In this document: piece after piece, positions 1 through 64,000 of the stretch | Position numbering within the stretch: position 1 is the first letter of the stretch | Layout: each line of letters begins with the position of its first letter | DNA from: Gemmatimonadota bacterium | GTDB taxonomy: Bacteria; Gemmatimonadota; Gemmatimonadetes; Gemmatimonadales; GWC2-71-9 | Assembly (NCBI GenBank): GCA_003222055.1 | Contig: QHUT01000054.1 | Coordinates: 15,022 to 79,021 of the forward strand | Reading direction: 5' to 3' | DNA: 64,000 nt | Position numbers and translations under genes: made by a program | Notes under the pieces: model-generated | What the model was told of the DNA's origin: nothing | The model's input: the letters and a program-made list of their open reading frames with translations, nothing else | Database searches by the model: none

Positions 1-158
1 TCGATGCGCACTCGCCACCCCTCCTCGCGGGCGGTGCCGAGCAGCAGCGCCACGGCATCGGGGGAGGCGGGCGCGACGCGCGGCACGCCGTCGGGCGTCG
101 CCGCGACCTCGACGGCTTCATCGCCCAGCAGGGCGCGGACGCGATCCAAGAGACTCAT
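1..158 (-). CDS. FAD-binding oxidoreductase, GlcE-like (N-terminal fragment; runs off the window)
   Basis: My own minus-strand translation from ATG 158..156 gives MSLLDRVRALLGDEAVEVAATPDGVPRVAPASPDAVALLLGTAREEGWRVRI. This resembles the N-terminus of a PCMH-type FAD-binding subunit. The ATG overlaps the TGA of the upstream glcD-like gene (ATGA). Confidence 0.45.
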   Translation of the reverse strand, partial: MSLLDRVRALLGDEAVEVAATPDGVPRVAPASPDAVALLLGTAREEGWRVRI

Positions 159-1657
159 CGAGCGGTTGCCTTCCGATCGATTGCGGATTGTGGATTGCGG
201 ATTGCGGATTGAGCCCCAGGGTTCGGCGCTCGCCCCATCCGCAATCCACTCCATTCCCGACACGCGTGCACCGGAACCACCTTCCCCGGGTTCACCCGCT
301 CCTCCGGGTCCCACACGTGGCGCACCGCGCGCATGGCGGCGAGCGAATCGCCGTCGAACAGGAGCGGCATGTAGCGGAGCTTGTCGAGCCCGATGCCGTG
401 CTCTCCCGTGATGGTCCCGCCGGCGGCGATGCACGTGGCCATGATTTCCGCGCTGGCCGCTTCCACCCGCTCGCGCAGGCCCGGCGTGCGGCCGTCGAAC
501 GAAATGTTGGGGTGCAGGTTGCCGTCGCCCGCGTGGAACACATTGCTGACCGTGAGCCCGTACTCGGCGGCGATCCGGGCGATCGTTTCCAGCACGTCGG
601 GGAGCGTGGAGCGGGGAACGACGGCGTCCTGGACCACCAGGTCGCGCGACAGCCGGCCCATGGCGCCGAAGGCTTTCTTGCGGCCGAGCCACAGCTTCTC
701 GCGCTGTTGCGCGTCCGCGGCCACGAGCACCGACCGCGCCCCGTGCGCGCGCAGCACGGCTTGGATCGTCTCGGCGTCCGCCGCGACCGCCGCCTCGTGC
801 GCGCCGTCGAGCTCGGCGAGCAGCACCGCCGCGGCATCGCGCGGGTAACCGGCCGCGTACACCGAGTCCTCCACTGCCTGGATGCACGACTGATCCATCA
901 TCTCGAGCGCGGCGGGCACGATCCCGCTGGCGATCACGGCGGACACGGCCTCACCGGCGGTACGCAATGAGGTGAAGTCGGCGAGCAAGGTGCGAACCGC
1001 CCGCGCGACGGGCAACAGCCGCACGGTGATGCGCGTCGCCACGCCGAAGTTGCCCTCCGAGCCGACGAACAGGCCGACCAGGTCGGGGCCCCACGGCTCG
1101 CCGCCGGGGCTGCCCAGCTCTACGACGCGTCCGTCCGCCAGCGCCACTTCCAGCGCGAGCACATGTGTCGCCGTCACCCCGTACTTGAGGCAGTGCGGGC
1201 CGCCCGCGTTTTCGGCCACGTTGCCGCCGATCGTACACGCGGTCTGACTCGAGGGATCGGGCGTATACTGCAGTCCGTGCGGTGCGGCGGCGACGGAGAG
1301 ACGGACGTTGACGACGCCGGGCTCGACCACGGCCAGCCTGTTGCGGGCGTCGATCTTGAGGATGCGGTTCAGCCGGGTCAGCACGATCAGCACCGCGTCG
1401 CCGTCGGCCAGCGCGCCCCCCGAGAGGCCGGTGCCCGCGCCACGTGGCACGAACGGCATGCCGAGCGCGCCGAGCAGCCGCACGACCGCGATCACCTCGT
1501 CCCGACTCCCCGGGAGCACGACCACGCCGGGCACGCGCCGGTGCGTGGGCAGCCCGTCCTTCGCGTACGTCACGCGCTCCGGCAGCGCCGTCCGCACGTG
1601 GCGCGGTCCGACGATCTCGGCGAGGGTGTCGACTAACGGCGCGAGGTCCCGTGCCAT
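155..1657 (-). CDS. glcD: FAD-linked oxidase, glycolate oxidase subunit GlcD / D-lactate dehydrogenase family
   Basis: Track ORF 155..1753. The likely start is ATG 1657 (MARDLAPLVDTLAEIVGPRHV). Motifs include VVLPGSRDEVIAVVRL, PRGAGTGLSGGA and C-terminal NPGKVVPVHACREWSG, which aligns with the E. coli GlcD tail. The last ~27 codons are encoded by repeat element A1. Confidence 0.85.
   Translation of the reverse strand: MARDLAPLVDTLAEIVGPRHVRTALPERVTYAKDGLPTHRRVPGVVVLPGSRDEVIAVVRLLGALGMPFVPRGAGTGLSGGALADGDAVLIVLTRLNRILKIDARNRLAVVEPGVVNVRLSVAAAPHGLQYTPDPSSQTACTIGGNVAENAGGPHCLKYGVTATHVLALEVALADGRVVELGSPGGEPWGPDLVGLFVGSEGNFGVATRITVRLLPVARAVRTLLADFTSLRTAGEAVSAVIASGIVPAALEMMDQSCIQAVEDSVYAAGYPRDAAAVLLAELDGAHEAAVAADAETIQAVLRAHGARSVLVAADAQQREKLWLGRKKAFGAMGRLSRDLVVQDAVVPRSTLPDVLETIARIAAEYGLTVSNVFHAGDGNLHPNISFDGRTPGLRERVEAASAEIMATCIAAGGTITGEHGIGLDKLRYMPLLFDGDSLAAMRAVRHVWDPEERVNPGKVVPVHACREWSGLRMGRAPNPGAQSAIRNPQSAIDRKATAR
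179..249. repeat. Heptamer-array palindromic element, family A (GCGGATT/AATCCGC), copy A1, one arm degenerate
   Basis: GATTGCGGATTGTGGATTGCGGATTGCGGATTG at 179..211, with partner CATCCGCAATCCAC at 236..249. It is translated as the GlcD-like C-terminus. Confidence 0.9.
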
Positions 1658-1674
1658 GGGTAAATAGTATACCG

Positions 1675-1790
1675 GCAGACGCCCAGACGCCGAGACGCCC
1701 AGCGGTGCGTAGCAGAGAGGGGCCAGGAATCCGTCTTCCTGGCCCCTTATCACGACATCCCGCTAGGCGTCTGAGCGTCTCGGCGTCTGC
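1675..1790. repeat. Composite palindrome: 30-nt arms of NNGCGTCT/AGACGCNN octamers around an inner 11-bp hairpin
   Basis: GCAGACGCCCAGACGCCGAGACGCCCAGCG (1675..1704) against CGCTAGGCGTCTGAGCGTCTCGGCGTCTGC (1761..1790), 26 of 30 complementary. The inner hairpin is GGGGCCAGGAA-TCCGTC-TTCCTGGCCCC at 1719..1746. Confidence 0.9.
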
Positions 1791-1791
1791 T

Positions 1792-2685
1792 CTATGCCGC
1801 TCTCCAGAACCCCCTGAGGGCCCGTCCGTCCGGCGACTCCCGCAGCTTCTCGAACGCGCGCTCTCGTATCTGTCTGATGCGCTCCCGCGTCACACCCATC
1901 AGCGCCCCGATCTTCTCGAGGGTCATGGCCTCGCTGCCCTCTTCGAGGCCGTAATAGAGATAGAGAATCTTGCGCTCGCGGGGCGTCAAGTACTTCTGGA
2001 AGATGCGGTCGATGAACTCGCGCATCAGCTTGCCGTCGGTCTTCTCCTCGATCTCGCCGCCTTCCTGGCCGGCGAAGCGCTCGCCCAGAGTAGCCGCGTC
2101 CTTGTCGCTCCGGTCCACCGGAGCGTCGAGCGACAGCTCCGCCGCCGTCATGCGACGCGCGGTGCGGACGTTCTCGACGGTGTCCTGGAGCGCCATCGCG
2201 ATCTCGTCGTCGGTCGGCTCGCGCCCGAGCTCCTGGGACAGATAGGTCTCGGTGCGGCTCATGCGGATCAGCTGCGAGTTCTGATTCAGCGGAATGCGCA
2301 CGCTGCGGGTCTGCTCGGCGAGTGCCTTCAACACCGCCTGCCGCACCCACCACACCGCATACGAGATGAACTTCACGCCTTGATCCGGATCGAATTTCTT
2401 GACCGCCTTGAGGAGCCCTTCGTTCCCGATCGCCACCAGCTCGGACAGGTCGAGACCGTGACCCTGATATTTCTTGACGTAGGAAATGACGAAGCGGAGG
2501 TTGGCGGTGACGAGCCGCTCGGCGGCTTTTTCATCGCCCCGCTGCACCCGTCGCGCGAGTCTGCGTTCTTCAGCGGGCTCTTTGATGAGGGGGAGCTTCT
2601 GAATGTCCTGCAGGTACTGGTCGAAGGCGCCGGAAGGATTGGCACGAAAAAACGCCTTGGCCTTGCCTCCGTTGGATCGCTCCAT
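1792..2685 (-). CDS. RNA polymerase sigma factor, sigma-70 family (RpoD/SigA-like short form, 297 aa)
   Basis: Region 2 is visible as RFVISYVKKY and FISYAVWWVRQAVLKAL. Region 4 is visible as LTPRERKILYLYYGL and MTLEKIGALMGVTRERIRQIRERAFEKLR. Confidence 0.9.
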   Translation of the reverse strand: MERSNGGKAKAFFRANPSGAFDQYLQDIQKLPLIKEPAEERRLARRVQRGDEKAAERLVTANLRFVISYVKKYQGHGLDLSELVAIGNEGLLKAVKKFDPDQGVKFISYAVWWVRQAVLKALAEQTRSVRIPLNQNSQLIRMSRTETYLSQELGREPTDDEIAMALQDTVENVRTARRMTAAELSLDAPVDRSDKDAATLGERFAGQEGGEIEEKTDGKLMREFIDRIFQKYLTPRERKILYLYYGLEEGSEAMTLEKIGALMGVTRERIRQIRERAFEKLRESPDGRALRGFWRAA

Positions 2686-2962
2686 GCTAGGGCTCCGACG
2701 GTGAAGACTTATGTTGAGCCAGTGGATAACTCTTTAAACGGCGCCCAATATAGGAGTTGCCCGCGAATGGTGCAAATCTACCCATTTTTCCACATCACAA
2801 ATTGTTAGAGCGTCGCACGACTGTCCCATTTGTCCACTATCCACATAGCATGTGGAAAAATACGTGTTGATGCCGCGTTGACGCTGGACCGTGCGCCATG
2901 TGGAGAGGTGGAGAGTAATGTGGGAAGTTGTTGACGCACTTGTAATTAGTCTCAACCCGCGA
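2686..2962 (-). promoter_or_regulatory. Low-GC upstream/leader region of the sigma factor gene with repeated CCACAT/ATGTGG motifs
   Basis: A 277-bp gap that is visibly less GC-rich than its flanks. It holds a perfect 12-nt inverted repeat ATTTTTCCACAT (2784..2795) / ATGTGGAAAAAT (2850..2861) and the palindrome CCACATAGCATGTGG (2841..2855). Further ATGTGG copies are at 2898 and 2918. Confidence 0.5.
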
Positions 2963-4066
2963 CTACCGCCCTGCCAGCACCTCGCGCACCACCCGCTCCG
3001 GTGCGGTCATCGTCCAGCTGCTGCCGTCGGCGTGCATGCGCCCCACCGCCTCCGGTAGCGCGAACCGCACCGTTCCGGCGCGTGCCTTCTTGTCGAGCTG
3101 CATCGTGGCGAGCAGGGCGTCCGCGGGCGCGCTCTTGGGGAGCTCGACCGGGAGACCGTAGCGCTCCAGCAGCTTGCGAATCCGATCGGCGGTTCCCGCT
3201 GCGGCGATCCCGAGCACCTCGGCGAGCCGCGCTTCGTACGCCATGCCGATCGCCACGGCCGCTCCGTGCAGCACGGCGAACTTGACGGTAGCCTCGACCG
3301 CGTGCGCCACGGTGTGACCGAAGTTGAGGATGGCGCGACGACCGGTCTCACGCTCGTCCGCGGCGACCACGCCCGCCTTGATTTCCACGGAGCGCCGCAC
3401 CAGCTGCTCGAGGGCGTCGGGTTGCCCGGTCGTCACGGCGTCGTGCTCGCGCTCCAGGAATGCGAAGTAGTCGGCGTCGGCGATCGCGGCGTGCTTGACC
3501 GCTTCGGCGACCCCCGCGGCGAGCTGCGGCGCCGGCAGGGTGCCGAGCAGGCCCAGGTCGGCCAGGACGAGCCGGGGTTGGTGAAAGGCACCCAGCAGGT
3601 TCTTGCCGGCGGGGACGTCGACACCCGTCTTGCCGCCGATCGACGAGTCGATCATCGCGAGCAGCGTCGTCGGTACCTGCACGTAGGGAACGCCCCGCAG
3701 GTAGGTGGCCGCGACGAACCCCGCCACGTCGCCCACGACGCCGCCGCCCAGCGCGATGACCCCGCAGTCGCGACCGAACTGACGCTGGAGCAGCCGATCC
3801 GAGAGGGACGCCCACGTTTCCCGCGTCTTGTTCGCTTCCCCTGCGGGAAACTCGAACAACTCCGCGTGCAACGTGGCGTCGTGGCATCGTGCCACGAGCT
3901 TCTTGCCGTACAGCGTCGCGACGTGCGAGTCGGTGATCACGGCGTAGCGGGCCGCGGGGCACGGGGCGTTCACCAAGGCGGGCAGATCCGCCAGCAGGCC
4001 GCGGCCGATCAGGATGTCGTACGAGGTGTTGCGCGGCTCTGCGATCGCGACGCGGATCGTCACCAC
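2963..4066 (-). CDS. aroB: 3-dehydroquinate synthase
   Basis: Contains GGGVVGDVAGFVAATYLRGVPYVQVPTTLLAMIDSSIGGKTGVD. The Arg-rich N-terminus of track ORF 2963..4213 overlaps the upstream gene and looks out of frame. The likely start is GTG 4066 or 4063 (GTGA overlap with the upstream stop). Confidence 0.85.
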   Translation of the reverse strand: MVTIRVAIAEPRNTSYDILIGRGLLADLPALVNAPCPAARYAVITDSHVATLYGKKLVARCHDATLHAELFEFPAGEANKTRETWASLSDRLLQRQFGRDCGVIALGGGVVGDVAGFVAATYLRGVPYVQVPTTLLAMIDSSIGGKTGVDVPAGKNLLGAFHQPRLVLADLGLLGTLPAPQLAAGVAEAVKHAAIADADYFAFLEREHDAVTTGQPDALEQLVRRSVEIKAGVVAADERETGRRAILNFGHTVAHAVEATVKFAVLHGAAVAIGMAYEARLAEVLGIAAAGTADRIRKLLERYGLPVELPKSAPADALLATMQLDKKARAGTVRFALPEAVGRMHADGSSWTMTAPERVVREVLAGR

Positions 4067-4611
4067 TTGACGTCGGGGCGCCCGGCGTGTGCGTTGGCGG
4101 CGCGCGCCAGGACGAACAGGAGATCCGACAGGCGGTTCAGATACCGCAGGATCGCGGGATTGATCTGCTCGTGGCGCGCCAGGGCGACGACGGCGCGCTC
4201 GGCCCGACGACACACCGTCCGCCCCAGGTGCAGGGCCGCGGCCTTGGGCGCTCCGCCCGGCAGGATGAAGTTCTTGAGCGGCTCGAGCCGCGATTCGTGA
4301 CCGTCAATGACATCCTCGAGCGCCGCGATGTCCGATTCGCCGATGGCCGCACCGCTCCGCGAGAGCGCTTTGTGCAGCTTGTCCGGATCGGGCGTCGCGA
4401 GCTCGGCCCCGACGGTGAACAGGTCGCGCTGGATAGTCTGGAGCAGCGAATCGGCGAACTCTGCGGGATCGAGTGTGCGTGCCAGCCCGAGCGCCGCGTT
4501 CAACTCATCCACCTCACCGTACGCCGCGACCCGGAGACTGTCTTTGGGCGTCCGCCCTCCACCAAACAGGCCCGTTTCCCCGCCGTCGCCGGTCTTGGTG
4601 TAGATCTTCAA
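4060..4611 (-). CDS. ATP:cob(I)alamin adenosyltransferase, PduO type
   Basis: MKIYTKTGDGGETGLFGGGRTPKDSLRVAAYGEVDELNAALG is a typical PduO/MMAB N-terminus. The start codon is TTG. Confidence 0.85.
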   Translation of the reverse strand: MKIYTKTGDGGETGLFGGGRTPKDSLRVAAYGEVDELNAALGLARTLDPAEFADSLLQTIQRDLFTVGAELATPDPDKLHKALSRSGAAIGESDIAALEDVIDGHESRLEPLKNFILPGGAPKAAALHLGRTVCRRAERAVVALARHEQINPAILRYLNRLSDLLFVLARAANAHAGRPDVKW

Positions 4612-4660
4612 CCGCGCCCCTCTCCCTTCTCTCCCGGGCTTCCGTTACGATTGAAAGCCC

Positions 4661-5683
4661 ATGCAGGACGTCAAAGATATCACGATAATCGGCGCCGGCC
4701 CGACGGGGTTGTTCGGCGCGTTTTACGCCGGCATGCGCGGGGCATCCTGCCGCCTCATCGACAACCTCGACCAGGTGGGCGGGCAGCTCACCGCGCTCTA
4801 TCCCGAGAAATACATCTTCGACGTGGCCGGCTTCCCGAAGGTCCTCGCCAAAGACCTCGTGAAGGGCATGGCCGAGCAGGCGCTGCAGTTCAAGCAGCCG
4901 GTCCATCTCGGCGAGAACGTGATGGGCCTGAAGCGCGACTCAGAGAACGGGAAGCCGGCCTTCACGGTGGTGACGGAGAAGGACGAGTACCCGTCGCGCA
5001 CGGTGCTGATCGCGGGGGGGATCGGCGCGTTCACCCCCCGCAAGCTGCCGCTCAAGGACGTGGACCGCTGGTACGGGAAAGGGCTGCACGATCGCGTCCT
5101 GGATCCGAAGGTGTTCAGCGGCAAGCGCGTCCTGCTGGTCGGGGGCGGTGATTCGGCGTTCGACTGGGCCGTGAACCTCCAGGGGATCGCGCGGTCCATC
5201 GTGATGATCCACCGCCGCGACGGCTTCCGCGCGCACGCCGCGACGGTACGTCAGGTGCAGGAGCTGTGCGCGGCGGGCAAAATGGAGCTCCGTACGTTCT
5301 GGGAGCTGAAGATGATCCACGGCGAGGACGTGATCGATGCCGTGACCATCTATAACAGCAAGACCAAGGTCGAGGAACGCCTGGCGGTCGACAGCGTGAT
5401 TCCGCAACTCGGCTTCATCTCCTCACTCGGCGCCATCGCGCAGTGGGGGCTCGACATCGAGAAGGGCGAGATCAAGGTCTCGCAGACCATGGCGACCAAC
5501 CTGCCGGGTGTGTTCGCGGCCGGGGACATCACCACCTATCCGGGCAAGCTCAAGCTGATTGCGACCGGCGCCGCCGAGGCGGCGATCGCCGTCAACCACG
5601 CGGTGCACTTCATCAATCCCGCGGTGAAGGTCGAGCCGGGGCACTCCTCGAACATGGCGCTGTTTGGGCAGACGGAAGACTGA
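4661..5683 (+). CDS. Ferredoxin-NADP+ reductase, thioredoxin-reductase-like type (YumC family)
   Basis: ITIIGAGPTGLFGAFYAGMRG...GGQLTALYPEKYIFDVAGFP and a second dinucleotide fold, VGGGDSAFDWA. Confidence 0.85.
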   Translation: MQDVKDITIIGAGPTGLFGAFYAGMRGASCRLIDNLDQVGGQLTALYPEKYIFDVAGFPKVLAKDLVKGMAEQALQFKQPVHLGENVMGLKRDSENGKPAFTVVTEKDEYPSRTVLIAGGIGAFTPRKLPLKDVDRWYGKGLHDRVLDPKVFSGKRVLLVGGGDSAFDWAVNLQGIARSIVMIHRRDGFRAHAATVRQVQELCAAGKMELRTFWELKMIHGEDVIDAVTIYNSKTKVEERLAVDSVIPQLGFISSLGAIAQWGLDIEKGEIKVSQTMATNLPGVFAAGDITTYPGKLKLIATGAAEAAIAVNHAVHFINPAVKVEPGHSSNMALFGQTED

Positions 5684-5721
5684 CGGTAGTGGCATGGTCC
5701 TCTACCGTCTTCTACCGCCCT
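5671..5721. terminator. Hairpin between convergent stops, arms made of two ~10-nt direct repeats (GACGGWAG / CTACCGYC)
   Basis: GACGGTAG (5682..5689) pairs with CTACCGTC (5702..5709). The outer units GACGGAAG (5671..5678) and CTACCGCC (5712..5719) pair 6 of 8. It sits exactly between the FNR TGA and the dacB TAG. There is no U-tract. Confidence 0.4.
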
Positions 5722-7235
5722 ATCTGTACCACCACCGAGTCAATCTGGTTGAGCATCTGCTGATACGGCACCGCGTGCCCGTTCGCCTGGACGCTGAACG
5801 TGACGGTCCGGCCGTTGGGCTGCTCGATGTAGCCCGACAGGCTGTTGACGCGGTCGATGCTGCCGGTCTTGGCGATCACGCGGCCTTCCAGGGGCGTGCC
5901 GACGAAGCGCTTGAGGAGCGAGCCCGGTTGTCCCGCGTGCGGCAGCGCGGCGACGAACGCCGCTCCCTTGGGATGGCGATGCATGTAGGCGAGGAGCTGC
6001 GCGAACGCGTGCGGGGTGACCAGGTTGCCGGCCGCCAGCCCCGACCCGTCCTCCAGTGCGAACGCGGTCGAGTCGATCTTCACCGAATCGATCAGGAAAC
6101 GGCGCTCCACGTCGAGCCCCGCCGCCCAGCTGCCCTCTCCCTTGATTTCGCGACCCAGCACCTTGAGCAGCATCTCCGCGAACCAGTTCTGGCTGGTGTT
6201 GAGGATCGGGAAGAGGACGTCGGGCAGCGGTCGCCCGCGGTATTCGACGAGCGGGGAGCCGCAGCAGCGGGCGGCCCGATAGGCGAGTGAATCCGTGGTG
6301 CTGATCGCGCCGCCCGCCACCGCGACGCCCTTGCGCCCGAGCGACGTCGCCAGGGCCCGCGCGGCGTAGAGATTCGGGTCCGGGACCGCGACGCTCTCCA
6401 CCCCGGGCTTCCTGCCGAGCGCGACCGTTCCCTCGGCCCGGATGCCCCACCCCCCGCCGCTGCGGAAGAAGTTGTCTCCGATGGTCGACGTCGAGTCCGC
6501 GGCTACGGTGCGGGCGCGGTTTTCGAACGTGATGAGCCCCAGGTCGGGCGACCAGGTGATCACGGGGGGCGCGTCCACGCCCGGCCCGGGCGCGATGTGG
6601 AAGTCCACGCTGTTGTCGTGGAACCCGAGGCCGGACACCGGCGCCGCGTACCACCACGTCAGGTCCCACGCATTCCAGCTGTAGTGAATCAGGGTCGGCT
6701 CGAAATACGATCCGTCGCCCACCAGTTTCCCCGTGATGCGCCGGATGCCGCGGCCGCGCACGGAGTCGGCGATGGCGTCGACGGCGGTGAACGCCGAATC
6801 ACACGCCCCGGGCGCGAGCGTGTCGACGGAGAAGCACCGCTCGGACCAGGTGGGATCGCCCCGCCCGTAGAAGATCAGGTCACCGTACAGCACGCCGCTG
6901 TCCACCCGCCCGTTCACGTACAGGCTGGTGGTCACGCGGTAATCCACCGGCAGCAGCACCGCCGCGGCCGCGGTGACCACGAGCTTCGTGTTGCTCGCCG
7001 GCACGGAGAAGTGATCGGCGTTGCGTCGATACAGGACGCGGCCGCGATCGTCGACGACGTAGAGCCCCCACGTGGCGCGGTCGAACGGCGGGGCGTCGAT
7101 CAGCTGCGCCAGCCGGTGCTCCAGAGAGCCGCGCAACGCCGCGGTGCGCGGTCGCGCGGCGGAGGGAGGCGCGGGGGACGACTGCGCCGCCAGGCCCGAG
7201 CTAATCGTAAGCGATGCGAGGATCAGCTTTCGCAT
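5712..7235 (-). CDS. dacB: D-alanyl-D-alanine carboxypeptidase/endopeptidase, PBP4 (peptidase S13)
   Basis: Signal peptide MRKLILASLTISSGLAAQ. SxxK motif in PASNTKLV. KTG motif in IAKTGSIDRVNSLSGY. Confidence 0.85.
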   Translation of the reverse strand: MRKLILASLTISSGLAAQSSPAPPSAARPRTAALRGSLEHRLAQLIDAPPFDRATWGLYVVDDRGRVLYRRNADHFSVPASNTKLVVTAAAAVLLPVDYRVTTSLYVNGRVDSGVLYGDLIFYGRGDPTWSERCFSVDTLAPGACDSAFTAVDAIADSVRGRGIRRITGKLVGDGSYFEPTLIHYSWNAWDLTWWYAAPVSGLGFHDNSVDFHIAPGPGVDAPPVITWSPDLGLITFENRARTVAADSTSTIGDNFFRSGGGWGIRAEGTVALGRKPGVESVAVPDPNLYAARALATSLGRKGVAVAGGAISTTDSLAYRAARCCGSPLVEYRGRPLPDVLFPILNTSQNWFAEMLLKVLGREIKGEGSWAAGLDVERRFLIDSVKIDSTAFALEDGSGLAAGNLVTPHAFAQLLAYMHRHPKGAAFVAALPHAGQPGSLLKRFVGTPLEGRVIAKTGSIDRVNSLSGYIEQPNGRTVTFSVQANGHAVPYQQMLNQIDSVVVQIGR

Positions 7236-8118
7236 AGAGGAGATCCGTCACCAGGTTGACCAGCACGAACACGATGGACATGAACAGAATACTTCCCTGG
7301 ATCGCGGGCAGGTCGCGCTTCTCGATCGCGGTCAGCACGTAGCGCCCCAGACCCGGCCAGCCGAAGATCGTCTCGGTGAGAATGCTGCCGGTCAAATAGC
7401 TCCCCGTGTCGAGACCCAACACGGTGATCACCGGGATCAGCGCGTTGCGGAGCCCGTGACGCAGCACCACGGCCGCCTCGCTCAGACCCTTCGCCCGCGC
7501 CGTGCGCACGAAATCGCTCGACAGCACGTCGAGCATGGCCGCGCGCGTGATGCGCGACAGGAATGCGATCGAGCGCATCCCGAGCGTGAGCGCCGGCAAG
7601 ACGAGATACGCGAGGCCGCCCGAGCCGGACGGGGGCAGCCAGTGGAGTCCCAGGGCGAACACGAGGATCAGGAGGAGCCCCACCCAGTACACGGGGAACG
7701 ACACTCCCACATACGACACCAGCATGGCGAGCCGGTCGACCGCGCCCCCCGGCTGCACCGCCGACACCGCTCCCAACGTGATGCCGCACAGCGCGGCGAG
7801 GAGCATCGCGGCCAAGGCGAGCTGGACCGTTTTGGGGAAGCGCTCCTCCAGGTCCCGGGTGATCGGTCGCTGCGTGATGTAGGAGCGCCCGAAGTCGCCG
7901 TGCAGCACGCCCCAGAGATAGTGCCCGAACTGAGCCGGGAGCGGATCGTCGAGGTGCAGCTCGGCCCGCAGCCGCGCGATCGTGGCCGAGTCGGCGCGCT
8001 CGCCCACCATCGCGGCGACGGGGTCGCCCGGTGCGACGTTCAGCAGCAGAAAGGCGACCACCAGCACCCCGAACAGCGTCGGCAGCGTCATGAGGAGGCG
8101 GCGCCCCACCAGTCGCAT
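7201..8118 (-). CDS. ABC peptide/nickel transporter permease (DppB/OppB-like)
   Basis: Only the C-terminal 305 aa of the spurious 1583-aa ORF 7201..11952 is real: MRLVGRRLLMTLPTLFGVLVVAFLLLNVAPGDPV...FVRTARAKGLSE. ATG 8118 overlaps the stop of the upstream binding-protein gene. Confidence 0.85.
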   Translation of the reverse strand: MRLVGRRLLMTLPTLFGVLVVAFLLLNVAPGDPVAAMVGERADSATIARLRAELHLDDPLPAQFGHYLWGVLHGDFGRSYITQRPITRDLEERFPKTVQLALAAMLLAALCGITLGAVSAVQPGGAVDRLAMLVSYVGVSFPVYWVGLLLILVFALGLHWLPPSGSGGLAYLVLPALTLGMRSIAFLSRITRAAMLDVLSSDFVRTARAKGLSEAAVVLRHGLRNALIPVITVLGLDTGSYLTGSILTETIFGWPGLGRYVLTAIEKRDLPAIQGSILFMSIVFVLVNLVTDLLYAKADPRIAYD

Positions 8119-9665
8119 CACCGGTCCCCGAGACGCGCGTGAGTCCAGCGCTGTCCGTTGAAGATGACCGGCAGGTCCCAGCCGCTCAGCTCGGGCCGGT
8201 GGGCCCACAGGTCCTTGGGGAACCAGAGGTAGAGCCACGGCGCCGCGGCGTACACGCGGTCGTCGATCCGCCGGTACAGCGCCGTGCGGGCGGCCTCGTC
8301 CACCGTGCGACGAGCGGCGAGGATCAGCGAGTCCGTCACCGCGTCCGCGTAGAACGCATAGTTGCCGCCCGGCCCGAAACTGCCGGAATTGAAGAGGGGA
8401 TAGAGGAAGTTGTCGGCGTCGGGATAGTCCGCCCACCAGTCGAGGATCACCATGTCGGCCTGACCCTTGCGGGCGGCCTCGCGTTGGCTCGAGGCGTCGC
8501 GCTCGACCAGCTCCACCCGCACTCCCACGCCGGCGAGCTGAGACTGGATCGCCTGCGCCGCGCGCGACAACTCGACATTGGCCGCCGTTCGCCACAGCTG
8601 CAAGTCGATACCCGTGGCGTAGCCGGCCTGGGCGAGCAGCCGCCGCGCCGCGGCCGGATCGTAGTCGTACGCGGGCCGCGTGGTGTCGCTCCCGGCCAGC
8701 GCCGGCGGGATCGCCCCGCGTGCCCGGATGCCGCGCCCGCCGTACACCGTGGCCAGGATCTCCGGAACGTTCACCGCCTGGTTGATGGCCCGACGCACCC
8801 GCACGTCGGAGAGCGGCCCGCGCCGGTTGTTGAGCGCGACGTATACCGCGCGCAGCGCCGGCTTCTCCACCAACCAGTGAGGGTGCTGCGCGCGCCACCG
8901 CGCCGTCTCGCCGAAGGGCACTTCGATCACGCTCAGCCGGCCCGCCTCGAACTCGGCGGCCCGGGTGAGCGGCTCGGGGATGATACGCACGATCAGCGTG
9001 TCCGTGAGCGGGGCGCCGCCCCAGTAATCGGGGTTGCGCGCGAACGTGAGCGCATCGTCGTGCTGCCACGCCACGAACCGCCACGGGCCCGTGCCGATCG
9101 GTCGCTCCGCCGGGTCCGCCGGGGGCGGGGGCACCACACTCGCCACCGGCATGGCGAGAAACTTGGGAAAAATGGCGAGCGGCTCGGTGAGCGTGAAGGC
9201 GAGCCCCGAGTCGCCCACGAGCGTCATGCCCGTGACGTCCCCGGCGCGCCCCGTCGCGTACGCCTCCGCCCCGGCGATCGGATAGAGCGGCCAGGGGCGA
9301 CCGCCTTTGGTCCCCGGGGCCAGCACCCGCAAAAAGCTCACGCGCACCGCCGCGGGGGTGAGCGGCGTCCCGTTGTGGAACTTGACACCCGCTCGCAGGT
9401 GAAACACGTAGCGTCGACCGTCGCGCGACGCGGTCCAGCGATCGGCCAGCGCCGGCTCGAGCCGGCCGTCGGGGTCGAACTGGGTCAACCGGTCGTAGGC
9501 GAGCGTCACCATCTCGCCGGTGGGCACGTCGGTCGAGAGCGCCGGATCGAGCGAGCGCGGGTCGTACGACTCGTAGTAGACCAGCCCGGCGCGCCCGGCC
9601 GCCGCGCGACTGCATGCGACGGCCGCAACGAGGGCGGTGTGGAGGAGGATGCAGCGCGCGCGCAT
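8118..9665 (-). CDS. ABC transporter substrate-binding protein, family 5 (DppA/OppA-like)
   Basis: Signal peptide, then LVYYESYDPRSLDPALSTDVPTGEMVTLAYDRLTQFDPDGRLEPALADRW...VKFHNG. Confidence 0.85.
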   Translation of the reverse strand: MRARCILLHTALVAAVACSRAAAGRAGLVYYESYDPRSLDPALSTDVPTGEMVTLAYDRLTQFDPDGRLEPALADRWTASRDGRRYVFHLRAGVKFHNGTPLTPAAVRVSFLRVLAPGTKGGRPWPLYPIAGAEAYATGRAGDVTGMTLVGDSGLAFTLTEPLAIFPKFLAMPVASVVPPPPADPAERPIGTGPWRFVAWQHDDALTFARNPDYWGGAPLTDTLIVRIIPEPLTRAAEFEAGRLSVIEVPFGETARWRAQHPHWLVEKPALRAVYVALNNRRGPLSDVRVRRAINQAVNVPEILATVYGGRGIRARGAIPPALAGSDTTRPAYDYDPAAARRLLAQAGYATGIDLQLWRTAANVELSRAAQAIQSQLAGVGVRVELVERDASSQREAARKGQADMVILDWWADYPDADNFLYPLFNSGSFGPGGNYAFYADAVTDSLILAARRTVDEAARTALYRRIDDRVYAAAPWLYLWFPKDLWAHRPELSGWDLPVIFNGQRWTHARLGDR

Positions 9666-9738
9666 GGGGTCGAGTGTCGAAAAGGTTGACAGTGTGGCGG
9701 GAGCGAGCCAACATAGGGAGGCAGCCCGACCGCGTCAA

Positions 9739-11847
9739 TTGCGTGCGTCTCTTCCGGTCCTCGTCGTCGCCGTATTCGCGGCGGCTCGCCTCGCCGCGCA
9801 GCAGGAGCCGCAGCGGGTAGTCCGTGGGCTTTCCTTCGAGGGCAATCACGCGATCGACCACTATACGCTGAGTGCCGCGATCGCGACCACCAATTCGAGC
9901 ACGTTCGCGACCAGCCCCTTCCTTCGCTGGCTCGGCCTCGGGGAAAAGCGGCCCTTCAACGAGCTCGAGTTCCGTCGCGACGTGGTGCGCCTGCTGCTGC
10001 TGTACCGCCAGAGCGGGTACATGAACGCGGTGATCGACACGGTGGTGCGCCGCGAGGCGAGAGACGTATACGTGAAGTTCCGGATCTACGAGGGCGACCC
10101 GGTGCGCCTCACCAGGCTCGACGTGTTGGGGGTCGACTCGATCCTCGACGTCCCGGCCGTGAAACGCGCGTTGCCGCTGCAGGTCGGGGACCCGTTCAAC
10201 CGGGCGCTGTTCCAGGCGTCCGCCGACACGATCGTGGGCCGGCTCAAGAACCGCGGGTACCCCTACGCCGACGTGTTGCGGAGCTACGACGTGGATGCCG
10301 CGGCGCTCCGGGCGGTGGCTGGGCTCGAGGGTGTCACGGGGCGGCGCATGCGGGTGGGCGAGGTGATCATCACGGGTGCCGGTCACGTCGACACGGGCAG
10401 CGTGCGGCGGATGCTCTCGGTGCGGCCGGGAGACTGGTTTCGGCAGGATCAGCTGTATGTGACACAGCGGGACCTGTACGGCCTCGGGATGTTCCGCTCG
10501 GTCAACGTGGTACTGGCCGACACGCTGCCGCGGTCCGGCGGCGACTCGACCGTGCGGGTGATGGTCCGTGTCGCCGAGGCGCCGCTGCGCCGCATCCGGA
10601 TCGGGGCGGGGTACGGCTCGCTCGACTGTTTCCGGGCGCAGAGCGGCTGGACGGCCTACGATTTCCTGGGCGGCGCGCGCTCGCTCGACTTGAGCGGCCA
10701 GGTCTCGAAGCTGGGCGTGGGCTTCCCGGCGGACGCCGGGTTCCGGGACAACGTGTGCCGCTTCCTGCAAAACGATCCGACATCCGATACCGCCAATTAC
10801 AACGCCACGCTCGCCCTGCGGCAGCCGGCGTTCCTGTCGCCGCGCCACACGGCGAGCCTCGCTCTGTTCGCGGAGCGGCGCTCGGAGTTCAGGGCGTACA
10901 CGCGGCAGGATATCGGTGTGAACGTGGGGGTCACGTTCAACGCCCGGCGCGAGATTCCCCTCACCGTCGCCTACAGCTACGCGGTGGGGCGCACGACGGC
11001 GGACCCGGTGCGGTACTGCAAGGAGTTTCTCGCGTGCAACCAGGCCGATCAGTCGTTTCTCGCCAACCGCCGGCGCTTCGGCGCCGTCACGATCTCGGGC
11101 GTCCGCGGTCGCGTGAACTCGGTGCTCGACCCCTCCGCGGGGAGCCTGATTCAGATGACGCTGGTCCACGCGTCGCGCTTGGTGCTCTCCGACACGTTGT
11201 ACGAGTTCAACCGCGGTGAGCTCGAGCTCTCGCGGTACTATCCGGTGTCGCGCCGGAGCGTGTTGGCGTGGCGGATCCGGGGCGGCACGATCCTGCCGCA
11301 ACGCATCACGCTCCTGGGGCAGAGTACGCAGTTCGTGCCGCCGGACCAGCGGTTCTACGCCGGGGGGCCGAATTCGGTGCGCGGGTACGCCCGCAACGAG
11401 CTGGGGCCCCGGGTGTACGTCGCCGACACGATTCTCCAAGTGAGCGGGGCCGACACGACCTATGGGGACATCAAAGCGTCCCCGACCGGCGGCAACACCG
11501 TGTTCACCGCCAACCTGGAGCTGCGCGTTCCTACGCCGATCTTTCCGGATCGCGTGCGACTCGGCTTGTTCGTGGACGCGGGGCAGGTGTGGGAGCGGGG
11601 AGACACGCTGAGCACGGTCAGTGGACTGCGCGTCACGCCCGGGGTGGGCTTGCGGTTCGTCACGCCGCTCGGGCCGGTGCGACTGGACGCCGCCTACAAC
11701 GGCTACCCGCCGGAGCCCGGACAGGTGTATTTCCTGAACAAGAGCGACAAGAGCATCCGGGCAACCGGGAAGACGCACGATCCCGGCCTGCCGCCCGGGT
11801 TCTGGCGCCGCGTCGTGGTGCAGTTCGCGGTGGGACAGGCGTTCTGA
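9739..11847 (+). CDS. Omp85 (BamA/TamA) family outer-membrane protein, TamA-like
   Basis: POTRA-like N-terminal part and a C-terminal barrel with QRFYAGGPNSVRGY. Track ORF starts at 9637 but that overlaps the divergent gene. TTG 9739 gives the signal peptide MRASLPVLVVAVFAAARLAAQQ. The start is uncertain (9664 is also possible). Confidence 0.8.
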   Translation: MRASLPVLVVAVFAAARLAAQQEPQRVVRGLSFEGNHAIDHYTLSAAIATTNSSTFATSPFLRWLGLGEKRPFNELEFRRDVVRLLLLYRQSGYMNAVIDTVVRREARDVYVKFRIYEGDPVRLTRLDVLGVDSILDVPAVKRALPLQVGDPFNRALFQASADTIVGRLKNRGYPYADVLRSYDVDAAALRAVAGLEGVTGRRMRVGEVIITGAGHVDTGSVRRMLSVRPGDWFRQDQLYVTQRDLYGLGMFRSVNVVLADTLPRSGGDSTVRVMVRVAEAPLRRIRIGAGYGSLDCFRAQSGWTAYDFLGGARSLDLSGQVSKLGVGFPADAGFRDNVCRFLQNDPTSDTANYNATLALRQPAFLSPRHTASLALFAERRSEFRAYTRQDIGVNVGVTFNARREIPLTVAYSYAVGRTTADPVRYCKEFLACNQADQSFLANRRRFGAVTISGVRGRVNSVLDPSAGSLIQMTLVHASRLVLSDTLYEFNRGELELSRYYPVSRRSVLAWRIRGGTILPQRITLLGQSTQFVPPDQRFYAGGPNSVRGYARNELGPRVYVADTILQVSGADTTYGDIKASPTGGNTVFTANLELRVPTPIFPDRVRLGLFVDAGQVWERGDTLSTVSGLRVTPGVGLRFVTPLGPVRLDAAYNGYPPEPGQVYFLNKSDKSIRATGKTHDPGLPPGFWRRVVVQFAVGQAF

Positions 11848-14800
11848 TGGTCCGGCGCTCGCTCGGCGTGGCATTGTGGATGCTCGCGGGGCTGCTCGCC
11901 TGCTTCCTGGGGGCACTCGCGTCGCTCGTGGGTACGGACGCGGGACGCGCACTGCTCACGCGCGTGACGGCGGGGGCCCTGCACCAGGTGTTCACGGGCA
12001 CCATCGAGATCGGCGACGTCGGAGGCTCGCTGCTCACCGGCCTCACCCTCTCCCAGGTCCGGTTGTTCGACGCCGACTCGACACTGGTCGCCTGGCTGCC
12101 GCGGGTCGACGTGAGCTACAACCCGTTCGATTTCGCCGCGGGGCGGGTGGTGCTGTTCGAGTTCGATCTGCGCCGACCCGTGATCAACATCGTACAGCAC
12201 CCGAGCGGGCGGCTGAACATCGAGGAGCTGTTGCGTTTGGGCGGGCCGGACACGGGCAAGCACGGGCCGGCGGCGCTGATCCTGCTCCGGAACGTGCGCG
12301 TCACGGACGGCAGCGTAACGCTGCGACTGCAGGCGCGCCACGCCGAGCCCGGCGATTCGGCGCTCGAGATCGCCGGTGGCGGCCCGAACGGGCGGCTGCG
12401 CGTGCGGCGCTTCGAGCATCTGGACGCGCACCTCGCGGCCCTGCAGGTCTCCTCGCCGCGCGAGCGCGGCATCCGCATCGACGTGTCGCGGCTCGCGTTC
12501 GAGAGCACCGACCCCGCGGTGCGCCTCGTCGACGTCGCGGGCCGGCTCCGCGTGATCGGCGACTCGATGGAGGTGCGCCTCGCCCGCGTGCAGCTGCCCG
12601 CGTCCGCGCTGCGGGACGCCCATGGCGCCGTCCGCTGGCCGCACGGCCCCCTGCTGTTCGATCTCCGGCTGCGTGCCGACTCGGCGACGCTCGGCGATTT
12701 CCCGTTCATTGATCGCCGCTTCACCGGCCCGCCCGCCACCGGAGTGCTCTCGGGAGACGTGCGGCTGCGCTCCCACGGGAGTCGGGTCTTGGAGGTAGGG
12801 TTGGATTCGCTGCGCTTGGCGTTTGCGGGGGGCACGGTCGCCGGCCGGCTGACCGCCTTGAGCGTCGCGGACTCGGGGCTCGTCGCGCTGCGCGACGCCG
12901 ACCTGGACGCCCGCGACTTCGACCTCGAATTCGCCCGGCCGTTTCTCGACACCCTGCCCTTTGCCGGACGGCTCACCGGGCGCACCATCGCCACGGGACC
13001 GCTCACCGCCCTCGCTCTGGAAACTGACTGGTCGTTCCGCGACTCGCTCGTACCGGCGTGGCCGCAGACACAGGTGCGGGGCAAGGGCGAGGTGAACCTC
13101 AGGGCGGCCGACGGCATCCGGTTCCAGCCGTTCGCCGTGGAGGCGGCGAGCGTCGATCTGGGTACACTGGCCCGGCTGGCGCCGGCGGTGCGACTGCACG
13201 GCACGCTCCTGGCCAACGGCAGCCTCGCGGGCCCGCTCAAGAACGCGCAGTTCACCGGCACCCTCGAGCATCGGGACGGCGAGCGGCCGCCGAGCCACTT
13301 CACGGGCGCCGTGCGCCTCGATACGCGCGGCCGGGTGCTCGGCATCTACGCCGACGTGACGGCCGACTCGCTCTCCTTCGACGGCCTCAGGGGCAGCTTT
13401 CCCACGCTCCCGTTGCGAGGAGCCGCGTCGGGGCCGCTGAAGCTGACGGGCCCGCTCGACGCGCTCGAAACCCACGCCGAGCTGTACGCCGGTGGAGAGG
13501 GAGGCGACGTGCGCGCCGACGGCGTGCTGATGCTCGATCTGCCGCACTATGGTGCGCGCGAGTTCGAGCTGGCCACGCGGGACTTGGATCTCGCGCACTG
13601 GCTCACCGGCGCCCCGCCCTCGCGCCTCGGCCTCACCGTCCGCGGCGCCTTGACGGGTGACAGCGGCGTCGCGCCCAGCGGCGCCGTCACCGCGCTGCTC
13701 GGGCCGTCGCTGTTCGCCGGCGCGGGGCTCGACTCGGGCGCCGTGCGCCTGCGCCTCGCCGACCGCCGGGTGTACGTCGACTCGCTGCGCCTGGCGCAAC
13801 CCGGGCTCGTCACCACCGGGTCGGGATCGCTCGGCTGGACGCGCGGCACGAGCGGCCAGCTGGCGCTCGATTTCGACGCCGACAGCTTGAGCGCCATCGA
13901 TTCCCTGGTGAGCTGGCTCGCGGGGAGCAACGCCGCGGCGCGCGCCGATCCCGACCCCGACCCCGAGCCGATCCGGCCGCTCGCGGGCTCGGCCCGCGTG
14001 GTCGCGACGCTCGGGGGGTCGCTCGACTCGCTCGGCGTCGAGGTGCGCGCCAGCGTGGAGCGGGTGGCGTGGCGTGGCTGGCAGCTCCCCGCCGGCCGCG
14101 CGCGCCTCCAATGGCGCCCCGGCCCCACGCCCGCGTTCGCGCTGGAGGCGACGCTCGACTCCCTCGCCTACGGCACGCTGGGGTTCTCGGGGGCGGCGGC
14201 GGTGGGGCGCGGGACGCTGGACTCGCTCACGTGGTTCGCGCGCTCCCGCATGGGCGGGGGGGGCGCCTTCCTCGCCGGCGGGCGCTTCGCCCGCCGCACC
14301 ACCGCGGCGGGCGGGCGTGTACTCGCCGTGGGTCTCGACTCGCTGGCGGTGCAGCTGCCGGGCGACGTCTGGGTGCTCGAGCGGCCGGCGGAGCTCAGCG
14401 TGACCGATTCGGCCGCTCGCGTGAGCCACCTGGCGCTACACAGCGTGTACGGGTCGGGCAAGCTCGCACTCGAGGGGGACCTCCCCACGCACGGCCGGGC
14501 CGACGCCCACCTGCAGCTCGAGGGTTTTCCGCTGGCGGGCGTGTATGCGCTGCTCGAGCGGGACACCGCGGGCGTCGGCGGGTCGGTCACCGCGACCGCC
14601 GGCCTCTCGGGGAGCCGGGCCGATCCGGTGTCGAGCGGCGCGTTCTCGCTCTCGAACGGACGGCTCGGCGAGTTCCGCGCCCCGTTCGTCGACGGCACCT
14701 TCGAGTACCGCGACCGCCGGCTGCGGACCGCCCTGCACCTCTGGCGCTCGGGGCAGCAGATCCTCGACGTGCAGGCATTTCTGCCGCTGGACCTCGCCCT

Positions 14801-16274
14801 CACGCGCGTGGAGCATCGTCAGCTCCCCGACACCCTGTCGGTACGCGCCACGGCGGACAGCGTGGATCTCTCGGTGCTCGAAGCGCTCACGCCGGCCGTG
14901 CGCCAGGTGACCGGGGTGTTCTCGACCGACCTGGGGATCGCCGGGACCTGGGACGCCCCCCGGCTGCGCGGCGCGCTGCAGATCGCCGACGCCGCTGCCA
15001 CGATTCCGACTCTGAACGTCCGCTACGAAAACCTGAACGGCCGACTGGCGCTCTCGGGGGACACGATCGCCGTCCAGTCGCTCTCGGCGTCGAGCGAGCG
15101 GGGCCGGGCCGACGTATCCGGCGTCGTGCGGCTCGAGCGGCTCACGCATCCCGTGCTCGATTTGCGGATCGCGGCCGACCAGTTCAAGGCCCTGGACCTG
15201 AAGAACAACGTGACGATCACGGCAAGCGGGCGGCTCACACTCCAGGGCCCCATCTTCGGCGCCGCGCTCACCGGCCAGGTCAACGTGACGTCGGGCGTCC
15301 TCTATTTCGCAGACCTCGTGCAGAAACGCATCGTGAACCTGGACGAGCTCGCCGACACGTCGCTCGCCTCGCTCATCGAGCAGCAACGCCTCGGCCCGGA
15401 GTTCCAGAACGTCTTCCTCGACAGCCTGCGGATCGACGATCTGGCGCTCGAGATGGGAAGCGACGTCTGGCTGCGCTCGAACGAGGCCAACATCCAGCTC
15501 GCCGGGTCGGTGCGACTCACCAAGCAGCGCAACCTGTATCTCGTGAGCGGCACGTTGCAGGCCGTGCGCGGCACGTATCGGCTCAAAGTCGGCCCGGTCT
15601 CGCGGGAGTTCGTCGTGTCGCAGGGAACCGTCCGGTACTTCGGTACCCCGGATCAGGACGCGGCCCTCGACATCGAGGCGAAGCATCTGGTTCATCCCGT
15701 GCCGACGCCCGGCGAGACTACCGAAGACATCAGTGTCGTGGCGCACATCACCGGTACGCTGCTCGTGCCGAAAGTGACCCTCGCGGCGGAGAAACAGGAC
15801 TTGTCGCAGACGGAGCTGATCTCGTACCTCCTGTTCGGCAAGCGGACCGTGGATCTGGGGGGCGACCAGGGCGGGATCGCGGATCAGCGAGCCGTCCTCC
15901 AGGGCGCGCTCTCGGTGCTGTCGGGCGAGATCGAGCAGACGATCGTGTCCGGGGGCGTGCCGGTGGACTACGTGGAGATCCGGCCCAGCGGCGGGGGACA
16001 GGGCACTGCGCTGCTGGGCTGGCAGCTCGCGGTGGGGCGACAACTCGGCCCCAAGACGTTTCTCGTGGTGAACGCCGGGTTCAACTCCGAGGTGTGCCAG
16101 GCGCAGCAGCAGGCGGGGGTCACCAACACGCTCGGACTGTCGCTGCAATTCCGCATCAGCCCGGAGTGGCGTACCGAGGCGAGCTTCGAGCCCGTGCAGA
16201 CGTGCGATCCCTACGGCACGCAGGCGCCCGCGCGGCAGCTCGGTCTGGACCTCTTTTGGGAGCGGCGCTACTAG
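11847..16274 (+). CDS. tamB: Translocation and assembly module protein TamB-like (AsmA/DUF490 family), about 1475 aa
   Basis: The real start is MVRRSLGVALWMLAGLLACFLGAL (TM anchor) inside track ORF 11268..16274. ATG 11847 shares one nt with the TGA of the Omp85 gene. The protein is long, beta-rich and repetitive. Confidence 0.75.
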   Translation: MVRRSLGVALWMLAGLLACFLGALASLVGTDAGRALLTRVTAGALHQVFTGTIEIGDVGGSLLTGLTLSQVRLFDADSTLVAWLPRVDVSYNPFDFAAGRVVLFEFDLRRPVINIVQHPSGRLNIEELLRLGGPDTGKHGPAALILLRNVRVTDGSVTLRLQARHAEPGDSALEIAGGGPNGRLRVRRFEHLDAHLAALQVSSPRERGIRIDVSRLAFESTDPAVRLVDVAGRLRVIGDSMEVRLARVQLPASALRDAHGAVRWPHGPLLFDLRLRADSATLGDFPFIDRRFTGPPATGVLSGDVRLRSHGSRVLEVGLDSLRLAFAGGTVAGRLTALSVADSGLVALRDADLDARDFDLEFARPFLDTLPFAGRLTGRTIATGPLTALALETDWSFRDSLVPAWPQTQVRGKGEVNLRAADGIRFQPFAVEAASVDLGTLARLAPAVRLHGTLLANGSLAGPLKNAQFTGTLEHRDGERPPSHFTGAVRLDTRGRVLGIYADVTADSLSFDGLRGSFPTLPLRGAASGPLKLTGPLDALETHAELYAGGEGGDVRADGVLMLDLPHYGAREFELATRDLDLAHWLTGAPPSRLGLTVRGALTGDSGVAPSGAVTALLGPSLFAGAGLDSGAVRLRLADRRVYVDSLRLAQPGLVTTGSGSLGWTRGTSGQLALDFDADSLSAIDSLVSWLAGSNAAARADPDPDPEPIRPLAGSARVVATLGGSLDSLGVEVRASVERVAWRGWQLPAGRARLQWRPGPTPAFALEATLDSLAYGTLGFSGAAAVGRGTLDSLTWFARSRMGGGGAFLAGGRFARRTTAAGGRVLAVGLDSLAVQLPGDVWVLERPAELSVTDSAARVSHLALHSVYGSGKLALEGDLPTHGRADAHLQLEGFPLAGVYALLERDTAGVGGSVTATAGLSGSRADPVSSGAFSLSNGRLGEFRAPFVDGTFEYRDRRLRTALHLWRSGQQILDVQAFLPLDLALTRVEHRQLPDTLSVRATADSVDLSVLEALTPAVRQVTGVFSTDLGIAGTWDAPRLRGALQIADAAATIPTLNVRYENLNGRLALSGDTIAVQSLSASSERGRADVSGVVRLERLTHPVLDLRIAADQFKALDLKNNVTITASGRLTLQGPIFGAALTGQVNVTSGVLYFADLVQKRIVNLDELADTSLASLIEQQRLGPEFQNVFLDSLRIDDLALEMGSDVWLRSNEANIQLAGSVRLTKQRNLYLVSGTLQAVRGTYRLKVGPVSREFVVSQGTVRYFGTPDQDAALDIEAKHLVHPVPTPGETTEDISVVAHITGTLLVPKVTLAAEKQDLSQTELISYLLFGKRTVDLGGDQGGIADQRAVLQGALSVLSGEIEQTIVSGGVPVDYVEIRPSGGGQGTALLGWQLAVGRQLGPKTFLVVNAGFNSEVCQAQQQAGVTNTLGLSLQFRISPEWRTEASFEPVQTCDPYGTQAPARQLGLDLFWERRY

Positions 16275-16276
16275 CC

Positions 16277-17203
16277 ATGACCCGGGCCCTGCTCATCGCC
16301 AACCCGGCGGCGGCGCGCACCGACGCGCGGGCGGTGACGGCGATCCGCGACACGCTGCGGCACGGCGGCTGGACCGTGGAGGTGCGCGCCACGGCGCAGG
16401 CAGGGGATGCGCGCCGCTTCGCGCGCGAGGCGGCCGACCAGGAGTTCGACGCCCTGGTGTGCTACGGCGGGGACGGCACGGCGATGGAGATCGCCGCCGG
16501 GGCGGTGAATGGCGGCATCCCGCTCGGCCTCGTGCCGGGCGGTACGGGAAACTTGCTGGCGGGGAACCTGCGGCTACCGCGAGACGCGGCGGCGGCGGCG
16601 CGCGTGATCCTCGCCGGCCAGACGGCGGCGATCGACTTGGGAACCGTGGAGCGCCCCGACGGCATGCATTACTTCGCGGTGTGCAGCGGCACCGGGTTCG
16701 ACGCCCGCCTCATGGCCCGCACGGGGGCGGCCGAGAAGCGCCGCTGGAAGATGGCCGCCTATGTGATGCACGCCTTCGCCACCCTCCCCGACGTCACGAG
16801 CCCGCTCCATCGCGTGACGGTAGACGGCGTGGCGCACGAGCTGCCGGCGGCGATGGTGCTGGTGGCGAACTGCGGCGAGCTGGTGCCCCCCTTTCTGCGG
16901 CTGCGCGACAACGTCGCCCCAGACGACGGCTGGCTCGACGTGCTGGTGCTCCGGGCGGACGGTGCACTGGAGAGCCTTGCCGCGTTCTACGAGCTGCTGC
17001 GGCGACCGCGCAATGGCGCGCGGCGGCTGTGGTTCGGCCGCGGCCGTACGGTGCGCGTGGACGTGCTCGAGGGCCCGCCGCGGCCGATGCAGCTCGACGG
17101 CGAGCCCGCGGGGAACGCTCCGTTCGAGGCCCGGCTGCTGCCGCACGCCTTGCGGGTGATCGTGGATCCGCGCACGGCGCCGCTCGGGAAGCGTCATGCC
17201 TGA
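16277..17203 (+). CDS. Diacylglycerol/lipid kinase family protein (YegS/BmrU type)
   Basis: MTRALLIANPAAARTD..., DALVCYGGDGTAMEIA and LVPGGTGNLLAGNL. It is the C-terminal part of the spurious ORF 14069..17203. Confidence 0.8.
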   Translation: MTRALLIANPAAARTDARAVTAIRDTLRHGGWTVEVRATAQAGDARRFAREAADQEFDALVCYGGDGTAMEIAAGAVNGGIPLGLVPGGTGNLLAGNLRLPRDAAAAARVILAGQTAAIDLGTVERPDGMHYFAVCSGTGFDARLMARTGAAEKRRWKMAAYVMHAFATLPDVTSPLHRVTVDGVAHELPAAMVLVANCGELVPPFLRLRDNVAPDDGWLDVLVLRADGALESLAAFYELLRRPRNGARRLWFGRGRTVRVDVLEGPPRPMQLDGEPAGNAPFEARLLPHALRVIVDPRTAPLGKRHA

Positions 17204-18539
17204 CAGCGTGCTCCTGATCGACGACGACGCCGATGTGCTGCGCGCGGTCGGCGATTACTTCGACCGCATCGGCTACGAGGTGGGCCGGGCGGCGACCGCC
17301 CAGGCGGGGCTCGACGCGTTCGACCGGCTCCGCCCCGACGTGGTGATTCTCGACCTGCATTTGCCCGACGTGGGTGGGCTCGAGGTGCTCGAGCGGCTCC
17401 GCTCGCACGGTGGCTCGGTCATTTTGCTCACGGGCCAGGGGGACATCGAAACGGCGGTGCGGGCCATGCAGCTCGGTGCCGAGCACTTCCTCACGAAGCC
17501 GGTCGATCTGAACCACCTCGCGGCCGCCACGGCGCGGGTGTCCGAGAAGATCCGCCTGGTGCGCCAGAACGCGATGCTGCGGGCGCGCGAGCACGAGGAC
17601 GAGGGGCTCGAGTCGCTGGGCGCGTCGCCGGCGATGCGCGAGCTGGGACGCCAGATCGAGCTGCTCGCGGCGAGCGAGCGCTCCACGGTGCTGCTCACGG
17701 GCGAGAGCGGCACGGGCAAGGGCTGGGTGGCGCGCATCATCCATCATCTCTCGCCGCGCGCGAGCGGTCCGTTCGTCGAGGTGAACTGCGGCGGCCTCTC
17801 GGCCACGTTCCTCGAGTCGGAGCTGTTCGGGCACGAGAAGGGCGCCTTCACCGACGCCAAGGACCGCCGCCAGGGCCTGTTCGAGCTCGCCGACCGCGGC
17901 ACCATCTTCCTCGACGAAATCGGTGATCTCGCGTCCGAGCTGCAGCCCAAGCTGCTGCACGTGCTCGAGACGAAGACGTTCCGACGGCTGGGCGGGAGCC
18001 GCGAGATTACGGTGGACGTGCGCCTCGTCGCGGCGACCAATCGCGATCTCGTGGCGGACGTGCACGCCGGACGGTTCCGCGAGGATCTGTACTACCGCTT
18101 GAGCGTCATGCCGCTGCGCCTGCCCGCCGTGCGCGAGCGGTCGCGCGACGACCGGCTCGCGCTCCTGACCCGCATCCTGGCCGACTTCGCCCCGCAGATG
18201 CCCGGGTGCCCCAGCGCCTGCAGCGCGGAGGCGCTGGACCGCTTGCTCTCCGCGCCCTGGCCCGGCAACGTGCGCGAGATGCGCAACGTGGTCGAGCGCG
18301 CGATGATCCTGGCCAGGGGCGCGGCGCAGCTCGGCGTCGAGCATCTTCCGGCCGACCTGCGCAAGGCCGGGGGCGGGGACAAGCGCCACCAGCCGCAGGC
18401 GCTCGCGGACGTGGAGCGGGTGCACATCGAGAAGACCCTCAGGTTCCACGGCGGCAACCGCACCCGCGCCGCCCTGGAGCTCGGCATTTCGCGGGCGACG
18501 CTGATCAATAAAATTAAGGTGTACGGGCTCGACCTCTGA
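17196..18539 (+). CDS. Sigma-54-dependent response regulator (NtrC family: REC + AAA+ + Fis HTH)
   Basis: Receiver domain LLIDDD...VVILDLHLPD. AAA+ motifs GESGTGKG and GAFTDA. C-terminal HTH RAALELGISRATLINKIKVYGL. Confidence 0.9.
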   Translation: MPDSVLLIDDDADVLRAVGDYFDRIGYEVGRAATAQAGLDAFDRLRPDVVILDLHLPDVGGLEVLERLRSHGGSVILLTGQGDIETAVRAMQLGAEHFLTKPVDLNHLAAATARVSEKIRLVRQNAMLRAREHEDEGLESLGASPAMRELGRQIELLAASERSTVLLTGESGTGKGWVARIIHHLSPRASGPFVEVNCGGLSATFLESELFGHEKGAFTDAKDRRQGLFELADRGTIFLDEIGDLASELQPKLLHVLETKTFRRLGGSREITVDVRLVAATNRDLVADVHAGRFREDLYYRLSVMPLRLPAVRERSRDDRLALLTRILADFAPQMPGCPSACSAEALDRLLSAPWPGNVREMRNVVERAMILARGAAQLGVEHLPADLRKAGGGDKRHQPQALADVERVHIEKTLRFHGGNRTRAALELGISRATLINKIKVYGLDL

Positions 18540-18546
18540 GGCGACC

Positions 18547-18735
18547 ATGACCGAGAAACCGAAACTGATGGAGCACGATGCGATGGTGTGCCGCTACTGC
18601 GGCAATGAAGAGCGTGCCTCGGAGGGATACCCCTGCGCGGACTGCGGGACCTTCATCTGTCTCATCTGCTCGTTTCGCGGGATCACGCGTTGCAAGGCGT
18701 GCGAGGACAAGGCGAAGGCGGCGAAGCAGGCCTAG
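18547..18735 (+). CDS. Small Cys-rich protein (four CxxC pairs, double zinc-ribbon-like), 62 aa
   Basis: The sequence reads CRYC...CADC...CLIC...CKAC. GAGG lies 5 nt before the ATG, 7 nt after the NtrC-like stop. Third codon positions are mostly G/C in this frame. Confidence 0.55.
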   Translation: MTEKPKLMEHDAMVCRYCGNEERASEGYPCADCGTFICLICSFRGITRCKACEDKAKAAKQA

Positions 18736-19352
18736 CCCGCCCCACGCCGCTTGCGGATCTCCCGCTGCACGTCGTCGGGCGAGGTCCCGAGCTCCTTCGC
18801 GAGCTTCTGCACCGCGTCGCCCACCCCCGCCCAATCGCCCGCGGCCGCTAGGGCGGTCAGGGCGATGTCTTCTACGACCGTCGTCCGCTCCTCCAGGTCG
18901 CGTGTCCGCACCGCGACTTCACGCGCCAGCCACTGCTCCAGCTCGCGCCGGTCGACCTCGAGCTGCCGCTGCCGCAATGCGCCCTGCAACGACAGCTCCA
19001 GCTCGTCCAGGTCGACTGGCTTGATGAGGTAATCGTACGCGCCCAGCTTCAGACACTCGATCGCGGTCCGTGGCTCGTCGATCGCCGTCAGCATGATGAT
19101 GGCGAGGTCGGAATCGGCGGCCAGCGCCTTGGGCACGAGCTCCACGCCGCTCATGTTCGGCATGCGGATGTCGGAGAGCATCACGTGCGGCTGCTCGGTC
19201 GCCTGGCGGTCGAGCGCTTCCGCACCGCTCGACGCCTGCAGCACGCGGTAGCCGAGTCGGGTCAGAAACCGGTGCAGCGCCTGGCGGATGCCGTCTTCGT
19301 CGTCGACCACCAGCACGGTGGTCGGCTGGTCTTGCGGTTGGGGGTTGGGCAT
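18732..19352 (-). CDS. Response regulator, receiver domain with a helical C-terminal region and no recognisable DNA-binding domain
   Basis: TVLVVDDEDGIRQAL...HVMLSDIRMPNMSG...YDYLIKP, followed by a coiled-coil-like tail. Confidence 0.8.
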   Translation of the reverse strand: MPNPQPQDQPTTVLVVDDEDGIRQALHRFLTRLGYRVLQASSGAEALDRQATEQPHVMLSDIRMPNMSGVELVPKALAADSDLAIIMLTAIDEPRTAIECLKLGAYDYLIKPVDLDELELSLQGALRQRQLEVDRRELEQWLAREVAVRTRDLEERTTVVEDIALTALAAAGDWAGVGDAVQKLAKELGTSPDDVQREIRKRRGAG

Positions 19353-19408
19353 GCGCTAACGTATGTACCCTCCACAAGGCCAGCAAGCCGAGCTATCTTC
19401 GCGCTCCC

Positions 19409-20386
19409 ATGACGTCGTCCGATCCCACCAGCATCACCGCCGTCCCCGGACTCACCGTGGGTCATTGGACCGACCTGCCGCGGGCGACCGGATGCACCGT
19501 CGTGCTCGCGCCCGAGGGCGGGATGCGCGCGGCCGGCGCGGTGCGCGGCCGCGCCACCGGCACCCGTGAGCTCGACGCCCTCAACCCGCGCCATCTGGTC
19601 GGCCATATCGACGCGATCCTGCTCACCGGCGGCTCGGCGTACGGACTCGGAGCCGCCGACGGCGTCATGCGCTGGCTGCGCGAGCGGCACCGCGGCCTGC
19701 CGCTCGGGCCGGCGGGGGTCGTGCCGATCGTGCCGACCGCCGTGATCTTCGACTTCGACCTGGCGCCGGGCGGGAAGGCAGACCGTTGGCCGACCGCGGA
19801 CGACGCGTATCGCGCGTGCGGCGCGGCGTCCGCCGACGTGCTCGAGGGGACGGTCGGCGCGGGCACGGGCGCGACGGTGGGCAAAGCGCTGGGGCCGCGC
19901 CGCGCCATGAAGGGCGGTGTGGGGACGTGGGCGGCGCGCGGTGGAGACATTGTGGTGGGGACGCTCGTGGTGCTGAACGCGGTGGGCAACATCCTCGACG
20001 GAACGGGGTCGATCGTCGCGGGCGCCCGCCGCCCGGACGGTCGGTTCGCGGACGCGCTCGCGCATTTCGCCGGGGGCGGCGCCCCGTTCGGCCGCGCCAA
20101 CACGACCCTCGCCGTGGTGGCGACCAACGCCACGCTCGATCGCCCGGCGCTCGAGAGCCTGGCCCATGCGGCGGGAGACGCGCTCGCCCGCCGCATCGTT
20201 CCCTACGGCACCCTGTTCGACGGCGACGTCGTCTTCGCCGTGAGCACCGCCGCGGCCGTGCCCGCCACGCCGCTCCAGGCGGAGGCGCTGGCCGCGCTGG
20301 CGGTCCCGGTGGCGGTGGAGCGCGCCGTGCGGCTGGCGCGCGGTCTCGGGGACGTGCCGGGATTGGCCGACGGCGCCAAGCCGTGA
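19409..20386 (+). CDS. P1 family peptidase (DmpA/S58 L-aminopeptidase-D-esterase family)
   Basis: SITAVPGLTVGHWTDLPRATGCTVVLAPEG...AGAVRGRATGTRE, typical of the DmpA/Ntn fold. Confidence 0.75.
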   Translation: MTSSDPTSITAVPGLTVGHWTDLPRATGCTVVLAPEGGMRAAGAVRGRATGTRELDALNPRHLVGHIDAILLTGGSAYGLGAADGVMRWLRERHRGLPLGPAGVVPIVPTAVIFDFDLAPGGKADRWPTADDAYRACGAASADVLEGTVGAGTGATVGKALGPRRAMKGGVGTWAARGGDIVVGTLVVLNAVGNILDGTGSIVAGARRPDGRFADALAHFAGGGAPFGRANTTLAVVATNATLDRPALESLAHAAGDALARRIVPYGTLFDGDVVFAVSTAAAVPATPLQAEALAALAVPVAVERAVRLARGLGDVPGLADGAKP

Positions 20387-21396
20387 CCGATCGTCTCGAG
20401 CGCGACGTCGGAGACGTCGCGCGCCAATGGGTGCCCGACCCGCGGCTGGGCGTGCTCGAGGTCGCCGTCCAGCCTGCGGCGCTCACGGGCTGTACCACGA
20501 GTCGCGACGCCCTGGAGCAGCTGCGTCGCATCGCCGCCGCGGCGCGCCGCGCGGCCGACATCCGCCTCCTGCCCGACGCGTCGGTGCGCGACGCGCCCGC
20601 CGCGGTGACGACGGCCGCCGTCGCGCCGCTGTTGCGGGAGCCGCGCATCGCGGCCGACCGTGTGAGCGAGGTGCTGCACGGCGAGCCCTTGACGCTGCTC
20701 GAGCGACGCGACGGGACATGGCTGCGCGTGCGCGTGCCCGACGGCTACCATGGCTGGCTGCACGCGGGCTACGTGCAGACCGGTCCGGACGACTGGGTGG
20801 AGGACTGGACGACGCGCGCCACGGCGCGATCGCTCGGCGCGGAGCTCAAGTTCGAAGATCGGCGCTTCCGCCTGGCCGTGGGGGCGCGCCTCGTGGTGCG
20901 GCGTGACGGGCTGGTGGACACCGCGGACGGGCGCGCGTGGACCGTCGCCTGGGGCGTGGTGCGGTCCGAGCTGGAGTATCGGGCCGAAGCGCGGCTCGTC
21001 GCCGCCCCGGAGTGGGCGCAACGCTGGTTTTCCGGCGCCCCGTACCGGTGGGGCGGACGCACCGAATGGGGCGTCGATTGCTCGGGGCTGGTCCAGGCGA
21101 CGTATGCGGCCCGGGGCGTCAGCCTCCCGCGCGACAGCGATCAACAGGCACTCACCGGCCGCGCGGTCGCGATCGACGCCGCCGGCGCCGGCTACAGCGC
21201 GGGAGACATTCTCTGCTTCGCCGACGGCCAGGGCATTTCTCATGTGGCCCTGTGGGCGGGGAGCGGTCACGTCGTGCACTCGGCGCTGGCGCGTGGAGGT
21301 GTGGCATCGGACGACTTGTTCGCGGACACGCCCGCCGCCCGGCGGCTGCGGGACATGCTTGTCGCCGTGCGGCGCCCCGAGACTTCGCGCGGCTGA
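20383..21396 (+). CDS. NlpC/P60 (C40) peptidase with SH3-like N-terminal region
   Basis: PYRWGGRTEWGVDCSGLVQATYAARGVSLPRDS...GDILCF...ISHVALW. The start is GTG 20383 (GTGA overlap with the upstream stop). No signal peptide is apparent. Confidence 0.8.
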   Translation: MTDRLERDVGDVARQWVPDPRLGVLEVAVQPAALTGCTTSRDALEQLRRIAAAARRAADIRLLPDASVRDAPAAVTTAAVAPLLREPRIAADRVSEVLHGEPLTLLERRDGTWLRVRVPDGYHGWLHAGYVQTGPDDWVEDWTTRATARSLGAELKFEDRRFRLAVGARLVVRRDGLVDTADGRAWTVAWGVVRSELEYRAEARLVAAPEWAQRWFSGAPYRWGGRTEWGVDCSGLVQATYAARGVSLPRDSDQQALTGRAVAIDAAGAGYSAGDILCFADGQGISHVALWAGSGHVVHSALARGGVASDDLFADTPAARRLRDMLVAVRRPETSRG

Positions 21397-21413
21397 CGGC
21401 GTATTTTTCGCGC

Positions 21414-22115
21414 ATGAAGCTCGTGCTCTTCGACATCGACGGCACCCTCCTCTGGACTGACGGCGCCGGGCGGCGGGCGATTCACCGCGCGCTCGTCGAC
21501 GAGGCGGGCACCGCGGGGCCGATCGAGGGCTACCGGTTCGACGGGAAGACCGATCCGCAGATCGTGCGCGACCTCCTCTCGCTGGCGGGCCATCCGGCGG
21601 CGGAGGATGCGAACCGCATCGACGCGGTGTGCCGCCGCTACGTGGAACACCTGCGCGCCGAGCTCGCCAACCCCGCCCAGACGACCATGCTCATGCCGGG
21701 TACCCGGCAGCTGCTCGCTGCCCTCGAGCCGCACGAGGCGCAGCAGCGCGCGCTCGTGGGACTATTGACTGGGAACATCGCGCCCGGCGCGGCGCTGAAG
21801 CTGCGCTCGGCGGGGCTCGACCCGGCGCGCTTCCGCGTCGGCGCCTACGGGTCGGATTCCGCGCGGCGGGCGGACCTGCCGGCGGTCGCGGCACAGCGCG
21901 CGGCGCAGCTCACCCGCCGCCCGTTCGCGGGCGCCGATGTGATCGTGATCGGGGACACGCCGGACGACGTCGCGTGCGGCCGGCCGATCGGCGCCCGCAG
22001 CGTGGCCGTCGCCACCGGCTCCTACGACGTCGCGGCCCTGCGCGCCGCCGGCGCCGCGTACGTGTTCGCGACGCTCGCCGACACGGCCGCGGTGCTCGAA
22101 GCGATCTTCGCATGA
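21414..22115 (+). CDS. HAD-superfamily hydrolase (phosphoglycolate phosphatase-like)
   Basis: MKLVLFDIDGTLLWTDGAG contains the DxDGT motif. IVIGDTPDDVACG lies near the C-terminus. Confidence 0.8.
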   Translation: MKLVLFDIDGTLLWTDGAGRRAIHRALVDEAGTAGPIEGYRFDGKTDPQIVRDLLSLAGHPAAEDANRIDAVCRRYVEHLRAELANPAQTTMLMPGTRQLLAALEPHEAQQRALVGLLTGNIAPGAALKLRSAGLDPARFRVGAYGSDSARRADLPAVAAQRAAQLTRRPFAGADVIVIGDTPDDVACGRPIGARSVAVATGSYDVAALRAAGAAYVFATLADTAAVLEAIFA

Positions 22116-22702
22116 GCCGGTCCCCCCCCGCCCCGCCAGCCCTAGACGAGCTCGAGGTCAAGGCGCGGGTGGAGGATCCCGACGCGCTGCGCGCCGCCCT
22201 GATGCGCGCCGGCGCGGTCCTCGAGTTCCGGGGCGACATGCTCGACCGGCGGTTCGACCGCGACGCCCCTCCCACCCTTGCGGAGCGCGACGAGGTCCTG
22301 CGGCTGCGCGTGTACCGGCAGGCCGACGGGGTGCCGGCGTACGGGATGCTCGGTTGGAAAGGGCCGCACTCGAAGCGCGGGCGCTACCGTCGCCGCGCCG
22401 AGACCGAGGTGCGAGTCGGCGATCCGGAAGGCGTCGTGACCATTCTCGCGCGGCTCGGTTTCGCCGTGTCGCTGCGCATCGATCGGCGGGTCGAGGTCTA
22501 CCGCTTGGGGGAAGCGGTGCTGCGGCTCGAGTGGTATCCGGAAATGGACGTCCTCCTCGAGGTGGAAGGTGAGCCGGCCGACATCGAGCGGGCGATCGCG
22601 GCGACCGGTCTGGCGCGCGCGAGCTTCCTCGCGGAGTCGCTGCCGTACTTCGTCGCCGCGTTCGAGCGGCGCACCGGCCGCGCCGCCCTGCTGGCACGAT
22701 GA
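22112..22702 (+). CDS. CYTH domain protein (class IV adenylyl cyclase / triphosphatase family)
   Basis: ELEVKARV carries the ExExK signature. The size is about 196 aa. ATGA overlap with the HAD gene stop. Confidence 0.7.
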   Translation: MSRSPPAPPALDELEVKARVEDPDALRAALMRAGAVLEFRGDMLDRRFDRDAPPTLAERDEVLRLRVYRQADGVPAYGMLGWKGPHSKRGRYRRRAETEVRVGDPEGVVTILARLGFAVSLRIDRRVEVYRLGEAVLRLEWYPEMDVLLEVEGEPADIERAIAATGLARASFLAESLPYFVAAFERRTGRAALLAR

Positions 22703-23433
22703 GCCCCGGTGTGAAGATCCCGATGCCGCTGCGCGTCCCGGAGCTCGCGTCTTCGCTGGGGCGTCTGCTGGTGCCGCGTCGCTTGGAAGAACCGTGGGTG
22801 CCGCTCGACGACCTGCGCGAAGAGCTGGCGACGCGCGTGATGGAGCTGGGAGGCCAGGCACGGGCCGCGGCGGCGGGCGAAGCGCGTGAGCAGGTGCTCG
22901 AGGCCGTAAGCCGCCGCGCGTGGCTGGCGGCGTGGGAAGCCGCGGTGCGGCAGGCGGCGGCACGGGTGACGGCCGCGCTCGACGGGGAGATCGAGCGCGC
23001 GGCGCGGCGCGTCCGGATGCCGGCACGGCGGCGGCGCCGGCGGCTGCTCACGGGATCCGAAAAGCGCGCGATCGCAGCCCGCCTCGCCGCCGGCGGCGAG
23101 GCGTTTGTGGCCGCGCTCGACGCCCTCGACGGCGCGGGCCTCCTGGTTCGGGACGCGGGGGTCCTCGACAAGACGCTGCACGCCGAATGGCAGGACGCGC
23201 TGCGGGCGGCGGCCCGGCGGCTGGAGGCGGCATGGCTCGCCCTCGAGACGGGTGTGGCCGAGGAGCGGCGGCGCTGGGCGGTCGAGACCGATGCCATCGC
23301 CCGGTGGCGGCCGTCCCTCTGGCCTGTGATCGTTGGGTTGACGCCACTCGCGGCCGGGCTGATTTGGCTGGGGCTGGTCCTCGGCGGCTACCTTCCCGCC
23401 CCGGCATGGCTCGCGGGCCGGCTCGGCTTCTGA
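22699..23433 (+). CDS. Hypothetical protein, helical, Ala/Arg-rich, with a C-terminal transmembrane segment
   Basis: ATGA overlap with the CYTH stop. C-terminal WPVIVGLTPLAAGLIWLGLVLGGYL. I recognise no family. Confidence 0.5.
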   Translation: MSPGVKIPMPLRVPELASSLGRLLVPRRLEEPWVPLDDLREELATRVMELGGQARAAAAGEAREQVLEAVSRRAWLAAWEAAVRQAAARVTAALDGEIERAARRVRMPARRRRRRLLTGSEKRAIAARLAAGGEAFVAALDALDGAGLLVRDAGVLDKTLHAEWQDALRAAARRLEAAWLALETGVAEERRRWAVETDAIARWRPSLWPVIVGLTPLAAGLIWLGLVLGGYLPAPAWLAGRLGF

Positions 23434-23816
23434 GCGCGATCGGCGTCGGCGTCGACCTCGTGGAAGTGTCGCGCGTCGCGGCAATCATCGCCGACAAGGG
23501 CGCACGTGTGTTCCAGCGCCTGCTCACACGCGACGAGCGCGCGTATTGCGAGAGCCGACCCGACCCCGCGACCCACGTGGCCGTACGACTCGCGGCCAAG
23601 GAGGCGGTCTACAAGGCACTGCAGGGCACCGCGGCGGCCCGTGGCATCGGCTGGCGGGAGATCGAGATCACGCGGGCGTCCGACGGCCGGCCCGACGTGC
23701 GGCTCAGCGGCACTGCGGCCGAGCGGGCGCACGAGCTCGGCGTGGGACGCGTGCTGCTGTCGCTCTCCCACACCCACCAGGCGGCCGTAGCGGTGGTTGT
23801 GCTGGAGCGAGTGTGA
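23406..23816 (+). CDS. acpS: Holo-[acyl-carrier-protein] synthase
   Basis: IGVGVDLVEVSRV...ERAYC...RLAAKEAVYKAL...EIEI...SLSHT. The ATG at 23406 lies inside track ORF 22920..23816. Confidence 0.85.
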   Translation: MARGPARLLSAIGVGVDLVEVSRVAAIIADKGARVFQRLLTRDERAYCESRPDPATHVAVRLAAKEAVYKALQGTAAARGIGWREIEITRASDGRPDVRLSGTAAERAHELGVGRVLLSLSHTHQAAVAVVVLERV

Positions 23817-23853
23817 CGGTTTGCCTTGCATTCCCGACAAAATCACTCTAGTA

Positions 23854-25965
23854 TTGAAACTCCCCCTTCTGAGAACAGTTCTCATCTACCGTAAGTCAAT
23901 TGTCGGCTTGCTGTTGGGCACGTGCGTGGCGGCCCCCGCCGGGGCGCAGGCGATGGATTCGCTGGCCGTGGCCCGGCGCATCGTGGCCGCGGCCTCGCTC
24001 GCTGCCAAGGAGTACGCCATCGGTGTTACGCCCCGCGGGGGCCAGGTGACGAATCCCGAGGAGGTCTCGGAAGCGAAGCAGTTTCTCGACCAGGCGCGCC
24101 TCGACGTGGGCTCGCTCCCTCGGGCCGTGCGGGCGACCGCCGACTCCGATCTCGCGGCGCTGCGCGCCATGCTCGACCGGGCCGCGGCGCCGGACTCGGT
24201 CGCCGCGCGGGCCGGACTGCTCGCGCAGCGTATTGCAAGGGTCGTGGGAGGCGCGCTCGAAAGCTTCCCGGCGCGCCCGCCGTCGCTGGTGCGCGGCGCG
24301 GCCGTGTACCAGGAGCAGTGCGCGCAGTGTCACGGTCCGACCGGGCGGGGTGACGGGCCGAAGGCGAAGCACCTGGAGGGTCCGTCGCCCGCGAGCCTCG
24401 CCGACCGGGAGGGCATGAGCACGGTCTCTCCGGTGGACGTGTACCGCAAGCTCACGATCGGGGTAGCGGGCACGGCCATGCCGCAGTTCGAGGAGACGCT
24501 CTCGCCCGAGGACCGCTGGGCCGTGGCCACGTACGTGGCGACGCTGCGCGCCGACGAAGGGCTGGTCCGCGAGGGCGAGGGGCGATACGCGACGACGTGC
24601 GCGTCGTGCCACGGCGCCACCGGCGGCGGCGACGGCCCGCTCGCCGCCACGCTCTCGGTCCGGCCGCCCGCGCTCCGCGACCTCGCCGTCCAGGGCCGAT
24701 TCACCGACCGCGAGCTCGAGGGTCTCATTCTGCGGGGCCGGCCGGGGACGGCGATGCCCGGGTTTGCGCGGACGCTCGATCCCGGGGACCCGGCCAAGAT
24801 CGTGGCGTTCCTGCGGGTGCTCCCCACGGCCGAACGGCAGAAGTACGAGGCGTCCCCCGCGGCCGCGACGTTCTCCGTGGTGCGACGCCAGCTCGACTCG
24901 GCCGTGGCGGTCAAGTCCGACAAGATCGCCTTCGACGCCTATCTCAGCTTCGAACAGGTGGAGACGGAGGTGCGGGTGAAGAACCCCGCTCTCGCCGGCG
25001 AGCTCGAGCAGGCATTCACCCTGCTGCGCGCCCGGACCGCGGCCGGCGCCGGCCCGGACGAGCTGGGCGCGATCCAGGCCCGGCTGCTCGCGGATCTGGA
25101 GCGCGCCGAGCGGCTCGTCGCCGACCGCAGCTCGGGCGCCAGCCTGTTCGTGCAATCGTTCGTGCTGCTCTTGCGGGAAGGCTTCGAGGCGATCCTCATC
25201 GTCGCGGCGCTCACGGCGTTTCTCTCGAAGGCCGGCGCCCTCGAGCGCCGGCGTCACGTCGCGCGAGGCGCCTGGGCCGCGGTCGCCGCGAGCGCCGCCA
25301 CCGCGATTGTGATCGAGCTGCTGTTCGAGATCACGCCCGGCCAGCGGGAAGCGCTCGAGGGTGGCACCATGCTCCTCGCTACCGCCGTGTTGTTCTACGT
25401 CAGCTATTGGCTGCTCTCGAAGATCGAGGTGGCCAAGTGGAATGCGTTCGTGAAGGGCCGGATGGAGGATGCGCTGTCGACCGGCTCGGGGTTCGCGCTC
25501 TCGTCGGTGGCCTTCCTCGCGGTGTATCGGGAGGGCTTCGAGACCATCCTGTTCTACAAGGCGCTGCTCTCCTCGGCGGGCTCCACCAGCGCCGCGGGAG
25601 TGGCGGGAGTTATGGCCGGGATCGCCGCGGGCGCGCTGGCGCTGGTGATCATCTACGTGGCGGTGAACCGCTTCGGGATGAAGGTGCCGCTCAAGCCGTT
25701 CTTCGCGGTGACGAGCGCGATGCTCTACTACATGGCGTTCGTGTTCGCGGGAAAGGGGATCGCGGACCTGCAGGAGTCCGGACTGGTGCGGGTGAGCGTG
25801 GTCCCATGGGCGCCTCGCATCCCGGTGCTCGGCATCTATCCGACCGTGCAATCGCTGGCGCTCCAGCTGCTGCTCCTCCTGCTGCTGCTGGTGGCCGTGG
25901 TGTGGTTGCAGCGGAACCGCTTGGGCGGAGCGGGGGGGGACCGCCGCCGGCCGTCGTTCCCGTAG
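23854..25965 (+). CDS. Cytochrome c / FTR1-family iron permease fusion (two CxxCH haem sites plus two REGFE motifs)
   Basis: CAQCHGPTGRGDGP and CASCHGATGGGDGP, then LLREGFEAILIV and VYREGFETILFY within a polytopic membrane region. A signal-like segment RKSIVGLLLGTCVAAPAGAQA is present. The start is uncertain (track ORF TTG 23797; TTG 23854 chosen). Confidence 0.8.
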   Translation: MKLPLLRTVLIYRKSIVGLLLGTCVAAPAGAQAMDSLAVARRIVAAASLAAKEYAIGVTPRGGQVTNPEEVSEAKQFLDQARLDVGSLPRAVRATADSDLAALRAMLDRAAAPDSVAARAGLLAQRIARVVGGALESFPARPPSLVRGAAVYQEQCAQCHGPTGRGDGPKAKHLEGPSPASLADREGMSTVSPVDVYRKLTIGVAGTAMPQFEETLSPEDRWAVATYVATLRADEGLVREGEGRYATTCASCHGATGGGDGPLAATLSVRPPALRDLAVQGRFTDRELEGLILRGRPGTAMPGFARTLDPGDPAKIVAFLRVLPTAERQKYEASPAAATFSVVRRQLDSAVAVKSDKIAFDAYLSFEQVETEVRVKNPALAGELEQAFTLLRARTAAGAGPDELGAIQARLLADLERAERLVADRSSGASLFVQSFVLLLREGFEAILIVAALTAFLSKAGALERRRHVARGAWAAVAASAATAIVIELLFEITPGQREALEGGTMLLATAVLFYVSYWLLSKIEVAKWNAFVKGRMEDALSTGSGFALSSVAFLAVYREGFETILFYKALLSSAGSTSAAGVAGVMAGIAAGALALVIIYVAVNRFGMKVPLKPFFAVTSAMLYYMAFVFAGKGIADLQESGLVRVSVVPWAPRIPVLGIYPTVQSLALQLLLLLLLLVAVVWLQRNRLGGAGGDRRRPSFP
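23870..23884. promoter_or_regulatory. Perfect 7-1-7 palindrome TGAGAAC-A-GTTCTCA upstream of, or at the 5' end of, the cytochrome c/FTR1 gene (candidate Fur-family operator)
   Basis: Read directly from the sequence. It lies in a short low-GC patch with TTGCAT (23826..23831), a 17-nt spacer and TAGTAT (23849..23854). Confidence 0.4.
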
Positions 25966-25972
25966 CCCGCAA

Positions 25973-26860
25973 CTACCGCGTGACTTGAGCCTGGGGTTGC
26001 GGCCTGAGTGCGGGGGGCACGGCCACGGTCGTGGGCTCGGGCAAGCGCAGCCGTTGCATCAGCCACACCCCCGCCGCGACGAGCAGCAGGCTGGTCACCT
26101 GTGCCAGCGTGAACGGTCCCAGCAGCCGATCGTCCTTGGCGCGCACGATCTCGACCAGGAAGCGCTCCGTCCCTGCCAGGACGAGATAGACGCCGAACCG
26201 CCAGCCCGTCCCGTGCCGGTGGTCACGCCAACGCCATAACAGGGCAAACGCCAGCAGCATCAGCGTCGTCTCGTAGATCTGCGTCGGGTGCACCGCCACG
26301 ATCTGCATGGGATCGGTACCGGGGGGAAAGCGCACGTGCATGTTGCTCAGCTCGGCCACCGTGGTGGGTGGGAGGCCGCGGGGGAACTTCATCGCCCAGG
26401 GCAAGCTCGACGGGATGCCGTAGTCGTCGTTGACGAGGAAGCACCCGACCCGCCCCAGCCCGTAGCCGAGGGCGAGGGGGGCAGCGGTGAGTTCCATGGT
26501 CCAGCGGGCGGGCACGCGCTTCCACCACCCGGTCGCCAGCACGGCCGCCACGCCGCCGAGAAAGCCCCCGTACCAAACGAACCCGCCGCGCCGCAGCAGC
26601 GCTTCCCATTCGCCCGTCAGCAACACGTACCAGATCTTCGCTCCCACGATGCCGCCGAGCACGGCGGCGAACACGATGTCGGCCGCGTACTCCTCGGCCA
26701 TCCCGCGGCGCCGCAGGTCGATCTGGATCGCCCACCCGGCCATAAGGAAGGCGACCATCATCATCAGCCCGTATCCCGTGACCTGCAGCGGACCGAGGTG
26801 GATGAACAGGAGGTCGATCCGGGGCAGCGGGATCGTGAAGCCGAAGGGATAAATCGTCAT
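25973..26860 (-). CDS. lgt: Prolipoprotein diacylglyceryl transferase
   Basis: The C-terminal 295 aa of track ORF 25973..27877: MTIYPFGFTIPLPRIDLL...GRVGCFLVNDDYG...HPTQIYE. ATGA overlap with the tsaD stop. Confidence 0.9.
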   Translation of the reverse strand: MTIYPFGFTIPLPRIDLLFIHLGPLQVTGYGLMMMVAFLMAGWAIQIDLRRRGMAEEYAADIVFAAVLGGIVGAKIWYVLLTGEWEALLRRGGFVWYGGFLGGVAAVLATGWWKRVPARWTMELTAAPLALGYGLGRVGCFLVNDDYGIPSSLPWAMKFPRGLPPTTVAELSNMHVRFPPGTDPMQIVAVHPTQIYETTLMLLAFALLWRWRDHRHGTGWRFGVYLVLAGTERFLVEIVRAKDDRLLGPFTLAQVTSLLLVAAGVWLMQRLRLPEPTTVAVPPALRPQPQAQVTR

Positions 26861-27909
26861 GGGTGGGCCGCGCCGAGGGTGGTGGGTGCCGGCTCCAGGC
26901 CGGGCAGCGGGAGGTCCGCACGGGCGTCCAGGGTCCAGTCGCTGCGCTCGCCCAGGCCGAGACGGTACCAACCCGCGCGGGCGATCATGGCGGCGTTGTC
27001 GGCGTTCAGGCGTGGGCTCGCAACGGCCACGCGGGCCAGCCCTCCGTCCGAGAGCCGCCGGGCGGCGAGGCCGGCAAGCGCCCGGCTGCACGCCACACCG
27101 CCGCCCAGCACGGCGGTGCGGTGGCCTGTCGCGCGGATCGCACGCTCGAGCTTGGTGATCAGCACGTCGAGCACCGCGTCCTGGAAGGCGCGGGCCAGAT
27201 GCGGACGGTCGCGCTCGAGATCGTCGCTCGAGCGCACCGCGCGCAGCACCGCGGTCTTCAGTCCGGAGAACGAGAACTCGTAGCCTTCGTCCCGCATGGG
27301 ACGCGGAAACGAGAAGCGGGTCGGATCGCCCTGAGGCGCGAGCCGCTCGATGGCCGGGCCGCCCGGGTACCCCAGGCCCAAGAGCGTCGCCACTTTGTCG
27401 AACGCCTCGCCGGCCGCGTCGTCGCGGGTCGCGCCCAGCAGGCGGTAACGCCCCCAGGCGGGAACGTCGAGCAGCAGCGTGTGACCCCCCGACACGAGCA
27501 GCGCGACGAACGGCGGTGCCAAGTCCGGATCCTCCACGAGCGGGGCGAAGAGATGCCCTTCCATGTGATGGACGCCGATCAGCTCGCGGTCGCCGGCGTA
27601 GGCCAACGCCTTGGCGTAGACGACGCCGACGAGCAGCGCGCCGACGAGCCCCGGGCCCTGCGTCACGGCGACGGCGTCCACCGCGCTCCAGCCGATGCCG
27701 GCCTCGGCGAGCGCCCGGTCCACGACCGCCGGCAACGCCGCCAGATGCGCCCGGCTCGCGAGCTCCGGCACGACGCCTCCGAACACTCGGTGCACGTCCT
27801 GCGACAGGATCACGAGCCCGGCGAGCTCGGGACGTCGGCGCTCGCCCACCAGCACCGCGGCCGAGGTCTCGTCGCACGACGTCTCGATCCCGAGGACGAC
27901 GTCAGCCAC
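26857..27909 (-). CDS. tsaD: tRNA N6-adenosine threonylcarbamoyltransferase
   Basis: VLGIETSCDETSAAV, HHMEGH and LLVSGGHT. The start is taken as GTG 27909, just before the conserved N-terminus. Confidence 0.9.
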   Translation of the reverse strand: MADVVLGIETSCDETSAAVLVGERRRPELAGLVILSQDVHRVFGGVVPELASRAHLAALPAVVDRALAEAGIGWSAVDAVAVTQGPGLVGALLVGVVYAKALAYAGDRELIGVHHMEGHLFAPLVEDPDLAPPFVALLVSGGHTLLLDVPAWGRYRLLGATRDDAAGEAFDKVATLLGLGYPGGPAIERLAPQGDPTRFSFPRPMRDEGYEFSFSGLKTAVLRAVRSSDDLERDRPHLARAFQDAVLDVLITKLERAIRATGHRTAVLGGGVACSRALAGLAARRLSDGGLARVAVASPRLNADNAAMIARAGWYRLGLGERSDWTLDARADLPLPGLEPAPTTLGAAHP

Positions 27910-28837
27910 GTCCGGTCTTGCGTCTGAGGGAGACGGAGTCGGGCACGGCGTGTGCGACGATTCCGGGAGGGGCGTTGACCGTGAGGCGGGCATAGCCGCC
28001 CGGGCCGGCCTTGCCCACGAGGTGCGCCACCACCCGCACGCTGTCGCGTGTCAGTGTGTTCACCTTCGATTCGGGGCCCCGCACGGTCACCGCCACCCGC
28101 TCCACCGACAGCAGGAACCCCGTGAAGCCCGACGCCGCCGCGGTGATCGGGACGCCCGAGAGCGAGCGCTCGACGATCGCCGCGACTTCGCCCGCCATGC
28201 GCACCTCTTTGGGAACGATGCGCACGATGCCGAGCGGGGCCGTATCGAGCGGGACGGTGCGGAAGAAGGGGCCGTTCACGCTCGAGATGACGGTCGGCAG
28301 GGTGGTCACGGAGTCGATCAGCGCCAGGCTCTTCTCCGGGCCGATGACGCGCGCCATGCTCGGCGTGATGGACAGCCCTCGCATCACGTACCCCGACTCG
28401 GCCTCGACCCGCACCCGCGCCACGATCCGAACCTCCTTGTGCACCACCGAATCCAGCATCACCTCGACGTCGCGCGGGCGGATGTCGGCGACCTGGACGT
28501 CGCTCCCCTTGGGGAGCTCGACATCGGTCGGCTGCAGCTGTACGCGCCACGCCGCCGCCGAGAAGGTGTCGGGGATGACCTTGCGGATCACGCGTGGGAA
28601 GGTGCGGAGCTTGAGGATCTCGCTGCCCTTTCCGGTAATGACCACGGTCACGCCCGCGGGTTGCTGGCGTACGGTGCGTCCGGGCGGGACGACGACGGCG
28701 AGCCGCATGGCGAAGCTCTGCGCCAGCGGCTGCTGCGCCGCGACCGCCACGTACAACATGGCGGCGAAGAAGCCGGCCGCCAGCTTGATCGGCCAGTTGC
28801 GCACCAGCAGCTGCCCCACGCTAGCGCGAACGCTCAT
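27902..28837 (-). CDS. YbbR-like domain protein (CdaR family), N-terminal TM anchor
   Basis: N-terminal TM segment NWPIKLAAGFFAAMLYVAVAA, followed by repeated beta-rich modules. The family call is by resemblance only. Confidence 0.5.
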   Translation of the reverse strand: MSVRASVGQLLVRNWPIKLAAGFFAAMLYVAVAAQQPLAQSFAMRLAVVVPPGRTVRQQPAGVTVVITGKGSEILKLRTFPRVIRKVIPDTFSAAAWRVQLQPTDVELPKGSDVQVADIRPRDVEVMLDSVVHKEVRIVARVRVEAESGYVMRGLSITPSMARVIGPEKSLALIDSVTTLPTVISSVNGPFFRTVPLDTAPLGIVRIVPKEVRMAGEVAAIVERSLSGVPITAAASGFTGFLLSVERVAVTVRGPESKVNTLTRDSVRVVAHLVGKAGPGGYARLTVNAPPGIVAHAVPDSVSLRRKTGRG

Positions 28838-29363
28838 CCATGAGCCGCCCGATGAGGGTTTCGTTGACCGGGCTGTCCCACTCGGAGGGCCCGATCACCT
28901 TCTTGATGATCACGCCGTCGGGGCTGATGACCCAGGTCTCGGGGACGCCCGTGGCCTGGTACGTTTGCTTCATGGCCCCCGTCTGGTCGTGCAGGATGTC
29001 GAAGCTGAGCCCCAGGTCGCGCGCGAACGCGGCGACGACCGAGTCGCCGTCCTCGTCGATGCTCACCGCCACGACCGTGAAGCCGCCGCCCCCGAGCTTG
29101 CGGGACAGCCGCTCGAGCGATGGCATCTCGACCCGGCACGGCTCGCACCACGTCGCCCAGAGATTCAGCAGCACCACCCGGCCGCGATAGTCCGCGAGCG
29201 TGGCGGGGCGCCCGGTGGCCAGGTTCCGGGCATGGAAATCCGGCGCCCGCGATCCGACGCCGAGCAGGTCGATCTGGGGACGGATCTTCACCGCCAGCGC
29301 GGTCCCGAATAGCAGCGTCATGGCGACGCCGACCGCGAACGCCCGGCGCCGCGCGTCGCTCAT
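28821..29363 (-). CDS. TlpA/ResA-family thiol-disulfide oxidoreductase (thioredoxin fold)
   Basis: GRVVLLNLWATWCEPCRVEMPSL (WCxxC) after a signal anchor. The C-terminal 180 aa of track ORF 28821..29936. Confidence 0.85.
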   Translation of the reverse strand: MSDARRRAFAVGVAMTLLFGTALAVKIRPQIDLLGVGSRAPDFHARNLATGRPATLADYRGRVVLLNLWATWCEPCRVEMPSLERLSRKLGGGGFTVVAVSIDEDGDSVVAAFARDLGLSFDILHDQTGAMKQTYQATGVPETWVISPDGVIIKKVIGPSEWDSPVNETLIGRLMDERSR

Positions 29364-30040
29364 ACCGTCACCAGGCAGCGGCGCTTCAGGTCGCGCACCT
29401 CGCGCGCCGGGTCGGGGCTCGCGAAAATCGCGTTCCCCACGACGAACGTGTCGGCGCCCGCCGCGTGCGCGGTGGCGATGGTCTGCGCGGTGATGCCGCC
29501 GTCCACCTCGAGGAACGCGCCCGACCCGTGCGTCGTGAGCAGCTCGCGCGCGCGGCGGATCTTGTCGTCCGCCGAGGCAAGATACGACTGGCCCCCGAAC
29601 CCCGGGTTCACGGTCATCACGAGCAGCAGATCCAGGTCGGCGATCACCTCTGCGGCGAGCGCGAGCGGCGAGCCGGGGTTGAGCGCCAGTCCCGCGAGCA
29701 TGCCGCGGCTCCGCGCCTCGGCCAGCTGGCGCTGGACGTGCACCGTCGCCTCGGGGTGGAACGTGAACACCGACGCGCCCGCCGCCGCGAAGGGCTCGAG
29801 GTAGCGCTCCGGCTCGACCACCATCAGATGCACGTCGATCGGCTTGTCCGTGAGCCGGCGCAGCGCTTCGATCATGTTGGCACCGAACGTGAGATTCGGC
29901 ACGAACCGTCCGTCCATCACGTCGACGTGCAGCCAATCGGCGCCCGCCTCGAGCACCTGACCCACCTGCTCGGCGAGGCGGGTGAGATCGGCCGCCAAGA
30001 GGCTGGGCGCGATGCGGATGCCGTTCATCCTCTTGATCAT
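29360..30040 (-). CDS. rpe: Ribulose-phosphate 3-epimerase
   Basis: IAPSLLAADLTRLAEQV...DWLHVDVMDGRFVPNLTFG...VMTVNPGFGGQ...EVDGGI. Confidence 0.9.
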   Translation of the reverse strand: MIKRMNGIRIAPSLLAADLTRLAEQVGQVLEAGADWLHVDVMDGRFVPNLTFGANMIEALRRLTDKPIDVHLMVVEPERYLEPFAAAGASVFTFHPEATVHVQRQLAEARSRGMLAGLALNPGSPLALAAEVIADLDLLLVMTVNPGFGGQSYLASADDKIRRARELLTTHGSGAFLEVDGGITAQTIATAHAAGADTFVVGNAIFASPDPAREVRDLKRRCLVTV

Positions 30041-30810
30041 CACGGGCTCCGGGCCACGACGACGTCCACCACGGTGCCGGGGGCGGCCAGCGTACCCGCC
30101 GCCGGCCGCTGCGCGATCACGGTGCCCGGCGTCGCTTCGCCCGAGCGGCGCCGCGTCACGGTACCCAGCGCGAGCCCCTCCTGCTCCAGACGGGTGCGAG
30201 CATCCGCCTGCGACAGGCCGAGCAGGCCCGGCACCGCGATGGTCGGGGCGCCCCGGCTCACCACCACCGTCACCGGCGCCCCCGGGGCCAGGAGCGTCGT
30301 GGCGGCCGGCCGGGTGAGCATCGTCACGCCGGGGGCCGCCGCGGCCTGCACCGACTCCACCTGCGCCACGGTGAGCCCGGCCGCGACGATCAGCTGCTGC
30401 GCCAGCGGTCCATCCAGGCCGGCCACGTGCGGTACCGGAATCTTGGGGGGACCGTCGCTCGACACCAGGGTCACCCGCAGCCCCGCCGGCGCGCTCACGC
30501 CGGCAGGCGGGTCCTGCCAAATGATGCTGCCCTGTGGGGCGCTGGGGTGCGACTCTGAGCCGCCGTCCTGCACCTGCAGCCCCGCCTTGCGGAGCGCGGC
30601 CGAGGCCTCCTGCAGCGACAGACCCAGCACGCGTGGTACGACATCGTGTCCGTGCAGGATGGGGGCGGGAAAGAGAACGAGGTACGCCGTCAGATACCCT
30701 ATCACGATGGCTCCGACGAGGGCGAGTCCCCAACGTCGCGCCCCGGACAGGTCGCCGAAGGCGGGCAGCTTCCATTCCTGCAGCGGCGGGACGTGACGGC
30801 GGAGCTGCAT
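30040..30810 (-). CDS. Membrane-anchored PASTA-domain protein (three PASTA-like repeats, no kinase or PBP domain)
   Basis: One TM segment (WGLALVGAIVIGYLTAYLVLF), then three repeats ~65-70 aa long of the type VPxVxGLsxxxAxxxLxxaGL...V. Confidence 0.7.
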   Translation of the reverse strand: MQLRRHVPPLQEWKLPAFGDLSGARRWGLALVGAIVIGYLTAYLVLFPAPILHGHDVVPRVLGLSLQEASAALRKAGLQVQDGGSESHPSAPQGSIIWQDPPAGVSAPAGLRVTLVSSDGPPKIPVPHVAGLDGPLAQQLIVAAGLTVAQVESVQAAAAPGVTMLTRPAATTLLAPGAPVTVVVSRGAPTIAVPGLLGLSQADARTRLEQEGLALGTVTRRRSGEATPGTVIAQRPAAGTLAAPGTVVDVVVARSP

Positions 30811-32060
30811 CAGCGCGTCCGCGCGAAGCGCGCCGCGTATGCACCGTCGATTCCGTCGCGCTGTGGCAGGGACTGCAGGTCGCCGTCCGGAGTGAGCAGG
30901 GCAGCCGGCACCGCGGCCGGCACGGGCGCGCGCCCGAACTCAGGGTGGCAGGCGAGGAACTCGGTCACGATGTCGTCGTTCTCCTCCGGCTCGAGCGAGC
31001 AGGTACTGTAGACGAGCAGTCCTCCCGCACCGACGAGCGTTGCGGCGGCCGCGAGCAGCGCCCGCTGCCGCCGGGCGGCGTGTACGATCGTGCGCGGCGT
31101 GATCCGCCAGCGGGCGTCCGGATGCCGGGCCATGGTGCCGGTAGCGGAGCACGGGGCGTCCACCAACACGGCGGATGCGGTTCCCGGCGCGAGCGGTGCC
31201 GACAGAAGATCGGCGACCGTCACCCGGATCGCCACTCCCGCCCGTCGCGTCGTCTCGGCCAGCCGGCGCATGCGCTCCGGCCGGGCGTCCCCCGCCACGA
31301 CTCGAGCGCCGCCCCGCTCCAGCATCACGGCCTTGCCGCCCGGCGCGGCACAGGCGTCGTACACGAGCGCTCCCGGGGGGATCGCGGCGTAGCGGCAGAC
31401 GAGGGCGTGGGCGGGGTCCTGGACGATAAAGCCGCCTTCCGAATACCCCGGCAACTGCACGGGAAACGGGAAACGGGAAACGTGGTCGAGGCGTGACACC
31501 CGCAGGCCGGCTCCATGGGGCGCTTCTTCTACACCAAACCCGACCTTCCGGAGCTCGAGCGCGAGCACATCGGCGGACCAACGGGCAGGCTGAAGCGTGA
31601 GATTCGGCTTCGTGTCATTCCAGGCGACCAGCCGGGTTGTGTCGGTCGCCCCAAAGAGGCGCCGCCAGCGCTCGACGAGCCACGACGGGTGCGTGTTCTC
31701 GCCCGTTTCCCGTTTCCGGTTTCCCGTTTCCCGAGCGAGCCTTCGCAGCGCCTGGTTCACATACCTCGCTGCCGCGTCGCCCGCCGCTTCCCGCGCCAGC
31801 TCCACGCTGGTGGCGACCGCCGCGTAGGCCGGCACGCGGGCCAATGCGGCCAGCTGGTAGGCGCCAAGACGGAGGACATCGTGCAGGCGCGGGTCGGCGT
31901 GGCGCAGCCGCAGCCGGCGGTCGAGATCCGCTCGCCCCCGCAGCACGCCGGCGGCGAGCTCATAGGCGAGCCGGCGGTCCCGCCCGGCGAGCGTGGGAAG
32001 CACCCGGTCCCGCGCCGCCTGGAACGTGCCGCCGGAGCGCACCGCCTGGAGGATGTGCAA
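30810..32060 (-). CDS. rsmB: 16S rRNA (cytosine967-C5)-methyltransferase
   Basis: HPSWLVERW, FIVQDPAHALV, DACAAPGGK, DAPCSATGT and YSTCSLEPEEN. It contains two in-frame heptamer arrays (see repeats). Confidence 0.9.
   Translation of the reverse strand: MHILQAVRSGGTFQAARDRVLPTLAGRDRRLAYELAAGVLRGRADLDRRLRLRHADPRLHDVLRLGAYQLAALARVPAYAAVATSVELAREAAGDAAARYVNQALRRLARETGNRKRETGENTHPSWLVERWRRLFGATDTTRLVAWNDTKPNLTLQPARWSADVLALELRKVGFGVEEAPHGAGLRVSRLDHVSRFPFPVQLPGYSEGGFIVQDPAHALVCRYAAIPPGALVYDACAAPGGKAVMLERGGARVVAGDARPERMRRLAETTRRAGVAIRVTVADLLSAPLAPGTASAVLVDAPCSATGTMARHPDARWRITPRTIVHAARRQRALLAAAATLVGAGGLLVYSTCSLEPEENDDIVTEFLACHPEFGRAPVPAAVPAALLTPDGDLQSLPQRDGIDGAYAARFARTR
31459..31482. repeat. (GGGAAAC)x3 heptamer array inside rsmB
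   Basis: ACGGGAAACGGGAAACGGGAAACG. It is translated on the minus strand as SRFPFP. Confidence 0.9.
31702..31733. repeat. (CCCGTTT)x4 heptamer array inside rsmB, inverted partner of 31459..31482
   Basis: CCCGTTTCCCGTTTCCGGTTTCCCGTTTCCCG. It is translated on the minus strand as RETGNRKRETG. Confidence 0.9.
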
Positions 32061-32088
32061 CGCCGCGCGCCGGGCGGCGGTGGCGTCG

Positions 32089-32886
32089 CTAATCCAGCAT
32101 TCCTTCGAGCGGCGACGACGGCACGGCGACCTCGCGCTTGGGCATGCGGCCCGCGAGGTAGGCGGTCCGGCCGGCCTCGACGGCCAGCCGCATCGCGTGC
32201 GCCATGCCCACGGGGTCTCGGGCCGCCGCCAGTGCGGTGTTCATCAGGATTCCGTCCACGCCCTGCTCCATCGTCACGCAGGCATCCGAGGCGGTCCCGA
32301 CGCCGGCGTCCACCACGACCGGCACCGTGAGCCGGTGCTTGATCGTCCGGACCCCGTACGGATTCAGGAGCCCCAGCCCGCTGCCGATCGGCGACGCCAG
32401 CGGCATCACGGCGGCGCACCCCGCGTCCTCGAGACGCAACGCGGTGACGAGATCCTCGTTGGTATAGGCCAGTACTTTGAAGCCGTCCTTGACCAGGGTG
32501 CGCGCTGCGTCCAGCAAACCCTGGACGTCGGGGAGCAGCGTCTCCTGGTCGCCGATCACCTCGAGCTTGACGAACTCGTTGAACCCGGCTTCGCGCGCCA
32601 GGCGGGCGTAGCGCACGGCGTCGTCGGCCGTGAAGCAGCCCGCGGTGTTCGCGAGCAGGACATAGCGGTTCGGATCGAGGTGGTGCAGGATCCCCGTCTC
32701 TTTCGAGCGATCGAGGTCCACGCGGCGCACCGCCACGGTCACGACCTCGGCCCCCGAGGCCTCGATTGCGCGAGCCATCGTTTCATTGTCGCGATACTTG
32801 CCCGTGCCCACCATGAGGCGCGAGTGGAACGTGCGACCGCCCACGACGAACGGCGTGTCCCGGACGGCGTCTACGGCCATGGTCAT
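32089..32886 (-). CDS. thiG: Thiazole synthase
   Basis: FHSRLMVGTGKY...VTVAVRR...LANTAGC...VMPLASPIGSGLG. Confidence 0.9.
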   Translation of the reverse strand: MTMAVDAVRDTPFVVGGRTFHSRLMVGTGKYRDNETMARAIEASGAEVVTVAVRRVDLDRSKETGILHHLDPNRYVLLANTAGCFTADDAVRYARLAREAGFNEFVKLEVIGDQETLLPDVQGLLDAARTLVKDGFKVLAYTNEDLVTALRLEDAGCAAVMPLASPIGSGLGLLNPYGVRTIKHRLTVPVVVDAGVGTASDACVTMEQGVDGILMNTALAAARDPVGMAHAMRLAVEAGRTAYLAGRMPKREVAVPSSPLEGMLD

Positions 32887-32891
32887 GCGTG

Positions 32892-33104
32892 TCAGCCCCC
32901 TCCCACGAAATGCACCAGCTCGATCGCGTCGCCTGCGGCCACGGTCACGTCGCCCAGCCTGGGGCGCCGCACGATCGCGCGGTTGTGCTCGACCACGACG
33001 GCGCGGGGGTCGAGCTCGAGCGCGCGGAGCAGCTCGAGCAGCGTGGCGCCGCGCGCCACCGTTCGGGGCTCCCCGTTCACCATCACGTCGATCGAATCGT
33101 TCAC
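32892..33104 (-). CDS. thiS: Sulfur carrier protein ThiS
   Basis: VNGEPRTV...IELVHFVGGG with a C-terminal GG. GTG 33104 forms a GTGA overlap with the thiE stop. ATG 33083 is an alternative start. Confidence 0.8.
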   Translation of the reverse strand: MNDSIDVMVNGEPRTVARGATLLELLRALELDPRAVVVEHNRAIVRRPRLGDVTVAAGDAIELVHFVGGG

Positions 33105-33733
33105 GACTGCCACTCCTCGAGCATCAGCCGCGCTGCGTCCGCGGGATCGCCTGCATCCCACAGCGCCCGGATCGCGGCGACACCGTAAGCTCCCGCGCCC
33201 CGCACCTCCGCCACCCGCTGGGGCGTCACACCGCCGATCGCGATCACCGGGAGGCCTAGGCCAACAATGGGCCCGAGCCGCGCGAGTCCCAGGGGCTCGC
33301 GGTCGGGATGGGTGGCGGTGCCGTACAGCGGTCCTGCTAAAAGATAGTCAGCTCCGCTGGCGCGCGCGGCTTCCGCCTCGGCCAAGTCGTGCACCGACTT
33401 GCCGATCCACCACCTGGGTTCGAGCCGGCGGGCGTCCTGCGGATCGAGACTCGCCGCTCCGAGCTGAACGCCCGCGGCTCCGACGGCGAGCGCCACGTCG
33501 AGGCGGTCGTTGATAAAGAGTCGGGTAGGCGGATAGACGGCCAGACGGGTAGCGAGTTCGTAGTGCTCTCGTCCCGACAGACCGCGGCCGCGCGCGTGCA
33601 GGGCGAGGCGCTCACCGCCGCCTGCCGCCAGCGCGCGGGCGACATCGTCCATGTCGGGCCTGCGGGCGATGCGCTCATCCGTAATGGCGTGCAGCCGCGG
33701 CAGCGCCCCCCCCTTCTCTCCGGCGCGCGTCAC
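33101..33733 (-). CDS. thiE: Thiamine-phosphate synthase
   Basis: LHAITDE...LHARG...INDRLDVALA...GVQLG...IAIGGV. The start is taken as GTG 33733 (GTGA overlap with the fmt stop). The track ORF starts at 33775. Confidence 0.85.
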   Translation of the reverse strand: MTRAGEKGGALPRLHAITDERIARRPDMDDVARALAAGGGERLALHARGRGLSGREHYELATRLAVYPPTRLFINDRLDVALAVGAAGVQLGAASLDPQDARRLEPRWWIGKSVHDLAEAEAARASGADYLLAGPLYGTATHPDREPLGLARLGPIVGLGLPVIAIGGVTPQRVAEVRGAGAYGVAAIRALWDAGDPADAARLMLEEWQS

Positions 33734-34653
33734 GCGAACCGCTGGCCCGCTCGCACCCCGCGCCCGCGCAGCCATTCCGCGGCGGCCATGCGCGGCTTTC
33801 CGGCCGCCTGGACTTCTTCCACCGCCACCGCGCCTCGGCCCGTCGTGATGCGTAATTCGTCATCCGTCGTCCGGACCTCTCCGGGGGCACCGCGATCCTC
33901 CACGACGCGGGCGCCGAACAGCTTTACCTCGCGACCGTCCAGCTCGGTCCACGCGCCGGGTTTGGGGTCGAGGCCGCGGATCACGCGCGCCACTCGCTCG
34001 GCGGGCTCGTCCCACGGGATCCGCGCCGCCTCACGGGTGAGCTTGGGGGCATAGGTGGCGCGGGAGTGGTCCTGGGGGCGCGGCTCGAGGCCGTCGGTCT
34101 CGAGCAGCGCAAGGGCCTCGACGAGCGCCTGCGCCCCCATTTCCGAGAGGTGCTCGGACAGCTCGCCGCCTGTGGCCTCCGGGTCGACGTGGTGCGGGAT
34201 CTGATGGAGGATCGGGCCTGAGTCGAGTCCCGCGTCCATGAGCATGATCGTGACGCCGGTCTGCTCGAGACCGTTCAAGATGGCCCATTCGACGGGAGCC
34301 GCACCGCGCAACTCGGGGAGGAGCGAAGGGTGGACGTTGATCATGCCGCGGCGCGGGACCGCAAGCAGGTCGGGCTTGAGGATGTGCCCATAGGCGACCA
34401 CGACCCCCACGTCGGGGCTGAGGGCGCGGACCCGGGCGACGAACTCGGGGTCGGAGGGCCGCACGGGCTGGAGCACCGGGATGCCTTCGGCCTCGGCGGC
34501 CCGCTTCACGGGCGGCGGCACGGCGGTCGAGCGCGACCGTCCCTGCGGCTTGTCGGGCTGCGTGACCGCCGCCACGACGTCGAAGCCCTCGCCCAGGAGC
34601 GCCTCGAGCGGCGGGACCGCGAACTCGGGCGTTCCGAAGAAGACGACGCGCAC
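33730..34653 (-). CDS. fmt: Methionyl-tRNA formyltransferase
   Basis: MRVVFFGTPEFAVPPLEAL...NVHPSLLPELRGAAP. Confidence 0.92.
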   Translation of the reverse strand: MRVVFFGTPEFAVPPLEALLGEGFDVVAAVTQPDKPQGRSRSTAVPPPVKRAAEAEGIPVLQPVRPSDPEFVARVRALSPDVGVVVAYGHILKPDLLAVPRRGMINVHPSLLPELRGAAPVEWAILNGLEQTGVTIMLMDAGLDSGPILHQIPHHVDPEATGGELSEHLSEMGAQALVEALALLETDGLEPRPQDHSRATYAPKLTREAARIPWDEPAERVARVIRGLDPKPGAWTELDGREVKLFGARVVEDRGAPGEVRTTDDELRITTGRGAVAVEEVQAAGKPRMAAAEWLRGRGVRAGQRFA

Positions 34654-35202
34654 CTAGAGTTCGCCCGCCGGCTCCGGCGTGACCTCCTTCAGGTAGCCCG
34701 ACTGCCCCTTCCGCGCTTTCTTCCATTTGGCCAACAGCAGGCCGCGCTTCACGGCGCTGAGATGGTCGAGGAACAGCACGCCGTCGAGGTGATCGATCTC
34801 GTGCTGCACGGCCCGCGCCTTGAAGCCCGACAGCTGGGTGCGGTAGGGCCGGCCGTCGCGGTCCAGGGCTTCGAGCGTCATGGTGAGGGCGCGCTCGACA
34901 TCACCGTAGATATCGGGGATGGAGAGACAGCCCTCTTCCGCCGTCTCGCGCTCGTCCGACGCGGTGACGATCCGCGGGTTGACGAGGACCAGGGGTGGGG
35001 GATCGTCCTCGCCGACATCCACCACCGCCACCCGGCGCGCGATCCCCACCTGATTGGCGGCGAGGCCCACGCCCTTGGCCGCCCGCATCGTGTCGAACAG
35101 GTCGTCCACCAGCTGGCGCACCTCGTCGTCGACGGCGGCGACGGGCGCCGCGCGCTGCCGCAGCACTGGCGAGCCGAGCAGGTGGAGCTTGCGGACCGTC
35201 AC
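34654..35202 (-). CDS. def: Peptide deformylase
   Basis: GVGLAANQVG, EGCLSIP and QHEIDHLDG. The start GTG 35202 forms a GTGA overlap with the yajC stop. Confidence 0.92.
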   Translation of the reverse strand: MTVRKLHLLGSPVLRQRAAPVAAVDDEVRQLVDDLFDTMRAAKGVGLAANQVGIARRVAVVDVGEDDPPPLVLVNPRIVTASDERETAEEGCLSIPDIYGDVERALTMTLEALDRDGRPYRTQLSGFKARAVQHEIDHLDGVLFLDHLSAVKRGLLLAKWKKARKGQSGYLKEVTPEPAGEL

Positions 35203-35534
35203 TGGGGCTTGGCTTCGATCGACCGGTTGAGGATGTTGGCGATGTTGGTGCGCATCACGACGACGCGCGACTCGCCGCTCTTCACGGTCACTTCGTCGTC
35301 CTTCAGATGCACCACTTCGCCGATGATGCCGCCCGAGGTCACGACTTTGTCGCCGCGCTGCAGCGAGGCGAGCAGCTGGCGGTGGCGCTCCTGCTGCTTG
35401 CGCTGGGGTCGGATGAGCATGACGTAGAAGATCGCGATCAGCGCGGCGATCTGGACCAGGAAAATGGTGAGCCCGCCCGAAGCGTTCTGGCCCGAGGGGG
35501 CGAACAGCAGCGCCAGCATGGGGTGCGCGGTCAT
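35199..35534 (-). CDS. yajC: Preprotein translocase subunit YajC
   Basis: IFLVQIAALIAIFYVMLIRPQRKQQERHRQLLASLQRGDKVVTSGGIIGEV. ATGA overlap with the tgt stop. Confidence 0.88.
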   Translation of the reverse strand: MTAHPMLALLFAPSGQNASGGLTIFLVQIAALIAIFYVMLIRPQRKQQERHRQLLASLQRGDKVVTSGGIIGEVVHLKDDEVTVKSGESRVVVMRTNIANILNRSIEAKPQ

Positions 35535-36727
35535 GCGGATCCCGATCGCAGGTAGCGGCGGCGCCAGGCATCGGCCCACGGGCCGAAGGCGTTCCGCCGG
35601 ATCGCGGCCCGCATGTCCTGCGCGAGCCGGATCAGGTAGCGGACGTTGTGCAGCGACAACAGTCTCAGGCCCAGCAGCTCTTCCGCTACGAACAGGTGCC
35701 GGAGGTACCCCCGCGAGAACGTGGTGCACGCCTCGCAGTCGCACGAGTCGTCGAGCGGCCGCGGGTCCTCGCGGTGCTCGGCGTTGCGAATGTTCACGGG
35801 GCCGTCGGGCGTGAAGGCCGAGCCGTTTCGCCCGTTGCGCGTCGGCGCCACGCAGTCGAACAGATCCAGCCCGCGCTCCACCGCCGCCACCAGGTCCTCG
35901 GGAAACCCCACGCCCATAAGATAACGCGGCAGGGCGGGGGGGAGCCGCGGCTCGAGCGCGTCGAGCATCGCGTACATCGCCGCCTTGGGCTCGCCGACCG
36001 AGAGGCCGCCGATCGCGAGACCGGTCCAGTCGCGCATGTCGCAGATCCGGCGCAGTCCTTCCTCCCGCAGCGCGAGATGGACGCCGCCCTGGAGAATGGG
36101 CCACAAGGTCTGGTTGCACGACGCTACGACGCCACGTTGCAAGGAGTGCCCGGCGTCAGTCGTGGAACGTGGCGTCGTAGCGTCGTGTGACGCTTTCAGT
36201 TCCTCATGCCGCTTCCGGCACCGCTCCAACCATCTCAGCGTTCGCTCGAGGGCGTCCCTGGCCGCGCTCTCGTCCGCGCCCCCGGGGACCACGTGGTCGA
36301 ACGCCATCGCGACGTCGGCGCCCAGGGTCCACTGGATCTCCGTGGCGCGCTCGGGCGTGAGCCGGCGACGGCCGCCGTCCACGTGGCTCTGGAACTCGAC
36401 GCCGTCGTCGTCCACGCGCCGGAAGCCCTCGAGCGAGAATACCTGGAAGCCGCCCGAGTCCGTGAGCAGCGGTCGATCCCAGCCCATGAAGCGGTGCAGC
36501 GCGCCGAGCGTCGCCACCACCTCCTCGCCCGGGCGCACGTGCAGGTGATAGGTGTTCGCGAGCACGAGCGTCGCGCCCGCGGCGCGGAGGTCGTTGGGCG
36601 AAAGCGCCCGCACGGTGCCTTGAGTCCCGACCGGCATGAAGACCGGCGTTTCGACGCTACCGTGCGGGAGGGTGAGGGTGCCGGCGCGGGCGGGGCCGGA
36701 GGTCGCGTCGACCTTGAACTCGAACAC
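35531..36727 (-). CDS. tgt: Queuine tRNA-ribosyltransferase (tRNA-guanine transglycosylase)
   Basis: The start GTG 36727 gives (M)FEFKVDATSGPARAGTL, which aligns with E. coli MKFELDTTDGRARRGRL. Also LTDSGGFQVFSL, GLAIGGLSVGE and CDCEAC. The ~25-aa loop HDATTPRSTTDAGHSLQRGVVAS is encoded by palindrome B1. The track ORF N-terminus (to 36811) runs through repeat A2 and is rejected. Confidence 0.92.
   Translation of the reverse strand: MFEFKVDATSGPARAGTLTLPHGSVETPVFMPVGTQGTVRALSPNDLRAAGATLVLANTYHLHVRPGEEVVATLGALHRFMGWDRPLLTDSGGFQVFSLEGFRRVDDDGVEFQSHVDGGRRRLTPERATEIQWTLGADVAMAFDHVVPGGADESAARDALERTLRWLERCRKRHEELKASHDATTPRSTTDAGHSLQRGVVASCNQTLWPILQGGVHLALREEGLRRICDMRDWTGLAIGGLSVGEPKAAMYAMLDALEPRLPPALPRYLMGVGFPEDLVAAVERGLDLFDCVAPTRNGRNGSAFTPDGPVNIRNAEHREDPRPLDDSCDCEACTTFSRGYLRHLFVAEELLGLRLLSLHNVRYLIRLAQDMRAAIRRNAFGPWADAWRRRYLRSGSA
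36117..36187. repeat. Octamer-array palindromic element, family B (CACGACGC/GCGTCGTG), copy B1, inside tgt
   Basis: Perfect 22-bp inverted repeat: CACGACGCTACGACGCCACGTT (36117..36138) and AACGTGGCGTCGTAGCGTCGTG (36166..36187), with a 27-nt loop. Confidence 0.95.
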
Positions 36728-36734
36728 GGGCGTT

Positions 36735-36812
36735 ATTGCGGATTGCGGATTTCGGATTGCGGATTCGAAAGTCGGGCGTCCAATCCGCAATCCACAATCC
36801 GCAATCCGCAAT
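36735..36812. repeat. Heptamer-array palindromic element, family A, copy A2
   Basis: Left arm ATTGCGGATTGCGGATTTCGGATTGCGGATT (36735..36765). Loop CGAAAGTCGGGCGTCC. Right arm AATCCGCAATCCACAATCCGCAATCCGCAAT (36782..36812). 29 of 31 positions are complementary. It fills the queA-tgt gap. Confidence 0.95.
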
Positions 36813-37864
36813 CAGAGTACCGCCATTGCATCCCCATACGAGTAAAACCGGTATCCCTCCCTTACCGCTTCCCCGTACGCCCGCATGACGTTGTCATAGC
36901 CCCCGAACGCGCACACCAACATTAGCAGGGTCGAGCGCGGCAGGTGGAAGTTCGTGAGCAGCCGGTCGACCGCGCGGAACGAGTACGGGGGGTGAATGAA
37001 GAGCCGGGTCTCGCCGGCGCCCGGAGCGATGCGGCCGCGCTCGCCGGCAAGCGTTTCGAGCGTGCGCACGACCGTGGTCCCGACCGCCCAGACGCGACCT
37101 CCCGCTTCCCGTCGCTCGTTGATGATCCCGGCCGCGCTGTCGCTCACCCGGTACGGCTCGTCGTGCATCGCATGGCGCGCGAGGTCGTCGGTCTCGACCG
37201 GCTTGAAGGTGCCGGGGCCGACGTGCAGGTCCACTTCCGCGAGCGCCACGCCCTTGTCGCGCAGCCGGTCCAACAGGTCGCGCGTGAAATGCAATCCGGC
37301 CGTGGGAGCGGCGACGCTGCCGTCGTGTGCCGCGTACACCGTCTGGTAGCGCTCGCGATCCTCGGGGCGCGGCGCGCGGCGGATGTAGGGCGGCAGTGGC
37401 ACCTCGCCGTACTTGGCGAGCGTGGCCGGGGCGTCGAGCGCGCCGACGAACCGCACCCGGCGGAGGCCGCCTCCCAACGCCTCGACGATCTCCGCGGTGC
37501 TGTCGGGGCCGAACGTCACGCGGCGTCCCGACTTGAGCTTGCCTCCGGGATGCCCCATGGCGAGCCAGGTCCCATCGGGTAGCTCCCGGACGAGCAAGAG
37601 TTCGGCCTTGCCGCCGGACCCGCCCATCCCGCTTCCCGCAAGCCGCATCCCGTGCAGTCTCGCCGGAATCACGCGTGACACGTTGACGACGAGCACGTCC
37701 TCCGGCGCCACCAGATCGACGACGTCGACGAACCGCCCGTGGCGGATCGCCCCGCTGGCGCGATCGAGCACCAGGAGGCGACTCCCGCCCCGATCGGGGA
37801 GCGGGTCTTGGGCGATCTGCTCGGCTGGCAGACTGTAGTCGAAGTCTGAAGTTCGGTAGAGCAC
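36812..37864 (-). CDS. queA: S-adenosylmethionine:tRNA ribosyltransferase-isomerase
   Basis: The start GTG 37864 gives (M)LYRTSDFDYSLPAEQIAQDPL, which aligns with E. coli MRVTDFSFELPESLIAHYP. Also TRVIPARL-like VSRVIPARL, AAPTAGLHFT and FRFYSYGDAM. The track ORF N-terminus runs through repeat A3. Confidence 0.92.
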   Translation of the reverse strand: MLYRTSDFDYSLPAEQIAQDPLPDRGGSRLLVLDRASGAIRHGRFVDVVDLVAPEDVLVVNVSRVIPARLHGMRLAGSGMGGSGGKAELLLVRELPDGTWLAMGHPGGKLKSGRRVTFGPDSTAEIVEALGGGLRRVRFVGALDAPATLAKYGEVPLPPYIRRAPRPEDRERYQTVYAAHDGSVAAPTAGLHFTRDLLDRLRDKGVALAEVDLHVGPGTFKPVETDDLARHAMHDEPYRVSDSAAGIINERREAGGRVWAVGTTVVRTLETLAGERGRIAPGAGETRLFIHPPYSFRAVDRLLTNFHLPRSTLLMLVCAFGGYDNVMRAYGEAVREGYRFYSYGDAMAVL

Positions 37865-37870
37865 GCCGAG

Positions 37871-37952
37871 AATTGCGGATGGCGGATTTCGGATTGCGGA
37901 TTCGAAGGTCGTGGGTCCAATCCGCAATCCGCACTCCACAATCCGCAATCCG
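37871..37952. repeat. Heptamer-array palindromic element, family A, copy A3
   Basis: AATTGCGGATGGCGGATTTCGGATTGCGGATT, loop CGAAGGTCGTGGGTCC, then AATCCGCAATCCGCACTCCACAATCCGCAATCCG. It fills the ruvB-queA gap. Confidence 0.95.
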
Positions 37953-37954
37953 TG

Positions 37955-38995
37955 TTAGCCGTCAAACATCGTCGGCTGGTCCGCGCTTCGGGGCGGCGTG
38001 AAGCCGAAATGCTTGTACGCGCCTGCCGTGGCGCAGCGGCCGCGCGGCGTGCGCGCCAGGAACCCCTGCTGCATCAGGAACGGCTCGTACACTTCTTCGA
38101 GCGTGCCGGCGTCCTCCCCCACGGCGGCGGCGATGGTGGTGAGTCCCACCGGGCCCCCGTCGAACTGCTCGATGATCGTCTTGAGGATACGCCCGTCCAT
38201 GTCGTCGAGACCGAACTCGTCTACGTCCAGGCGTTGGAGGGCCTCCCCCGCTACCTGCGCCGTGATCTTGCCGCCGGCGCGCACCTGGGCGTAGTCGCGG
38301 ACCCGCTTCAGCAGCCGGTTCGCGACGCGGGGCGTCCCGCGACTGCGGCGGGCGATTTCGGCGATGCCTGCGACGTCCGCGGGGACGCCCAGGATCCCGG
38401 CCGAGCGGCTGATGATCTGCGCCAGGTCGTCCGGCGGATAGTAGGAGAGGCGCTCTACCAGCCCGAAGCGCGCGCGCATCGGCGGCGTCAGCAGGCCGAA
38501 TCGGGTGGTCGCCCCGATCAGCGTGAACCGCTCGAGCGCCATCGGAATGGTCTGCGCGTGCGGACCCTCGGCGACGCGGACGTCGACCCGGTAGTCCTCC
38601 ATCGCGGGGTAGAGGAATTCCTCGAGCGCCGGGCGCAGGCGGTGCACTTCGTCGATGAACAGGATGTCGTTCGCCTGGAGCGACGTGAGCAGGCCCACCA
38701 GGTCTCCCGGCCGCTCGAGCACCGGGCCCGAGGTCGTGCGGACGCTCACGCCCAGCTCCTTCGCCATGAGCAGCGCGAGGGTCGTTTTGCCGAGTCCCGG
38801 GGGCCCGAAGAACAGCGTGTGGTCGAGGGGCTCCCGCCGCTGCTTCGCTGCGTCGATGGCGATTTGGAGCGACTCCTTCACCTTCGCCTGGCCGACGAAC
38901 TCGTCCAGCCCCGACGGCCGCAGCGCGGCGTCGGTGAGCCGCTCGTCGGGCAGGGCGTCCGGCGTGGTGACCTGGGTCCGCGCGCGCGTGCTCAC
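37955..38995 (-). CDS. ruvB: Holliday junction branch migration helicase RuvB
   Basis: [19 protein letters not shown]...[14 protein letters not shown]...IDEVHRL. The start GTG 38995 forms a GTGA overlap with the small ORF stop. The Arg-rich extension to 39154 is judged off-frame. Confidence 0.92.
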
Positions 38996-39177
38996 GCCGC
39001 CTTGTTCCCCAGGGGCCGCGCGCGCCACCGCACCGGTCGCGCGTCGGCTTCGAGCGCATGCCTGGTGTGGCAGGCGACGCACTCGTCCGTGGCGCGCGTC
39101 GCGCCGTCGGGCACGAGGAGCCGGTTGGTCGAGCCGCAGCGTGTGCAGATCCACTCAGCGGTGAGGGCCATGGTCAT
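38992..39177 (-). CDS. Small zinc-ribbon protein (CxxC...CxxC), 61 aa, between ruvA and ruvB
   Basis: [40 protein letters not shown]... Its ATG overlaps the ruvA stop (ATGA) and its TGA overlaps the ruvB GTG (GTGA). Nearly all third codon positions are G/C in this frame. Confidence 0.65.
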
Positions 39178-39779
39178 CCTTTGGTGAGCAGTTGCAGGGC
39201 GCGCCGCACCAGCGTCTCCGGGTCGACACCGCTTCCACCGTCCGCGGCGAGCACGTGGCGCAACGCGCGGTCGGCCTCGACGGTCGCGTACCCGAGCCGC
39301 TCGAGTGCGTGGAGCGCCGCTTCTGCCGCCCCCGCCGCTCCTCCCGCCACCATCGCTCCCCCCGCTTCCTCAAACTCGCCGAGCTTGTCGGCCAGTTCAA
39401 GCGCCAGCCGCTCGGCCGTCTTCTTCCCGATCCCGCTCACCGACGCGAGCAACGCGATGTTCCGCTCCTTCACCGCCCGCGCCCCACGCTCCACCCCCAG
39501 GGCGGACATCAAGGCGATCGCGATCTTCGGCCCCACGCCGCTCACGCCGATGAGCCGCTGGAAGAAGCGGCGGCCGGCGTCGTCGTGAAACCCGTAGAGC
39601 GACCAGCCGTCCTCGCGCACCACCAGCTCGGTGGCGAGGGTGACCGTCTCGCCCACCGCGGGCAGTCGCTCCATCACGCCCAGCGGCACCACGATCTCGT
39701 AGCCGACGCCGCCCGCGGTGTGGATCAGGACGCGGTCCGCCTGCTTGGCGGCGAGGCGCCCGGCGACCTGAGCGATCAC
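39174..39779 (-). CDS. ruvA: Holliday junction DNA-binding protein RuvA
   Basis: MIAQVAGRLAAKQADRVLIHTAGGVGYEIVVP...LIGVSGVGPKIALALM-like...GIGKKTAERL. Confidence 0.92.
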   Translation of the reverse strand: MIAQVAGRLAAKQADRVLIHTAGGVGYEIVVPLGVMERLPAVGETVTLATELVVREDGWSLYGFHDDAGRRFFQRLIGVSGVGPKIAIALMSALGVERGARAVKERNIALLASVSGIGKKTAERLALELADKLGEFEEAGGAMVAGGAAGAAEAALHALERLGYATVEADRALRHVLAADGGSGVDPETLVRRALQLLTKG

Positions 39780-40270
39780 GTCCGCAGGATGTGGGTGAGC
39801 GCCACGGCCACGCCGTCGGCCGCGTCGGCGGGTCGGGGGGCCTCTTTGAGCCGCAACAGCCGGGCGACCACGCTGCCGATCTGCGCCTTCGGGGCCCCGC
39901 CCGCCCCCGCCACCGTTTTCTTGACCGTCGCCGGCGGATACTGCGCGATGGCGAGGCCCGCCTGCTCGGCGGCGAGCAGGATGACGCCCCGGGCGTGCCC
40001 GAGGACCAGCGTGGTATGGACGTTCTTCGCGTAGAAGGCGTTCTCCAGCGCCAGCGTGCCGGGGCGATGCCGCGCGATCAGGCCGGTGATGTGCTCATGG
40101 AGGGCGCGCAGCCGCTCGGGGAGGGGGCTCTTGGCGGCGAAGCGGATCACGCCACACTCGATCAGCCGGGCCACCCGGTCCGGCCGGTCCCGTGCGGAGC
40201 CGCCGTTCCCGGTCTCGATCACGCCATAGCCGGTGACCGCCGTGCCCGGGTCGACGCCCAGGACCTTCAC
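39776..40270 (-). CDS. ruvC: Crossover junction endodeoxyribonuclease RuvC
   Basis: MKVLGVDPGTAVTGYGVIE...ALENAFYAKN...ADAADGVAVAL. Confidence 0.92.
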   Translation of the reverse strand: MKVLGVDPGTAVTGYGVIETGNGGSARDRPDRVARLIECGVIRFAAKSPLPERLRALHEHITGLIARHRPGTLALENAFYAKNVHTTLVLGHARGVILLAAEQAGLAIAQYPPATVKKTVAGAGGAPKAQIGSVVARLLRLKEAPRPADAADGVAVALTHILRT

Positions 40271-40271
40271 G

Positions 40272-41021
40272 TCACGCCGTCGCCGCCGCCAGCGCCTCGG
40301 CGTCGATGTCGAAGTTGGATGACACCTTGGCGACGTCGTCCATTTCTTCGAGCGCGTCGATCAGCGAGAGCAGCTGCTTCGCGTCCCTGCCGTCCACCTT
40401 CACGGTGCTCTTGGGGAGCAGCGCGATCTCGGCGGCCTGTACCGCGATTTTCTTCGCCTTGAGCCGCTCGCTGATCAGATGCAGCCGGCCCGCGGGTCCG
40501 GTGATGAGAAACACCTCGCCCTCGCGCACCATGTCTTCCGCGCCGGCATCGAGCGCCGCCTCCATCACCGCGTCCTCGTCGGCACGCGTCGCGTCCACGG
40601 TGATCTGGGCCTTGCGGTCGAACATCCACGCCACCGAGTTCGCGGCACCGAGGTTGCCGCCGTGGCGCTGGAACACGTGGCGAATCTCCGCGACGGTGCG
40701 GTTGGCGTTGTCCGTGGTCGCTTCGATGAGCAGCGCCGCGCCGCCGGGACCGTACCCCTCGTAGGTGACCTCTTCGTAGGTCACGCCTTCGAGCTCGCCG
40801 GTCCCCTTCTTGACGGCGCGCTCGATATTGTCGAGCGGCATGTTCTCCGCCTTGGCGGCGTCGATGGCGGTGCGGAGCCGGGCGTTGCCCGCGGGATCGC
40901 CGCCGCCCTGCTTGGCGGCGATCGTGATCTCGCGGATCAGCTTGGTGAAGAGCGCGCCCCGCCGCGCGTCGGTGACGGCCTTCTTCCGCTTGATCTGTTT
41001 CCACTTACTGTGGCCGGCCAT
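40272..41021 (-). CDS. YebC/PmpR family DNA-binding transcriptional regulator
   Basis: MAGHSKWKQIKRKKAVTDARRGALFTKLIREITIAAKQGGGDPAGNARLR. Confidence 0.92.
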   Translation of the reverse strand: MAGHSKWKQIKRKKAVTDARRGALFTKLIREITIAAKQGGGDPAGNARLRTAIDAAKAENMPLDNIERAVKKGTGELEGVTYEEVTYEGYGPGGAALLIEATTDNANRTVAEIRHVFQRHGGNLGAANSVAWMFDRKAQITVDATRADEDAVMEAALDAGAEDMVREGEVFLITGPAGRLHLISERLKAKKIAVQAAEIALLPKSTVKVDGRDAKQLLSLIDALEEMDDVAKVSSNFDIDAEALAAATA

Positions 41022-41039
41022 GGCCCTAACCTACACGTT

Positions 41040-41930
41040 TCACCGATCCGGGTCGAGCATATCCTCGAACCGCATCCAGCGTCGATAGAAGTACAGGTCG
41101 ACGAAGCCGGTCGGCCCGTTGCGGTTCTTGAGCACGATCAATTCCGTGGCGCCGTCCACGCCGTAGCCCGGGTTGTACATCTCCTCCCGGTACAGCCCGA
41201 GCACCAGATCGGCGTGCTGCTTGATCGCGCCCAGGTGTCCGAAGTCGTCGAGCGCGGGCCTGGCGTTGGGGCGCTTGGCGTCGAACCGGGGCAGCTGCGA
41301 CACCACGACGAGCGCCACCTGGCGCTCGAGCGCCAGCGCCTTGAGCCGCTGCAGCACCAGCGCCAGGTCCTCGTCCTGCGTCGAGCGGGCCACACCCGAA
41401 GGCGACGGCACGAGCTGCAGGTAGTCCACGATCACGAGACCCAGCGGTGGCAGGGGCTCGAGCCGCCGGGCGACGGACTCGAAATCCGGGGCCGCGAGGG
41501 ACAGCGTGGTGAGCGGGAGGTCGCGCAGCCGCACGGCCGCACCGCCGATGCCGGCGCGCGTCTCGTCGTTGAGCTTGGCGCCGCGCAGCTCGTCCACGGC
41601 CACCCGCCCCTCGATCGCGAGCGCGCGCTCCATGAGGCGCTCTTGGTCCATCTCTCCCGAGAACAGCGCGACCGCGGTGCCGCGCTGCGCCACGCGCAGG
41701 GCCAGTCCCAGCGCGAGCGCCGACTTGCCGGAGCCGATGTCGCCTCCCAGCACCACGAGGTCGCGGCGACGCACCCCACCCCCCAACAGCCGGTCGATGG
41801 ACGGGAAGCCCGTGGGGATCGTGTCGCTCGGGACGTCGCCCGGGCGCTGCTGATCCACCCGCGCGACGAGGGACTCGGGTGAGGGTGAAGAGGACTGGGA
41901 CAGGCGTTTCGGGAACCGACGGCTCGGCAT
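41040..41930 (-). CDS. DnaB-helicase C-terminal (RecA-fold) domain protein lacking the N-terminal domain, about 296 aa
   Basis: PTGFPSIDRLLGGGVRRRDLVVLGGDIGSGKSALALGLAL (Walker A), LVIVDYLQLV (Walker B), VVVSQLPR, ADLVLGLYREEMY and LKNRNGPTGFVDLYF. The start is ATG 41930. The track ORF extension to 42005 crosses repeat E. Confidence 0.75.
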   Translation of the reverse strand: MPSRRFPKRLSQSSSPSPESLVARVDQQRPGDVPSDTIPTGFPSIDRLLGGGVRRRDLVVLGGDIGSGKSALALGLALRVAQRGTAVALFSGEMDQERLMERALAIEGRVAVDELRGAKLNDETRAGIGGAAVRLRDLPLTTLSLAAPDFESVARRLEPLPPLGLVIVDYLQLVPSPSGVARSTQDEDLALVLQRLKALALERQVALVVVSQLPRFDAKRPNARPALDDFGHLGAIKQHADLVLGLYREEMYNPGYGVDGATELIVLKNRNGPTGFVDLYFYRRWMRFEDMLDPDR

Positions 41931-41943
41931 GACGGCCCCTCCT

Positions 41944-41989
41944 GTGCGTCTGTGCGTCTGTGCGTCTAGCCTACTATAGATGTAGACGC
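41944..41989. repeat. (GTGCGTCT)x3 octamer array ending in a 7-bp hairpin
   Basis: GTGCGTCTGTGCGTCTGTGCGTCT at 41944..41967. GCGTCTA (41962..41968) pairs with TAGACGC (41983..41989). The GCGTCT core is the same as in element 1675..1790. Confidence 0.85.
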
Positions 41990-42351
41990 GCCGAGCGCGC
42001 TGCAACCGCGATGGCGTCGCCCGCCTCGGCGCCGAGCACCTCGCGGGCCGGCGCGACCAGCTGGGAGAGGACCATCGCGGCGGCGGCGGGTGTGGCGGGC
42101 TCGAGCTGCTGGCGCGCCGCGGCCAGCGCCCGCCGCAGCGGCCCCGACAGGGCGAGGCTCGTGAGGCGGGCCTCGAGGGCTTGGAGCCGGCGACGGTGGT
42201 TCCTCCCCGTCACGGGGTGCGGCGGCAGCAGCGCCTCGGCGCAGCGCACGACCAGCCAGAGCGCGAACAGGTCCTGGCGCGCGGGTCCGCGGACGGCGTC
42301 GGCCACGAGACCGATCAACCGCTCTTCCGCCGGCGTGGTGGCGCGGCTCAC
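41974..42351 (-). CDS. Hypothetical protein, about 125 aa
   Basis: GTG 42351 forms a GTGA overlap with the GT9 stop. G/C-rich third positions. The upstream Arg-rich part of track ORF 41974..42864 is rejected. I recognise no family. Confidence 0.45.
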   Translation of the reverse strand: MSRATTPAEERLIGLVADAVRGPARQDLFALWLVVRCAEALLPPHPVTGRNHRRRLQALEARLTSLALSGPLRRALAAARQQLEPATPAAAAMVLSQLVAPAREVLGAEAGDAIAVAARSARLHL

Positions 42352-43343
42352 GCGACCAGGCGATCCACCGCGGCGGCCACGTCCGCGGGCGTGATGTCGG
42401 CGAGGCAGCGATGGTGCCCGAGGGGGCAGGCGGCCGTGCCGGTGGCCGAGCAGGGACGGCAGTCGAGCTCGCGTTCGAGCACCACGGAGGGGGCCACGTA
42501 CGGGAAGAAGCCGAACTGCGCGACCGTAGGCCCGAACAGCGCGACGACCGGCGTGTCGACGCCGGTCGCCATGTGCATGATGCCCGTGTCCCCCGATACG
42601 ACGACGCGGGCGCATTGCAGCAGGGCGCCCGTCTCCTGGAGCGAGAACTCTCCGGCGGCGCTCGCCGCTGCGCCTCCCGCCACGAGCTGCTGGGCGAGGC
42701 CGCGGTCTTCCGGCCCGCCGACCACGACGGCCCGGTACCCGGCCGTGCGCAGGCGTTCGGCCAGGGCAGCCCAATGCGCGATGGGCCAGCGCTTGGTGGC
42801 GTGGGCGGCGCCGGGCCCGAGCGCCGCGAGCGGCGCGTCGGCGAGGCCGCGCTCCGCGAGCCACTGCGCCACCCGTGCGGTGGCGCCCGCGCCGAGCCAG
42901 AACTCAGGGGGACCGCCGTCGGGGCGGGCGTCGAGCCGGCGCGCGGCCTCGAAGTAGCGCTCGGCCACGGGCGTGGGGCGGCGGTAGGCGTCGAGCTTGG
43001 TGGAGATGAGCAGCGAGCGGGCCAGCTTCCGCTTGCGGTACCCCGACCAGCGGCAGCGCACCAGCAGGCGCAGCCCGGCGCTGCGGATGCTGCCGTGGAG
43101 GTCGAGCCCGTGGGTCGGCGCCAGTGTTCGCAGCCGCCGGGCCAGGTGGCGCAGCGGCTCGTCCTGCTCGAGCGCGACGACTGCGGCGACGTAGGGGTTG
43201 TCGGCGACGAGCGGCGCCATCGCGCGCTTCGTCACATACACGAGCTTCGCCTCGGGGTGGCGGCGGGCGAGCGCCCGCACGAGCGGCGTGGTGAGCAGGA
43301 TGTCGCCGATGGAGCTGAACCGGACGAGGAGGACGCACAGCAC
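42348..43343 (-). CDS. Glycosyltransferase family 9 (LPS heptosyltransferase-like)
   Basis: VLLVRFSSIGDILLTTPLVRALARRHPEAKLVYV...SGDTGIMHMA. GTG start. Confidence 0.85.
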   Translation of the reverse strand: MLCVLLVRFSSIGDILLTTPLVRALARRHPEAKLVYVTKRAMAPLVADNPYVAAVVALEQDEPLRHLARRLRTLAPTHGLDLHGSIRSAGLRLLVRCRWSGYRKRKLARSLLISTKLDAYRRPTPVAERYFEAARRLDARPDGGPPEFWLGAGATARVAQWLAERGLADAPLAALGPGAAHATKRWPIAHWAALAERLRTAGYRAVVVGGPEDRGLAQQLVAGGAAASAAGEFSLQETGALLQCARVVVSGDTGIMHMATGVDTPVVALFGPTVAQFGFFPYVAPSVVLERELDCRPCSATGTAACPLGHHRCLADITPADVAAAVDRLVA

Positions 43344-43399
43344 GTGCCAAATAAGTCCTGCGTTGCCCGGGTTCGCCAGTCGCCATTAGCTTAGGCCTT

Positions 43400-45001
43400 A
43401 TGGCGCGGCCCAAGACCATTCTGTGGGTGGACGACGAAGTGGAGGGGCTCGCCGCCCACCGTCGCTTTCTCGAAGCCCAGGGGTTCAGCATCGCGTCGGC
43501 GGCGCACGGCGACGACGCTCTCGCGCTCCTGCGGCGCCAGTCCTACAGCATCGTGCTGCTCGACGAGCAGATGCCGGGGCGGCGCGGGCTCGAGCTGATC
43601 GGCGAGATCCGGGCGATCGACGCCGGCGTCCCGGTGGTGATGGTCACCCAGAGCGAGGACGAAGGCACGCTGCGCGAAGCGATCGGCATCGAGGTGGACG
43701 ATTACTTGGTCAAGCCGGTCCAGCCGCGCCAGATCCTCTCGGTCGTGACGCGCCTGCTCGAGGGCGACCGCATCCGCCAGCAGCGGCTGGCACGCGACTT
43801 CGTCACCCGGTTCCGCGAGCTCGAAGGGCGCCGCGGCGCGACGCTCGCCTGGCGCGAATGGATCGAGCTGGTCGCCGAGCTGGCCCGCTGGGAGGTGCGG
43901 CTGGCGGCCGCCAACGAGCCCGGGCTGTCGGAGGCGCTGCGCGCGCTGCAGCGGTCGCTTCGCAAGGACTTCGCCGAGTACGTGGCGCGCCAGTATCCCC
44001 GCTGGCTCGCCGCCCCGGAAGGCGACCGGCCGCCGCTCTCGGTCGACGTGGGAGCGGAGTTCCTGGTGCCGGTGCTCAAGGCCGAGGGACGCGCGCTGTT
44101 CGTCGTGATCGACTGCCTCCGGCTCGACCAGTGGGAGGTGCTGCGCGATCTGGTGACGCCGCTGTTCGACGTCGAGGAGTCGCACTACTACAGCATCCTC
44201 CCGACCGCGACGCCGTTCGCGCGCAACGCCATCTTCTCCGGGATGTTCCCGATGGAGATCGCGGCACGGCATCCTGCGTGGTGGGGGCAGCCGTCCGACG
44301 AGGAGAGTCTCAACGCGCACGAGGGTGAGCTGCTCGCCGAGCAGCTGGCGGAGCTCATCGGACGACCGGTCGCGGTGCGTTACGAGAAGCTGTTCAGCTC
44401 GGGCGAGGGGGACCTGGTGCGCCGGCTCCCGGCGCACCTCGCGCAGGACGGCGTCACGGCCCTGGTGTTCAACTTCGTGGACCAGCTCACGCACGGGCGC
44501 TCCGAGAGCGCGATCCTGTACGAGGTCGCGCGCGACGAGGCCGCGCTGCGGAGCCTCACGCGCACCTGGTTCGAGCGCTCCCCCGTGCTCGCGGCGCTGC
44601 GTGAGGCCGAGCGCCGCGGCGTGACGGTGCTGCTCACCACCGACCACGGCTCGATTCACTGCGAGACGCCGGCCACGGTGTACGCCAAGCGCGACGCGAC
44701 GGCCAACCTGCGCTACAAGTTCGGCGAAGATCTCCGCAGCGAGGATCCGGAGGCCGCGATCGCCGTGGAGGAGCTGAAGGCCTTCGGGCTGCCGGGCATG
44801 GGGCTCGGCGTCCGGCTGCTGCTGGCCACGTCGGACCGCTTCTTCGTCTATCCCACCAAGCTGCGCGAGTATCAGGCCCGCTACCGCGGGTCGTTTCTGC
44901 ACGGCGGCGTGACGCCGGAAGAAGTGATTCTCCCGGTCGCCCTGCTCACGCCGCGCGGGCGGTCGGGAGGCGGGCGCGCGGGCGGGGGAGGGACACGCTG
45001 A
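43400..45001 (+). CDS. Response regulator receiver fused to a PglZ/alkaline-phosphatase-superfamily domain (PorX-like)
   Basis: REC domain: ILWVDDEVEG...IVLLDEQMPGRRG...DDYLVKP. C-terminal domain: LFVVIDCLRLDQWEVL...ATPFARNAIFSG...FNFVDQLTHGRS...LLTTDHGS. Confidence 0.8.
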   Translation: MARPKTILWVDDEVEGLAAHRRFLEAQGFSIASAAHGDDALALLRRQSYSIVLLDEQMPGRRGLELIGEIRAIDAGVPVVMVTQSEDEGTLREAIGIEVDDYLVKPVQPRQILSVVTRLLEGDRIRQQRLARDFVTRFRELEGRRGATLAWREWIELVAELARWEVRLAAANEPGLSEALRALQRSLRKDFAEYVARQYPRWLAAPEGDRPPLSVDVGAEFLVPVLKAEGRALFVVIDCLRLDQWEVLRDLVTPLFDVEESHYYSILPTATPFARNAIFSGMFPMEIAARHPAWWGQPSDEESLNAHEGELLAEQLAELIGRPVAVRYEKLFSSGEGDLVRRLPAHLAQDGVTALVFNFVDQLTHGRSESAILYEVARDEAALRSLTRTWFERSPVLAALREAERRGVTVLLTTDHGSIHCETPATVYAKRDATANLRYKFGEDLRSEDPEAAIAVEELKAFGLPGMGLGVRLLLATSDRFFVYPTKLREYQARYRGSFLHGGVTPEEVILPVALLTPRGRSGGGRAGGGGTR

Positions 45002-46804
45002 ATGGGCCGCAGCACCCGGCTGCTGCTGCTGCTCCGTCCGTACACGCCGCTGTTCATCGTCAACCTCGTCGCCACCGTCGTGGCCTCGGTGCTCGATGGC
45101 GTCACGTTCGTGCTGCTCATCCCGTTCCTGCGCACGCTGTTCGGGCAAGAGGCGCTGCCCGCGTCGGGCGGCTCCGCCGTGGAGCGGCTGCTCGCCGCGG
45201 TCGTGGGCCCGGTGCTCGGGGCCGGGGCGCCCCACACCGCGCTGGGCAGCGTCGTGCTGGTGCTCCTGGGCACGCTGGTGCTCAAGAACGTGCTGGCCTA
45301 CGTCGCGGCGCTCACGAGCGTGTCCATCCAGGAGAACGTGGTGCGCGACCTGCGGGTGCGCCTGTTCGAGCACCTGCAGACGCTCTCGCTCGGATTCTTC
45401 CAGCGCACGCGCGGCGGGCAGCTCCTGGCGCGGGTGATCAACGACACCGACCAGGTGAAGACGGCGATCACCGCCGCGCTCGCGTCGCTGCTGCAGAACG
45501 CCAGCCTCATCGTCGTCTACGTCGGGATTCTCGTCGGTCTGTCCTGGCGCCTGACGCTCGTGGCCCTGGTGTGCGCGCCGCTCCTGGTGCTCATCGTGCG
45601 GCCGATGGTCGGCAAGGTGCGCCGCCGCTCGCGCGAGCAGGCCGACCAGCGCGGCGAGCTCACGAGTCTCGTGAGCGAGCTCGTCGCCTCCATCAAACTG
45701 GTACGGGCGTACGTGGCGGAGCGGTTCGAGGCCGATCGGTTTCGCGCGCTCGCCGACCGCTACCGCAAGGGGGTGTTGCGGGCGCAGCGCTATGCGTTGC
45801 TCACGAGCCCGGTGAGCGAGGTGTTTGGCGGGGGAGTCATCGTGTTGATTTTCGCGGTCGGTACGCGACTCGCGCTCGGGCAAACCGCCGTCCTGCGACC
45901 CGAAGTGTTGATCGCGTTCATCGCGGTGGCGCTGCGCCTCATGTCCCCGGTCAAGTCCGTGGCGAATTACCCCACGGCGATGGCCGGCGCGCTCGCGGCC
46001 GCGGATCGCGTGTTCGAGGTGCTCGACCTGAGCCCCGAGGAAGGGGATCGGCCCGGCGAGGTGCCCGCGCGCTTCGAGCGGTGCATCGAATACCGCGGCG
46101 TCACGTTCTCCTACAACGGCCAGGCGCCCGTGCTGCACGGCATCGACCTGGAGGTCCGGCGCGGTCAGGTGGCGGCGGTCGTGGGTCCGTCCGGGGCGGG
46201 GAAGACCACGCTGGTGGACCTGCTGCCGCGCTTCTACGAGCCGACGGGCGGCACGATCCTCGTGGACGGCGTTCCGATCTCACGGTTCACGCGCTCCAGC
46301 CTGCGGTCGCTGATGGGCATCGTCTCTCAGGAGACGATTCTCCTGAACGACACGGTGTTCGCGAACATCGCCTACGGGCGGAGCGATTTCACGCTCGCCC
46401 AGGTGCAGGCCGCGGCCCGCGCGGCCAACGCGGACGCCTTCGTCTCGCAGCTCCCCGACGGCTACGACACGCTCCTGGGGGAACGCGGCACGCGGCTCAG
46501 CGGGGGCGAGCGTCAGCGGATCGCCATCGCACGCGCCCTGCTGCGGGACCCGCCGATCCTGATTCTGGATGAGGCGACCAGCGCCCTGGACATGGAGTCC
46601 GAGCGTCTGGTGCAGGAGGCGATCGACCGGCTGATGGCGCACCGCACGACGTTCGTCATCGCCCATCGGCTCGCCACCGTGCAGCACGCCGACCTGATCG
46701 TGGTGCTCGCCGACGGGCGGGTCGTCGAGCACGGGACGCACGCCACGCTGTACGCGGCGGGCGGGTTGTATCGGCGCCTGCACGACATGCAGTTCCGCCC
46801 CTGA
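45002..46804 (+). CDS. ABC transporter permease/ATP-binding fusion, MsbA-like lipid exporter family
   Basis: Six-TM domain, then GPSGAGKTT, LSGGERQRIAIARAL and ILILDEATSALD. The ATG immediately follows the REC-PglZ stop. Confidence 0.88.
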   Translation: MGRSTRLLLLLRPYTPLFIVNLVATVVASVLDGVTFVLLIPFLRTLFGQEALPASGGSAVERLLAAVVGPVLGAGAPHTALGSVVLVLLGTLVLKNVLAYVAALTSVSIQENVVRDLRVRLFEHLQTLSLGFFQRTRGGQLLARVINDTDQVKTAITAALASLLQNASLIVVYVGILVGLSWRLTLVALVCAPLLVLIVRPMVGKVRRRSREQADQRGELTSLVSELVASIKLVRAYVAERFEADRFRALADRYRKGVLRAQRYALLTSPVSEVFGGGVIVLIFAVGTRLALGQTAVLRPEVLIAFIAVALRLMSPVKSVANYPTAMAGALAAADRVFEVLDLSPEEGDRPGEVPARFERCIEYRGVTFSYNGQAPVLHGIDLEVRRGQVAAVVGPSGAGKTTLVDLLPRFYEPTGGTILVDGVPISRFTRSSLRSLMGIVSQETILLNDTVFANIAYGRSDFTLAQVQAAARAANADAFVSQLPDGYDTLLGERGTRLSGGERQRIAIARALLRDPPILILDEATSALDMESERLVQEAIDRLMAHRTTFVIAHRLATVQHADLIVVLADGRVVEHGTHATLYAAGGLYRRLHDMQFRP

Positions 46805-46805
46805 C

Positions 46806-47672
46806 ATGCTCTCGGGTTTCACCATCGTCCGCAACGCGGTCACGCTCGACTACCCGATCGTGCCCGCGATTCGCTCGATCCTCGACATCTGCGACGAGGT
46901 GGTGGTCAACGTGGGATGCTCGGAGGACGGGACGCGCGACCTCGTCGCCGGCATCGGAGACCCGCGGGTGCGCATCCTCGACCGCGTGTGGGACTTCTCG
47001 CGTGGCGGCGGTACGCTGTCGTTCGAGACCAATCAGGCGATGGCGGCCTGCGGCGGGACGTGGGGCGTCTACATCCAGGCCGATGAGGTGCTACACGAGA
47101 CGGGGGCGGCGCTGATCCGTGATCGCCTGCGCGAATGGGACGCGGACTCGCGAGTCGAGGGTCTGCTGGTCGATTACCTGCACTTCTACGGTGACTTTTC
47201 CACGATCGCGACGGACCGGCATTGGTACCGCCGCGAAGTGCGCGTCGTGCGGCTCGGTGGACAGATCCACTCGTTCCAGGACGCCCAGGGGTTTCGGGTG
47301 GGGGCCGGAGACCGGCGCGTGCGGGCGCGGGTCACGGGCGCCAGGATGTTCCATTACGGGTGGGCGCGGCCGCCGGCATCCATCCGCACCAAGATCCTGG
47401 CCTCCAAGGCGATCTTCACCTCGCCCGTGGACCGGCTGGAGCGCCGGGCGGCGCAAGAAGGGCTCAACTGGCAGCCGTTGCTACGACGGTTCGCCGACGG
47501 CCATCCGCGGGTGGCGCAGCCGTGGATCGCCGCGCGGCGTGCCGCCTGGACCGGCCCCCCCATCCGCCCACGTCGTCTGTACCTGGGCCATGTGCGACTC
47601 TATCTGTCTCACTGGATCGAGCGGCTCACGGGGCACCGCCCGTTCGAATACCGGAACTACGTCGAGGTGTGA
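46806..47672 (+). CDS. Glycosyltransferase (GT2-like, A-type fold)
   Basis: MLSGFTIVRNAVTLDYPIVPAIRSILDICDEVVVNVG...YIQADEV. The family call is by resemblance. Confidence 0.6.
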   Translation: MLSGFTIVRNAVTLDYPIVPAIRSILDICDEVVVNVGCSEDGTRDLVAGIGDPRVRILDRVWDFSRGGGTLSFETNQAMAACGGTWGVYIQADEVLHETGAALIRDRLREWDADSRVEGLLVDYLHFYGDFSTIATDRHWYRREVRVVRLGGQIHSFQDAQGFRVGAGDRRVRARVTGARMFHYGWARPPASIRTKILASKAIFTSPVDRLERRAAQEGLNWQPLLRRFADGHPRVAQPWIAARRAAWTGPPIRPRRLYLGHVRLYLSHWIERLTGHRPFEYRNYVEV

Positions 47673-48643
47673 CGCGCGGGGCCGCTCACGGTCCCCCCTG
47701 TGGCAGCGACCCGGGGCGCGGACCGGCCCGGCGGCAGCCGTCCCGTCTCGAGCAGGCCCCGGTACATGCGCAAGTATTCCTGAGTCATCACGAGGTGTGA
47801 GAAGTGCCGCTCCGCATGCGCGCGGCAGGCGTGCGGGTCCCAGCCGGCCAGGCGGCGGCGCAGCTCCACCAACTCGTCCAGGGTCGTTCCCAATCCGCCG
47901 GTCTCGGCGGATACCAGCTCCGGCAGCGAGCCGCGGGGAGATCCGATGATCGGTGTACCGCTGGCGAGCGCCTCGAGGACGTTCACCGGGCAGGGATCTT
48001 CCCAGCGGACCGGCATCCACAGGCAGCGTGCTCCCGCCAGCAGGTCGCGCTTCCTCGTGCCTCCGACTTTGCCCACGAACTTCACAAAGCGCGAGAGACT
48101 CGGGCGCCATCCGCCCGCGAGTACCAGACGCACGCGACACCGCTTCGCGGCCGCGATGGCCACCTGCCAGCCCTTCACGCTGTGCAATCGGGCCAGGAAG
48201 AGGTCGTAGTCGTCCTTCTGGACGCGGAATTCGTATTCGTCGAGGCGAACGCCGTTGCGCACGAACGCGTCGGTTCCATGACGCCGTGCGTGGTCCTGAC
48301 TGACGCAGATAGTGCGGTCATCGGCCCGCTGCCCGCCGCTCAGGTTTCCGTGCAGCGTCCACACGCTGGGCACGCCGGCTGGAGGGTGTCGAAGCGTGCA
48401 GTGAAAGTGCATGAGGTCGACCGGCTCGCTGACGTAGCGGCGCAGCTCGAACTGCGGCGTCAGCACGTCTTCGGGCGACACTTCGACGACCCGTACGCCG
48501 GCGACGTGACTACCCTTTGGGGCGAGCAGAGTGACCTGGTGACCAAGCTCGATGAGTCCCTGACACAACCACACGACGATGCGCTCCGCGCCCCCGTACT
48601 TCGGAACGGGGAGCCGCACATGATGGAATTGGACGATGTGCAT
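47657..48643 (-). CDS. Glycosyltransferase family 4 (GT-B)
   Basis: MHIVQFHHVRLPVPKYGGAERIVVWLCQGLIELGHQVTLLAP...EALASGTPIIGSPRGSLPELV. It is a paralogue of the next gene. The C-terminal 328 aa of track ORF 47657..48970. Confidence 0.85.
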   Translation of the reverse strand: MHIVQFHHVRLPVPKYGGAERIVVWLCQGLIELGHQVTLLAPKGSHVAGVRVVEVSPEDVLTPQFELRRYVSEPVDLMHFHCTLRHPPAGVPSVWTLHGNLSGGQRADDRTICVSQDHARRHGTDAFVRNGVRLDEYEFRVQKDDYDLFLARLHSVKGWQVAIAAAKRCRVRLVLAGGWRPSLSRFVKFVGKVGGTRKRDLLAGARCLWMPVRWEDPCPVNVLEALASGTPIIGSPRGSLPELVSAETGGLGTTLDELVELRRRLAGWDPHACRAHAERHFSHLVMTQEYLRMYRGLLETGRLPPGRSAPRVAATGGTVSGPARHTST

Positions 48644-48648
48644 GGCCG

Positions 48649-49599
48649 TCAGGCCGGAACGCGTGACGTGGACCTTCCGGCCGGTAGCGTGCCGGTCTCG
48701 AGCAAGTGGCGGTACATGCGCAGGTATTCCTCCGCCATCACCAGGTGCGTGAAGAACCGCTCGGCGTGCGCCCGGCACGCCGCGGGGTCGCGCGTGTGGA
48801 TCTGCTCCGCGGCGGCAATGATCTCTTCCATCGTGTCGCACAGCGCGCCCACGTCGGACGATATCAGCTCCGGCAGCGCGCCGCGTCGCGTGCCCAGCAC
48901 CGGCGTGCCCGAGAGCAGCGCCTCGACGGTGACGAGGCCGAACGGCTCGTCCCATTGCGCCGGGTTCCACAGACAGCGAGCGCGCGCCAGCAGCGCGGCC
49001 TTGGTCGTGCCGTCCACTTCACCGACGTACTGCACCGATCCCGTGAAGCTGGGCCGCCAGCCGCCCGCCACGATCAGGCGGTGCCCGCTGTGCTTCGCGG
49101 CCTCGACCGCCCAGTGATAGCCCTTGGCGCTGTGCAGCTTGCCGAGGAACAGGTCGTACTGCGATACGCGCTTCGGAAACCGGCGGAAGACATAGTCGGC
49201 CGGATCGAGCCCGTTGTACACGAAGGTGTCGCTCTGGTGGCGGCGCGCGTGATCGTGGGACAGAAAGATGCTGTTGGGGGACGGAGGCGCGCCTCCCTTC
49301 AGGTTGCCGTGCACCGTCTGTACCAGCGGCGGGGAGGCGGGCGCGCGGCGCACCGGGAAGTGCACGTGCACCAGGTCGGCGTCACGCGGGACGTACGGCG
49401 CGAGCGCGGCGCCGTCGCCGAACTTGCGGGGCGGCACCGCCACGACCGTCGCCTCCGGGACGCGCGAGCCGGGGGGCGCGAGCAGCGTGACGCGCGCCCC
49501 CAGCGCCGCGAGCCCGCGTACCAGCGCCATGACCACGCGTTGTGGACCGCCGTAACCCTTCGCCGGCAGCGGCTGATGGGAGGCGACCGCGATGTGCAT
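48649..49599 (-). CDS. Glycosyltransferase family 4 (GT-B), tandem paralogue
   Basis: MHIAVASHQPLPAKGYGGPQRVVMALVRGLAALGARVTLLAP...EALLSGTPVLGTRRGALPELI. Confidence 0.85.
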   Translation of the reverse strand: MHIAVASHQPLPAKGYGGPQRVVMALVRGLAALGARVTLLAPPGSRVPEATVVAVPPRKFGDGAALAPYVPRDADLVHVHFPVRRAPASPPLVQTVHGNLKGGAPPSPNSIFLSHDHARRHQSDTFVYNGLDPADYVFRRFPKRVSQYDLFLGKLHSAKGYHWAVEAAKHSGHRLIVAGGWRPSFTGSVQYVGEVDGTTKAALLARARCLWNPAQWDEPFGLVTVEALLSGTPVLGTRRGALPELISSDVGALCDTMEEIIAAAEQIHTRDPAACRAHAERFFTHLVMAEEYLRMYRHLLETGTLPAGRSTSRVPA

Positions 49600-49628
49600 G
49601 GGCGAAATAGTATAACTACCTTTGTCGC
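49600..49628. promoter_or_regulatory. 29-bp divergent intergenic region with a single AT-rich block (AAATAGTATAAC)
   Basis: This is the only non-coding DNA between two divergently transcribed GT4 genes. TATACT (minus sense) lies 9 nt from one ATG, and TATAAC (plus sense) lies 12 nt from the other. Confidence 0.4.
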
Positions 49629-50723
49629 ATGCCAGGCCGGTCGCTCACGATCCTGCAGCTGACGCATCAGGGTGGTGGCTCCGGCTCGACGGTGGCGATC
49701 GCGAACCTGAGCCGGCAGCTCGCGCGGCGCGGGCATCGCGTGCTGATCGGCTGCCGGCCCGGCACCATGCTCGCGGGCCTCGCGCGCGACGCGGGGCTCG
49801 AGGTCGTGCCGCTCGACTTCCGCCGACTCGGGCCCCTGGCCACGGCGCTCGACGCCGTGATGGTGCGCGAGGCCGTCGACGTGGCGAACAGCAACGCCAC
49901 CCGCGACCGCCGCGCGCTCACCTGGCTGCGGTGGCGGCGGCGGCTGCCGCGCCCCTTCGTCGTGACGCGCCACACGATGCCCCTCACGCTGGCGCCGGAG
50001 CTGATCGCGGTGGCGCTCTCGGCCGATCGCACCATCGCCGTGAGCCCCGCGGTGGCGCGCGCGCTGCGCCGGCGCCTGCACCCGGGCGCCCGGCTCCGCG
50101 TCGTACCGAACGGCATCGACTGCGAACGGGTCGACGCGCCGCCTTCGCCCGCGGACCTTACCGCCGCGCGCGCGACCCTGGGCGACCTGGCCGGCCGGCC
50201 GGTCGTGCTCGTGCTGGCGCGCCGCAAGGACCAGCACATCCTGCTGGAGAGCCTCGCGGCCTTGCAGCAGCCGGTCGTGGTTGCGTGCGTGGGCATCGAA
50301 GGTGACGCCGAGCTGCGTGCGATCGAGCGGCGCCTGCCGGCGCGCCATCGCGTCGTGTACGTGCCCTTCACCGACCGGCCCCTCGCCTTCGCCCGCCTCG
50401 CGGACGTCTCCGCTCTGCCGTCGCGCATCGAGGGGCTCTCCATCGCGCTGCTCGAGACCATGGCCCTGGGATTGCCCGCGGTGGCCTCGCGTGCCGGGGG
50501 CAACCCGGACGTCATCACGTCGGGAGAGACCGGCGTGTTGGTGCCGCCGCTCGATGCGCTCGGCTGGGCCCGGGCGCTCGAGCGCGTGCTGGCGGATCGC
50601 GAGTTCGCGCGGCGCATCGCGCGGGCCGGGCGAGACCGCGTGCGGCATGAATTCACGCTGGAGCGTGCCGCCGAGCGGACCGAGGCGGTGTACGGCGAGG
50701 CCCTGGAGCGACGGCGCGGTTGA
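49629..50723 (+). CDS. Glycosyltransferase family 4 (GT-B)
   Basis: LTILQLTHQGGGSGSTVAIANLSRQLARRGHRV...EGLSIALLETMALGLPAVASRAGGNPDVI. Confidence 0.85.
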   Translation: MPGRSLTILQLTHQGGGSGSTVAIANLSRQLARRGHRVLIGCRPGTMLAGLARDAGLEVVPLDFRRLGPLATALDAVMVREAVDVANSNATRDRRALTWLRWRRRLPRPFVVTRHTMPLTLAPELIAVALSADRTIAVSPAVARALRRRLHPGARLRVVPNGIDCERVDAPPSPADLTAARATLGDLAGRPVVLVLARRKDQHILLESLAALQQPVVVACVGIEGDAELRAIERRLPARHRVVYVPFTDRPLAFARLADVSALPSRIEGLSIALLETMALGLPAVASRAGGNPDVITSGETGVLVPPLDALGWARALERVLADREFARRIARAGRDRVRHEFTLERAAERTEAVYGEALERRRG

Positions 50724-51895
50724 GTCCGACGCTCCTCCTCGCCCTCAATTTTCCGCCGTTCGGCGGCGGCATCGCCCGCATGATGGGGGAGGTCGCGCTC
50801 CGCTATCCGGAGCACGCCCTGCTGGTTTCCACGGGAACCTGGCCGGGGAGCGACGCCACCGACCCGCGGGTCCCCCAGACCGTCGACCGGGTGGCGGTGG
50901 GCGCGAAGCGGCTGCGCACCCTGAACGGGCTATTCCGCTGGACCCGGCGCGCCGCCACCCTGGCACGCGGGACGGACCCGGGATTCGCCTGGTGCGACGA
51001 GATCAAGCCCGCGGGGTACGCGGCGGCCTGGCTGCACGCCCGCCGCGGTCTCCCGTTCGGCGTGCTGGCGCACGGGGCGGACTTCCTGCTGCTCCAGGCG
51101 AAGGCACGACGCTCGCGCTTCAAGGGCTGGACGGCGAGGCGGATCCTCGAGCGCTGCGCGGTGGTCGTCGCCAACAGTCGCTGGACTGCGGACCTCGTCC
51201 GAGGGGTCCTCGAGTCCCTCGGCTGCCACGCCCTCGCCGCCGACGTGCGGGTCGTCCACCTCGGGACCACTCCCTCTCGTTTCCGGCCGGGAATCGATCC
51301 GGCGCCGGTGCGGCACAAGTATGGGCTCGACGGAGGCCCGTGGCTGCTCACGGTCGCCCGGCTCGACTTCCACAAGGGGGTCGACACGGTCATCCGTGCG
51401 CTCCCCGCAATCCGGGACGCCGTTCCGGGGACGCGCTATGCCATCGCGGGGATCGGAAGCCGGCGCGGCGCGCTCGAAGCGCTCGTCGCGGAGCTTGGTC
51501 TGGGCGACGCGGTTCGCCTGCTCGGCTTCGTGCCCGACGAGGAGCTGCCGGCGCTGTACAACGCGGCCGACCTGTTCGTGCTCGCCTCCCGGCGACACGA
51601 CCTGCTGGTGGAGGGATTCGGGATCTCGTGTGTAGAGGCATCCGCGTGCGGCCTTCCGGTGATCGGCAGCCGCTGCGGGGGCATTCCCGAGGCCATCCTC
51701 GAGGGGGAAACGGGGCTCCTCGTCGAGCCGGAGGATCCGGCCGCGGTGACGGCGGCGACGGTGCGGGTGCTCGAGGACGAGGCGCTGCGCCACCGCCTGG
51801 GCGCCGCCGGGCGCGCCGCGGTCGAGGGCTACTACAACTGGGACCGGGTCACGGCCGATCTGGTCCGGATCGACCGGGAATTCCGGCGACCGTGA
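50720..51895 (+). CDS. Glycosyltransferase family 4 (GT-B)
   Basis: LLLALNFPPFGGGIARMMGEVALRYP...EGFGISCVEASACGLPVIGSRCGGIPEAI. 4-nt overlap with the upstream gene. Confidence 0.85.
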   Translation: MSPTLLLALNFPPFGGGIARMMGEVALRYPEHALLVSTGTWPGSDATDPRVPQTVDRVAVGAKRLRTLNGLFRWTRRAATLARGTDPGFAWCDEIKPAGYAAAWLHARRGLPFGVLAHGADFLLLQAKARRSRFKGWTARRILERCAVVVANSRWTADLVRGVLESLGCHALAADVRVVHLGTTPSRFRPGIDPAPVRHKYGLDGGPWLLTVARLDFHKGVDTVIRALPAIRDAVPGTRYAIAGIGSRRGALEALVAELGLGDAVRLLGFVPDEELPALYNAADLFVLASRRHDLLVEGFGISCVEASACGLPVIGSRCGGIPEAILEGETGLLVEPEDPAAVTAATVRVLEDEALRHRLGAAGRAAVEGYYNWDRVTADLVRIDREFRRP

Positions 51896-51902
51896 CCGTA
51901 GA

Positions 51903-53096
51903 TTGTTCTCGATGACCACGCTGCTCCTGGCGCAGGACTTCCCTCCGATGGGCGGCGGCATCGCCCGGTTGCATGGCGAGCTGGCCAAGCGGTTTCCTCG
52001 TGGCGACCTCGTCGTCTCCACGCCGGCGGATCCCGATGCGTCGGAGGTCGACGCGGGGTTTGCGGCCGCCGTCGATCGTCTCCCGATCGGCGTACGACGC
52101 ACCAAGACGCTGCCGGCCGTCCTCTTCTGGTCGCGGCGCGCGGCCAGCCTGGCGCGCCAGCATCGCGTCCGCTTCGTGCATTGTGGCAACGTGAAGCCGG
52201 CGGGGTATCCGGCCCGCTGGGTCCACGAGCGCCTGCACATTCCCTACGGGATCTTTTTCCACGGAGCCGACCTGCTCAGCGAGCAGCACAAGATCCGGCA
52301 CTCGCGCCTCAAACGCCGCACGGCCCGCATCATTTTCGGCGGGGCGGCGGTCTTGATGACCAACAGCGCCTGGACCCGCGACCTCGCGCTCTCGCTGCTC
52401 GGCGATTTGGGCCTCGACGGGCACGGCCGGCGGCTCCGCGTCGTGCACCTGGGCACGGACCCGACGTACTTCCGTCCCGGTGTCGATGCGCGCGCGCTGC
52501 GTGACAAGTTCGACCTCCCCGACAACGGCACCCGCTGGCTCGTGACCGTCGCCCGCCTGCAGCAGCACAAAGGCATGGACACGGTGATCGAGGCCCTGCC
52601 GGCCATCCTCGAGCGTGAGCCGGACGTGCGTTACGCGGTTGCCGGAACCGGTCCCGACCGCGAGCGGCTGGAGAAACGGGCACAGCAGCTGCGCCTCGGC
52701 GACCGCGTGCGCTTCCTGGGCGGCGTCGGCGATCGGGACCTGCCGGCGTTCTATAATCTCGCGTCCGTGTACGTCGGCGCGTCGCGGCGCGCCGAGCGGC
52801 TGGGCGTGGAGGGGTTCGGGATCTCGCTGGTGGAAGCCTCCGCGTGCGGGCTGCCGGTGGTAGCGGGCGACTCAGGCGGCGTGTCGGACGCCGTGCGCGA
52901 CGGCGAGACGGGCATTCTCGTGCCTCCCGAGGAGCCAGCGGCCATCGCCGACGCCATCTGCCGTCTGCTGGCGGACCCCGCGGCGGCCAAACGAATGGGA
53001 CAGAACGGCCGCCGGGCGGTGGAGACCTACTTCAACTGGGACCGCGTGGTGCGCGATCTCCGCGACATCGAATCCCAGGCCGTGTCCGGCGCTTGA
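51903..53096 (+). CDS. Glycosyltransferase family 4 (GT-B), tandem paralogue of 50720..51895
   Basis: LLLAQDFPPMGGGIARLHGELAKRFP...EGFGISLVEASACGLPVVAGDSGGVSDAV. Confidence 0.85.
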   Translation: MFSMTTLLLAQDFPPMGGGIARLHGELAKRFPRGDLVVSTPADPDASEVDAGFAAAVDRLPIGVRRTKTLPAVLFWSRRAASLARQHRVRFVHCGNVKPAGYPARWVHERLHIPYGIFFHGADLLSEQHKIRHSRLKRRTARIIFGGAAVLMTNSAWTRDLALSLLGDLGLDGHGRRLRVVHLGTDPTYFRPGVDARALRDKFDLPDNGTRWLVTVARLQQHKGMDTVIEALPAILEREPDVRYAVAGTGPDRERLEKRAQQLRLGDRVRFLGGVGDRDLPAFYNLASVYVGASRRAERLGVEGFGISLVEASACGLPVVAGDSGGVSDAVRDGETGILVPPEEPAAIADAICRLLADPAAAKRMGQNGRRAVETYFNWDRVVRDLRDIESQAVSGA

Positions 53097-53139
53097 GCCG
53101 TCCTGTGGTTCCCGGGCGTCCGGTCTGACGTCTGGTGCG

Positions 53140-54102
53140 ATGGACGACATCCGCTGGTTCGCTCCGGAAGGGTTCTTCGCGCTCGTGGTGCCGCGCCTGC
53201 GGCAGCGGGGCGTCGCGATCGCGCTGGATGGCGACCGGCCCGCGCGACTCGCGATCGCGATGGACGCGCGGGTCGCGGCGCGAGCGTACGCGTACGCGGC
53301 GCGGGCCCGGTGCCCACTGATCCATTACCTGTGGGATCTTCCGCCCTGGCGGTTGGGGCGAGGCCGACACGACTGGGTCTGGCACGTGTTCGGGCGGTAT
53401 CTGCGGGTCCCGCGTTTGGGACGGCGTTACGCGGAACGACCGGGGTACTACAGCCGGCTACGCTTCGTCGCGTCGCACGCCCGGGAGGTGTGGGTGCCGA
53501 GCGCGCAGACCGCCGCCAGCGTGCGGGAGCATTGGGGAATGCAATGCCGCCGGGTGCCGTTCTGCTTCGATTCGGATCGGTTCACCCCCGCGCCGGCGGC
53601 GCGGGCGCGCGGCCTGCTCAGCGTATCCCGTCTGACCGCTCACAAGGACCACGCCGCCGTGATTCGCGCCGCGGCGCGGTTCGTCCCCGAGCTGCCGGTG
53701 CGGATCGTGGGCAGCGGTCCCGAACGCGCCGGGCTCGAGCGGCTGGCGGCGGACCTCGGCGTGGCGTGCACGATCGAGTCCGGGCTGTCGGACGACGACA
53801 TGGTGATGGCCTACCGTAGGGCGGAGGTGGTGGTCTGCCCCAGTCGGTTCGAAGGCTTCGGGCTCACGCCGATGGAGGCCATCGCGTGTGGGAGGCCGGT
53901 GGTCGCGTCCGACATTCCGCCGCACCGGGAGTTTCTGGGGACGGCCCCCCACTTTTTCACAGTGGACGACGACGACAGTCTCGCGGCGGCCATCGCCGCA
54001 GCGCGCGCTGGCCCCGTCCCGACCGACGCGGTGTTGCGCCCGCTGCGCATCGAAGCGGCCGTGGAGCGCTTCAGCGCCGGGCTCGCGCCTTATCTCGGCT
54101 AA
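53140..54102 (+). CDS. Glycosyltransferase (GT-B, GT4-like)
   Basis: SVSRLTAHKDHAAVIRAAARF...PSRFEGFGLTPMEAIACGRPVVASDIPPHREF. Confidence 0.75.
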   Translation: MDDIRWFAPEGFFALVVPRLRQRGVAIALDGDRPARLAIAMDARVAARAYAYAARARCPLIHYLWDLPPWRLGRGRHDWVWHVFGRYLRVPRLGRRYAERPGYYSRLRFVASHAREVWVPSAQTAASVREHWGMQCRRVPFCFDSDRFTPAPAARARGLLSVSRLTAHKDHAAVIRAAARFVPELPVRIVGSGPERAGLERLAADLGVACTIESGLSDDDMVMAYRRAEVVVCPSRFEGFGLTPMEAIACGRPVVASDIPPHREFLGTAPHFFTVDDDDSLAAAIAAARAGPVPTDAVLRPLRIEAAVERFSAGLAPYLG

Positions 54103-55181
54103 CCCGCAGCGTCAGCGGCCTTGGGCGCGGCCGCGGGGCGCGCGCTGATCGCGTACGTGGGACAATGCCGGATGAACTCGCCGTCGATGGGCGACCATTC
54201 CTGTTCGGGTCGCGTGACGACCGCCTTGCCTTGCGCGTCGAGCACGAACATCCCCGGGGGTGCCTGCACCAGGCACGCCCCGCACCCGATGCAGCGTTCC
54301 CGCTGGACCCGGATGGTCACGGCGCGGCGCGGATAGACGCCCGCGTCCCCCGGGGCCGGCCACTCGGCCGGGCGATCGAGCCCGGCAACGGTGGCGCGAT
54401 ATCCTTCCTCGACGATCTCGCGCAAATGGTCGAAGTCGAAGGCCGAAATGTGCTCGACGCGCGGGTGGATGTAATAGATCGGCGGCGTGGTCCACTCGCG
54501 CATTCGCAACTCGAGCAGCGATTGCATCGCGATCTCCGTGGCGCGCGCGAACACCGCCGAGAAGCCGTCCTCCTGTGTGTCCGCGCGAAACGCGTTCGAC
54601 GCGGACACGTCGATCGCGAGGATCACGTCGGCGCCCAGGATGCGTGCCGTGCCGACCGGAAGGTTGTCCACGGTGGCGCCGTCCACGTAGAAGCGCCCCC
54701 GGATCTCGCGCGGCGGCAAAAAGCCGGGAATGGCGCACGAGGCGAACACGGCGTCTTTCACCGGCGCCTCGTCCAGCCCCTCGAGCCCCCAGAAGACCTG
54801 CATCCCCGAGTTCACGTCCACGGTGTTCACGATGAGCGGAAGGTGCAGGTCTTGGAAGGTGGCGTCGCCGACGAGGCGGTGGATCAGGAGGTCGAGGGGC
54901 TCGCGCCGGAACAGCGCGGGGGAGCGCATTCGCTTGAAAGCCATGTCGGCGTGGGCGACCACGAACACGTCCTTGCGGCGCAGCTTGACCGCGACATCGC
55001 GCAGCTCGGCGATGCTCCGCCCCGCGGACCAGGCGGCGCCCACCAACGCGCCCACGCTCGAGCCGACGATCTGCGCCGGCACGAGACCGCGCTCGGTGAG
55101 CGCCTGCAGCACGCCGATGTGGGCGACGCCCTTCATGCCGCCGCCGCCCAACACGAGGGTGAATCGCGTTTGGCTGTCCAC
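54099..55181 (-). CDS. Patatin-like phospholipase with a C-terminal single-cluster ferredoxin-like domain
   Basis: LVLGGGGMKGVAHIGVLQAL (GxGxxG), VGSSVGALVG (GxSxG) and a DGA/DGG-type Asp region. The C-terminus is RCIGCGACLVQAP...RHCPTYAI (CxxCxxC...CP). Confidence 0.75.
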   Translation of the reverse strand: MDSQTRFTLVLGGGGMKGVAHIGVLQALTERGLVPAQIVGSSVGALVGAAWSAGRSIAELRDVAVKLRRKDVFVVAHADMAFKRMRSPALFRREPLDLLIHRLVGDATFQDLHLPLIVNTVDVNSGMQVFWGLEGLDEAPVKDAVFASCAIPGFLPPREIRGRFYVDGATVDNLPVGTARILGADVILAIDVSASNAFRADTQEDGFSAVFARATEIAMQSLLELRMREWTTPPIYYIHPRVEHISAFDFDHLREIVEEGYRATVAGLDRPAEWPAPGDAGVYPRRAVTIRVQRERCIGCGACLVQAPPGMFVLDAQGKAVVTRPEQEWSPIDGEFIRHCPTYAISARPAAAPKAADAAG

Positions 55182-55228
55182 GTGAACCCGCCGCTTGCCC
55201 GGAAGGTGAGCCTCCGAGTAACGTAGTC

Positions 55229-56068
55229 GTGATCCCCAGCCCCGCGCTACTCATGTACCACCGCGTCGTGCGCAGTCGTTGGACTCTGACCGGTCTCGCC
55301 GTCGTCGTCGCACTCGCGCTCGCTGCGCTGGCGGCGCCGCTCATCGCGCCGGGCGATCCCTATCACGGACACCTCGCCGCCGCGTTGCAGGCGCCGTCGC
55401 GCGCCTTCCCGCTCGGCACCGACGCGCAGGGACGCGACGTCCTGAGCCGGCTGCTGTTCGGCGCCCGGTTGTCGCTCGCCGTCGGGCTCGCGAGCCAGGT
55501 GATCGCCCTCGCGGTCGGGCTCACGCTGGGTCTGGCGGCGGGCTTCTACGGGCGCTCCGTGGACGCGGTGGTGATGCGCGCCGCCGATGTGACCCTCGCC
55601 TTCCCGTCCCTCCTCCTGCTCATCGCCGTCGCCGCCGCCGTGAAGCCCACGCTGCCGGTCGTGTGCGTGGTGATCGGCATCGTGGGCTGGGCGGGCATGG
55701 CCCGCCTGGTGCGCGCCCAGGTCCTCGTGGTGCGTCGTCTCGACTACGTCCACGCGGCGCGCGCGTTCGGCGCCTCCGACGCACGCCTCGCCGCGCGCCA
55801 CGTGCTCCCCAACGTGCTGGGCCCGGTGATCGTCGCCGCCACCCTCGGTGTCGGTGGTGCGATCATGGCCGAAGCCGCGCTCTCGTTCGTGGGGCTGGGC
55901 GCGCCACCGCCCACGCCCTCGTGGGGCGCGATGGTGGCCGAGGGCCGCGACCTGCTGCGGGTGGCGCCGTGGGTGTCGCTCTTTCCCGGGCTCGCGATCG
56001 GCCTGACTGTGCTAGCCGTCAATCTCATCGGCGACGGCTTACGTGACGCCCTGGATGTGCGGGCATGA
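55229..56068 (+). CDS. ABC peptide/nickel transporter permease (DppC/OppC-like)
   Basis: LAAPLIAPGDPY...GTDAQGRDVLSRLLFGARLSL...YVHAARAFGAS. Confidence 0.85.
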   Translation: MIPSPALLMYHRVVRSRWTLTGLAVVVALALAALAAPLIAPGDPYHGHLAAALQAPSRAFPLGTDAQGRDVLSRLLFGARLSLAVGLASQVIALAVGLTLGLAAGFYGRSVDAVVMRAADVTLAFPSLLLLIAVAAAVKPTLPVVCVVIGIVGWAGMARLVRAQVLVVRRLDYVHAARAFGASDARLAARHVLPNVLGPVIVAATLGVGGAIMAEAALSFVGLGAPPPTPSWGAMVAEGRDLLRVAPWVSLFPGLAIGLTVLAVNLIGDGLRDALDVRA

Positions 56069-57252
56069 CCGACATCGCCTACCACCCGACGCGCCTGCGC
56101 GCCTTGCGCGACCAGTTCCGCGCGCTGCGCGCCGCCGAGTTTCCCTGGACCGCGGACACCGTCTATTTGAACAACGCGTCCATCGGGCCCATCCCGGAGC
56201 GCACCCGCCGCGTACTCGACGAGTTCACCGCCAAGCGCACCGCCCCACACCTCCTCCCGGACCGCGAGCTGCAGGCGGGGCTGCAGGCGGCGCGCGCGGC
56301 GGTCGCCCGCCTGCTCAACGCGGAGCCGGCCGAGATCGCGCTCGCCACCAACACCAGTCACGGGCTGAACCTCGCGGCGCGCGCCCTGCCGCTCAAGCGC
56401 CGCGACGTGGTGCTCGTGTCCGATCGCGAGTTCCCTGCCAACGTGTACCCGTGGCTGCTGCTCAAGAAGCAGGGGATCGAAGTGGAGCTCGCTCCGTGCG
56501 CCGGCGAAGGCTGGCCCGACGAGGACTATCTGGTCGAGCGTCTGCATGACCCGCGCGTGCGCGTGCTCGCCGTCTCGTTCGTCCAGTTCGCCAACGGGTA
56601 CCGCGCAGACCTGGGGCGCCTCGGGGCCGCCTGCCGTGCCAACGGGACGTTTCTCGTGGTGGATGGGATTCAGGGCGTAGGAAACTCGACCCTCGACGTG
56701 CGCGAGACCCCCGTGGACATCCTCGCGTGCGGCGGCCAGAAGTGGCTGCTCTCCCCCTGGGGCTCGGGCTTCGTGTACGTGCGGCGCGAGCTCATCTCGG
56801 CGCTCGAGCCCGCCGTCACCGGCTGGATGGCGTTCGAAGGGACCGACGACTTCTCCCGCCTCACCGAGTACAACCCCACCTTCCGCGCCGACGCCCGCCG
56901 CTTCGAAATGGTCACCCTGCCGTTCCAGGACTTCCACGGCATGACGACATCAGTCGGCATGCTCGCCGAGCTGGGCGTCGACGACATCGCGCAGTACGCC
57001 CGTACACTGCACGAGCCGGTGCTCCACTGGGCCGAGGAGAACGGCATCCGCGTCGTCTCACCCTCGGACGATGCGCACCGCTCGGCCATCGTCTGCCTCG
57101 CACCCCAGCATCCCGCCGAGGCGTATCACGCGCTCAAGCGCGCGCACGTCGTCTGCTCGTTGCGCGAGGGCGCCATCCGCCTGGCTCCGCATTGCTACAA
57201 CACCGTCGAAGAGATGGAGCGGGTGGTCGACGTACTCGACCAGTTAGAGTAA
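56065..57252 (+). CDS. Class V aminotransferase-fold PLP enzyme (cysteine desulfurase/selenocysteine lyase-like)
   Basis: VYLNNASIGPIPERT...TNTSHGLN...DGIQGVG...GGQKWLLSPWGSGF. 4-nt overlap with the dppC-like stop. Confidence 0.8.
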   Translation: MTDIAYHPTRLRALRDQFRALRAAEFPWTADTVYLNNASIGPIPERTRRVLDEFTAKRTAPHLLPDRELQAGLQAARAAVARLLNAEPAEIALATNTSHGLNLAARALPLKRRDVVLVSDREFPANVYPWLLLKKQGIEVELAPCAGEGWPDEDYLVERLHDPRVRVLAVSFVQFANGYRADLGRLGAACRANGTFLVVDGIQGVGNSTLDVRETPVDILACGGQKWLLSPWGSGFVYVRRELISALEPAVTGWMAFEGTDDFSRLTEYNPTFRADARRFEMVTLPFQDFHGMTTSVGMLAELGVDDIAQYARTLHEPVLHWAEENGIRVVSPSDDAHRSAIVCLAPQHPAEAYHALKRAHVVCSLREGAIRLAPHCYNTVEEMERVVDVLDQLE

Positions 57253-57259
57253 AGCGTTA

Positions 57260-57330
57260 CACGACGCCACGACGCCACGACGCCACGTTGCGAGAGCCTC
57301 TTTCGTGGAACGTGGCGTCCTGCCGTCATG
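57260..57330. repeat. Octamer-array palindromic element, family B, copy B2 (between convergent genes)
   Basis: (CACGACGC)x3 + CACGTT at 57260..57289, with partner AACGTGGCGTCCTGCCGTCATG at 57309..57330 (19 of 22 complementary). The loop starts GCGAG and ends TCGTGG, like B1. Confidence 0.9.
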
Positions 57331-57982
57331 CAACGCTCTCTCGGTGCTTATCCCCCCACCACGCCCACGCCACAAACAGCCACCCGAAGATGATACCGCC
57401 GATGGCGAGCGCGACGCGCGTCGTCGGCGGTGGCGGACTGAACAGCGAGCCGACGTACGACAGCAGCAGCACCGCGACGAGCGCCCAGAATCCGTAGCTC
57501 CCCGCGCGGTCGCGGGCTCGCGTGGCGGTGGCGTAGAGCCAGACGCCCGCGACGAACATCACTCCCTCGACGACCACCGTGCCGGCGACGGAGTTCCAGA
57601 GACCGAGCCCCAGCGGCGTGCCGCCCGGGTACAGCGGCATGTCGGGGCGATGGGTGACGTAGTCGAGCACCCAGTGGCTCACGACGAGGAGCGCGATCAC
57701 GACCCCTCCGCGGTCGTCCAGCGTGCGCGCGCGGTACACCAACCCGAACAGCGCGCCCCATCCGATCAGGGTGACGAGGCTGTGCGAGATCGGGATCGAG
57801 TCGAGCCACAGCGTCAGGAACGGATTCGGCCCCGGCACGACGTGGGCCTGCTCCCAGCCGAGCAGCAGGAACACCGGCCACAGCAGATCGGCGAGCGACG
57901 TGGCGGCGAACAGCGTGCCCAGCGAGGCTCGCGGCGCGGCACGCTTCGCGGCCAGGGCGACGGCGTAGTGGCCGATGAACAT
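57326..57982 (-). CDS. Integral membrane protein (putative membrane-bound metal-dependent hydrolase-like)
   Basis: MFIGHYAVALAAK... with about six hydrophobic segments and conserved His residues. The family is uncertain. The last codons lie in repeat B2. Confidence 0.5.
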   Translation of the reverse strand: MFIGHYAVALAAKRAAPRASLGTLFAATSLADLLWPVFLLLGWEQAHVVPGPNPFLTLWLDSIPISHSLVTLIGWGALFGLVYRARTLDDRGGVVIALLVVSHWVLDYVTHRPDMPLYPGGTPLGLGLWNSVAGTVVVEGVMFVAGVWLYATATRARDRAGSYGFWALVAVLLLSYVGSLFSPPPPTTRVALAIGGIIFGWLFVAWAWWGDKHRESVA

Positions 57983-57984
57983 GT

Positions 57985-59247
57985 CTAGCGCGCCCGCCGC
58001 AGCAATCCGTAATCCTTCTTTCCCTTGCGCAGCAGCAGGTTGCCGCCTCGGAGCCAGTCCGCGGGGCCGAGCGTGCGGGCCGCGTCTTTCACGCGCTCCT
58101 GGTTCACGTAGATCCCGCCCTGCTCGATCGCACGCCGCGCTTCGCTCTTCGACTTCGCCAGGCCTGCCTGGATGACGGCGTCGACGAGCGTCAGCCCGTC
58201 GGGGCTCTCCAGCGCCACCGTGGGGATCTCCTGCGCGAGCGCGTCGAATGCGCTCGGTTCCACCTCGCGCGGGCTGAATTCGTCGAACAGGATCGCGCTT
58301 GCGGCGACGGCGCTGTAACGGGCCTGCTCACCGTGCACGAGCTGGGTGACCTCGATCGCGAGCCTCTTCTGCGCCTGGCGTCGGCTCGCGTCCTGGTGAT
58401 GCATCTTGAGCAAGGCCTTGATGTCGTCCTGCGGGAGCAGCGTAAACACCTTCAGATACCGCTCCACGTCCCGGTCGTCCGTGTTGATCCAGAACTGGTA
58501 GAACTGGTACGGGGAGGTGAGGGTCGGGTCGAGCCAGATGGCTCCGGCTTCGCTCTTGCCGAACTTGGCGCCCGAGGCGGTCGTGACGAGCGGCCCGACG
58601 AGCCCGTGCGCGTCGCCGCCCTCGACGCGCCGGATCAGGTCGATGCCCGCGGTGATGTTGCCCCACTGATCGCTCCCGCCCACCTGGATGCTGCACTGCT
58701 TGTTGCGGAACAGATGGAGGAAGTCGTAAGCCTGCAGCAACATGTAGCTGAATTCGGTGTAGGAGATGCCACTCTCGAGCCGCGCCTGGACCGATTCCTT
58801 CTGCAGCATGACGTTGACCGTGAAATGCTTCCCGATGTCGCGCAGGAAGTCCACCAGGCGTTGCTCGACGAGCCACTCGGCGTTGTTCAAGACCAGAGCC
58901 TGCGCCGGCCCGGGATCGAAGTCGAGCAGTCGCGCCATCTGGTCGCGCTGGCGGTGCACATGCTCGCGTGCTTGTTCCTTCGAGAGCAGCGGGCGCTCAC
59001 CGGGTTTGCCGCTCGGATCCCCGATCAGGCCGGTGCCGCCGCCCATGAGCGCGATCGGCCGGTGGCCGGCCAGCTGGAAATGTCGCAGCAGCATGACCGG
59101 CATGAGATTGCCGAGCTGCAGGCTCGGGGCCGTGGGGTCGAACCCGCAGTACACGGTGCGGCGGCCGCCCGCGAGGTGTGCGTGCAGCTCGCGCGTGGCG
59201 TGATGCACGAGGCCCCGCCACTCGAGCTCGGCAAGGAGGTCCGGCAT
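57985..59247 (-). CDS. tyrS: Tyrosine--tRNA ligase
   Basis: VYCGFDPTAPSLQLGNLM (HIGH region), KFGKSEAG (KMSKS) and a C-terminal S4-like domain. The start is ATG 59247, inside track ORF 57985..59334. Confidence 0.92.
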   Translation of the reverse strand: MPDLLAELEWRGLVHHATRELHAHLAGGRRTVYCGFDPTAPSLQLGNLMPVMLLRHFQLAGHRPIALMGGGTGLIGDPSGKPGERPLLSKEQAREHVHRQRDQMARLLDFDPGPAQALVLNNAEWLVEQRLVDFLRDIGKHFTVNVMLQKESVQARLESGISYTEFSYMLLQAYDFLHLFRNKQCSIQVGGSDQWGNITAGIDLIRRVEGGDAHGLVGPLVTTASGAKFGKSEAGAIWLDPTLTSPYQFYQFWINTDDRDVERYLKVFTLLPQDDIKALLKMHHQDASRRQAQKRLAIEVTQLVHGEQARYSAVAASAILFDEFSPREVEPSAFDALAQEIPTVALESPDGLTLVDAVIQAGLAKSKSEARRAIEQGGIYVNQERVKDAARTLGPADWLRGGNLLLRKGKKDYGLLRRAR

Positions 59248-59315
59248 GGCGCGGAATCGTACGAGAACCCCCAACCGCTGGCAAGCGCCCGGCGACCTCA
59301 CTAGGTTGTAATCCG

Positions 59316-61475
59316 ATGGCGTCCATCCCTGCACCCGTCACTCTGCCCGGACCGCTCTCCTGGTGGCACAATCCGAAGACGCGTCGCCGCGTGATCGCGG
59401 CCGCGGTGCTCGCCGCCGCCTACGGCGTGGGATTGACGTATGGCGCGTGGACCCGCGTGTGCGCCGGGGAGCACTGCCCCAGCATCTCGCGGCTGGTGGC
59501 AAATCCCAACCATCAGGTGCAGACCTCCAAGGTGTACGCCGCCGACGGACGCTTGATCAGCGAGCTCGGTGCCGAGCGGCGCACGGTGCTGCCGCTCAGC
59601 GCCATTCCCGTGTCGGTGCGCCAGGCGTTCATCGCCACCGAAGACAAGCGCTTCTACGAGCATCACGGGATCGACTTCTTACGCATCCTCGGCGCTATCA
59701 AAGCCAACGTGTTTTCGCTCGGGTTCGCGCAGGGCTTCTCGACCATCACGATGCAGCTGGCCCGCAACATCTTTCCCGACGACATCAGCCGCGAGAAGAC
59801 GCTCACGCGCAAGCTCAAGGAAGCCCGCGTCGCCGTGGAGATCGAGCGCAACTTCGTCAAGGACACGATCCTGCAGCTCTACCTGAACCAGATCAACCTG
59901 GGGGCTGGGGCGCACGGGGTGGAGGCCGCGGCGCTGATCTACTTCGGCAAGTCGGCGCGCCAGCTCAATGTCGCGGAGGCCGCGATGCTGGCCGCGCTTC
60001 CCAAGCTGCCCGCGTTCTACAATCCGCGCACCCACCCCGACCGCGCCGTCCGCCGTCGCAACGTCGTGCTGGGTCTCATGCGCGACCAGGGTTTCCTCAC
60101 GCCGGAGGAGTGCGAGCTGTGGCGCTCCTACCCCCTCGTGCTCACCGGGAACCGCACCAACTACGGCGACGTGGCGCCGTATTTCGTCGAATGGCTGCGC
60201 GTGCAGATGGACGCGAAGTTCGGGCGCGATCTGTACGAGGGTGGCCTGCGCATCTACACCACGCTCGATCTCGACATGCAGGAGGCGGCGGAACGCGCCC
60301 TGCAGTCCCAGCTCGACGCCATCGAAGCCGGCGTGTACTCGAATGGCAAGTTCCCCGGGCGCATCACCTACCGTGAATACCTCGAGTCGTCCAAGGCGTC
60401 CGGGCAGGACCACGGAGACTACACGCCCTACCTCCAGGGCGCGCTCGTATCGCTCGAGGCGAACACCGGCTACATCCGCGCCATGATCGGGGGCCGCGAC
60501 TTCGACGACTCGAAGTACAACCGCGCCACCCAGGCGGTCCGCCAGCCGGGCTCCACGTTCAAGCCGTTCGTCTATTCCGCGGCCGTCCGGGCCGGCCACC
60601 CCGTGACCGAGATGCTCGACGACTCGCCGCTCAACCCGCCGGTGATCCAGCTCGACTCCACGCTGTGGCAGCCGAAGGACGACGACGACACGACGCTGGG
60701 GATGATCCCGATGCGCGAGGCCCTCTATCTCTCGCGCAACCTCGCGACGATCAAGCTCGGCCAGACGCTGGGCGAGCAGACGGTCATCGGCGAAGCCCGC
60801 AACTACGGCATCACCACGCCGCTCCCCGCATATCCGTCCATCTTCATCGGGGCGAAGGGAGTCAAGCCCTACGAGATCATCGGCGCCTACACCGCGTTCG
60901 CCACGCTCGGCACGCGCGCCGAGCCCGTGGGCATCCTGCGCGTCGAAGACCGTCAGGGGAACATCCTGTGGCAGCCCGCCGTGCGCCGCGAGACCGTGAT
61001 GGACTCCTCGCACGCCTGGCTCATGGTCGACATGATGAAAGACGTGATCCGCCGCGGCACCGCGTTCACGGCCGTGTGGAAAGCCGGCTTCACCCTGCCG
61101 GCGGCCGGCAAGACCGGCACGACCGACGACTACACCGACGCCTGGTTCATCGGGTACACGCCCGAGCTCGTGACCGGGATCTGGGTCGGCTACGACATCC
61201 AGCAGCGGATCCTCGAGCACAACGCGGGCGGCGGCCGCATCGTCGCCCCCGCCTGGACCGCGTTCATGCGCGACGTGTACGACCGCCGGCCGGCGCCCCC
61301 GGACTGGGTACGCCCCGACTCGCTCGTGACGCGCGAGGTCGATTGGTCGAACGGCTATCTCGCCACGGCGTTCTGCCCGCAGGAAGTGCGGCACTGGGAC
61401 TGGTTCTATCCCGGCACTGAGCCGTCGCAGGCCTGCCCAGTACACCCGCCGTTCGGCACGGGGATCTCGCCGTGA
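59316..61475 (+). CDS. Penicillin-binding protein 1A (bifunctional glycosyltransferase/transpeptidase)
   Basis: GT51 motifs FIATEDKRFYEHHGID, GFSTITMQLARN and RKLKEARVA. Transpeptidase motifs QPGSTFKPFVY (SxxK) and KTGTTDD. The start is ATG 59316. Confidence 0.9.
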   Translation: MASIPAPVTLPGPLSWWHNPKTRRRVIAAAVLAAAYGVGLTYGAWTRVCAGEHCPSISRLVANPNHQVQTSKVYAADGRLISELGAERRTVLPLSAIPVSVRQAFIATEDKRFYEHHGIDFLRILGAIKANVFSLGFAQGFSTITMQLARNIFPDDISREKTLTRKLKEARVAVEIERNFVKDTILQLYLNQINLGAGAHGVEAAALIYFGKSARQLNVAEAAMLAALPKLPAFYNPRTHPDRAVRRRNVVLGLMRDQGFLTPEECELWRSYPLVLTGNRTNYGDVAPYFVEWLRVQMDAKFGRDLYEGGLRIYTTLDLDMQEAAERALQSQLDAIEAGVYSNGKFPGRITYREYLESSKASGQDHGDYTPYLQGALVSLEANTGYIRAMIGGRDFDDSKYNRATQAVRQPGSTFKPFVYSAAVRAGHPVTEMLDDSPLNPPVIQLDSTLWQPKDDDDTTLGMIPMREALYLSRNLATIKLGQTLGEQTVIGEARNYGITTPLPAYPSIFIGAKGVKPYEIIGAYTAFATLGTRAEPVGILRVEDRQGNILWQPAVRRETVMDSSHAWLMVDMMKDVIRRGTAFTAVWKAGFTLPAAGKTGTTDDYTDAWFIGYTPELVTGIWVGYDIQQRILEHNAGGGRIVAPAWTAFMRDVYDRRPAPPDWVRPDSLVTREVDWSNGYLATAFCPQEVRHWDWFYPGTEPSQACPVHPPFGTGISP

Positions 61476-61477
61476 GA

Positions 61478-61564
61478 GAGGGGCTAGGGGTCGGGGGCTA
61501 GGGGCTGGGGACTGCGCTGCCATCCCGAATCCCTGACCCCTGACCCCTGATCCCTGACCCCTGA
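61478..61564. repeat. G-tract / C-tract heptamer palindrome (GGGGCTA-type arm against CCCTGAC-type arm)
   Basis: GGGGCTAGGGGTCGGGGGCTAGGGGCTGGGG at 61480..61510 and CCCTGACCCCTGACCCCTGATCCCTGACCCCTGA at 61531..61564. The right arm ends at the ATG of the amidohydrolase gene. Confidence 0.9.
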
Positions 61565-62772
61565 TGTTGCGCATCCGCGCAGGGTCCGTGCACCCCGTCA
61601 CGGCGCCGCCCATCACGGACGGCGCCGTTCTCGTTGCGGACGATGGCCGGATCGCGGCGGTCGCGGCGCATGCGCAATTGCCCGACCCTCCAGGATCCCG
61701 CCGGGTCGAGTTTCCCGACGCCGTCCTCGTCCCGGGCCTCGTCAACACGCACACCCACCTCGAGCTCACCCATCTCGCCGGTCGCAATCCGGAGCGCGAG
61801 TTCTCCCGCTGGATCCGCACCATCCGGGCGCTGAAGGACGCGACCACGCCCGAAGAGTTCGATCACTCGGCCGAGCAGGGCGTGCGGGACTGCTGGACGG
61901 CGGGCGTCACCTGCGTCGCGGACACGGGAAGTACCGGAGCGCCCCTCAGGGCGCTCGCCCGCCTCGGCGCGCGCGGGATCTATTATCAGGAGGTATTCGG
62001 CCCCGATCCGGCGGACCGGGCGGTGAGCCTGGCCGACCTGCAGGCCGCCGTGGTCCGGCTCGGTCCCGTCGCCTCCGCCCGCGCACGGCTCGGCGTGTCG
62101 CCGCACGCGCCGTACACCGTGAGCGAGCCGCTCTATCGCGCGGTCGCCGATTTTGCACGGCGCGAAACGCTCCCCGTCGCGATGCACCTGGCCGAGTCGC
62201 GCGATGAGACGGCGCTGGTACGCGACGGGGCGGGCTCGTTCGCCCAGGCGCTGCGCGCGCGCGGTATCCCCGTGCAAGCGCACCACTGCTCGCCGGTGCA
62301 GTATCTCCTGCAACTTGGCGTCTTAGAACATGCAACGGGGTGGCTCTTCATCCACTGCGTTCAAGTGGACGCACGGGACATCGCGATTCTGCGGGACTCG
62401 GGTGGGGCGGTGGCCGCCTGCCCCCGTTCCAACCGCGCCCACGGGCACGGCACGGCGCCCCTGGCTGCATTCCGGGCCGCCGGCATCCCGGTCGGGCTCG
62501 GCACCGACTCGGTGGTCAGCGCGGGCGATGTCAACCTGTGGGCCGAGGCGGCGGCCGCCGGACTGCACGGGGAGGACGCGATCCGCATGCTCACGATCGA
62601 GGGAGCGCGGGCGCTCGGGCTCGACGGCGAGATCGGCTCGCTCGAGGTCGGGAAGCAGGCCGACCTCGCGGTTTTTCCCTCTGCCGCCCTCGCCCGCCCT
62701 TTGCCGCCATCTGCCGCCCTTCTCACCCTCGTCGCCGGACGGGTCGTTCGCGGCTACATTCCCGCCCCATGA
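61564..62772 (+). CDS. Amidohydrolase-family protein (chlorohydrolase/deaminase-like)
   Basis: VLVPGLVNTHTHLELT (HxH metal site), MHLAES and GLGTDS. The C-terminal part contains tandem decamers. Confidence 0.8.
   Translation: MLRIRAGSVHPVTAPPITDGAVLVADDGRIAAVAAHAQLPDPPGSRRVEFPDAVLVPGLVNTHTHLELTHLAGRNPEREFSRWIRTIRALKDATTPEEFDHSAEQGVRDCWTAGVTCVADTGSTGAPLRALARLGARGIYYQEVFGPDPADRAVSLADLQAAVVRLGPVASARARLGVSPHAPYTVSEPLYRAVADFARRETLPVAMHLAESRDETALVRDGAGSFAQALRARGIPVQAHHCSPVQYLLQLGVLEHATGWLFIHCVQVDARDIAILRDSGGAVAACPRSNRAHGHGTAPLAAFRAAGIPVGLGTDSVVSAGDVNLWAEAAAAGLHGEDAIRMLTIEGARALGLDGEIGSLEVGKQADLAVFPSAALARPLPPSAALLTLVAGRVVRGYIPAP
62671..62730 (+). repeat. Tandem decamers (CTGCCGCCCT-like, about 5-6 units) in the 3' part of the amidohydrolase CDS
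   Basis: GTTTTTCCCT CTGCCGCCCT CGCCCGCCCT TTGCCGCCAT CTGCCGCCCT TCTCACCCTC, read in register from 62671. No inverted partner was seen. Confidence 0.75.
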
Positions 62773-63227
62773 AAACGCAGCGCCACGCCGCGATCCTGAA
62801 GATCGTCCGCTCGCTGACCGTCGCGAGCCAGGAACAGCTGCGCGAGCTGCTCAAGGCCGAGGGGTTCGACGTCACCCAGGCGACGCTGTCGCGGGACATC
62901 CGGGACTTGGGGCTGGCCAAGGTCGCGGCGCCGGACGGAGGCTCGCACTACGCTCCGCCGCCCGAGGCCGGGGCGGCGATCCGGCCGCAGCTGCAGCAGC
63001 TCCTGCCCACGACCCTCGTGTCGTTGGACGGGGTGGGCCCGTTGCTCGTGCTGAAGACACCGGCGGGGAGCGCCCAGGCACTCGGGCTCGCGCTCGATGC
63101 CGCCGGGTGGACCGAGATCATCGGGACCGTGGCGGGAGACGACGCCGTGCTCGTCATCACGCGGAGCGAGCGGGCGCGACGCGCCGTCGAGACCCGGCTC
63201 AAAGAGACGGCGGGCATGCCGGACTGA
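62769..63227 (+). CDS. argR: Arginine repressor
   Basis: MKTQRHAAILKIVRSLTVASQEQLRELLKAEGFDVTQATLSRDIRDLGLAKV...GTVAGDDAVLVI. ATGA overlap with the upstream stop. Confidence 0.88.
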   Translation: MKTQRHAAILKIVRSLTVASQEQLRELLKAEGFDVTQATLSRDIRDLGLAKVAAPDGGSHYAPPPEAGAAIRPQLQQLLPTTLVSLDGVGPLLVLKTPAGSAQALGLALDAAGWTEIIGTVAGDDAVLVITRSERARRAVETRLKETAGMPD

Positions 63228-63244
63228 GCCGGCGTCGCGCCGGC
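63228..63244 (+). terminator. Short GC hairpin after argR (GCCGGCG-TCG-CGCCGGC)
   Basis: A 7-bp stem immediately after the argR stop. There is no clear U-tract, so support is weak. Confidence 0.3.
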
Positions 63245-63324
63245 GCAACGCACCGAGCGCCCCTTGAACTTCCGATTCCACGTACGGGTGGTAGGGTTGA
63301 ACCATCGTTTCTACAGGAGACACC

Positions 63325-64000
63325 GTGACACACGCAAGGCTGGTGACCGCTCTGGCGAGCGGTCTCTTACTCGCGGTGACCGCCGTCGCGGCGCCGCGCA
63401 TCGTCCTCGCTCAAACCGCCACGGGGAGCGCCACCGAGCGGCTCAACATCTTGACCCCGGAAGAGCGCGCCGCGGGTTGGCGCCTGCTGTTCGACGGCCA
63501 CAGCACCGTCGGCTGGCGGGGCTGGAAGATGGACACCATCCCGTCGGGATGGGGAGTTCGGGAAGGCGCGCTCACGCGCGTGCGACCCGCCGCGGACATC
63601 ATCACCACCGAGAAGTTCAAGAACTTCGAGCTCACGCTCGAATGGAACGTCTCCCCGAAAGGCAACAGCGGCATCTTCTACCGCGTGAGCGAGGACACTG
63701 CCGACGACGCCATCTATTGGAGCGGTCCGGAGATGCAGGTGCTCGACGACGCGGGGCACGCCGACGGCCAGTCGCGCTTGACGGCCGCGGGCTCCGACTA
63801 CGGTCTCTATCCTTCGCCGGCCGGCGTCGTGAAGCCCGCGGGTCAGTGGAATGCGGTGCGTCTGGTGGTGAACGGGCACCACGTCGAGCACTGGCTCAAC
63901 GGCGTCAAGGTCGTCGAGTACGAGCTGGGCAGCCCCGATTGGGAGGCGAAGGTGAAAGACAGCAAGTTTGCCACCCACCCACGCTACGGGCGCAATGCCG
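63325..64000 (+). CDS. DUF1080 / 3-keto-disaccharide hydrolase-like secreted protein (partial; runs off the window)
   Basis: My own translation from GTG 63325 (AGGAGA at 63315..63320) gives VTHARLVTALASGLLLAVTAVAAP...GWRLLFDGHSTVGWRGWK...FELTLEWNVSPKGNSGIFYRV...VVNGHHVEHWLNGVKVVEY. It is not in the ORF track because there is no stop in the window. Confidence 0.7.
   Translation, partial: MTHARLVTALASGLLLAVTAVAAPRIVLAQTATGSATERLNILTPEERAAGWRLLFDGHSTVGWRGWKMDTIPSGWGVREGALTRVRPAADIITTEKFKNFELTLEWNVSPKGNSGIFYRVSEDTADDAIYWSGPEMQVLDDAGHADGQSRLTAAGSDYGLYPSPAGVVKPAGQWNAVRLVVNGHHVEHWLNGVKVVEYELGSPDWEAKVKDSKFATHPRYGRNA

Follow-up and report, generated by a model that had tools for sequence, protein, structure and literature searches.

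The window, by which we mean the whole 64,000-nucleotide stretch of Gemmatimonadota DNA that was analysed, carries on its reverse strand an open reading frame for a protein of 360 residues, which the ORF list and the sequence place between a GTG start and a TAG stop (Table 1). The GTG start fits the length of the homologues, those at 74–98% identity likewise having 360 residues. As the preliminary description had stated, the gene sits alone between a glycosyltransferase cluster and an orphan permease. At its 3′ end it converges with a GT4 glycosyltransferase gene, the two overlapping by 4 bp, and at its 5′ end a lone OppC-type ABC permease gene runs divergently; the nearby genes comprise glycosyltransferases, the ABC permease, and a PLP enzyme. 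With a GC content of 69.5%, against 70.7% for the window, and a GC3 of 0.90, the gene has the base composition of its host genome. Scans for promoters and terminators around it gave no signal above chance.

The protein joins a patatin-like phospholipase to a single-cluster ferredoxin domain. This had been proposed from the sequence at the outset, and profiles, matches to solved structures, two AlphaFold models searched with Foldseek, and deep conservation all agree with it, far beyond what chance would give. The analysis shows two intact domains, conserved ligands, and a module on which purifying selection is strong. The gene is an uncharacterised version of a known kind of enzyme: full-text literature searches found no study of a patatin–ferredoxin pairing, only chance co-occurrence of the terms, the names of family members are generic in every source, and no NCBIfam model reaches its own cut-off for the protein. 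The initial view that the pairing is not characterised therefore holds, but in sequence databases the pairing is common and forms a large family.

Table 1. Features of the fusion gene, in window coordinates
Feature	Residues	Position	Strand	Basis
Whole gene, patatin–ferredoxin fusion		54099..55181	-	ORF list, sequence, equal-length homologues
Patatin-like phospholipase domain	~5–280	54342..55169	-	Pfam PF01734, PlpD match, Foldseek
Oxyanion-hole Gly-rich motif, G-G-G-G-M-K-G	12–18	55128..55148	-	sequence; G12–G15, M16, K17, G18 invariant in 59 homologues
Nucleophile elbow, G-S-S-V-G, with Ser42 the predicted catalytic Ser	40–44	55050..55064	-	sequence; homologue conservation
Catalytic Asp motif D-G-A, predicted second half of the Ser-Asp dyad	167–169	54675..54683	-	sequence; invariant in 59 homologues
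Inter-domain linker	271–289	54315..54371	-	invariant columns, dN/dS 0.34, pLDDT 77–82
Single-cluster ferredoxin module	290–348	54138..54314	-	Fer4_15, 1rof match, domain model, Foldseek, dN/dS
C297-I-G-C300-G-A-C303, three predicted [4Fe-4S] ligands	297–303	54273..54293	-	sequence; invariance; ferredoxin alignment
C340-P341 ("CP" motif), fourth predicted cluster ligand	340–341	54159..54164	-	sequence; invariance; ferredoxin alignment
Variable Ala/Pro-rich C-terminal tail	349–360	54102..54137	-	dN/dS, conservation, pLDDT

The patatin domain

The N-terminal domain is recognised by the Pfam Patatin profile (PF01734) over residues 9–179, scoring 118.5 bits where the gathering score is 27.7 (E 5.3e-34). 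The passenger domain of PlpD from P. aeruginosa (5fqu/5fya) is the best match in both sequence and fold for residues 5–280, as evidenced by an E value of 2.8e-27 against 5fqu and by a TM-score of 0.82 on the target when the predicted full-length AlphaFold model (pLDDT 78, pTM 0.77) is compared with 5fya in Foldseek. The same search with this predicted structure also returned CapV, CapE, and potato patatin among the fold matches. The GxGxxG and GxSxG motifs of the first reading are in the sequence as G12GGGMKG18 and G40SSVG44. Within the nucleophile elbow none of 59 homologues departs from S42, V43, or G44, its G, S, and G are also invariant in 14 distant fusions, and 119 of 120 distant fusions keep both GxSxG and DG[GA]. 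Since the oxyanion motif, Ser42, and Asp167 are all invariant, the protein is predicted from its sequence to be catalytically competent.

PlpD and the RssA/YchK group share with the fusion protein the GGGxxG, GxSxG, and DGA motifs and the Ser-Asp dyad; the Fe-S module is found in the fusion protein only, and PlpD and RssA are without it. PlpD is a secreted type Vd autotransporter with a POTRA domain and a β-barrel, whereas the fusion protein has neither. Indeed, a secreted PlpD-like or Tat-exported protein was rejected as a candidate: no transmembrane segment, signal peptide, or Tat motif was found in the protein, its maximal 19-residue Kyte–Doolittle hydropathy is 1.49, its N-terminus is not hydrophobic, and it ends at residue 360. 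The top NCBIfam match is RssA (NF007623, E 4e-28), but at 98.4 bits against an equivalog cut-off of 272 the protein is RssA-like only, and an RssA orthologue was likewise rejected. The best explanation of these data is a soluble, cytoplasmic patatin-like acyl hydrolase of the phospholipase/lysophospholipase type, with a predicted Ser42–Asp167 dyad.

The ferredoxin module

The preliminary description had read CIGCGAC...HCP at the C-terminus as the signature of small [3Fe-4S]/[4Fe-4S] ferredoxins, and had named beforehand a lack of profile support for a ferredoxin fold as a reason to give that reading up. The signature is in place as C297/C300/C303/C340-P341, and the profile search favours the ferredoxin reading. 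With 27.3 bits, Fer4_15 (PF13459) passes its gathering score of 22.4 (E 6e-6), and it is precomputed on most homologues; Fer4_13 (PF13370), which matches residues 292–345, stays below its threshold with 19.4 against 24.5 bits. When the C-terminal 87 residues are searched in isolation, they match T. maritima ferredoxin (1rof/1vjw) with E 1.1e-6 and D. africanus FdI with E 4.9e-6, and the CxxCxxC...CP motif aligns to the same motif in 1rof and 1dwl. A domain-only AlphaFold model has a core pLDDT of 87–94, and Foldseek superposes it on 1vjw with a TM-score of 0.83 (1.8 Å, 41% identity) and on 8amp with 0.81 (2.0 Å). Almost all of the 50 matches listed for this model are Fe-S ferredoxins or ferredoxin-like subunits. 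Taken across the single-cluster ferredoxins of T. maritima (Fd, 1vjw/1rof), D. africanus (FdI, 1fxr/1dwl), M. tuberculosis (Fdx, 8amp), and P. furiosus (Fd, 1siz), the fold is the same (TM 0.71–0.83, 1.8–3.3 Å), the cysteines match position for position, and identity reaches 41% over 58 columns. These known ferredoxins are free-standing electron carriers of 55–80 residues, whereas here the ferredoxin is the C-terminal domain of a hydrolase.

The fusion protein contains five Cys residues, the four canonical ligands and an invariant C149 in the patatin domain. CxxCxxC...CP is present in 118 of the 120 closest homologues, the two exceptions being one truncated sequence and one that is seemingly error-ridden. 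No substitution of the four ligand Cys occurs in 59 close homologues, in 12 relatives at 34–77% identity, or in the 14 distant fusions, which have 27–39% identity with one another. By what is established for this ferredoxin class, four Cys in this motif favour a [4Fe-4S] cluster over the [3Fe-4S] type, which refines the original assignment. We strongly infer that the module binds one [4Fe-4S] cluster through C297, C300, C303, and C340; ligated fully by these four residues, the cluster would have no open iron site. The old ligand positions of a second cluster are occupied by A307, W329, I332, and E335, and by this comparison of sequences one of two ancestral cluster sites has clearly been lost in the lineage of the window. 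In some single-cluster ferredoxins a Cys pair at the lost second-cluster site forms a disulfide; the alignment shows this pair replaced by A307 and I332 in the fusion protein.

The module also has the lowest dN/dS of the whole protein. Over 76 orthologues the value is 0.13 for the module, 0.23 for the patatin core, 0.34 for the linker, and 0.57 for the tail. The conserved residues of the linker are W274-P275, G281, P284, and R286; in the tail the majority-residue frequency is 0.52 and pLDDT is <50. Residues 76–91 are likewise conserved, although the model gives them low confidence.

Relatives and genomic context

A genome scan, with an alignment of 6 sequences as the query, found the single-cluster form of the fusion in at least 264 GTDB species genomes, mainly Gemmatimonadales, and a second clade of fusions occurs in Gemmatimonadaceae. 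In Planctomycetota, Spirochaetota, and Chlamydiales many two-cluster versions occur. The family is large, with at least four named lineages and both single-cluster and two-cluster forms. The two-cluster fusions, from metagenome-assembled genomes (for example P0292, P0282, P0316, and P0172), have the same architecture in 350–400 residues, the same catalytic motifs as the window protein, and four invariant cluster-I Cys residues, and they are equally uncharacterised. They differ in keeping the second site, as CxxCxxCxxxCE plus CxxDxxCxxxCP in 112 of 120 and as the classic double CxxCxxCxxxCP in 4 of 120; their identity to the window protein is 29–36%, and they fall on a different branch of the rough patatin tree. 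The second-cluster positions differ freely between clades, with four Cys, CxxDxxC, or no ligands. Patatin-only relatives at 48–50% identity adjoin the fusion clade, which indicates modularity, as expected of an accessory regulatory domain. In the rough neighbour-joining tree of the patatin region, whose branches are long and unsupported, the window clade groups with these patatin-only relatives, away from the two-cluster clades.

The neighbourhood, including TyrRS, PBP1, and the glycosyltransferases, is syntenic across 77 genomes, which marks it as stable and housekeeping rather than as a variable island. No neighbouring gene was common to the three distant fusion clades sampled, and this suggests that the fusion is a self-contained unit. 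Neither the neighbours nor the other context examined gave a pointer to oxidative-stress or iron regulons. In 72 of 77 Gemmatimonadales loci the fusion gene has as a neighbour the divergent class-V PLP enzyme (56065–57252), which resembles SufS/CsdA and was considered as a dedicated Fe-S supply partner. This candidate was rejected: 17 of 70 orthologues carry F, L, or V at the position that corresponds to the catalytic Cys of SufS, the enzyme scores far under every desulfurase cut-off, and it is missing from the three distant fusion contexts sampled. The synteny also takes in TyrRS and PBP1, and it therefore probably reflects shared ancestry rather than function.

What the cluster may do

As a rule, cytoplasmic patatin enzymes are kept inactive, and a cofactor or signal that works through an accessory region is needed to turn them on. 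CapV/CapE (CBASS), ExoU, and VipD, in which the patatin domain is controlled in this manner, provide a conceptual model for a gated lipase; their activators are cyclic nucleotides (cGAMP for CapV), ubiquitin (ExoU), and Rab5 (VipD), and none is an Fe-S cluster. The fusion gene is unlike them in that it does not reach the cut-offs of these families and lacks any defence or secretion context. When an Fe-S cluster with full Cys ligation sits on a non-redox protein, it is commonly a sensor, as in FNR, NsrR, IscR, and B. subtilis PurF, and the state of the cluster sets activity or stability. The likeness of the fusion to FNR, NsrR, IscR, SoxR, and PurF is one of analogy, namely a Cys-ligated cluster on a protein whose chemistry needs no electrons; there is no relation in sequence or fold, and the outputs of these sensors are transcription or protein turnover, not lipid hydrolysis.

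Reasoning from these analogies, we tentatively favour, with slightly less than even confidence, a reading in which the built-in [4Fe-4S] module couples cytoplasmic lipase activity to redox, oxygen, or iron status. The ferredoxin module would be both the sensor and the regulator of the lipase. Its cluster might remain whole, be oxidised, or be lost under O2, reactive oxygen species, NO, or a lack of iron; which of these states it is in would alter the fold or docking of the module, this change would switch or tune lipid hydrolysis, and membrane-lipid turnover would then track the redox or iron status of the cell. As to direction, our guess, again by analogy, is that the holo form may restrain the lipase and that damage to the cluster may release it. 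Ferredoxins of Bacillus and M. tuberculosis are among the top Foldseek matches of the module, and since electron carriers that are stable in air belong to this class, lability of the cluster is not a given.

That a hydrolase has no use for electrons also fits a purely structural cluster. We think it unlikely, if well worth weighing, that the cluster merely stabilises the C-terminal domain for folding, oligomerisation, or docking to a membrane or partner and carries no physiological signal, as has been argued for the clusters of some DNA glycosylases. The full ligation by four Cys with no open iron site is consistent with such a role, as is the presence of stable ferredoxins among the nearest structural matches; purifying selection over the entire module would suit a structural or docking surface equally, and a stress-related gene context was not seen in the loci examined. 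However, an Fe-S cluster is a costly means of stabilising some 60 residues, close patatin-only relatives fold without the module, and the variation of cluster II by clade, from four Cys to an Asp-containing site to none, resembles a tuning of cluster chemistry more than a simple scaffold. Electron transfer appears improbable. Here the module would shuttle electrons for a redox partner that lies in the membrane or modifies lipids, or for a redox step coupled to acyl hydrolysis, for example in the handling of oxidised lipids. The module is indeed most like true carrier ferredoxins, including P450 partners (8amp, 8amq, 4id8, 1vjw), the two clusters kept in other clades are the classic arrangement of an electron wire, and a C-terminal ferredoxin fusion has a precedent in CYP51–ferredoxin (6mcw), a weak and non-significant match at E 0.15. 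Against this, in none of the clades examined is an oxidoreductase, P450, or desaturase conserved next to the fusion gene, the patatin Ser-Asp mechanism has no need of electrons, and the loss of the second cluster in the window lineage shortens a wire rather than builds one. The patatin domain could, in such an arrangement, serve as a tether of the module to its redox partner.

The two remaining explanations are both very improbable. A CapV-like, membrane-destroying lipase of anti-phage defence or abortive infection, with a module that senses infection, would account for the weak likeness to CBASS effectors (NCBIfam CBASS_lipase, 50.1 bits; PADLOC PDLC00758, 58.6 bits) and for the CapV and CapE structures among the fold matches. 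The cut-off of that NCBIfam model (NF041079) is 200 bits, however, no cyclase or other defence gene lies nearby, and PADLOC shows a generic effector likeness with no partner. The syntenic housekeeping neighbourhood and the host-like base composition also speak against it, and both scores and context led to the rejection of an effector of this kind. A degenerate ferredoxin remnant that binds no metal could be read from the loss of one ancestral cluster site and from the sub-threshold Fer4_13 score, but at identities as low as 27% the four remaining ligands do not vary, the dN/dS of the module is the lowest in the protein, and its fold is predicted confidently and matches holo-ferredoxin structures.

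The reading of the module as a sensor can be extended to the family. Patatin–ferredoxin fusions may form a widespread, unrecognised class of one-protein Fe-S sensor-effectors, in which a [4Fe-4S] cluster, joined in other phyla by a second, Asp-ligated and possibly convertible cluster, would read oxygen, oxidants, NO, or iron and directly switch a cytoplasmic phospholipase. We regard this wider proposal as possible but rather doubtful.

Bacterial patatin-like lipases are potentially self-destructive, and their control is understood for few, mostly toxins and anti-phage effectors. Here a catalytic domain is joined to a highly conserved Fe-S module across many genomes of Gemmatimonadota, Planctomycetota, Spirochaetota, and Chlamydiales, and natural variants with two, one, or no clusters permit direct comparison. 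Should the cluster prove to be purely structural, the family would remain a clear and easy target, a single soluble protein of ~360 residues with obvious spectroscopic and enzymatic read-outs. If the cluster gates activity, the fusion would provide a direct post-translational link from redox or iron status to membrane-lipid turnover, and a new type of output for Fe-S sensors. Finally, if the fusions are indeed a class of sensor-effectors, redox stress would be tied to lipid remodelling or controlled self-lysis with no transcriptional step.

Domain structure of the fusion protein

The preliminary description had placed a gene for a patatin-like phospholipase with a C-terminal ferredoxin motif at 54099–55181, and the open reading frame and all of the named motifs are present in the DNA at exactly these coordinates, as listed in the table below. 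In Pfam, the encoded protein matches Patatin (PF01734, E = 5.3e-34) over residues 9–179 and clears the gathering score of Fer4_15, a 4Fe-4S single cluster domain (27.3 vs 22.4 bits). A match to Fer4_13 over residues 292–345 falls short of the threshold (19.4 vs 24.5 bits). A search of solved structures with the whole protein aligns residues 5–280 with the patatin domain of P. aeruginosa PlpD (5fqu, E = 2.8e-27) and residues 289–347 with T. maritima ferredoxin (1rof/1vjw) and D. africanus ferredoxin I. When only the C-terminal 87 residues serve as the query, the E-values for these two ferredoxins improve to 1.1e-6 and 4.9e-6, respectively, and the cysteines of the CxxCxxC...CP motif align one-to-one with those of both. 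The assignment had been staked in part on profile searches, and these, together with the solved structures, support a ferredoxin fold for the C-terminus.

Modeled in full with AlphaFold2 (pLDDT 78, pTM 0.77), the protein matches PlpD with a TM-score of 0.82 on the target, and small ferredoxins are matched locally. When the C-terminal module is modeled alone, the core has a pLDDT of 87–94, and Fe-S ferredoxins or ferredoxin-like subunits make up nearly all of the 50 Foldseek matches listed. T. maritima ferredoxin (TM 0.83, 1.8 Å, 41% identity) is among the best of these, along with M. tuberculosis Fdx (TM 0.81, 2.0 Å) and B. thermoproteolyticus ferredoxin. Profiles, structures, and models therefore bear out the reading of a patatin-like phospholipase and a single-cluster ferredoxin domain on one protein. 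Residues 76–91 (AHADMAFKRMRSPALF, nt 54909–54956) are near-invariant in homologues yet are modeled with a pLDDT below 50; one possibility is that this stretch moves as a lid or has a regulatory role.

Coordinates of the fusion gene, its motifs, and neighboring genes
Feature	Position (nt)	Strand	Remarks
Fusion gene	54099–55181	-	360-aa ORF, GTG start, TAG stop
Patatin motif G12-G-G-G-M-K-G18	55128–55148	-	read from DNA
Patatin motif G40-S-S42-V-G44	55050–55064	-	read from DNA
Patatin motif D167-G-A169	54675–54683	-	read from DNA
Ferredoxin motif C297-I-G-C300-G-A-C303	54273–54293	-	read from DNA
Ferredoxin motif C340-P341	54159–54164	-	read from DNA
Four consecutive GT4 glycosyltransferase genes	49629–54102	+	
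Lone OppC/NikC-type ABC permease	55229–56068	+	divergent, 47 bp from fusion gene
Class-V PLP enzyme, SufS/CsdA-like	56065–57252	+	next after permease, divergent from fusion gene

The base composition is that expected of a native coding gene (GC 69.5% against 70.7% for the window; GC3 0.90). Of the protein's five cysteines, four are the predicted ligands and the fifth is C149, invariant in the patatin domain. A sequence scan finds no signal peptide, Tat motif, or transmembrane segment. The protein should thus reside in the cytoplasm, the site of Fe-S cluster assembly.

Conservation and distribution of the fusions

The four ligand cysteines are invariant in 59 close homologues, in 12 relatives at 34–77% identity, and in 14 fusions that are only 27–39% identical to one another. 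The full CxxCxxC...CP motif occurs in 118 of the 120 nearest database clusters, the exceptions being one truncated and one apparently error-ridden sequence. In a codon-based analysis of 76 orthologous genes, dN/dS is lowest in the ferredoxin module (0.13), followed by the C-terminal part of the patatin fold (0.18), the patatin core (0.23), the linker (0.34), and the tail (0.57). As the most constrained region of the protein, the module is not a relic. Invariance in homologues extends to the catalytic motifs of the patatin half, and the lipase is expected to be active.

The 120 closest clusters (74–98% identity) derive from Gemmatimonadales metagenome-assembled genomes (MAGs) and carry generic names only, either "patatin-like phospholipase family protein" or "NTE family protein". 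When each GTDB species was represented by one genome, relatives were confirmed in at least 264 genomes; among the 80 best records, 79 have titles with Gemmatimonadales, Gemmatimonadaceae, Gemmatimonadetes, or Gemmatimonadota, and the title of the other reads only "uncultured bacterium". A second, large and deep clade of single-cluster fusions (proteins P0398–P0516) shares ∼46% identity with the window protein, and the members that have names belong to Gemmatimonadaceae. One MAG, SMAG_U13252, yields two copies of the gene (loci L033 and L054, at 85% and 70% identity with the window protein), which are either paralogues or the product of a mixed bin.

An exhaustive search of 50%-identity representatives extends the full-length fusions down to 29% identity, and a profile built from these distant fusions matches, at E ≤ 1e-10, at least 991 clusters. 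Patatin is combined with Fer4 families in all of the top 120, whose source names include Planctomycetota, Spirochaetota, and one Chlamydiales MAG. These distant fusions (P0283–P0397, e.g., locus L082, 6001–7137) have a two-cluster domain. In 112 of the 120, it reads CxxCxxCxxxCE ... CxxDxxCxxxCP, so that Asp takes the place of the second cluster-II ligand; the P. furiosus ferredoxin has an Asp at this position that goes with 4Fe/3Fe interconversion. Four others have the classic pair of CxxCxxCxxxCP motifs, three combine CxxCxxCxxxCP with CxxDxxC, and one lacks the downstream CP motif. The cluster-II ligand positions are A307, W329, I332, and E335 in the window protein, whose module therefore looks, from sequence, like a former two-cluster domain that has lost cluster II. 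Cluster I is the universal constant across the whole set of fusions. In a rough tree of the patatin region, the window clade groups with patatin-only relatives, apart from the two-cluster clades, which fits either multiple fusion origins or repeated loss of the module.

Gene neighborhood

The gene does lie between a glycosyltransferase cluster and an orphan permease, as had been described. The convergent GT4 gene overlaps it by 4 bp at the stop codons (54099–54102; TAA on the plus strand, TAG on the minus), and no terminator-like site was found between the two. GT4 gene content differs between related genomes, and the last gene (53140–54102) is no farther than 3 kb from the fusion gene in only 16 of 77 loci. 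Beside the cluster, a 437-aa ORF at 47804–49117 (+) has no Pfam match at E ≤ 0.001 and, with the sequence this GC-rich, is perhaps not a real gene.

The permease has no ATPase, substrate-binding protein, or OppB partner among the neighboring ORFs examined; its gene overlaps that of the PLP enzyme by 4 bp. Within 3 kb of the fusion gene, the permease is found in 65 and the PLP enzyme in 72 of 77 Gemmatimonadales loci, and in ∼10 related loci the permease is missing and the PLP enzyme is immediately next to the fusion gene. Since TyrRS and PBP1 are likewise syntenic, common descent seems a better account of the arrangement than an operon. The PLP enzyme was considered as a dedicated cysteine desulfurase and rejected: it scores far below every desulfurase cut-off (114 vs 475 bits), and in 17 of 70 orthologues F, L, or V replaces the Cys aligned with the catalytic Cys of SufS (C377, "PHCYNT"). 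Conservation does extend to the PLP lysine motif GGQKW. Three distant fusion genes, including those of Planctomycetota and Spirochaetota, have no neighbor gene in common with the window or with one another, and the fusion protein appears to be a self-contained unit.

Possible role of the predicted iron–sulfur cluster

The patatin hydrolase and the four-Cys ferredoxin module, the latter under strong constraint, are both intact and lie on one cytoplasmic polypeptide. CxxCxxC ferredoxins of this class carry 4Fe, whereas in 3Fe forms the second Cys is replaced, and we thus strongly infer that the module binds one [4Fe-4S] cluster. Our tentative proposal, somewhat short of probable, is that the state of this cluster would control lipase activity. 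A Ser-Asp hydrolase needs no electrons; the cytoplasmic patatin enzymes ExoU, VipD, and CapV are restrained via accessory regions until a signal arrives; and fully ligated Fe-S clusters on non-redox proteins are commonly sensors, as in FNR, NsrR, IscR, and PurF. By analogy, these points suggest control by the cluster. Among the fusions, cluster II differs by clade, with four Cys, an Asp-containing set, or none, which also looks like tuning of cluster chemistry.

A purely structural cluster is a less likely alternative to such control. True electron transfer with a putative partner is more doubtful still, as no conserved oxidoreductase neighbor was found at the loci examined. An anti-phage effector is very improbable: scores are far below the family cut-offs (for the CBASS effector CapV, 50 vs 200 bits), partner genes are absent, and the gene sits in a stable housekeeping locus. 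Equally remote is a metal-free relic, which the conservation data contradict.

The catalytic half has all the sequence and fold features of the patatin family and is RssA/PlpD-like, but it misses the RssA equivalog cut-off (98 vs 272 bits), and the POTRA domain and barrel of type Vd PlpD are both absent. The C-terminal half is a single-cluster ferredoxin domain in all respects except that it is not free-standing. As a sequence architecture the pairing is not new, being common in sequence databases, where it has precomputed Pfam annotation. The earlier view that it is uncharacterised holds, in that no NCBIfam model reaches its own cut-off for this protein and no paper describing or testing such a fusion was found in full-text searches of literature largely outside the subscription journals. 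The window fusion is an uncharacterised form within known patatin and ferredoxin families. With less confidence than we attach to control of the lipase by cluster state, patatin–ferredoxin fusions could represent a widespread class of one-protein Fe-S sensor-lipases.

Follow-up and report, generated by a model that had tools for sequence, protein, structure and literature searches.

In the 64,000-nucleotide stretch of Gemmatimonadota DNA analysed here (hereafter, the window), two genes meet tail to tail. On the plus strand, an ORF at 56065-57252 encodes a class-V aminotransferase (Pfam PF00266, E = 6.9e-41), and on the minus strand, downstream of tyrS, an ORF at 57326-57982 encodes a membrane hydrolase of the YdjM family. 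The latter is a real coding frame, with a GC3 of 0.91 as compared to 0.50 and 0.68 in the competing frames; its own Pfam YdjM score is slightly below the cut-off, and it has approximately 8000 homologues, with PF04307 (YdjM/DUF457) found on most of them among the matches listed. In YdjM homologues, the conserved body ends in ...W.D.HRE and is followed by hypervariable tails. Between the two genes, at positions 57253-57337, lies an 85 bp palindrome, which we call copy B; its two arms enclose a loop, and its ends are AGCGTT...AACGCT. Its left arm (57253-57289, plus strand) is made up of AGCGTTA, three CACGACGC octamers (57260-57283) and CACGTT, its 19-nt loop (57290-57308, assigned to no strand) reads GCGAGAGCCTCTTTCGTGG and contains a small inner stem, and its right arm (57309-57337, plus strand), AACGTGGCGTCCTGCCGTCATGCAACGCT, equals two units and is mismatched to the left arm. 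In other words, the window between 57240 and 57340 reads GAG TAA, AGCGTTA, three times CACGACGC, CACGTT, GCGAGAGCCTCTTTCGTGG, AACGTGGCGTCCTGCCGTCATGCAACGCT and CTCTCGG. The loop is alike in orthologues of this copy and differs from the loops found at other sites.

The initial annotation, made from the sequence alone, had described this structure as three octamers plus CACGTT on the left and a right arm complementary at 19 of 22 positions, and both descriptions hold. Namely, a pattern search and a repeat finder agree on exact CACGACGC octamers starting at 57260, 57268 and 57276 with CACGTT next, Tandem Repeats Finder gives a period of 8, 3.5 copies and 100% matches, and the 22-nt arms 57268-57289 and 57309-57330 are indeed 19/22 complementary (86%). 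It is also correct that the first octamer starts 8 nt past the aminotransferase TAA, the ORF ending at 57250-57252. The element as such is wider than was reported, however. In a second register, 57253-57279 pairs with 57311-57337 (27-nt arms, 85%), and the outer bases AGCGTT (57253-57258) pair with AACGCT (57332-57337) and are present in the family consensus described below. Since AGCGTT at 57253 pairs in the 27-nt register, it belongs to the palindrome, and the whole unstranded element therefore spans 57253-57337 and abuts the TAA directly, an extent for which inverted repeat, folds, family consensus and empty sites all speak.

Copy B is no chance feature. As RNA, its fold energies are -45.8 kcal/mol (z = -4.0) for the plus and -64.1 kcal/mol (z = -8.8) for the minus strand, none of 200 shuffles folds as well, and the window contains the core GACGCCACGTT 8 times, compared with 2.4 expected occurrences. 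We considered the higher stability of the minus strand as a sign of selection at the RNA level and rejected it: the difference between -64 and -46 kcal/mol arises because two A.C mismatches turn into G.U pairs, and every transition at an A or C of the minus strand of copy B yields a wobble pair. The same two changes created the GCA TGA in this copy.

What does the element contribute to its neighbors? The outer 12 nt of its right arm are minus-strand coding sequence, namely the last three ydjM codons, AGC GTT GCA (S V A), and the TGA stop (57326-57337, minus strand), and all twelve bases are element-derived. It had been proposed that the right arm holds the last codons and the stop of the membrane-protein gene, and this is the case, AGC GTT GCA TGA being read in the frame with a GC3 of 0.91. 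That said, the overlap with the stop understates the effect: lineages with an empty site, described next, indicate that the element rewrote the C-terminus of the membrane protein and did not merely overlap its stop. The TAA of the aminotransferase (57250-57252, plus strand), on the other hand, adjoins copy B directly and is host sequence, as it lies at the same codon, in an identical position, in empty and filled sites.

The element is found at the same aminotransferase/ydjM junction, between the same flanks, in 12 contigs including the window, and the junction is empty in four lineages (L014, L018, L119 and L120), in which the aminotransferase and ydjM genes overlap by 13-18 nt. The empty sites read GAGTAG-A(C/T)CGC-CTCGCGGTG or ACGTGA-CTCGCGGTG, whereas the filled site reads GAGTAA, followed by the 85 bp from AGCGTT to AACGCT, followed by CTCTCGGTG, an all-or-none difference of approximately 80 bp. 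Empty sites with overlapping genes in four lineages identify copy B as an insertion, and an insertion at overlapping genes means that the element rewrote the ydjM C-terminus; indeed, the ydjM tails at empty sites (AIYSS, AVYST and LRQVV) are the antisense reading of the end of the aminotransferase gene. No target-site duplication is seen at the only comparable site, the empty/filled junction (GAGTAA|AGCGTT...AACGCT|CTCTCGG as opposed to GAGTAG-ACCGC-CTCGCGG). Among 120 clusters of YdjM homologues, 37 have tails of the empty type, 44 of the family type and 9 of a 15-mer-array type, the rest being diverse. In 29 of the 44 family-type tails, translation stops inside the arm, and the other 15 read along the arm as ..RRYDATL.

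How often did this happen? In a neighbor-joining tree built from 642 nt of ydjM, the empty lineages L119 and L120 fall inside the filled clade, and the filled L022/L053 stand beside the empty L018. Empty lineages among filled ones in such a quick tree imply a history with losses, repeated gains or recombination. L022 and the main clade have the derived GCATGA in common, which favors a single old insertion followed by losses or by allelic recombination at the junction, and it is this history that, on a thin tree, we favor as well.

The second copy in the window, copy A, belongs to the same family and lies in tgt (approximately 36112-36195, unstranded), where it is recognized by its inverted arms and by alignment with the TGT of Zymomonas. 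The tgt ORF (35531-36727, minus strand) reads ...SHDATTPRSTTDAGHSLQRGVVASCNQ... through copy A and aligns with the Zymomonas enzyme from end to end, except for approximately 22 extra residues encoded by the palindrome. Contigs L026 and L069 carry orthologous tgt inserts at the same place. Judging from these alignments, copy A has truly been inserted into tgt in frame; it has ACGACGCCACGTTGC...TCGTGGAACGTGGCGTC in common with copy B.

Scanning one genome per species for ACGACGCCACGTT-N15-45-AACGTGGCGTC yielded 13 stretches, ten of them in metagenome-assembled genomes (MAGs) labelled Gemmatimonadetes or Gemmatimonadales (MAGs with core matches being AG4, AG12, AG20, AG22, AG46 and SMAG_U11569), and a scan of metagenomes with the 11+11-nt core yielded 93 stretches. 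Clustering 108 copies by their flanks gave 36 sites, from which 12 clusters were set aside to leave 24. In particular, eleven clusters were dropped from the census as chance palindromes that have the core and no arms (L002/L007, L023, L025, L030, L056/L107, L057, L077, L084, L094/L110, L096 and L099), and L006 was excluded as a possible relative with 9-nt units. The latter, at 1600-1740 of a contig from a MAG binned as Solibacteraceae, has the same core and architecture with four 9-nt AACGACGCC units per arm, and reflects either a family that extends across phyla or a mis-binned contig. The true members thus occupy 24 independent sites, almost all on contigs of soil Gemmatimonadetes. Their 48 arms, approximately 35 nt in length, share the consensus (R-A-R-G)CGTTnCA CGACGCCA CGACGCCA CGTTsCA CGAg and are more than 85% identical across the 24 unrelated sites, including the non-repetitive ends CGTTnCA and CGTTsCACGA, and the 16-36 nt between the two 11-mers are not conserved from site to site. 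These findings strongly support the proposal of the initial annotation that the tgt insert belongs to a dispersed family with further copies, which turned up in genome contigs and metagenomes alike.

With two copies in the 64-kb window, up to three perfect-core copies per MAG and about five further diverged copies found by fuzzy matching in 750 kb of fetched loci, the family would appear to number tens of copies per genome and not hundreds. Viral contigs contain no family copy, their sole match being an unrelated simple palindrome on the same contig as L030, and an Rfam scan of the whole window gave no match at the gathering score. No transposase or RAYT-like gene stands beside any copy examined, including those in the window and in L080; the neighbors are TonB, glycosyltransferase, response regulator and tRNA genes. 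No pair of inverted arrays up to 3 kb apart encloses a transposase in the 750 kb of fetched loci. In L080 (300-345 and 1325-1360) and L028, copies lie directly by tRNA genes and flank a TonB-like gene, with three family copies within 3 kb and no transposase between them. Within the window itself, a lone right-arm-like GCAACGTGGCGTCGTGGCATCGTG of the CACGACGC family lies at 3868-3891, inside sequence that codes on the minus strand, and approximately 130 nt away, at 3724-3742, is a weak left-arm-like stretch; the former could be a decayed intragenic copy or a chance match.

Given how closely copy B adjoins a stop codon, one may ask whether the stop belongs to the element. We rejected this possibility, as the stop sits at the same codon in empty sites and the logo of the element flanks shows A at -3 in 19 of 34 cases and purines at -4 and -2, with T not enriched at -5. 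In the family census, the flanking stops cluster 16-23 nt from the core, that is, at the outer end of the arm. The intergenic spacers in this genome are tiny, so that any tolerated insertion necessarily abuts a stop and the ribosome-binding site of the next gene. For this reason, we do not claim stop-codon adjacency as a targeting signal, and attribute it to the very short spacers.

Following its insertion, the element has apparently continued to change in place. Namely, three left-arm octamers are found in the window copy only, and the other 11 of the 12 orthologues have two on each arm, the simplest reading being that the third octamer is a recent gain by slippage that was not copied to the right arm. 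The right arm of the window copy also contains uncompensated transversions (CCTGCCG for CGTGGCG), which, together with arms unbalanced by one unit, suggests that constraint has relaxed in this genome. Lineages further away have different alleles at this junction: two arms of CTACGACG units (L015 and L114), a GACGGCACG/CGTGCCGTC variant (L117), six heptamers of the TACACGT/TGCAGGT type (L113), arrays of a 15-mer containing GGCGTTGCCGGGTGA (L112 and L116), the 15-mer unit of L116 repeating the host stop together with the element end (GAGTGAGGCGTT), and a single unit of the 15-mer type (L115). Finally, in L017 (approximately 2188-2241 of Ga0209375_1000057), the octamer element is replaced by three unrelated hairpins built on CCCCGGGG motifs, so that palindromes have landed or grown at this junction repeatedly. 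At another locus, L082 (6470-6586), the left arm is expanded with a 15-nt period (five times ACGACGCCACGTTAC) and the right arm has the usual two octamers, which shows that the arms of the family undergo slippage at more than one period.

Throughout this turnover, pairing between the arms has persisted. In an alignment of nine orthologous variants of copy B, 93.5% of cells are paired, and both-sided changes are seen in 6 of 28 pairs, including a C:G to G:C swap, a level reached by only 2 of 500 shuffles. Covariation scores 0.184, compared with 0.121 in shuffles (0/500 reach it) and 0.01-0.09 with slid partners. Compensatory changes and covariation together argue that palindromic symmetry is actively kept, and the element has been retained at the junction across lineages that are approximately 15-20% diverged in ydjM. 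The cause may be either selection on the hairpin or template switching within the quasipalindrome, template-switch correction of quasipalindromes being an established mutational route (PMC7202029).

Copies A and B have company in the window, which contains about eight more palindromes or arrays made from other 7-8-nt units, and the 750 kb of fetched loci contain approximately 25 more inverted-array pairs of heptamers or octamers. Two near-identical GATTGCG/CGCAATC palindromes (36735-36815 and 37872-37952, within the stretches 36728-36815 and 37865-37954), alike in arms and loops and with 4-5 units per arm, fill the ruvB/queA and queA/tgt spacers on the minus strand from the upstream stop to approximately 7 nt before the next start, and an array of the same type at 179-250 lies inside the 3' end of a gene for an FAD-linked oxidase (155-1657, minus strand), the last ~30 residues of which (..QSAIRNPQSAIDRKATAR*) are encoded by the repeat and not covered by the Pfam domains. 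Between this gene and one of the sigma-70 family, 2 nt from the upstream stop, a palindrome at 1676-1789 has arms of three CAGACGCC and three GGCGTCTG units around a strong inner hairpin (GGGGCCAGGAA...TTCCTGGCCCC). The palindrome at 61479-61564, with AGGGGCT-like and CCCTGAC heptamers and approximately 5 units per arm, starts 3 nt past the PBP1A stop, between the genes for PBP1A and an amidohydrolase; in its 3' portion, the latter ORF also contains a 10-nt tandem array at 62677-62720 (CCCTCTGCCG x 4.4), for which we saw no inverted partner. In rsmB (30810-32060, minus strand), inverted ACGGGAA and CCCGTTT arrays at 31459-31484 and 31702-31733, 217 nt apart, occupy the two linkers that border the ferredoxin-like domain, and their translations read ..RETGNRKRETGE.. 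and ..SRFPFPV... At 41931-41973, an array of three CTGTGCGT units (41942-41967), a small hairpin and a perfect AGGAGG are flanked by a 125-aa ORF that has no Pfam match and by a 296-aa ORF that has the DnaB C-terminal helicase domain only, and may thus mark a dnaB-like gene split by a repeat insertion. As a separate observation, the gap between convergent genes at 18547-18735 contains an unrecognized 62-aa ORF, whose four CxxC pairs (MTEKPKLMEHDAMVCRYCGNEE...CKACEDKAKAAKQA) give its product the look of a zinc-ribbon mini-protein.

One can take these observations a step further and propose, tentatively and as a generalization that we regard as somewhat doubtful at present, that soil Gemmatimonadetes harbor an undescribed, multi-family class of 'tandem-unit palindromes' with units of 7-8 nt (sometimes 15 nt), which spread without a footprint and turn over in place. 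If this is true, such palindromes would spread to the 3' ends of genes and into genes without leaving a footprint, slippage and template switching would make them grow, shrink and change units where they stand, and protein C-termini and the spacing of convergent genes would be repeatedly rewritten in the process. The ydjM/aminotransferase junction would then be a natural allelic series, comprising empty, octamer, heptamer, 15-mer and single-unit alleles as well as unrelated hairpins.

Concerning function, the initial annotation had suggested that copy B could serve as a bidirectional terminator. There is, indeed, a strong hairpin on both strands at the 3' ends of both convergent genes, whose stops lie at 57250-57252 (plus) and 57326-57328 (minus). 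A consensus terminator scan makes no call at copy B, the plus-strand tail (CUCUCUCGGUGCUUAUCC / CTCTCTCGGTGC) has no U-tract after the stem, the minus-strand tail (CUUUACUCU / CTTTACTCT) is weakly U-rich, and, in 40 kb of the window, sites combining a hairpin with a U-tract are not enriched (4 compared with 7.3 expected, and 5 compared with 6.1). A canonical U-tract bidirectional terminator is not to be expected here. Position points to the 3' ends of genes: over all loci, the elements with both flanks assigned comprise 18 between codirectional, 7 between convergent and 3 between divergent genes, and within the window, tandem-unit palindromes lie only downstream of genes and never in the promoter gap of divergent genes. 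The sense-strand fold is the stabler one in 13 of 18 codirectional elements, a weak bias. Among analogues that have been studied by experiment, the REP sequences of E. coli come closest: REP325 is a partly Rho-dependent terminator and mRNA stabilizer, and the presence of REPs between two convergent genes goes along with stronger expression of the pair (bioRxiv 10.64898/2026.03.23.713779). By this analogy, we propose a REP-like role as a 3' hairpin as our best guess for the function of copy B.

Taken together, we consider it probable, with a rough probability of 0.62, that copy B is a member of a dispersed, non-coding, REP/MITE-like family of palindromes that was inserted at this junction, evolved in place and acts as a REP-like 3' hairpin. 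The plan of its arms is CGTTnCA, two (in the window, three) CGACGCCA units, CGTTsCA and CGA around a variable loop of 16-36 nt. The element entered the tail-to-tail junction of the aminotransferase and ydjM-like genes, as documented by the empty and filled alleles, and, lying just 3' of the aminotransferase stop, it replaced the ydjM tail (AIYSS to SVA) and supplied the new TGA. Afterwards, the left arm of the window copy gained one octamer, most simply by replication slippage, and other lineages show turnover of units to heptamers or 15-mers, pairing being kept by compensatory changes, which would stem from hairpin selection or from template switching within the palindrome. Transcription from either gene would then produce a long GC-rich 3' hairpin, which may act as a barrier to 3' exonucleases and, in the manner of REPs, as a partial, possibly factor-dependent stop that separates the convergent transcripts. 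The variable loops speak against the mobile-family part of this reading, being atypical for copy-and-paste MITEs or REPINs. Further points against the reading are that target-site duplication was looked for and not seen, that no copy examined has a transposase or RAYT-like neighbor, that copies apparently number only tens per genome, that the plus-strand tail has no U-tract and the terminator scan makes no call, that the window copy shows signs of relaxed constraint, that the bias in sense-strand stability is weak, and that the quick tree places empty sites among filled ones.

The main rival to a role as a 3' hairpin, which we consider rather unlikely and yet take seriously, is purely selfish or neutral persistence. 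If so, the repeat would simply be tolerated at this junction, which is one of the few places where an insertion does not kill a gene, it would have no role in expression, and its pairing would be maintained by template switching at the DNA level only, along the established correction route (PMC7202029). The eroding right arm and unbalanced unit numbers of the window copy fit this picture, as do the common empty-site lineages with overlapping genes (37 of 120 tails) and the intragenic tgt copies and rsmB-linker arrays, which cannot be terminators. It sits less well with the strong preference for the 3' sides of genes over divergent promoter regions (25 compared with 3), the compensatory changes including a C:G to G:C swap, the stabler sense-strand fold in 13/18 elements and the persistence at the site across lineages approximately 15-20% diverged in ydjM.

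Could the palindrome have arisen on the spot? A 3' stem-loop that grew locally by slippage and symmetrization, with its likeness to the tgt copy being convergent, would agree with the turnover among octamers, heptamers and 15-mers and the changes in unit number at the same site, with the many unit types of the same architecture in these genomes, and with the L116 15-mer that repeats the host stop and the element end. That said, arms of approximately 35 nt that are over 85% identical at 24 unrelated sites down to their end pieces, empty sites that differ all-or-none by ~80 bp, and copies E6 and E7 of another family that have even their loops in common are hardly the products of convergence, and a local origin of copy B is already largely refuted and highly improbable. 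Least probable of all is that the inverted octamer arrays are bound cooperatively by a protein, for instance one of the nucleoid-associated, topoisomerase, partition-like or ribbon-helix-helix type: REP/BIME sequences were formerly proposed to be protein-binding arrays, iteron and heptad operator arrays consist of iterated short units that the direct and inverted 7-8-bp units resemble, and several unit families coexist, yet there is no known candidate protein, each genome has many different unit sequences, the elements lie downstream of genes and not at promoters, and covariation preserves pairing and not unit sequence.

Work on the origin, spread and function of REP-like palindromes has been done almost entirely on Proteobacteria. 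What the present junction provides, in a poorly studied phylum, is a family with tandem units, clear empty and filled alleles, and many diverged alleles with compensatory change. Coding sequence is affected as well: one protein has acquired a different C-terminus and stop, tgt an insert in frame, and two convergent genes that overlapped have been pulled apart. Such allelic variety and coding effects at one site make the insertion, upkeep and evolution of these elements testable by comparative and population metagenomics. On the practical side, tandem-unit repeats will cause gene callers to misjudge C-termini and could interrupt assemblies.

How do these elements compare with known systems? In the literature, we found nothing on palindromic repeats of Gemmatimonadetes or on inverted arrays of heptamers or octamers, nor any description of arms built from tandem 7-8-nt units, of multiple unit families within a genome or of units that turn over at a fixed site. 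With intrinsic (Rho-independent) bidirectional terminators, copy B shares a GC-rich hairpin between convergent genes, but its stem measures approximately 30 bp, its loop 19 nt, and the U-tract is absent on the plus strand and weak on the minus strand. Bacterial MITEs such as Correia/NEMIS, ERIC and Nezha are likewise dispersed inverted repeats of approximately 80 bp and can donate stop codons or coding sequence to neighboring genes. Copy B resembles them in its small size and terminal inverted repeats, all 85 bp being inverted repeat, and differs in that there is no target-site duplication at the one comparable site, the internal sequence is not conserved, and a search of the 750 kb of fetched loci for arrays up to 3 kb apart turned up no parent IS that shares its ends. 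The palindromic elements of Rickettsia (RPE) also insert in frame into housekeeping genes, as copy A does, and RPE-4 and RPE-6 have been classed with the CGTC REPs (PMC3733652). Unlike the present family, to which they have no sequence relation, they lack tandem units, and copy B is extragenic save for 12 nt.

The heptamer repeats of cyanobacteria and Beggiatoa (STRR, TAACTGA) have in common with our elements intergenic arrays of 7-nt units and several unit families per genome. They are, however, direct arrays located mostly upstream of starts (PMC4679880; bioRxiv 10.1101/2022.06.06.494920), with one inverted case among 170 sets (PMC4679880), whereas here octamers form paired inverted arrays 3' of genes. 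Finally, the REP, REPIN and BIME sequences of Proteobacteria, including the GTAG- and CGTC-tagged ones, have a single stem of 8-13 bp in place of arms built from arrays of 7-8-nt units. In our family there is no unpaired GTAG or CGTC tag, CGTC occurring in the arm consensus inside paired units only and GTAG in variant units only, such as those of copy A and L015; what is more, no RAYT gene stands beside the copies in the window and in L080, the copies apparently number tens per genome, and the loops vary by site. Gemmatimonadetes are not listed in the REP survey (PMC3733652). In the remaining respects the resemblance is close: both are short, dispersed, imperfect palindromes, both are found mainly 3' of genes, where neighboring ORFs are codirectional or convergent, both insert without target duplication and occur in intragenic copies as well, and the roles proposed for REPs, namely mRNA 3' stabilization and partial termination (PMC3733652; PMC3116915; bioRxiv 10.64898/2026.03.23.713779), are those that we propose, as a best guess, for copy B at the shared end of its two convergent genes.

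Follow-up and report, generated by a model that had tools for sequence, protein, structure and literature searches.

In a Gemmatimonadota bacterium, the 88-nt spacer between the gene for a class A penicillin-binding protein (PBP1A) and an amidohydrolase gene consists of GAGA followed by a single repetitive element, with runs of G in its first half and runs of C in its second. This raises the question of whether the element is a G-quadruplex (G4) switch serving the amidohydrolase gene, as an earlier note on this DNA had proposed, or one instance of something more widespread. Here, we compare the locus with the rest of the window (the whole 64-kb stretch of DNA that was analyzed), with orthologous junctions, and with repeat systems described in other bacteria. 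The element is a member of a genome-wide class of 7- to 8-nt repeat hairpins found at operon stop-to-start junctions, and the double G4 is one example, and a dispensable one, of a repeat class known from Xanthomonas and Nostoc. The junction comprises the following features.

59316 to 61475, plus strand: PBP1A gene, the upstream cistron (Pfam Transgly and Transpeptidase)
61473 to 61475, plus strand: TGA stop codon of PBP1A, with hairpin pairing beginning 3 nt farther downstream
61479 to 61511, plus strand: G-arm of about 4.6 tandem heptamers (AGGGGCT, AGGGGTC, GGGGGCT, AGGGGCT, GGGGACT), at once the 5' hairpin arm and a canonical four-layer G4 motif (Tandem Repeats Finder, inverted-repeat search, G4 statistics, and G4 energy)
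61512 to 61523, plus strand: apical loop region, CTGCGCTGCCAT, in the MFE and centroid structures
61524 to 61563, plus strand: C-arm, CCCGAAT followed by about 4.9 CCCTGAC-type heptamers, forming the 3' hairpin arm and a G3-type G4 motif of the minus strand
61564 to 62772, plus strand: amidohydrolase gene, the downstream cistron (Pfam Amidohydro_1 and Amidohydro_3), with its ATG directly 3' of the C-arm

The probable PBP1A start is the ATG at 59316 (the longest open reading frame begins at 59178), as set by gene calls of 719 to 724 amino acids in relatives and by the conserved upstream sequence ACTAGGTTGTA. Orthologue N termini align on the ATG at 61564-66, which identifies it as the true start of the amidohydrolase; some sources label this protein as MTA/SAH-deaminase-like. 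In relatives, gene tables show argR overlapping the end of the amidohydrolase gene.

Between the two genes, about 4.6 heptamers of the GGGGCTA type lead into a short loop, after which about 5 heptamers of the CCCTGAC type reach the ATG. The five plus-strand runs of at least four G that the earlier note had reported, with loops of 2 to 3 nt, are present as GGGG (61480-83), CTA, GGGG (61487-90), TC, GGGGG (61493-97), CTA, GGGG (61501-04), CT, and GGGG (61507-10). Its description of the other arm as five C-runs spaced by TGA needs some correction: five runs do lie at 61531-61561, namely, CCC (61531-33), CCCC (61537-40), CCCC (61544-47), CCC (61552-54), and CCCC (61558-61), but two of them are only CCC, one spacer is TGAT, and a sixth CCC stands at 61524-26. 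Tandem Repeats Finder recovers both arms as period-7 arrays of 4.6 and 4.9 copies, and an inverted-repeat search gives arms that are 73 to 79% complementary, in line with the partial pairing that had been pointed out. Since the C-arm exceeds the G-arm by one unit, two stem registers are possible, ending at 61555 or 61562 (MFE versus centroid). The element also fills the spacer and abuts the ATG as described, the G-arm lying 4 nt after the stop codon and the C-arm ending at the start codon; this close fit arises because the element was inserted into a spacer of a few nucleotides, and not because of precise positioning.

The capacity to form a G4 is evident on both strands, as first noticed. A canonical motif (four or more tracts of at least 3 G, with loops of 1 to 7 nt) occurs on the plus strand at 61480-61504, extendable to 61510, with runs of at least 4 G and loops of 2 to 3 nt, and on the minus strand at 61537-61561 with runs of at least 3 G. 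Taking both strands together, the window has no motif besides the G-arm with four runs of at least 4 G and loops of at most 3 nt, for which first-order Markov simulations give an expectation of 0.005 per window. Scoring with G4Hunter, as had been suggested, places the G-arm at the window maximum (2.60), with the C-arm at -2.16.

Whether the transcript would use this capacity is another matter. The RNA hairpin has an MFE of -55 to -62 kcal/mol (z = -3.6 to -3.9 against dinucleotide shuffles), and in a G4-aware energy model (ViennaRNA) with both arms present, the hairpin is the MFE structure at -59.8 kcal/mol, versus -32.5 kcal/mol predicted for a G4 of the G-arm alone. Of the hairpin or quadruplex that had been envisaged for the RNA, both motifs and the pairing are thus present, but the energy model favors the hairpin once both arms are transcribed. 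A four-layer G4 may still form cotranscriptionally in the G-arm, which is made before the C-arm, and could hold it in a kinetic trap. Shuffling the loops shows that the letters between the runs are complementary far beyond the null in four orthologous loci (L094, L096, L150, and L085; z = -2.3 to -5.1), while the test is null for the window copy (z = -0.05), L091, L001, and L086. The hairpin of the window copy rests only on pairing of G-runs with C-runs, which a two-strand G4 model would conserve too, and the result supports a true inverted repeat for the orthologue family, not for the window's present copy. The sense hairpin is the stabler of the two strands' hairpins in 7 of the 8 orthologues and in 14 of the 19 elements, and the comparison of G.U with A.C counts gives 42 versus 34 G.U pairs; this weak sense bias, among elements that are not independent, is not counted as a finding. 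Sliding 100-nt MFE values are low everywhere in the window (mean, -41 kcal/mol) at 70% G+C and are uninformative.

Comparison of orthologous junctions shows how the element came to lie here. Outgroup orthologues have PBP1A-amidohydrolase spacers of 2 to 20 nt, and the element-bearing orthologues have spacers of 71 to 91 nt (88, 82, 76, 78, 71, 73, and 91) with differing units. In L088-90, nested inside the element-bearing clade, the element is gone and the spacer is the 7-nt cgcgcgc; it is also absent from L002. The element is thus an insertion into an ancestrally 2- to 20-nt junction devoid of a Shine-Dalgarno (SD) sequence, is confined to one subclade of soil Gemmatimonadales, and was lost again in the nested lineage L088-90, so that it is not an indispensable regulator. 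Across eight variants, the first unit of the G-arm begins at the stop codon or inside it (8/8), the C-arm ends 1 to 2 nt before the ATG (7/8), each arm has 4 to 5 units, and the hairpins range from -48 to -68 kcal/mol; at least four G-runs per arm are kept in every one of the eight. Its persistence spans orthologues with 78 to 100% amino acid identity. We also asked whether the TGA codons of the C-arm, present in all three frames, and the UGAUG overlap of stop and start might be designed to signal a restart, and rejected this candidate, as both are missing from orthologues with CCCCGAG units.

Turnover within the element proceeds largely by whole units. The window and L085 differ by an indel of one 7-nt unit, and the element differs between L085 and L086, yet none of 281 4-fold sites does. 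At the aminotransferase/ydjM junction, different arrays have arisen from the same seed in genomes with an identical amidohydrolase protein. These cases show in part that tandem duplication of local sequence enlarges arrays in place, and that gain, loss, and conversion of whole units outpace point substitution while the arms stay roughly complementary. Element identity is modestly above 4-fold-site identity, a comparison inflated by low complexity and not taken as a sign of purifying selection. Four contigs from four samples that encode an identical amidohydrolase have identical spacers, and the element is therefore not hypervariable at the strain scale.

The same comparison bears on translation. 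No GGAG-type SD sequence lies upstream of the amidohydrolase ATG, as the earlier note had observed; its conclusion that translation would therefore depend on the structure does not follow. In close relatives, an SD sequence precedes only about 3 to 5 of 14 to 19 called genes, so that its absence here says little, and orthologues without the element, with spacers of 2 to 20 nt, lack it as well. Judging from these junctions, SD-less coupling is presumably the ancestral state of the PBP1A-amidohydrolase pair.

The window contains five inverted pairs of 7- to 8-nt arrays with differing units, four of which run from stop to start between codirectional genes; none of these four is followed by an SD sequence before the downstream start. 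In addition to the element above, we observe the following.

37872 to 37952, minus strand: GGATTGC/GCAATCC heptamer hairpin filling the ruvB-queA spacer (-51.6 kcal/mol, z = -6.8), between the stop TAA at 37957-55 and the queA GTG at 37864
36735 to 36814, minus strand: GGATTGC/GCAATCC heptamer hairpin filling the queA-tgt spacer (-54.1 kcal/mol, z = -8.3), beginning inside the queA stop codon (TGAttgcgg) and ending 7 nt before the tgt GTG
1676 to 1789, minus strand: inverted 8-mer arrays, three copies of CAGACGCC and three of GGCGTCTG, round an inner G+C-rich hairpin (-95.7 kcal/mol, z = -9.7), starting 2 nt after the stop TAG (1794-92) and ending 18 nt before the ATG at 1657
179 to 249, minus strand: GGATTGC-family element, short in its second arm, within the 3' tail of a glcD-like open reading frame, whose TGA overlaps the ATG of the next gene (158-156)

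Each sibling folds into one long hairpin (-52 to -96 kcal/mol, z = -6.8 to -9.7), and the units GGATTGC and CAGACGCC are unable to form a G4. Since siblings of the same layout cannot form a G4, this capacity is not the shared property, and G-poor heptamer arrays have the same copy number distribution as G-rich ones. The GGATTGC family occupies three loci in the window, two copies having a common loop sequence, and no second array with GGGGCTA, GGGGTCA, or CCCTGAC units was found in the 64 kb. Both queA-flanking elements are present in 6/6 lineages sampled, in an operon whose other junctions overlap, and all of their arms carry GGATTGC in three lineages and GGAACGC in the three others. Arrays are also found in frame inside genes (rsmB, queA, and L132).

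Among described systems, the closest are the G-rich heptameric SSRs of Xanthomonas (GGGAATC) and Nostoc (GGGGA(C/T)T, or STRR1) reported by Rehm et al. (2015, PLoS One, PMC4692102). These repeats have a mode of four units, form 70 to 75 convergent inverted pairs per genome, and are mostly transcribed. They lie mostly between aligned open reading frames, at most 50 bp after a stop (coding strand) or before a start (noncoding strand), vary in copy number and sequence between close relatives, and show no link to particular gene functions (PMC4692102). Our element resembles them in its 7-nt unit with a tract of 3 to 4 G, its roughly four copies per arm (4.6 and 4.9, where at least two define the class), and its inverted pair able to form a stem-loop or a G4. 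It likewise has its G-arm 4 nt after the stop on the coding strand and its C-arm ending at the ATG, its convergent 33-nt arms are 73% complementary, and the same junction varies between relatives from 71 to 91 nt, with 7 nt in L088. It differs in its phylum, its units (GGGGCTA, GGGGTCA, and GGGACTC), and its occupation of the entire stop-to-start spacer of a formerly coupled junction; in addition, its unit occurs at one locus in 64 kb, compared with about 37 per Mb for a single unit in Xanthomonas (PMC4692102), and the same genome holds heptamer and octamer hairpins that are poor in G but identical in layout, suggesting that the ability to form a G4 is not what defines the repeat-hairpin class.

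REP/BIME/REPIN sequences are intergenic or intercistronic hairpins of about 70 to 110 nt, often just after stops and persistent in lineages, which stabilize mRNA 3' ends and allow differential expression within operons (Bertels and Rainey 2011, PMC3116915). The likeness lies in a persistent, hairpin-forming intercistronic repeat after a stop codon. However, each arm of a REPIN consists of one imperfect palindrome whose sequence is conserved within its family, and REPINs are associated with a RAYT transposase; the arms here are tandem heptamers that grow in place, with a unit found once in the window, so we do not assign the element to REP or REPIN. The TAACTGA heptamers of Beggiatoaceae, cyanobacteria, and Bacteroidetes occur as two to six direct repeats a few nucleotides before starts that have no ribosome-binding site, and a translational role has been proposed for them (MacGregor 2015, PMC4679880). 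They share with our arrays the heptamer period and the proximity to such starts, but are direct only (with one inverted case), A/T-rich, built from a single conserved unit, and form no hairpin. Intergenic G-quadruplex-hairpin-duplex switch motifs in Escherichia coli (Kaplan et al. 2016, PMC5100583) can likewise adopt a hairpin or a G4, but they are not tandem heptamer arrays and are not placed from stop to start.

Tandem repeats between operon cistrons are shared with a further system, from which the element is nonetheless distinct. Supply et al. are said to have described, in 1997, mycobacterial MIRUs as intercistronic tandem repeats oriented with transcription and compatible with translational coupling; their units reportedly measure 46 to 101 bp and contain small open reading frames overlapping the flanking stop and start codons. 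The present element has a 7-nt unit and forms a hairpin, and no bridging stop-to-start open reading frame exists, all three spacer frames having stops within the arms. As mechanistic analogies only, a long stem exactly between cistrons recalls the intercistronic RNase III hairpins of phage T7, and a stop before the stem foot with a start just after the stem recalls ribosome shunting on the CaMV 35S leader, where an open reading frame terminates a few nucleotides short of the stem and ribosomes reinitiate immediately on its far side.

On balance, we lean toward reading the element as a dispensable intercistronic tandem-repeat hairpin that acts in the RNA, modulating expression while keeping downstream translation coupled to upstream termination, its G4 capacity being incidental; the function is suggested by the geometry. 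PBP1A and the amidohydrolase would be cotranscribed, and the arms of the mRNA would fold into a stem of about 30 bp instead of a quadruplex, from 3 nt after the PBP1A stop to 1 to 8 nt before the amidohydrolase ATG. A stem so placed would hide the region that free 30S subunits require. By the time it terminates on PBP1A, a ribosome would have melted the stem foot and exposed the adjacent ATG, and amidohydrolase translation could thus stay coupled despite the extra 88 nt. The long stem may also act as a barrier to 3' exonucleases or as an RNase III substrate, either of which would separate the stabilities of the two cistrons, as with REP/BIME and phage T7 hairpins.

A real possibility, though one to which we give clearly less weight, is a neutral or selfish repeat without function, in which polymerase slippage expands heptamers, quasi-palindrome correction copies them to the other arm, and the product survives where it is harmless, in codirectional spacers. 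Arrays with different units growing in place at one junction would follow directly, as would unit-level change faster than point substitution, the decayed loop complementarity of the window copy, and the in-frame arrays within rsmB, queA, and L132; Rehm et al. (2015, PMC4692102) also found no function. The clean loss in L088-90 and absence in L002 fit a neutral or selfish element equally well, and arm complementarity could be kept by template-switch correction in the absence of selection. What such a repeat explains less readily is persistence at 78 to 100% amino acid identity, with queA-flanking elements in all six lineages, the constant arm length of 4 to 5 units, and the modest sense-strand bias in stability; moreover, long palindromes are usually deleted from bacterial genomes.

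We consider improbable the first proposal, in which amidohydrolase initiation is controlled by a G4 or by switching between G4 and hairpin, whether in the mRNA or in either DNA strand. The G-arm is the window's strongest G4 motif and is predicted to fold as a G4 on its own, its four or more runs per arm are kept in every orthologue, and the window copy has retained its runs but not its loop complementarity; similar heptamers form G4s in vitro (Rehm 2015, PMC4692102), and a switch among G4, hairpin, and duplex forms was put forward for E. coli (Kaplan 2016, PMC5100583). Against this stand the lead of about 27 kcal/mol that the hairpin gains once the C-arm is present, the hindrance to an RNA G4 expected from a complementary C-arm that is always there, the siblings of like geometry that cannot form a G4, the preference for four units in G-poor arrays too, and the dispensability of the element. 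G4 capacity is probably a by-product of a G-rich unit. RNA G4s are also, reportedly, depleted or unfolded in bacteria (Guo and Bartel, in 2016), which we count against a G4.

Less probable still is a noncanonical terminator or attenuator, lacking a U-tract, by which the PBP1A transcript would be stopped or reduced. The stop codon is indeed followed directly by a highly stable G+C-rich hairpin, similar arrays occur at a convergent gene junction, and canonical hairpin-plus-T-tract terminators are essentially missing from gene ends in the window; our own scan for hairpins with T-runs found none there and so did not discriminate. However, the stem is followed by ATGTTGCGC with no T-tract, unlike an intrinsic (Rho-independent) terminator, and a scan of 61000-62000 returned no terminator-like site and no predicted promoter, which fits cotranscription; the spacer has no room for a promoter serving amidohydrolase-argR. 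The ancestral junction of 2 to 20 nt likewise means that the genes are cotranscribed, and the ruvB-queA-tgt operon has such hairpins on both sides of queA among otherwise overlapping genes. Rfam 15 gave no match anywhere in the window at gathering thresholds.

A mobile nonautonomous element (REPIN- or MITE-like), or a binding-site array for a genome-specific protein with the unit set in trans, would account for the three GGATTGC loci with their shared loop, the joint switch of queA-flanking units between GGATTGC and GGAACGC in three lineages each, and the dispersal of G-rich 7- to 8-mer arrays at about 20 per Mb of Gemmatimonadota loci, but it is very unlikely given a GGGGCTA/CCCTGAC unit found once in the 64-kb window, the absence of target-site duplications and terminal features, arms that are not themselves palindromic REPs, growth in place from local seeds, and gene conversion between elements 1.1 kb apart as a sufficient cause of concerted change.

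Returning to the preferred reading of a dispensable hairpin that keeps translation coupled, a bolder and rather doubtful extension is that tandem-heptamer hairpins form a maintained "punctuation" system of operons in Gemmatimonadota and perhaps other high-GC soil bacteria, and not the debris of repeats, with genome-specific units changing in concert. In modules running from stop codon through hairpin to start codon, terminating ribosomes would be passed over the stem to a start that lacks an SD sequence, or else RNase III would cleave the transcript into cistrons of independent stability. If so, the concerted change between GGATTGC and GGAACGC would imply a trans-acting reader or a dedicated homogenizing mechanism, the rule drawn from Xanthomonas and Nostoc that four units equal four G-tracts would reflect a preferred stem of about 30 bp and not a quadruplex, and ribosome hand-over would be a bacterial counterpart of ribosome shunting.

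These observations extend the repeat class to Gemmatimonadota and other high-GC soil bacteria. G-rich and G-poor heptamer hairpins in one genome have a common layout, copy number, and stop-to-start placement, which casts doubt on the published view that four units are preferred because quadruplexes are selected for. The graded series of orthologues documents entry into formerly overlapping or few-nucleotide junctions, long persistence, and concerted unit replacement. Taken together, these points offer a testable system for asking whether a stem of about 30 bp set exactly between stop and start is tolerated or exploited, and in what way, by translational coupling and by mRNA processing in operons. 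In a metagenome pattern scan, of qualitative use only as it included eukaryotic telomere-like contigs, about 12 of 52 high-GC arrays among the matches listed had an inverted partner. The 561 kb of Gemmatimonadota loci surveyed contain G-rich 7- to 8-mer arrays, with various units, at the density of about 20 per Mb.

Intergenic sequence between the PBP1A and amidohydrolase genes is filled by a single element, in the following arrangement.

59316 (probable ATG start) to 61473-61475 (TGA stop), plus strand: PBP1A ORF with Transgly and Transpeptidase domains
88-nt spacer, in order: GAGA, G-arm (61480-61510), short G+C-rich loop, C-arm (61524-61563)
61564 (ATG start), plus strand: amidohydrolase ORF with Amidohydro_1 and Amidohydro_3 domains

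The ATG at 61564 is the codon on which the N termini of amidohydrolase orthologues align. The G-arm comprises five runs of 4-5 G with 2-3 nt between successive runs, and the C-arm has runs of 3, 3, 4, 4, 3, and 4 C with intervening GAAT, TGA, TGA, TGAT, and TGA. Both are period-7 arrays (4.6 and 4.9 copies; Tandem Repeats Finder) with 73-79% complementarity to each other. The G-arm is the sole instance in the 64 kb, both strands considered, of four runs of at least four G with loops of at most 3 nt, for which first-order Markov simulations give a chance expectation of 0.005 per window, and it is also the G4Hunter maximum of the window (2.60). The runs, spacing, and position described in an earlier note are thus borne out on re-reading, and its interpretation, that a G-quadruplex (G4) or hairpin governs the amidohydrolase start, is partly supported. 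As RNA, the spacer is predicted to form one long hairpin (-55 to -62 kcal/mol; z about -3.6 to -3.9), and the element most likely acts as an intercistronic RNA hairpin, with its G4 capacity a by-product.

The genomes nearest to the source of the window are soil Gemmatimonadales MAGs, and the PBP1A-amidohydrolase gene pair is conserved in order-wide synteny. Outgroup spacers measure 2-20 nt and carry no Shine-Dalgarno (SD) sequence, as in “ccc TGA cc GTG” and “ccc TAG cg ATG.” A graded set of relatives was assembled by protein search and contig look-ups.

PBP1A-amidohydrolase spacers in loci of relatives (locus; amidohydrolase identity to the window; spacer)
L081-83; 100%; 88 nt, identical to window
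L085-87; 92%; 82 nt, C-arm minus one heptamer
L088-90; 89%; 7 nt, “cgcgcgc”
L091-93; 89%; 76 nt
L150; 89%; 73 nt
L094-95; 88%; 78 nt
L096-97; 85%; 71 nt
L001; 78%; 91 nt
L002; 76%; 45 nt, unrelated sequence

The identical amidohydrolase protein occurs on four contigs from four samples. In a neighbor-joining tree of the amidohydrolase, L088 falls within the element-bearing clade and L001 and L002 are sisters, and the simplest history is a single gain with two or more losses. The element is thus a lineage-specific insertion into a once-tight junction, and a dispensable one. Given its clean loss in L088-90, a neutral or selfish element is a serious rival reading.

For the intercistronic hairpin, a mechanism can be proposed. 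The spacer shows neither a promoter nor a terminator consensus and leaves no room for a promoter, so that the two genes are most likely cotranscribed. In the predicted fold, for which two registers are possible, the foot of the stem lies 3 nt past the stop codon and 1-8 nt ahead of the ATG. The stem would mask the region upstream of the ATG from a free 30S subunit, while a ribosome terminating at the PBP1A stop would already have melted the lower stem and freed the neighboring ATG, thereby keeping the ancestral coupling over 88 extra nt. At about 30 bp, the stem would also be a plausible 3′-exonuclease barrier or RNase III substrate.

Placement and fold persist across the eight distinct variants. 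The G-rich array begins at or within the stop codon in all eight (TAGGGACT... in L094-97 and L150), the C-rich one stops 1-2 nt short of the ATG in all but L001, each arm has 4-5 units (8/8), and the RNA hairpins reach -48 to -68 kcal/mol (z = -3.1 to -8.1). The units are lineage specific, such as GGGGCTA, GGGACTC, and GGGGTTC in one arm and CCCTGAC, CCCCGAG, and CCCGAGT in the other. When G and C runs were held fixed and only the letters between them shuffled, complementarity of these letters proved far above chance in L094 (z = -5.1), L096 (-3.9), L150 (-3.9), and L085 (-2.3), with none beyond the shuffle in the window copy (z = -0.05), L091, L001, or L086. On these results, the family is a genuine inverted repeat of which the window's present copy pairs via its runs only. 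Between L085 and L086, 281/281 amidohydrolase four-fold sites agree, yet adjacent units of the element show a T/C exchange; point substitution is thus slower than unit-level conversion or slippage. Between lineages, element identity is only modestly above four-fold-site identity, the element figure being inflated by low complexity, and we do not take it as a sign of purifying selection on the nucleotides.

As a working structure the G4 of the earlier note is disfavored, since ViennaRNA with its G4 energies gives a four-layer G4 for the isolated G-arm (-32.5 kcal/mol) but keeps the hairpin as the minimum free energy structure of the full transcript, sense or antisense (-59.8 kcal/mol); since period-7 arrays drawn from 548 kb of Gemmatimonadota loci show the same copy number distribution with or without a G/C run in the unit (medians 3.9, n = 39, and 3.6, n = 47); and since a complementary C-arm, counterproductive for an mRNA G4, is present in every case. 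The sense hairpin is the more stable strand in 7/8 orthologues and 14/19 elements, which lends weak support to the transcript being the relevant molecule. A G4 in the G-arm may still form first and be trapped kinetically, ahead of C-arm synthesis. The same note had taken the missing SD to imply a structure-dependent start. This does not follow, because GGAG, GAGG, or AGGA at -18 to -7 precedes only about 3-5 of 14-19 called genes in close relatives (for example, “caggagacacc GTG” 5′ of a 3-keto-disaccharide hydrolase gene), and element-less orthologues likewise have no SD. Absence of an SD is the norm here and older than the element.

The same Tandem Repeats Finder run on the window gave further 7-8-nt arrays that form inverted pairs, in units unrelated to those of the element above.

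36735-36813 and 37872-37952, minus strand: ATTGCGG/CAATCCG arrays filling the queA-tgt and ruvB-queA spacers
179-249: partial copy of the ATTGCGG/CAATCCG arrays
1676-1789, minus strand: CAGACGCC/GCGTCTGA 8-mer arrays flanking an inner hairpin
31459-31482 and 31702-31733: ACGGGAA/CCCGTTT arrays

Read at the codon level, the element between ruvB and queA is set off from the stop TAA by 3 nt and from the queA GTG by 6 nt. Between queA and tgt, the first bases of the array double as the queA stop (TGAttgcgg), with a gap of 7 nt left ahead of the tgt GTG, and the 8-mer element extends from 2 nt after a TAG to a point 18 nt short of an ATG. The starts downstream of these three elements all lack an SD. 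The siblings are each predicted to fold as one long hairpin (-52 to -96 kcal/mol; z = -6.8 to -9.7). Given this shared placement, the whole-spacer, start-abutting geometry from stop to start is a recurrent pattern of this genome, and for most examples a G4 is impossible.

The 8-mer element is nested, with an outer stem of CAGACGCC x3 / GGCGTCTG x3 around an inner G+C-rich 12-bp hairpin (-95.7 kcal/mol), and occupies the spacer from the stop TAG to the ATG of a glcD-like gene. The array at 179-249, of the GGATTGC family, lies within the 3′ tail of the glcD-like ORF, which runs through it to a TGA overlapping the next gene's ATG (ATGA, 155-158); it may have lengthened the protein's C terminus by about 35 residues. 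ACGGGAA (x3.4) and CCCGTTT (x4.6), inverted and 220 nt apart, are located inside the ORF 30810..32060 (minus strand) of an rsmB/sun-like rRNA methyltransferase and encode the linker peptides “SRFPFPVQ” and “ETGNRKRETGE.” Internal heptamer arrays also occur in queA of relatives (L220, 4206-4230; L221, 1481-1510).

Heptamer hairpins of about 80 nt flank queA on both sides in 6/6 lineages sampled (79-100% QueA identity), the remaining junctions of ruvCAB-queA-tgt-yajC-def-fmt being overlapping or 1-2 nt. GGATTGC units occur in the window, L221, and L222 and GGAACGC units in L218, L219, and L220, a split consistent across both queA junctions and all four arms that amounts to concerted replacement of the repeat unit. 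Gene conversion between the two elements, 1.1 kb apart, can explain the switch, and a trans-acting reader that sets the unit is possible. In the public gene calls P0122-P0124, the QueA N terminus is 25 residues longer and read through the upstream heptamer hairpin; such elements thus cause start-codon misannotation.

The convergent aminotransferase/ydjM junction bears on how arrays arise. It holds the 8-mer (CACGACGC) x3.5 in the window (57253-57325), the same array at x2.5 in L090, (CGTTACA) x6.9 with inverted (CGTGCAA) x3.3 in L088 (2245-2328), and, in L095 (5647-5769), a 15-mer x5 with the stop codon inside it. L088 and L090 have the same amidohydrolase protein, and the L088 array starts from the seed “agcgttacacg” common to both. 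Since the differing arrays of the window, L090, and L088 grow from one shared seed, this is direct evidence of repeat birth in place, and arrays thus arise by local tandem duplication, not by insertion of ready-made mobile elements. Where oppC meets the aminotransferase gene, the window (about 56065-56068) and L095 show an ATGA overlap. A 97-nt insertion with three nested non-tandem hairpins occupies this junction in L088 (960-1056) and L096 (4424-4520), another entry of structured DNA into a coupled junction.

G-rich heptamer repeats are known from Xanthomonas (GGGAATC) and Nostoc (GGGGA(C/T)T), where the mode is four units and each Xanthomonas genome has 70-75 convergent inverted pairs (Rehm et al. 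2015, PMC4692102). Most are found between aligned ORFs, coding-strand repeats following a stop and noncoding-strand repeats preceding a start by no more than 50 bp; the repeats form G4s in vitro and are mostly transcribed, and no function was found (PMC4692102). The PBP1A-amidohydrolase element agrees with this class on all sequence-level criteria and extends it to a new phylum and new units. Its interest lies chiefly in this class-level comparative picture, not in the one locus. Conceptually related are the TAACTGA repeats found 5′ of start codons (MacGregor 2015, PMC4679880) and a G4-hairpin-duplex switch in E. coli (Kaplan 2016, PMC5100583). By membership tests, the element is not a REPIN, a MIRU, an intrinsic terminator, or a member of an Rfam family.

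Such arrays are widespread in high-GC contigs among the matches listed in a metagenome pattern scan. In L099, a contig of another organism (60% G+C), arrays of TGACCCC, the unit of the window's C-arm, lie directly 5′ of the atpA and atpG starts (1513-1540 and 3506-3530), the former with an inverted G-arm about 110 nt upstream. A G-rich/C-rich heptamer hairpin (GGGGTCA/GGGGCCA ... CCCTGAT/CCCCGAT) at about 7100-7215 of L132 (WNGB01020051.1) appears to be in-frame within an Amidohydro_3-type gene, between “AIELALQ” and “IEHAQIIDP.” Four CTCAGCC arrays of about 5 copies each, spaced ~170 nt apart, form a higher-order repeat of heptamer arrays in the Gemmatimonadales contig L062 (1099-1649). Finally, the amidohydrolase coding sequence itself has a 10-nt tandem repeat at 62677-62720 (CCCTCTGCCG-like, x4.4) that encodes “PSAALARPLPPSAA” and gives the minus strand a G3-type G4 motif; every orthologue keeps this periodicity, although it is not a multiple of 3 (L001, for instance, has CCCTCCACCG x4).
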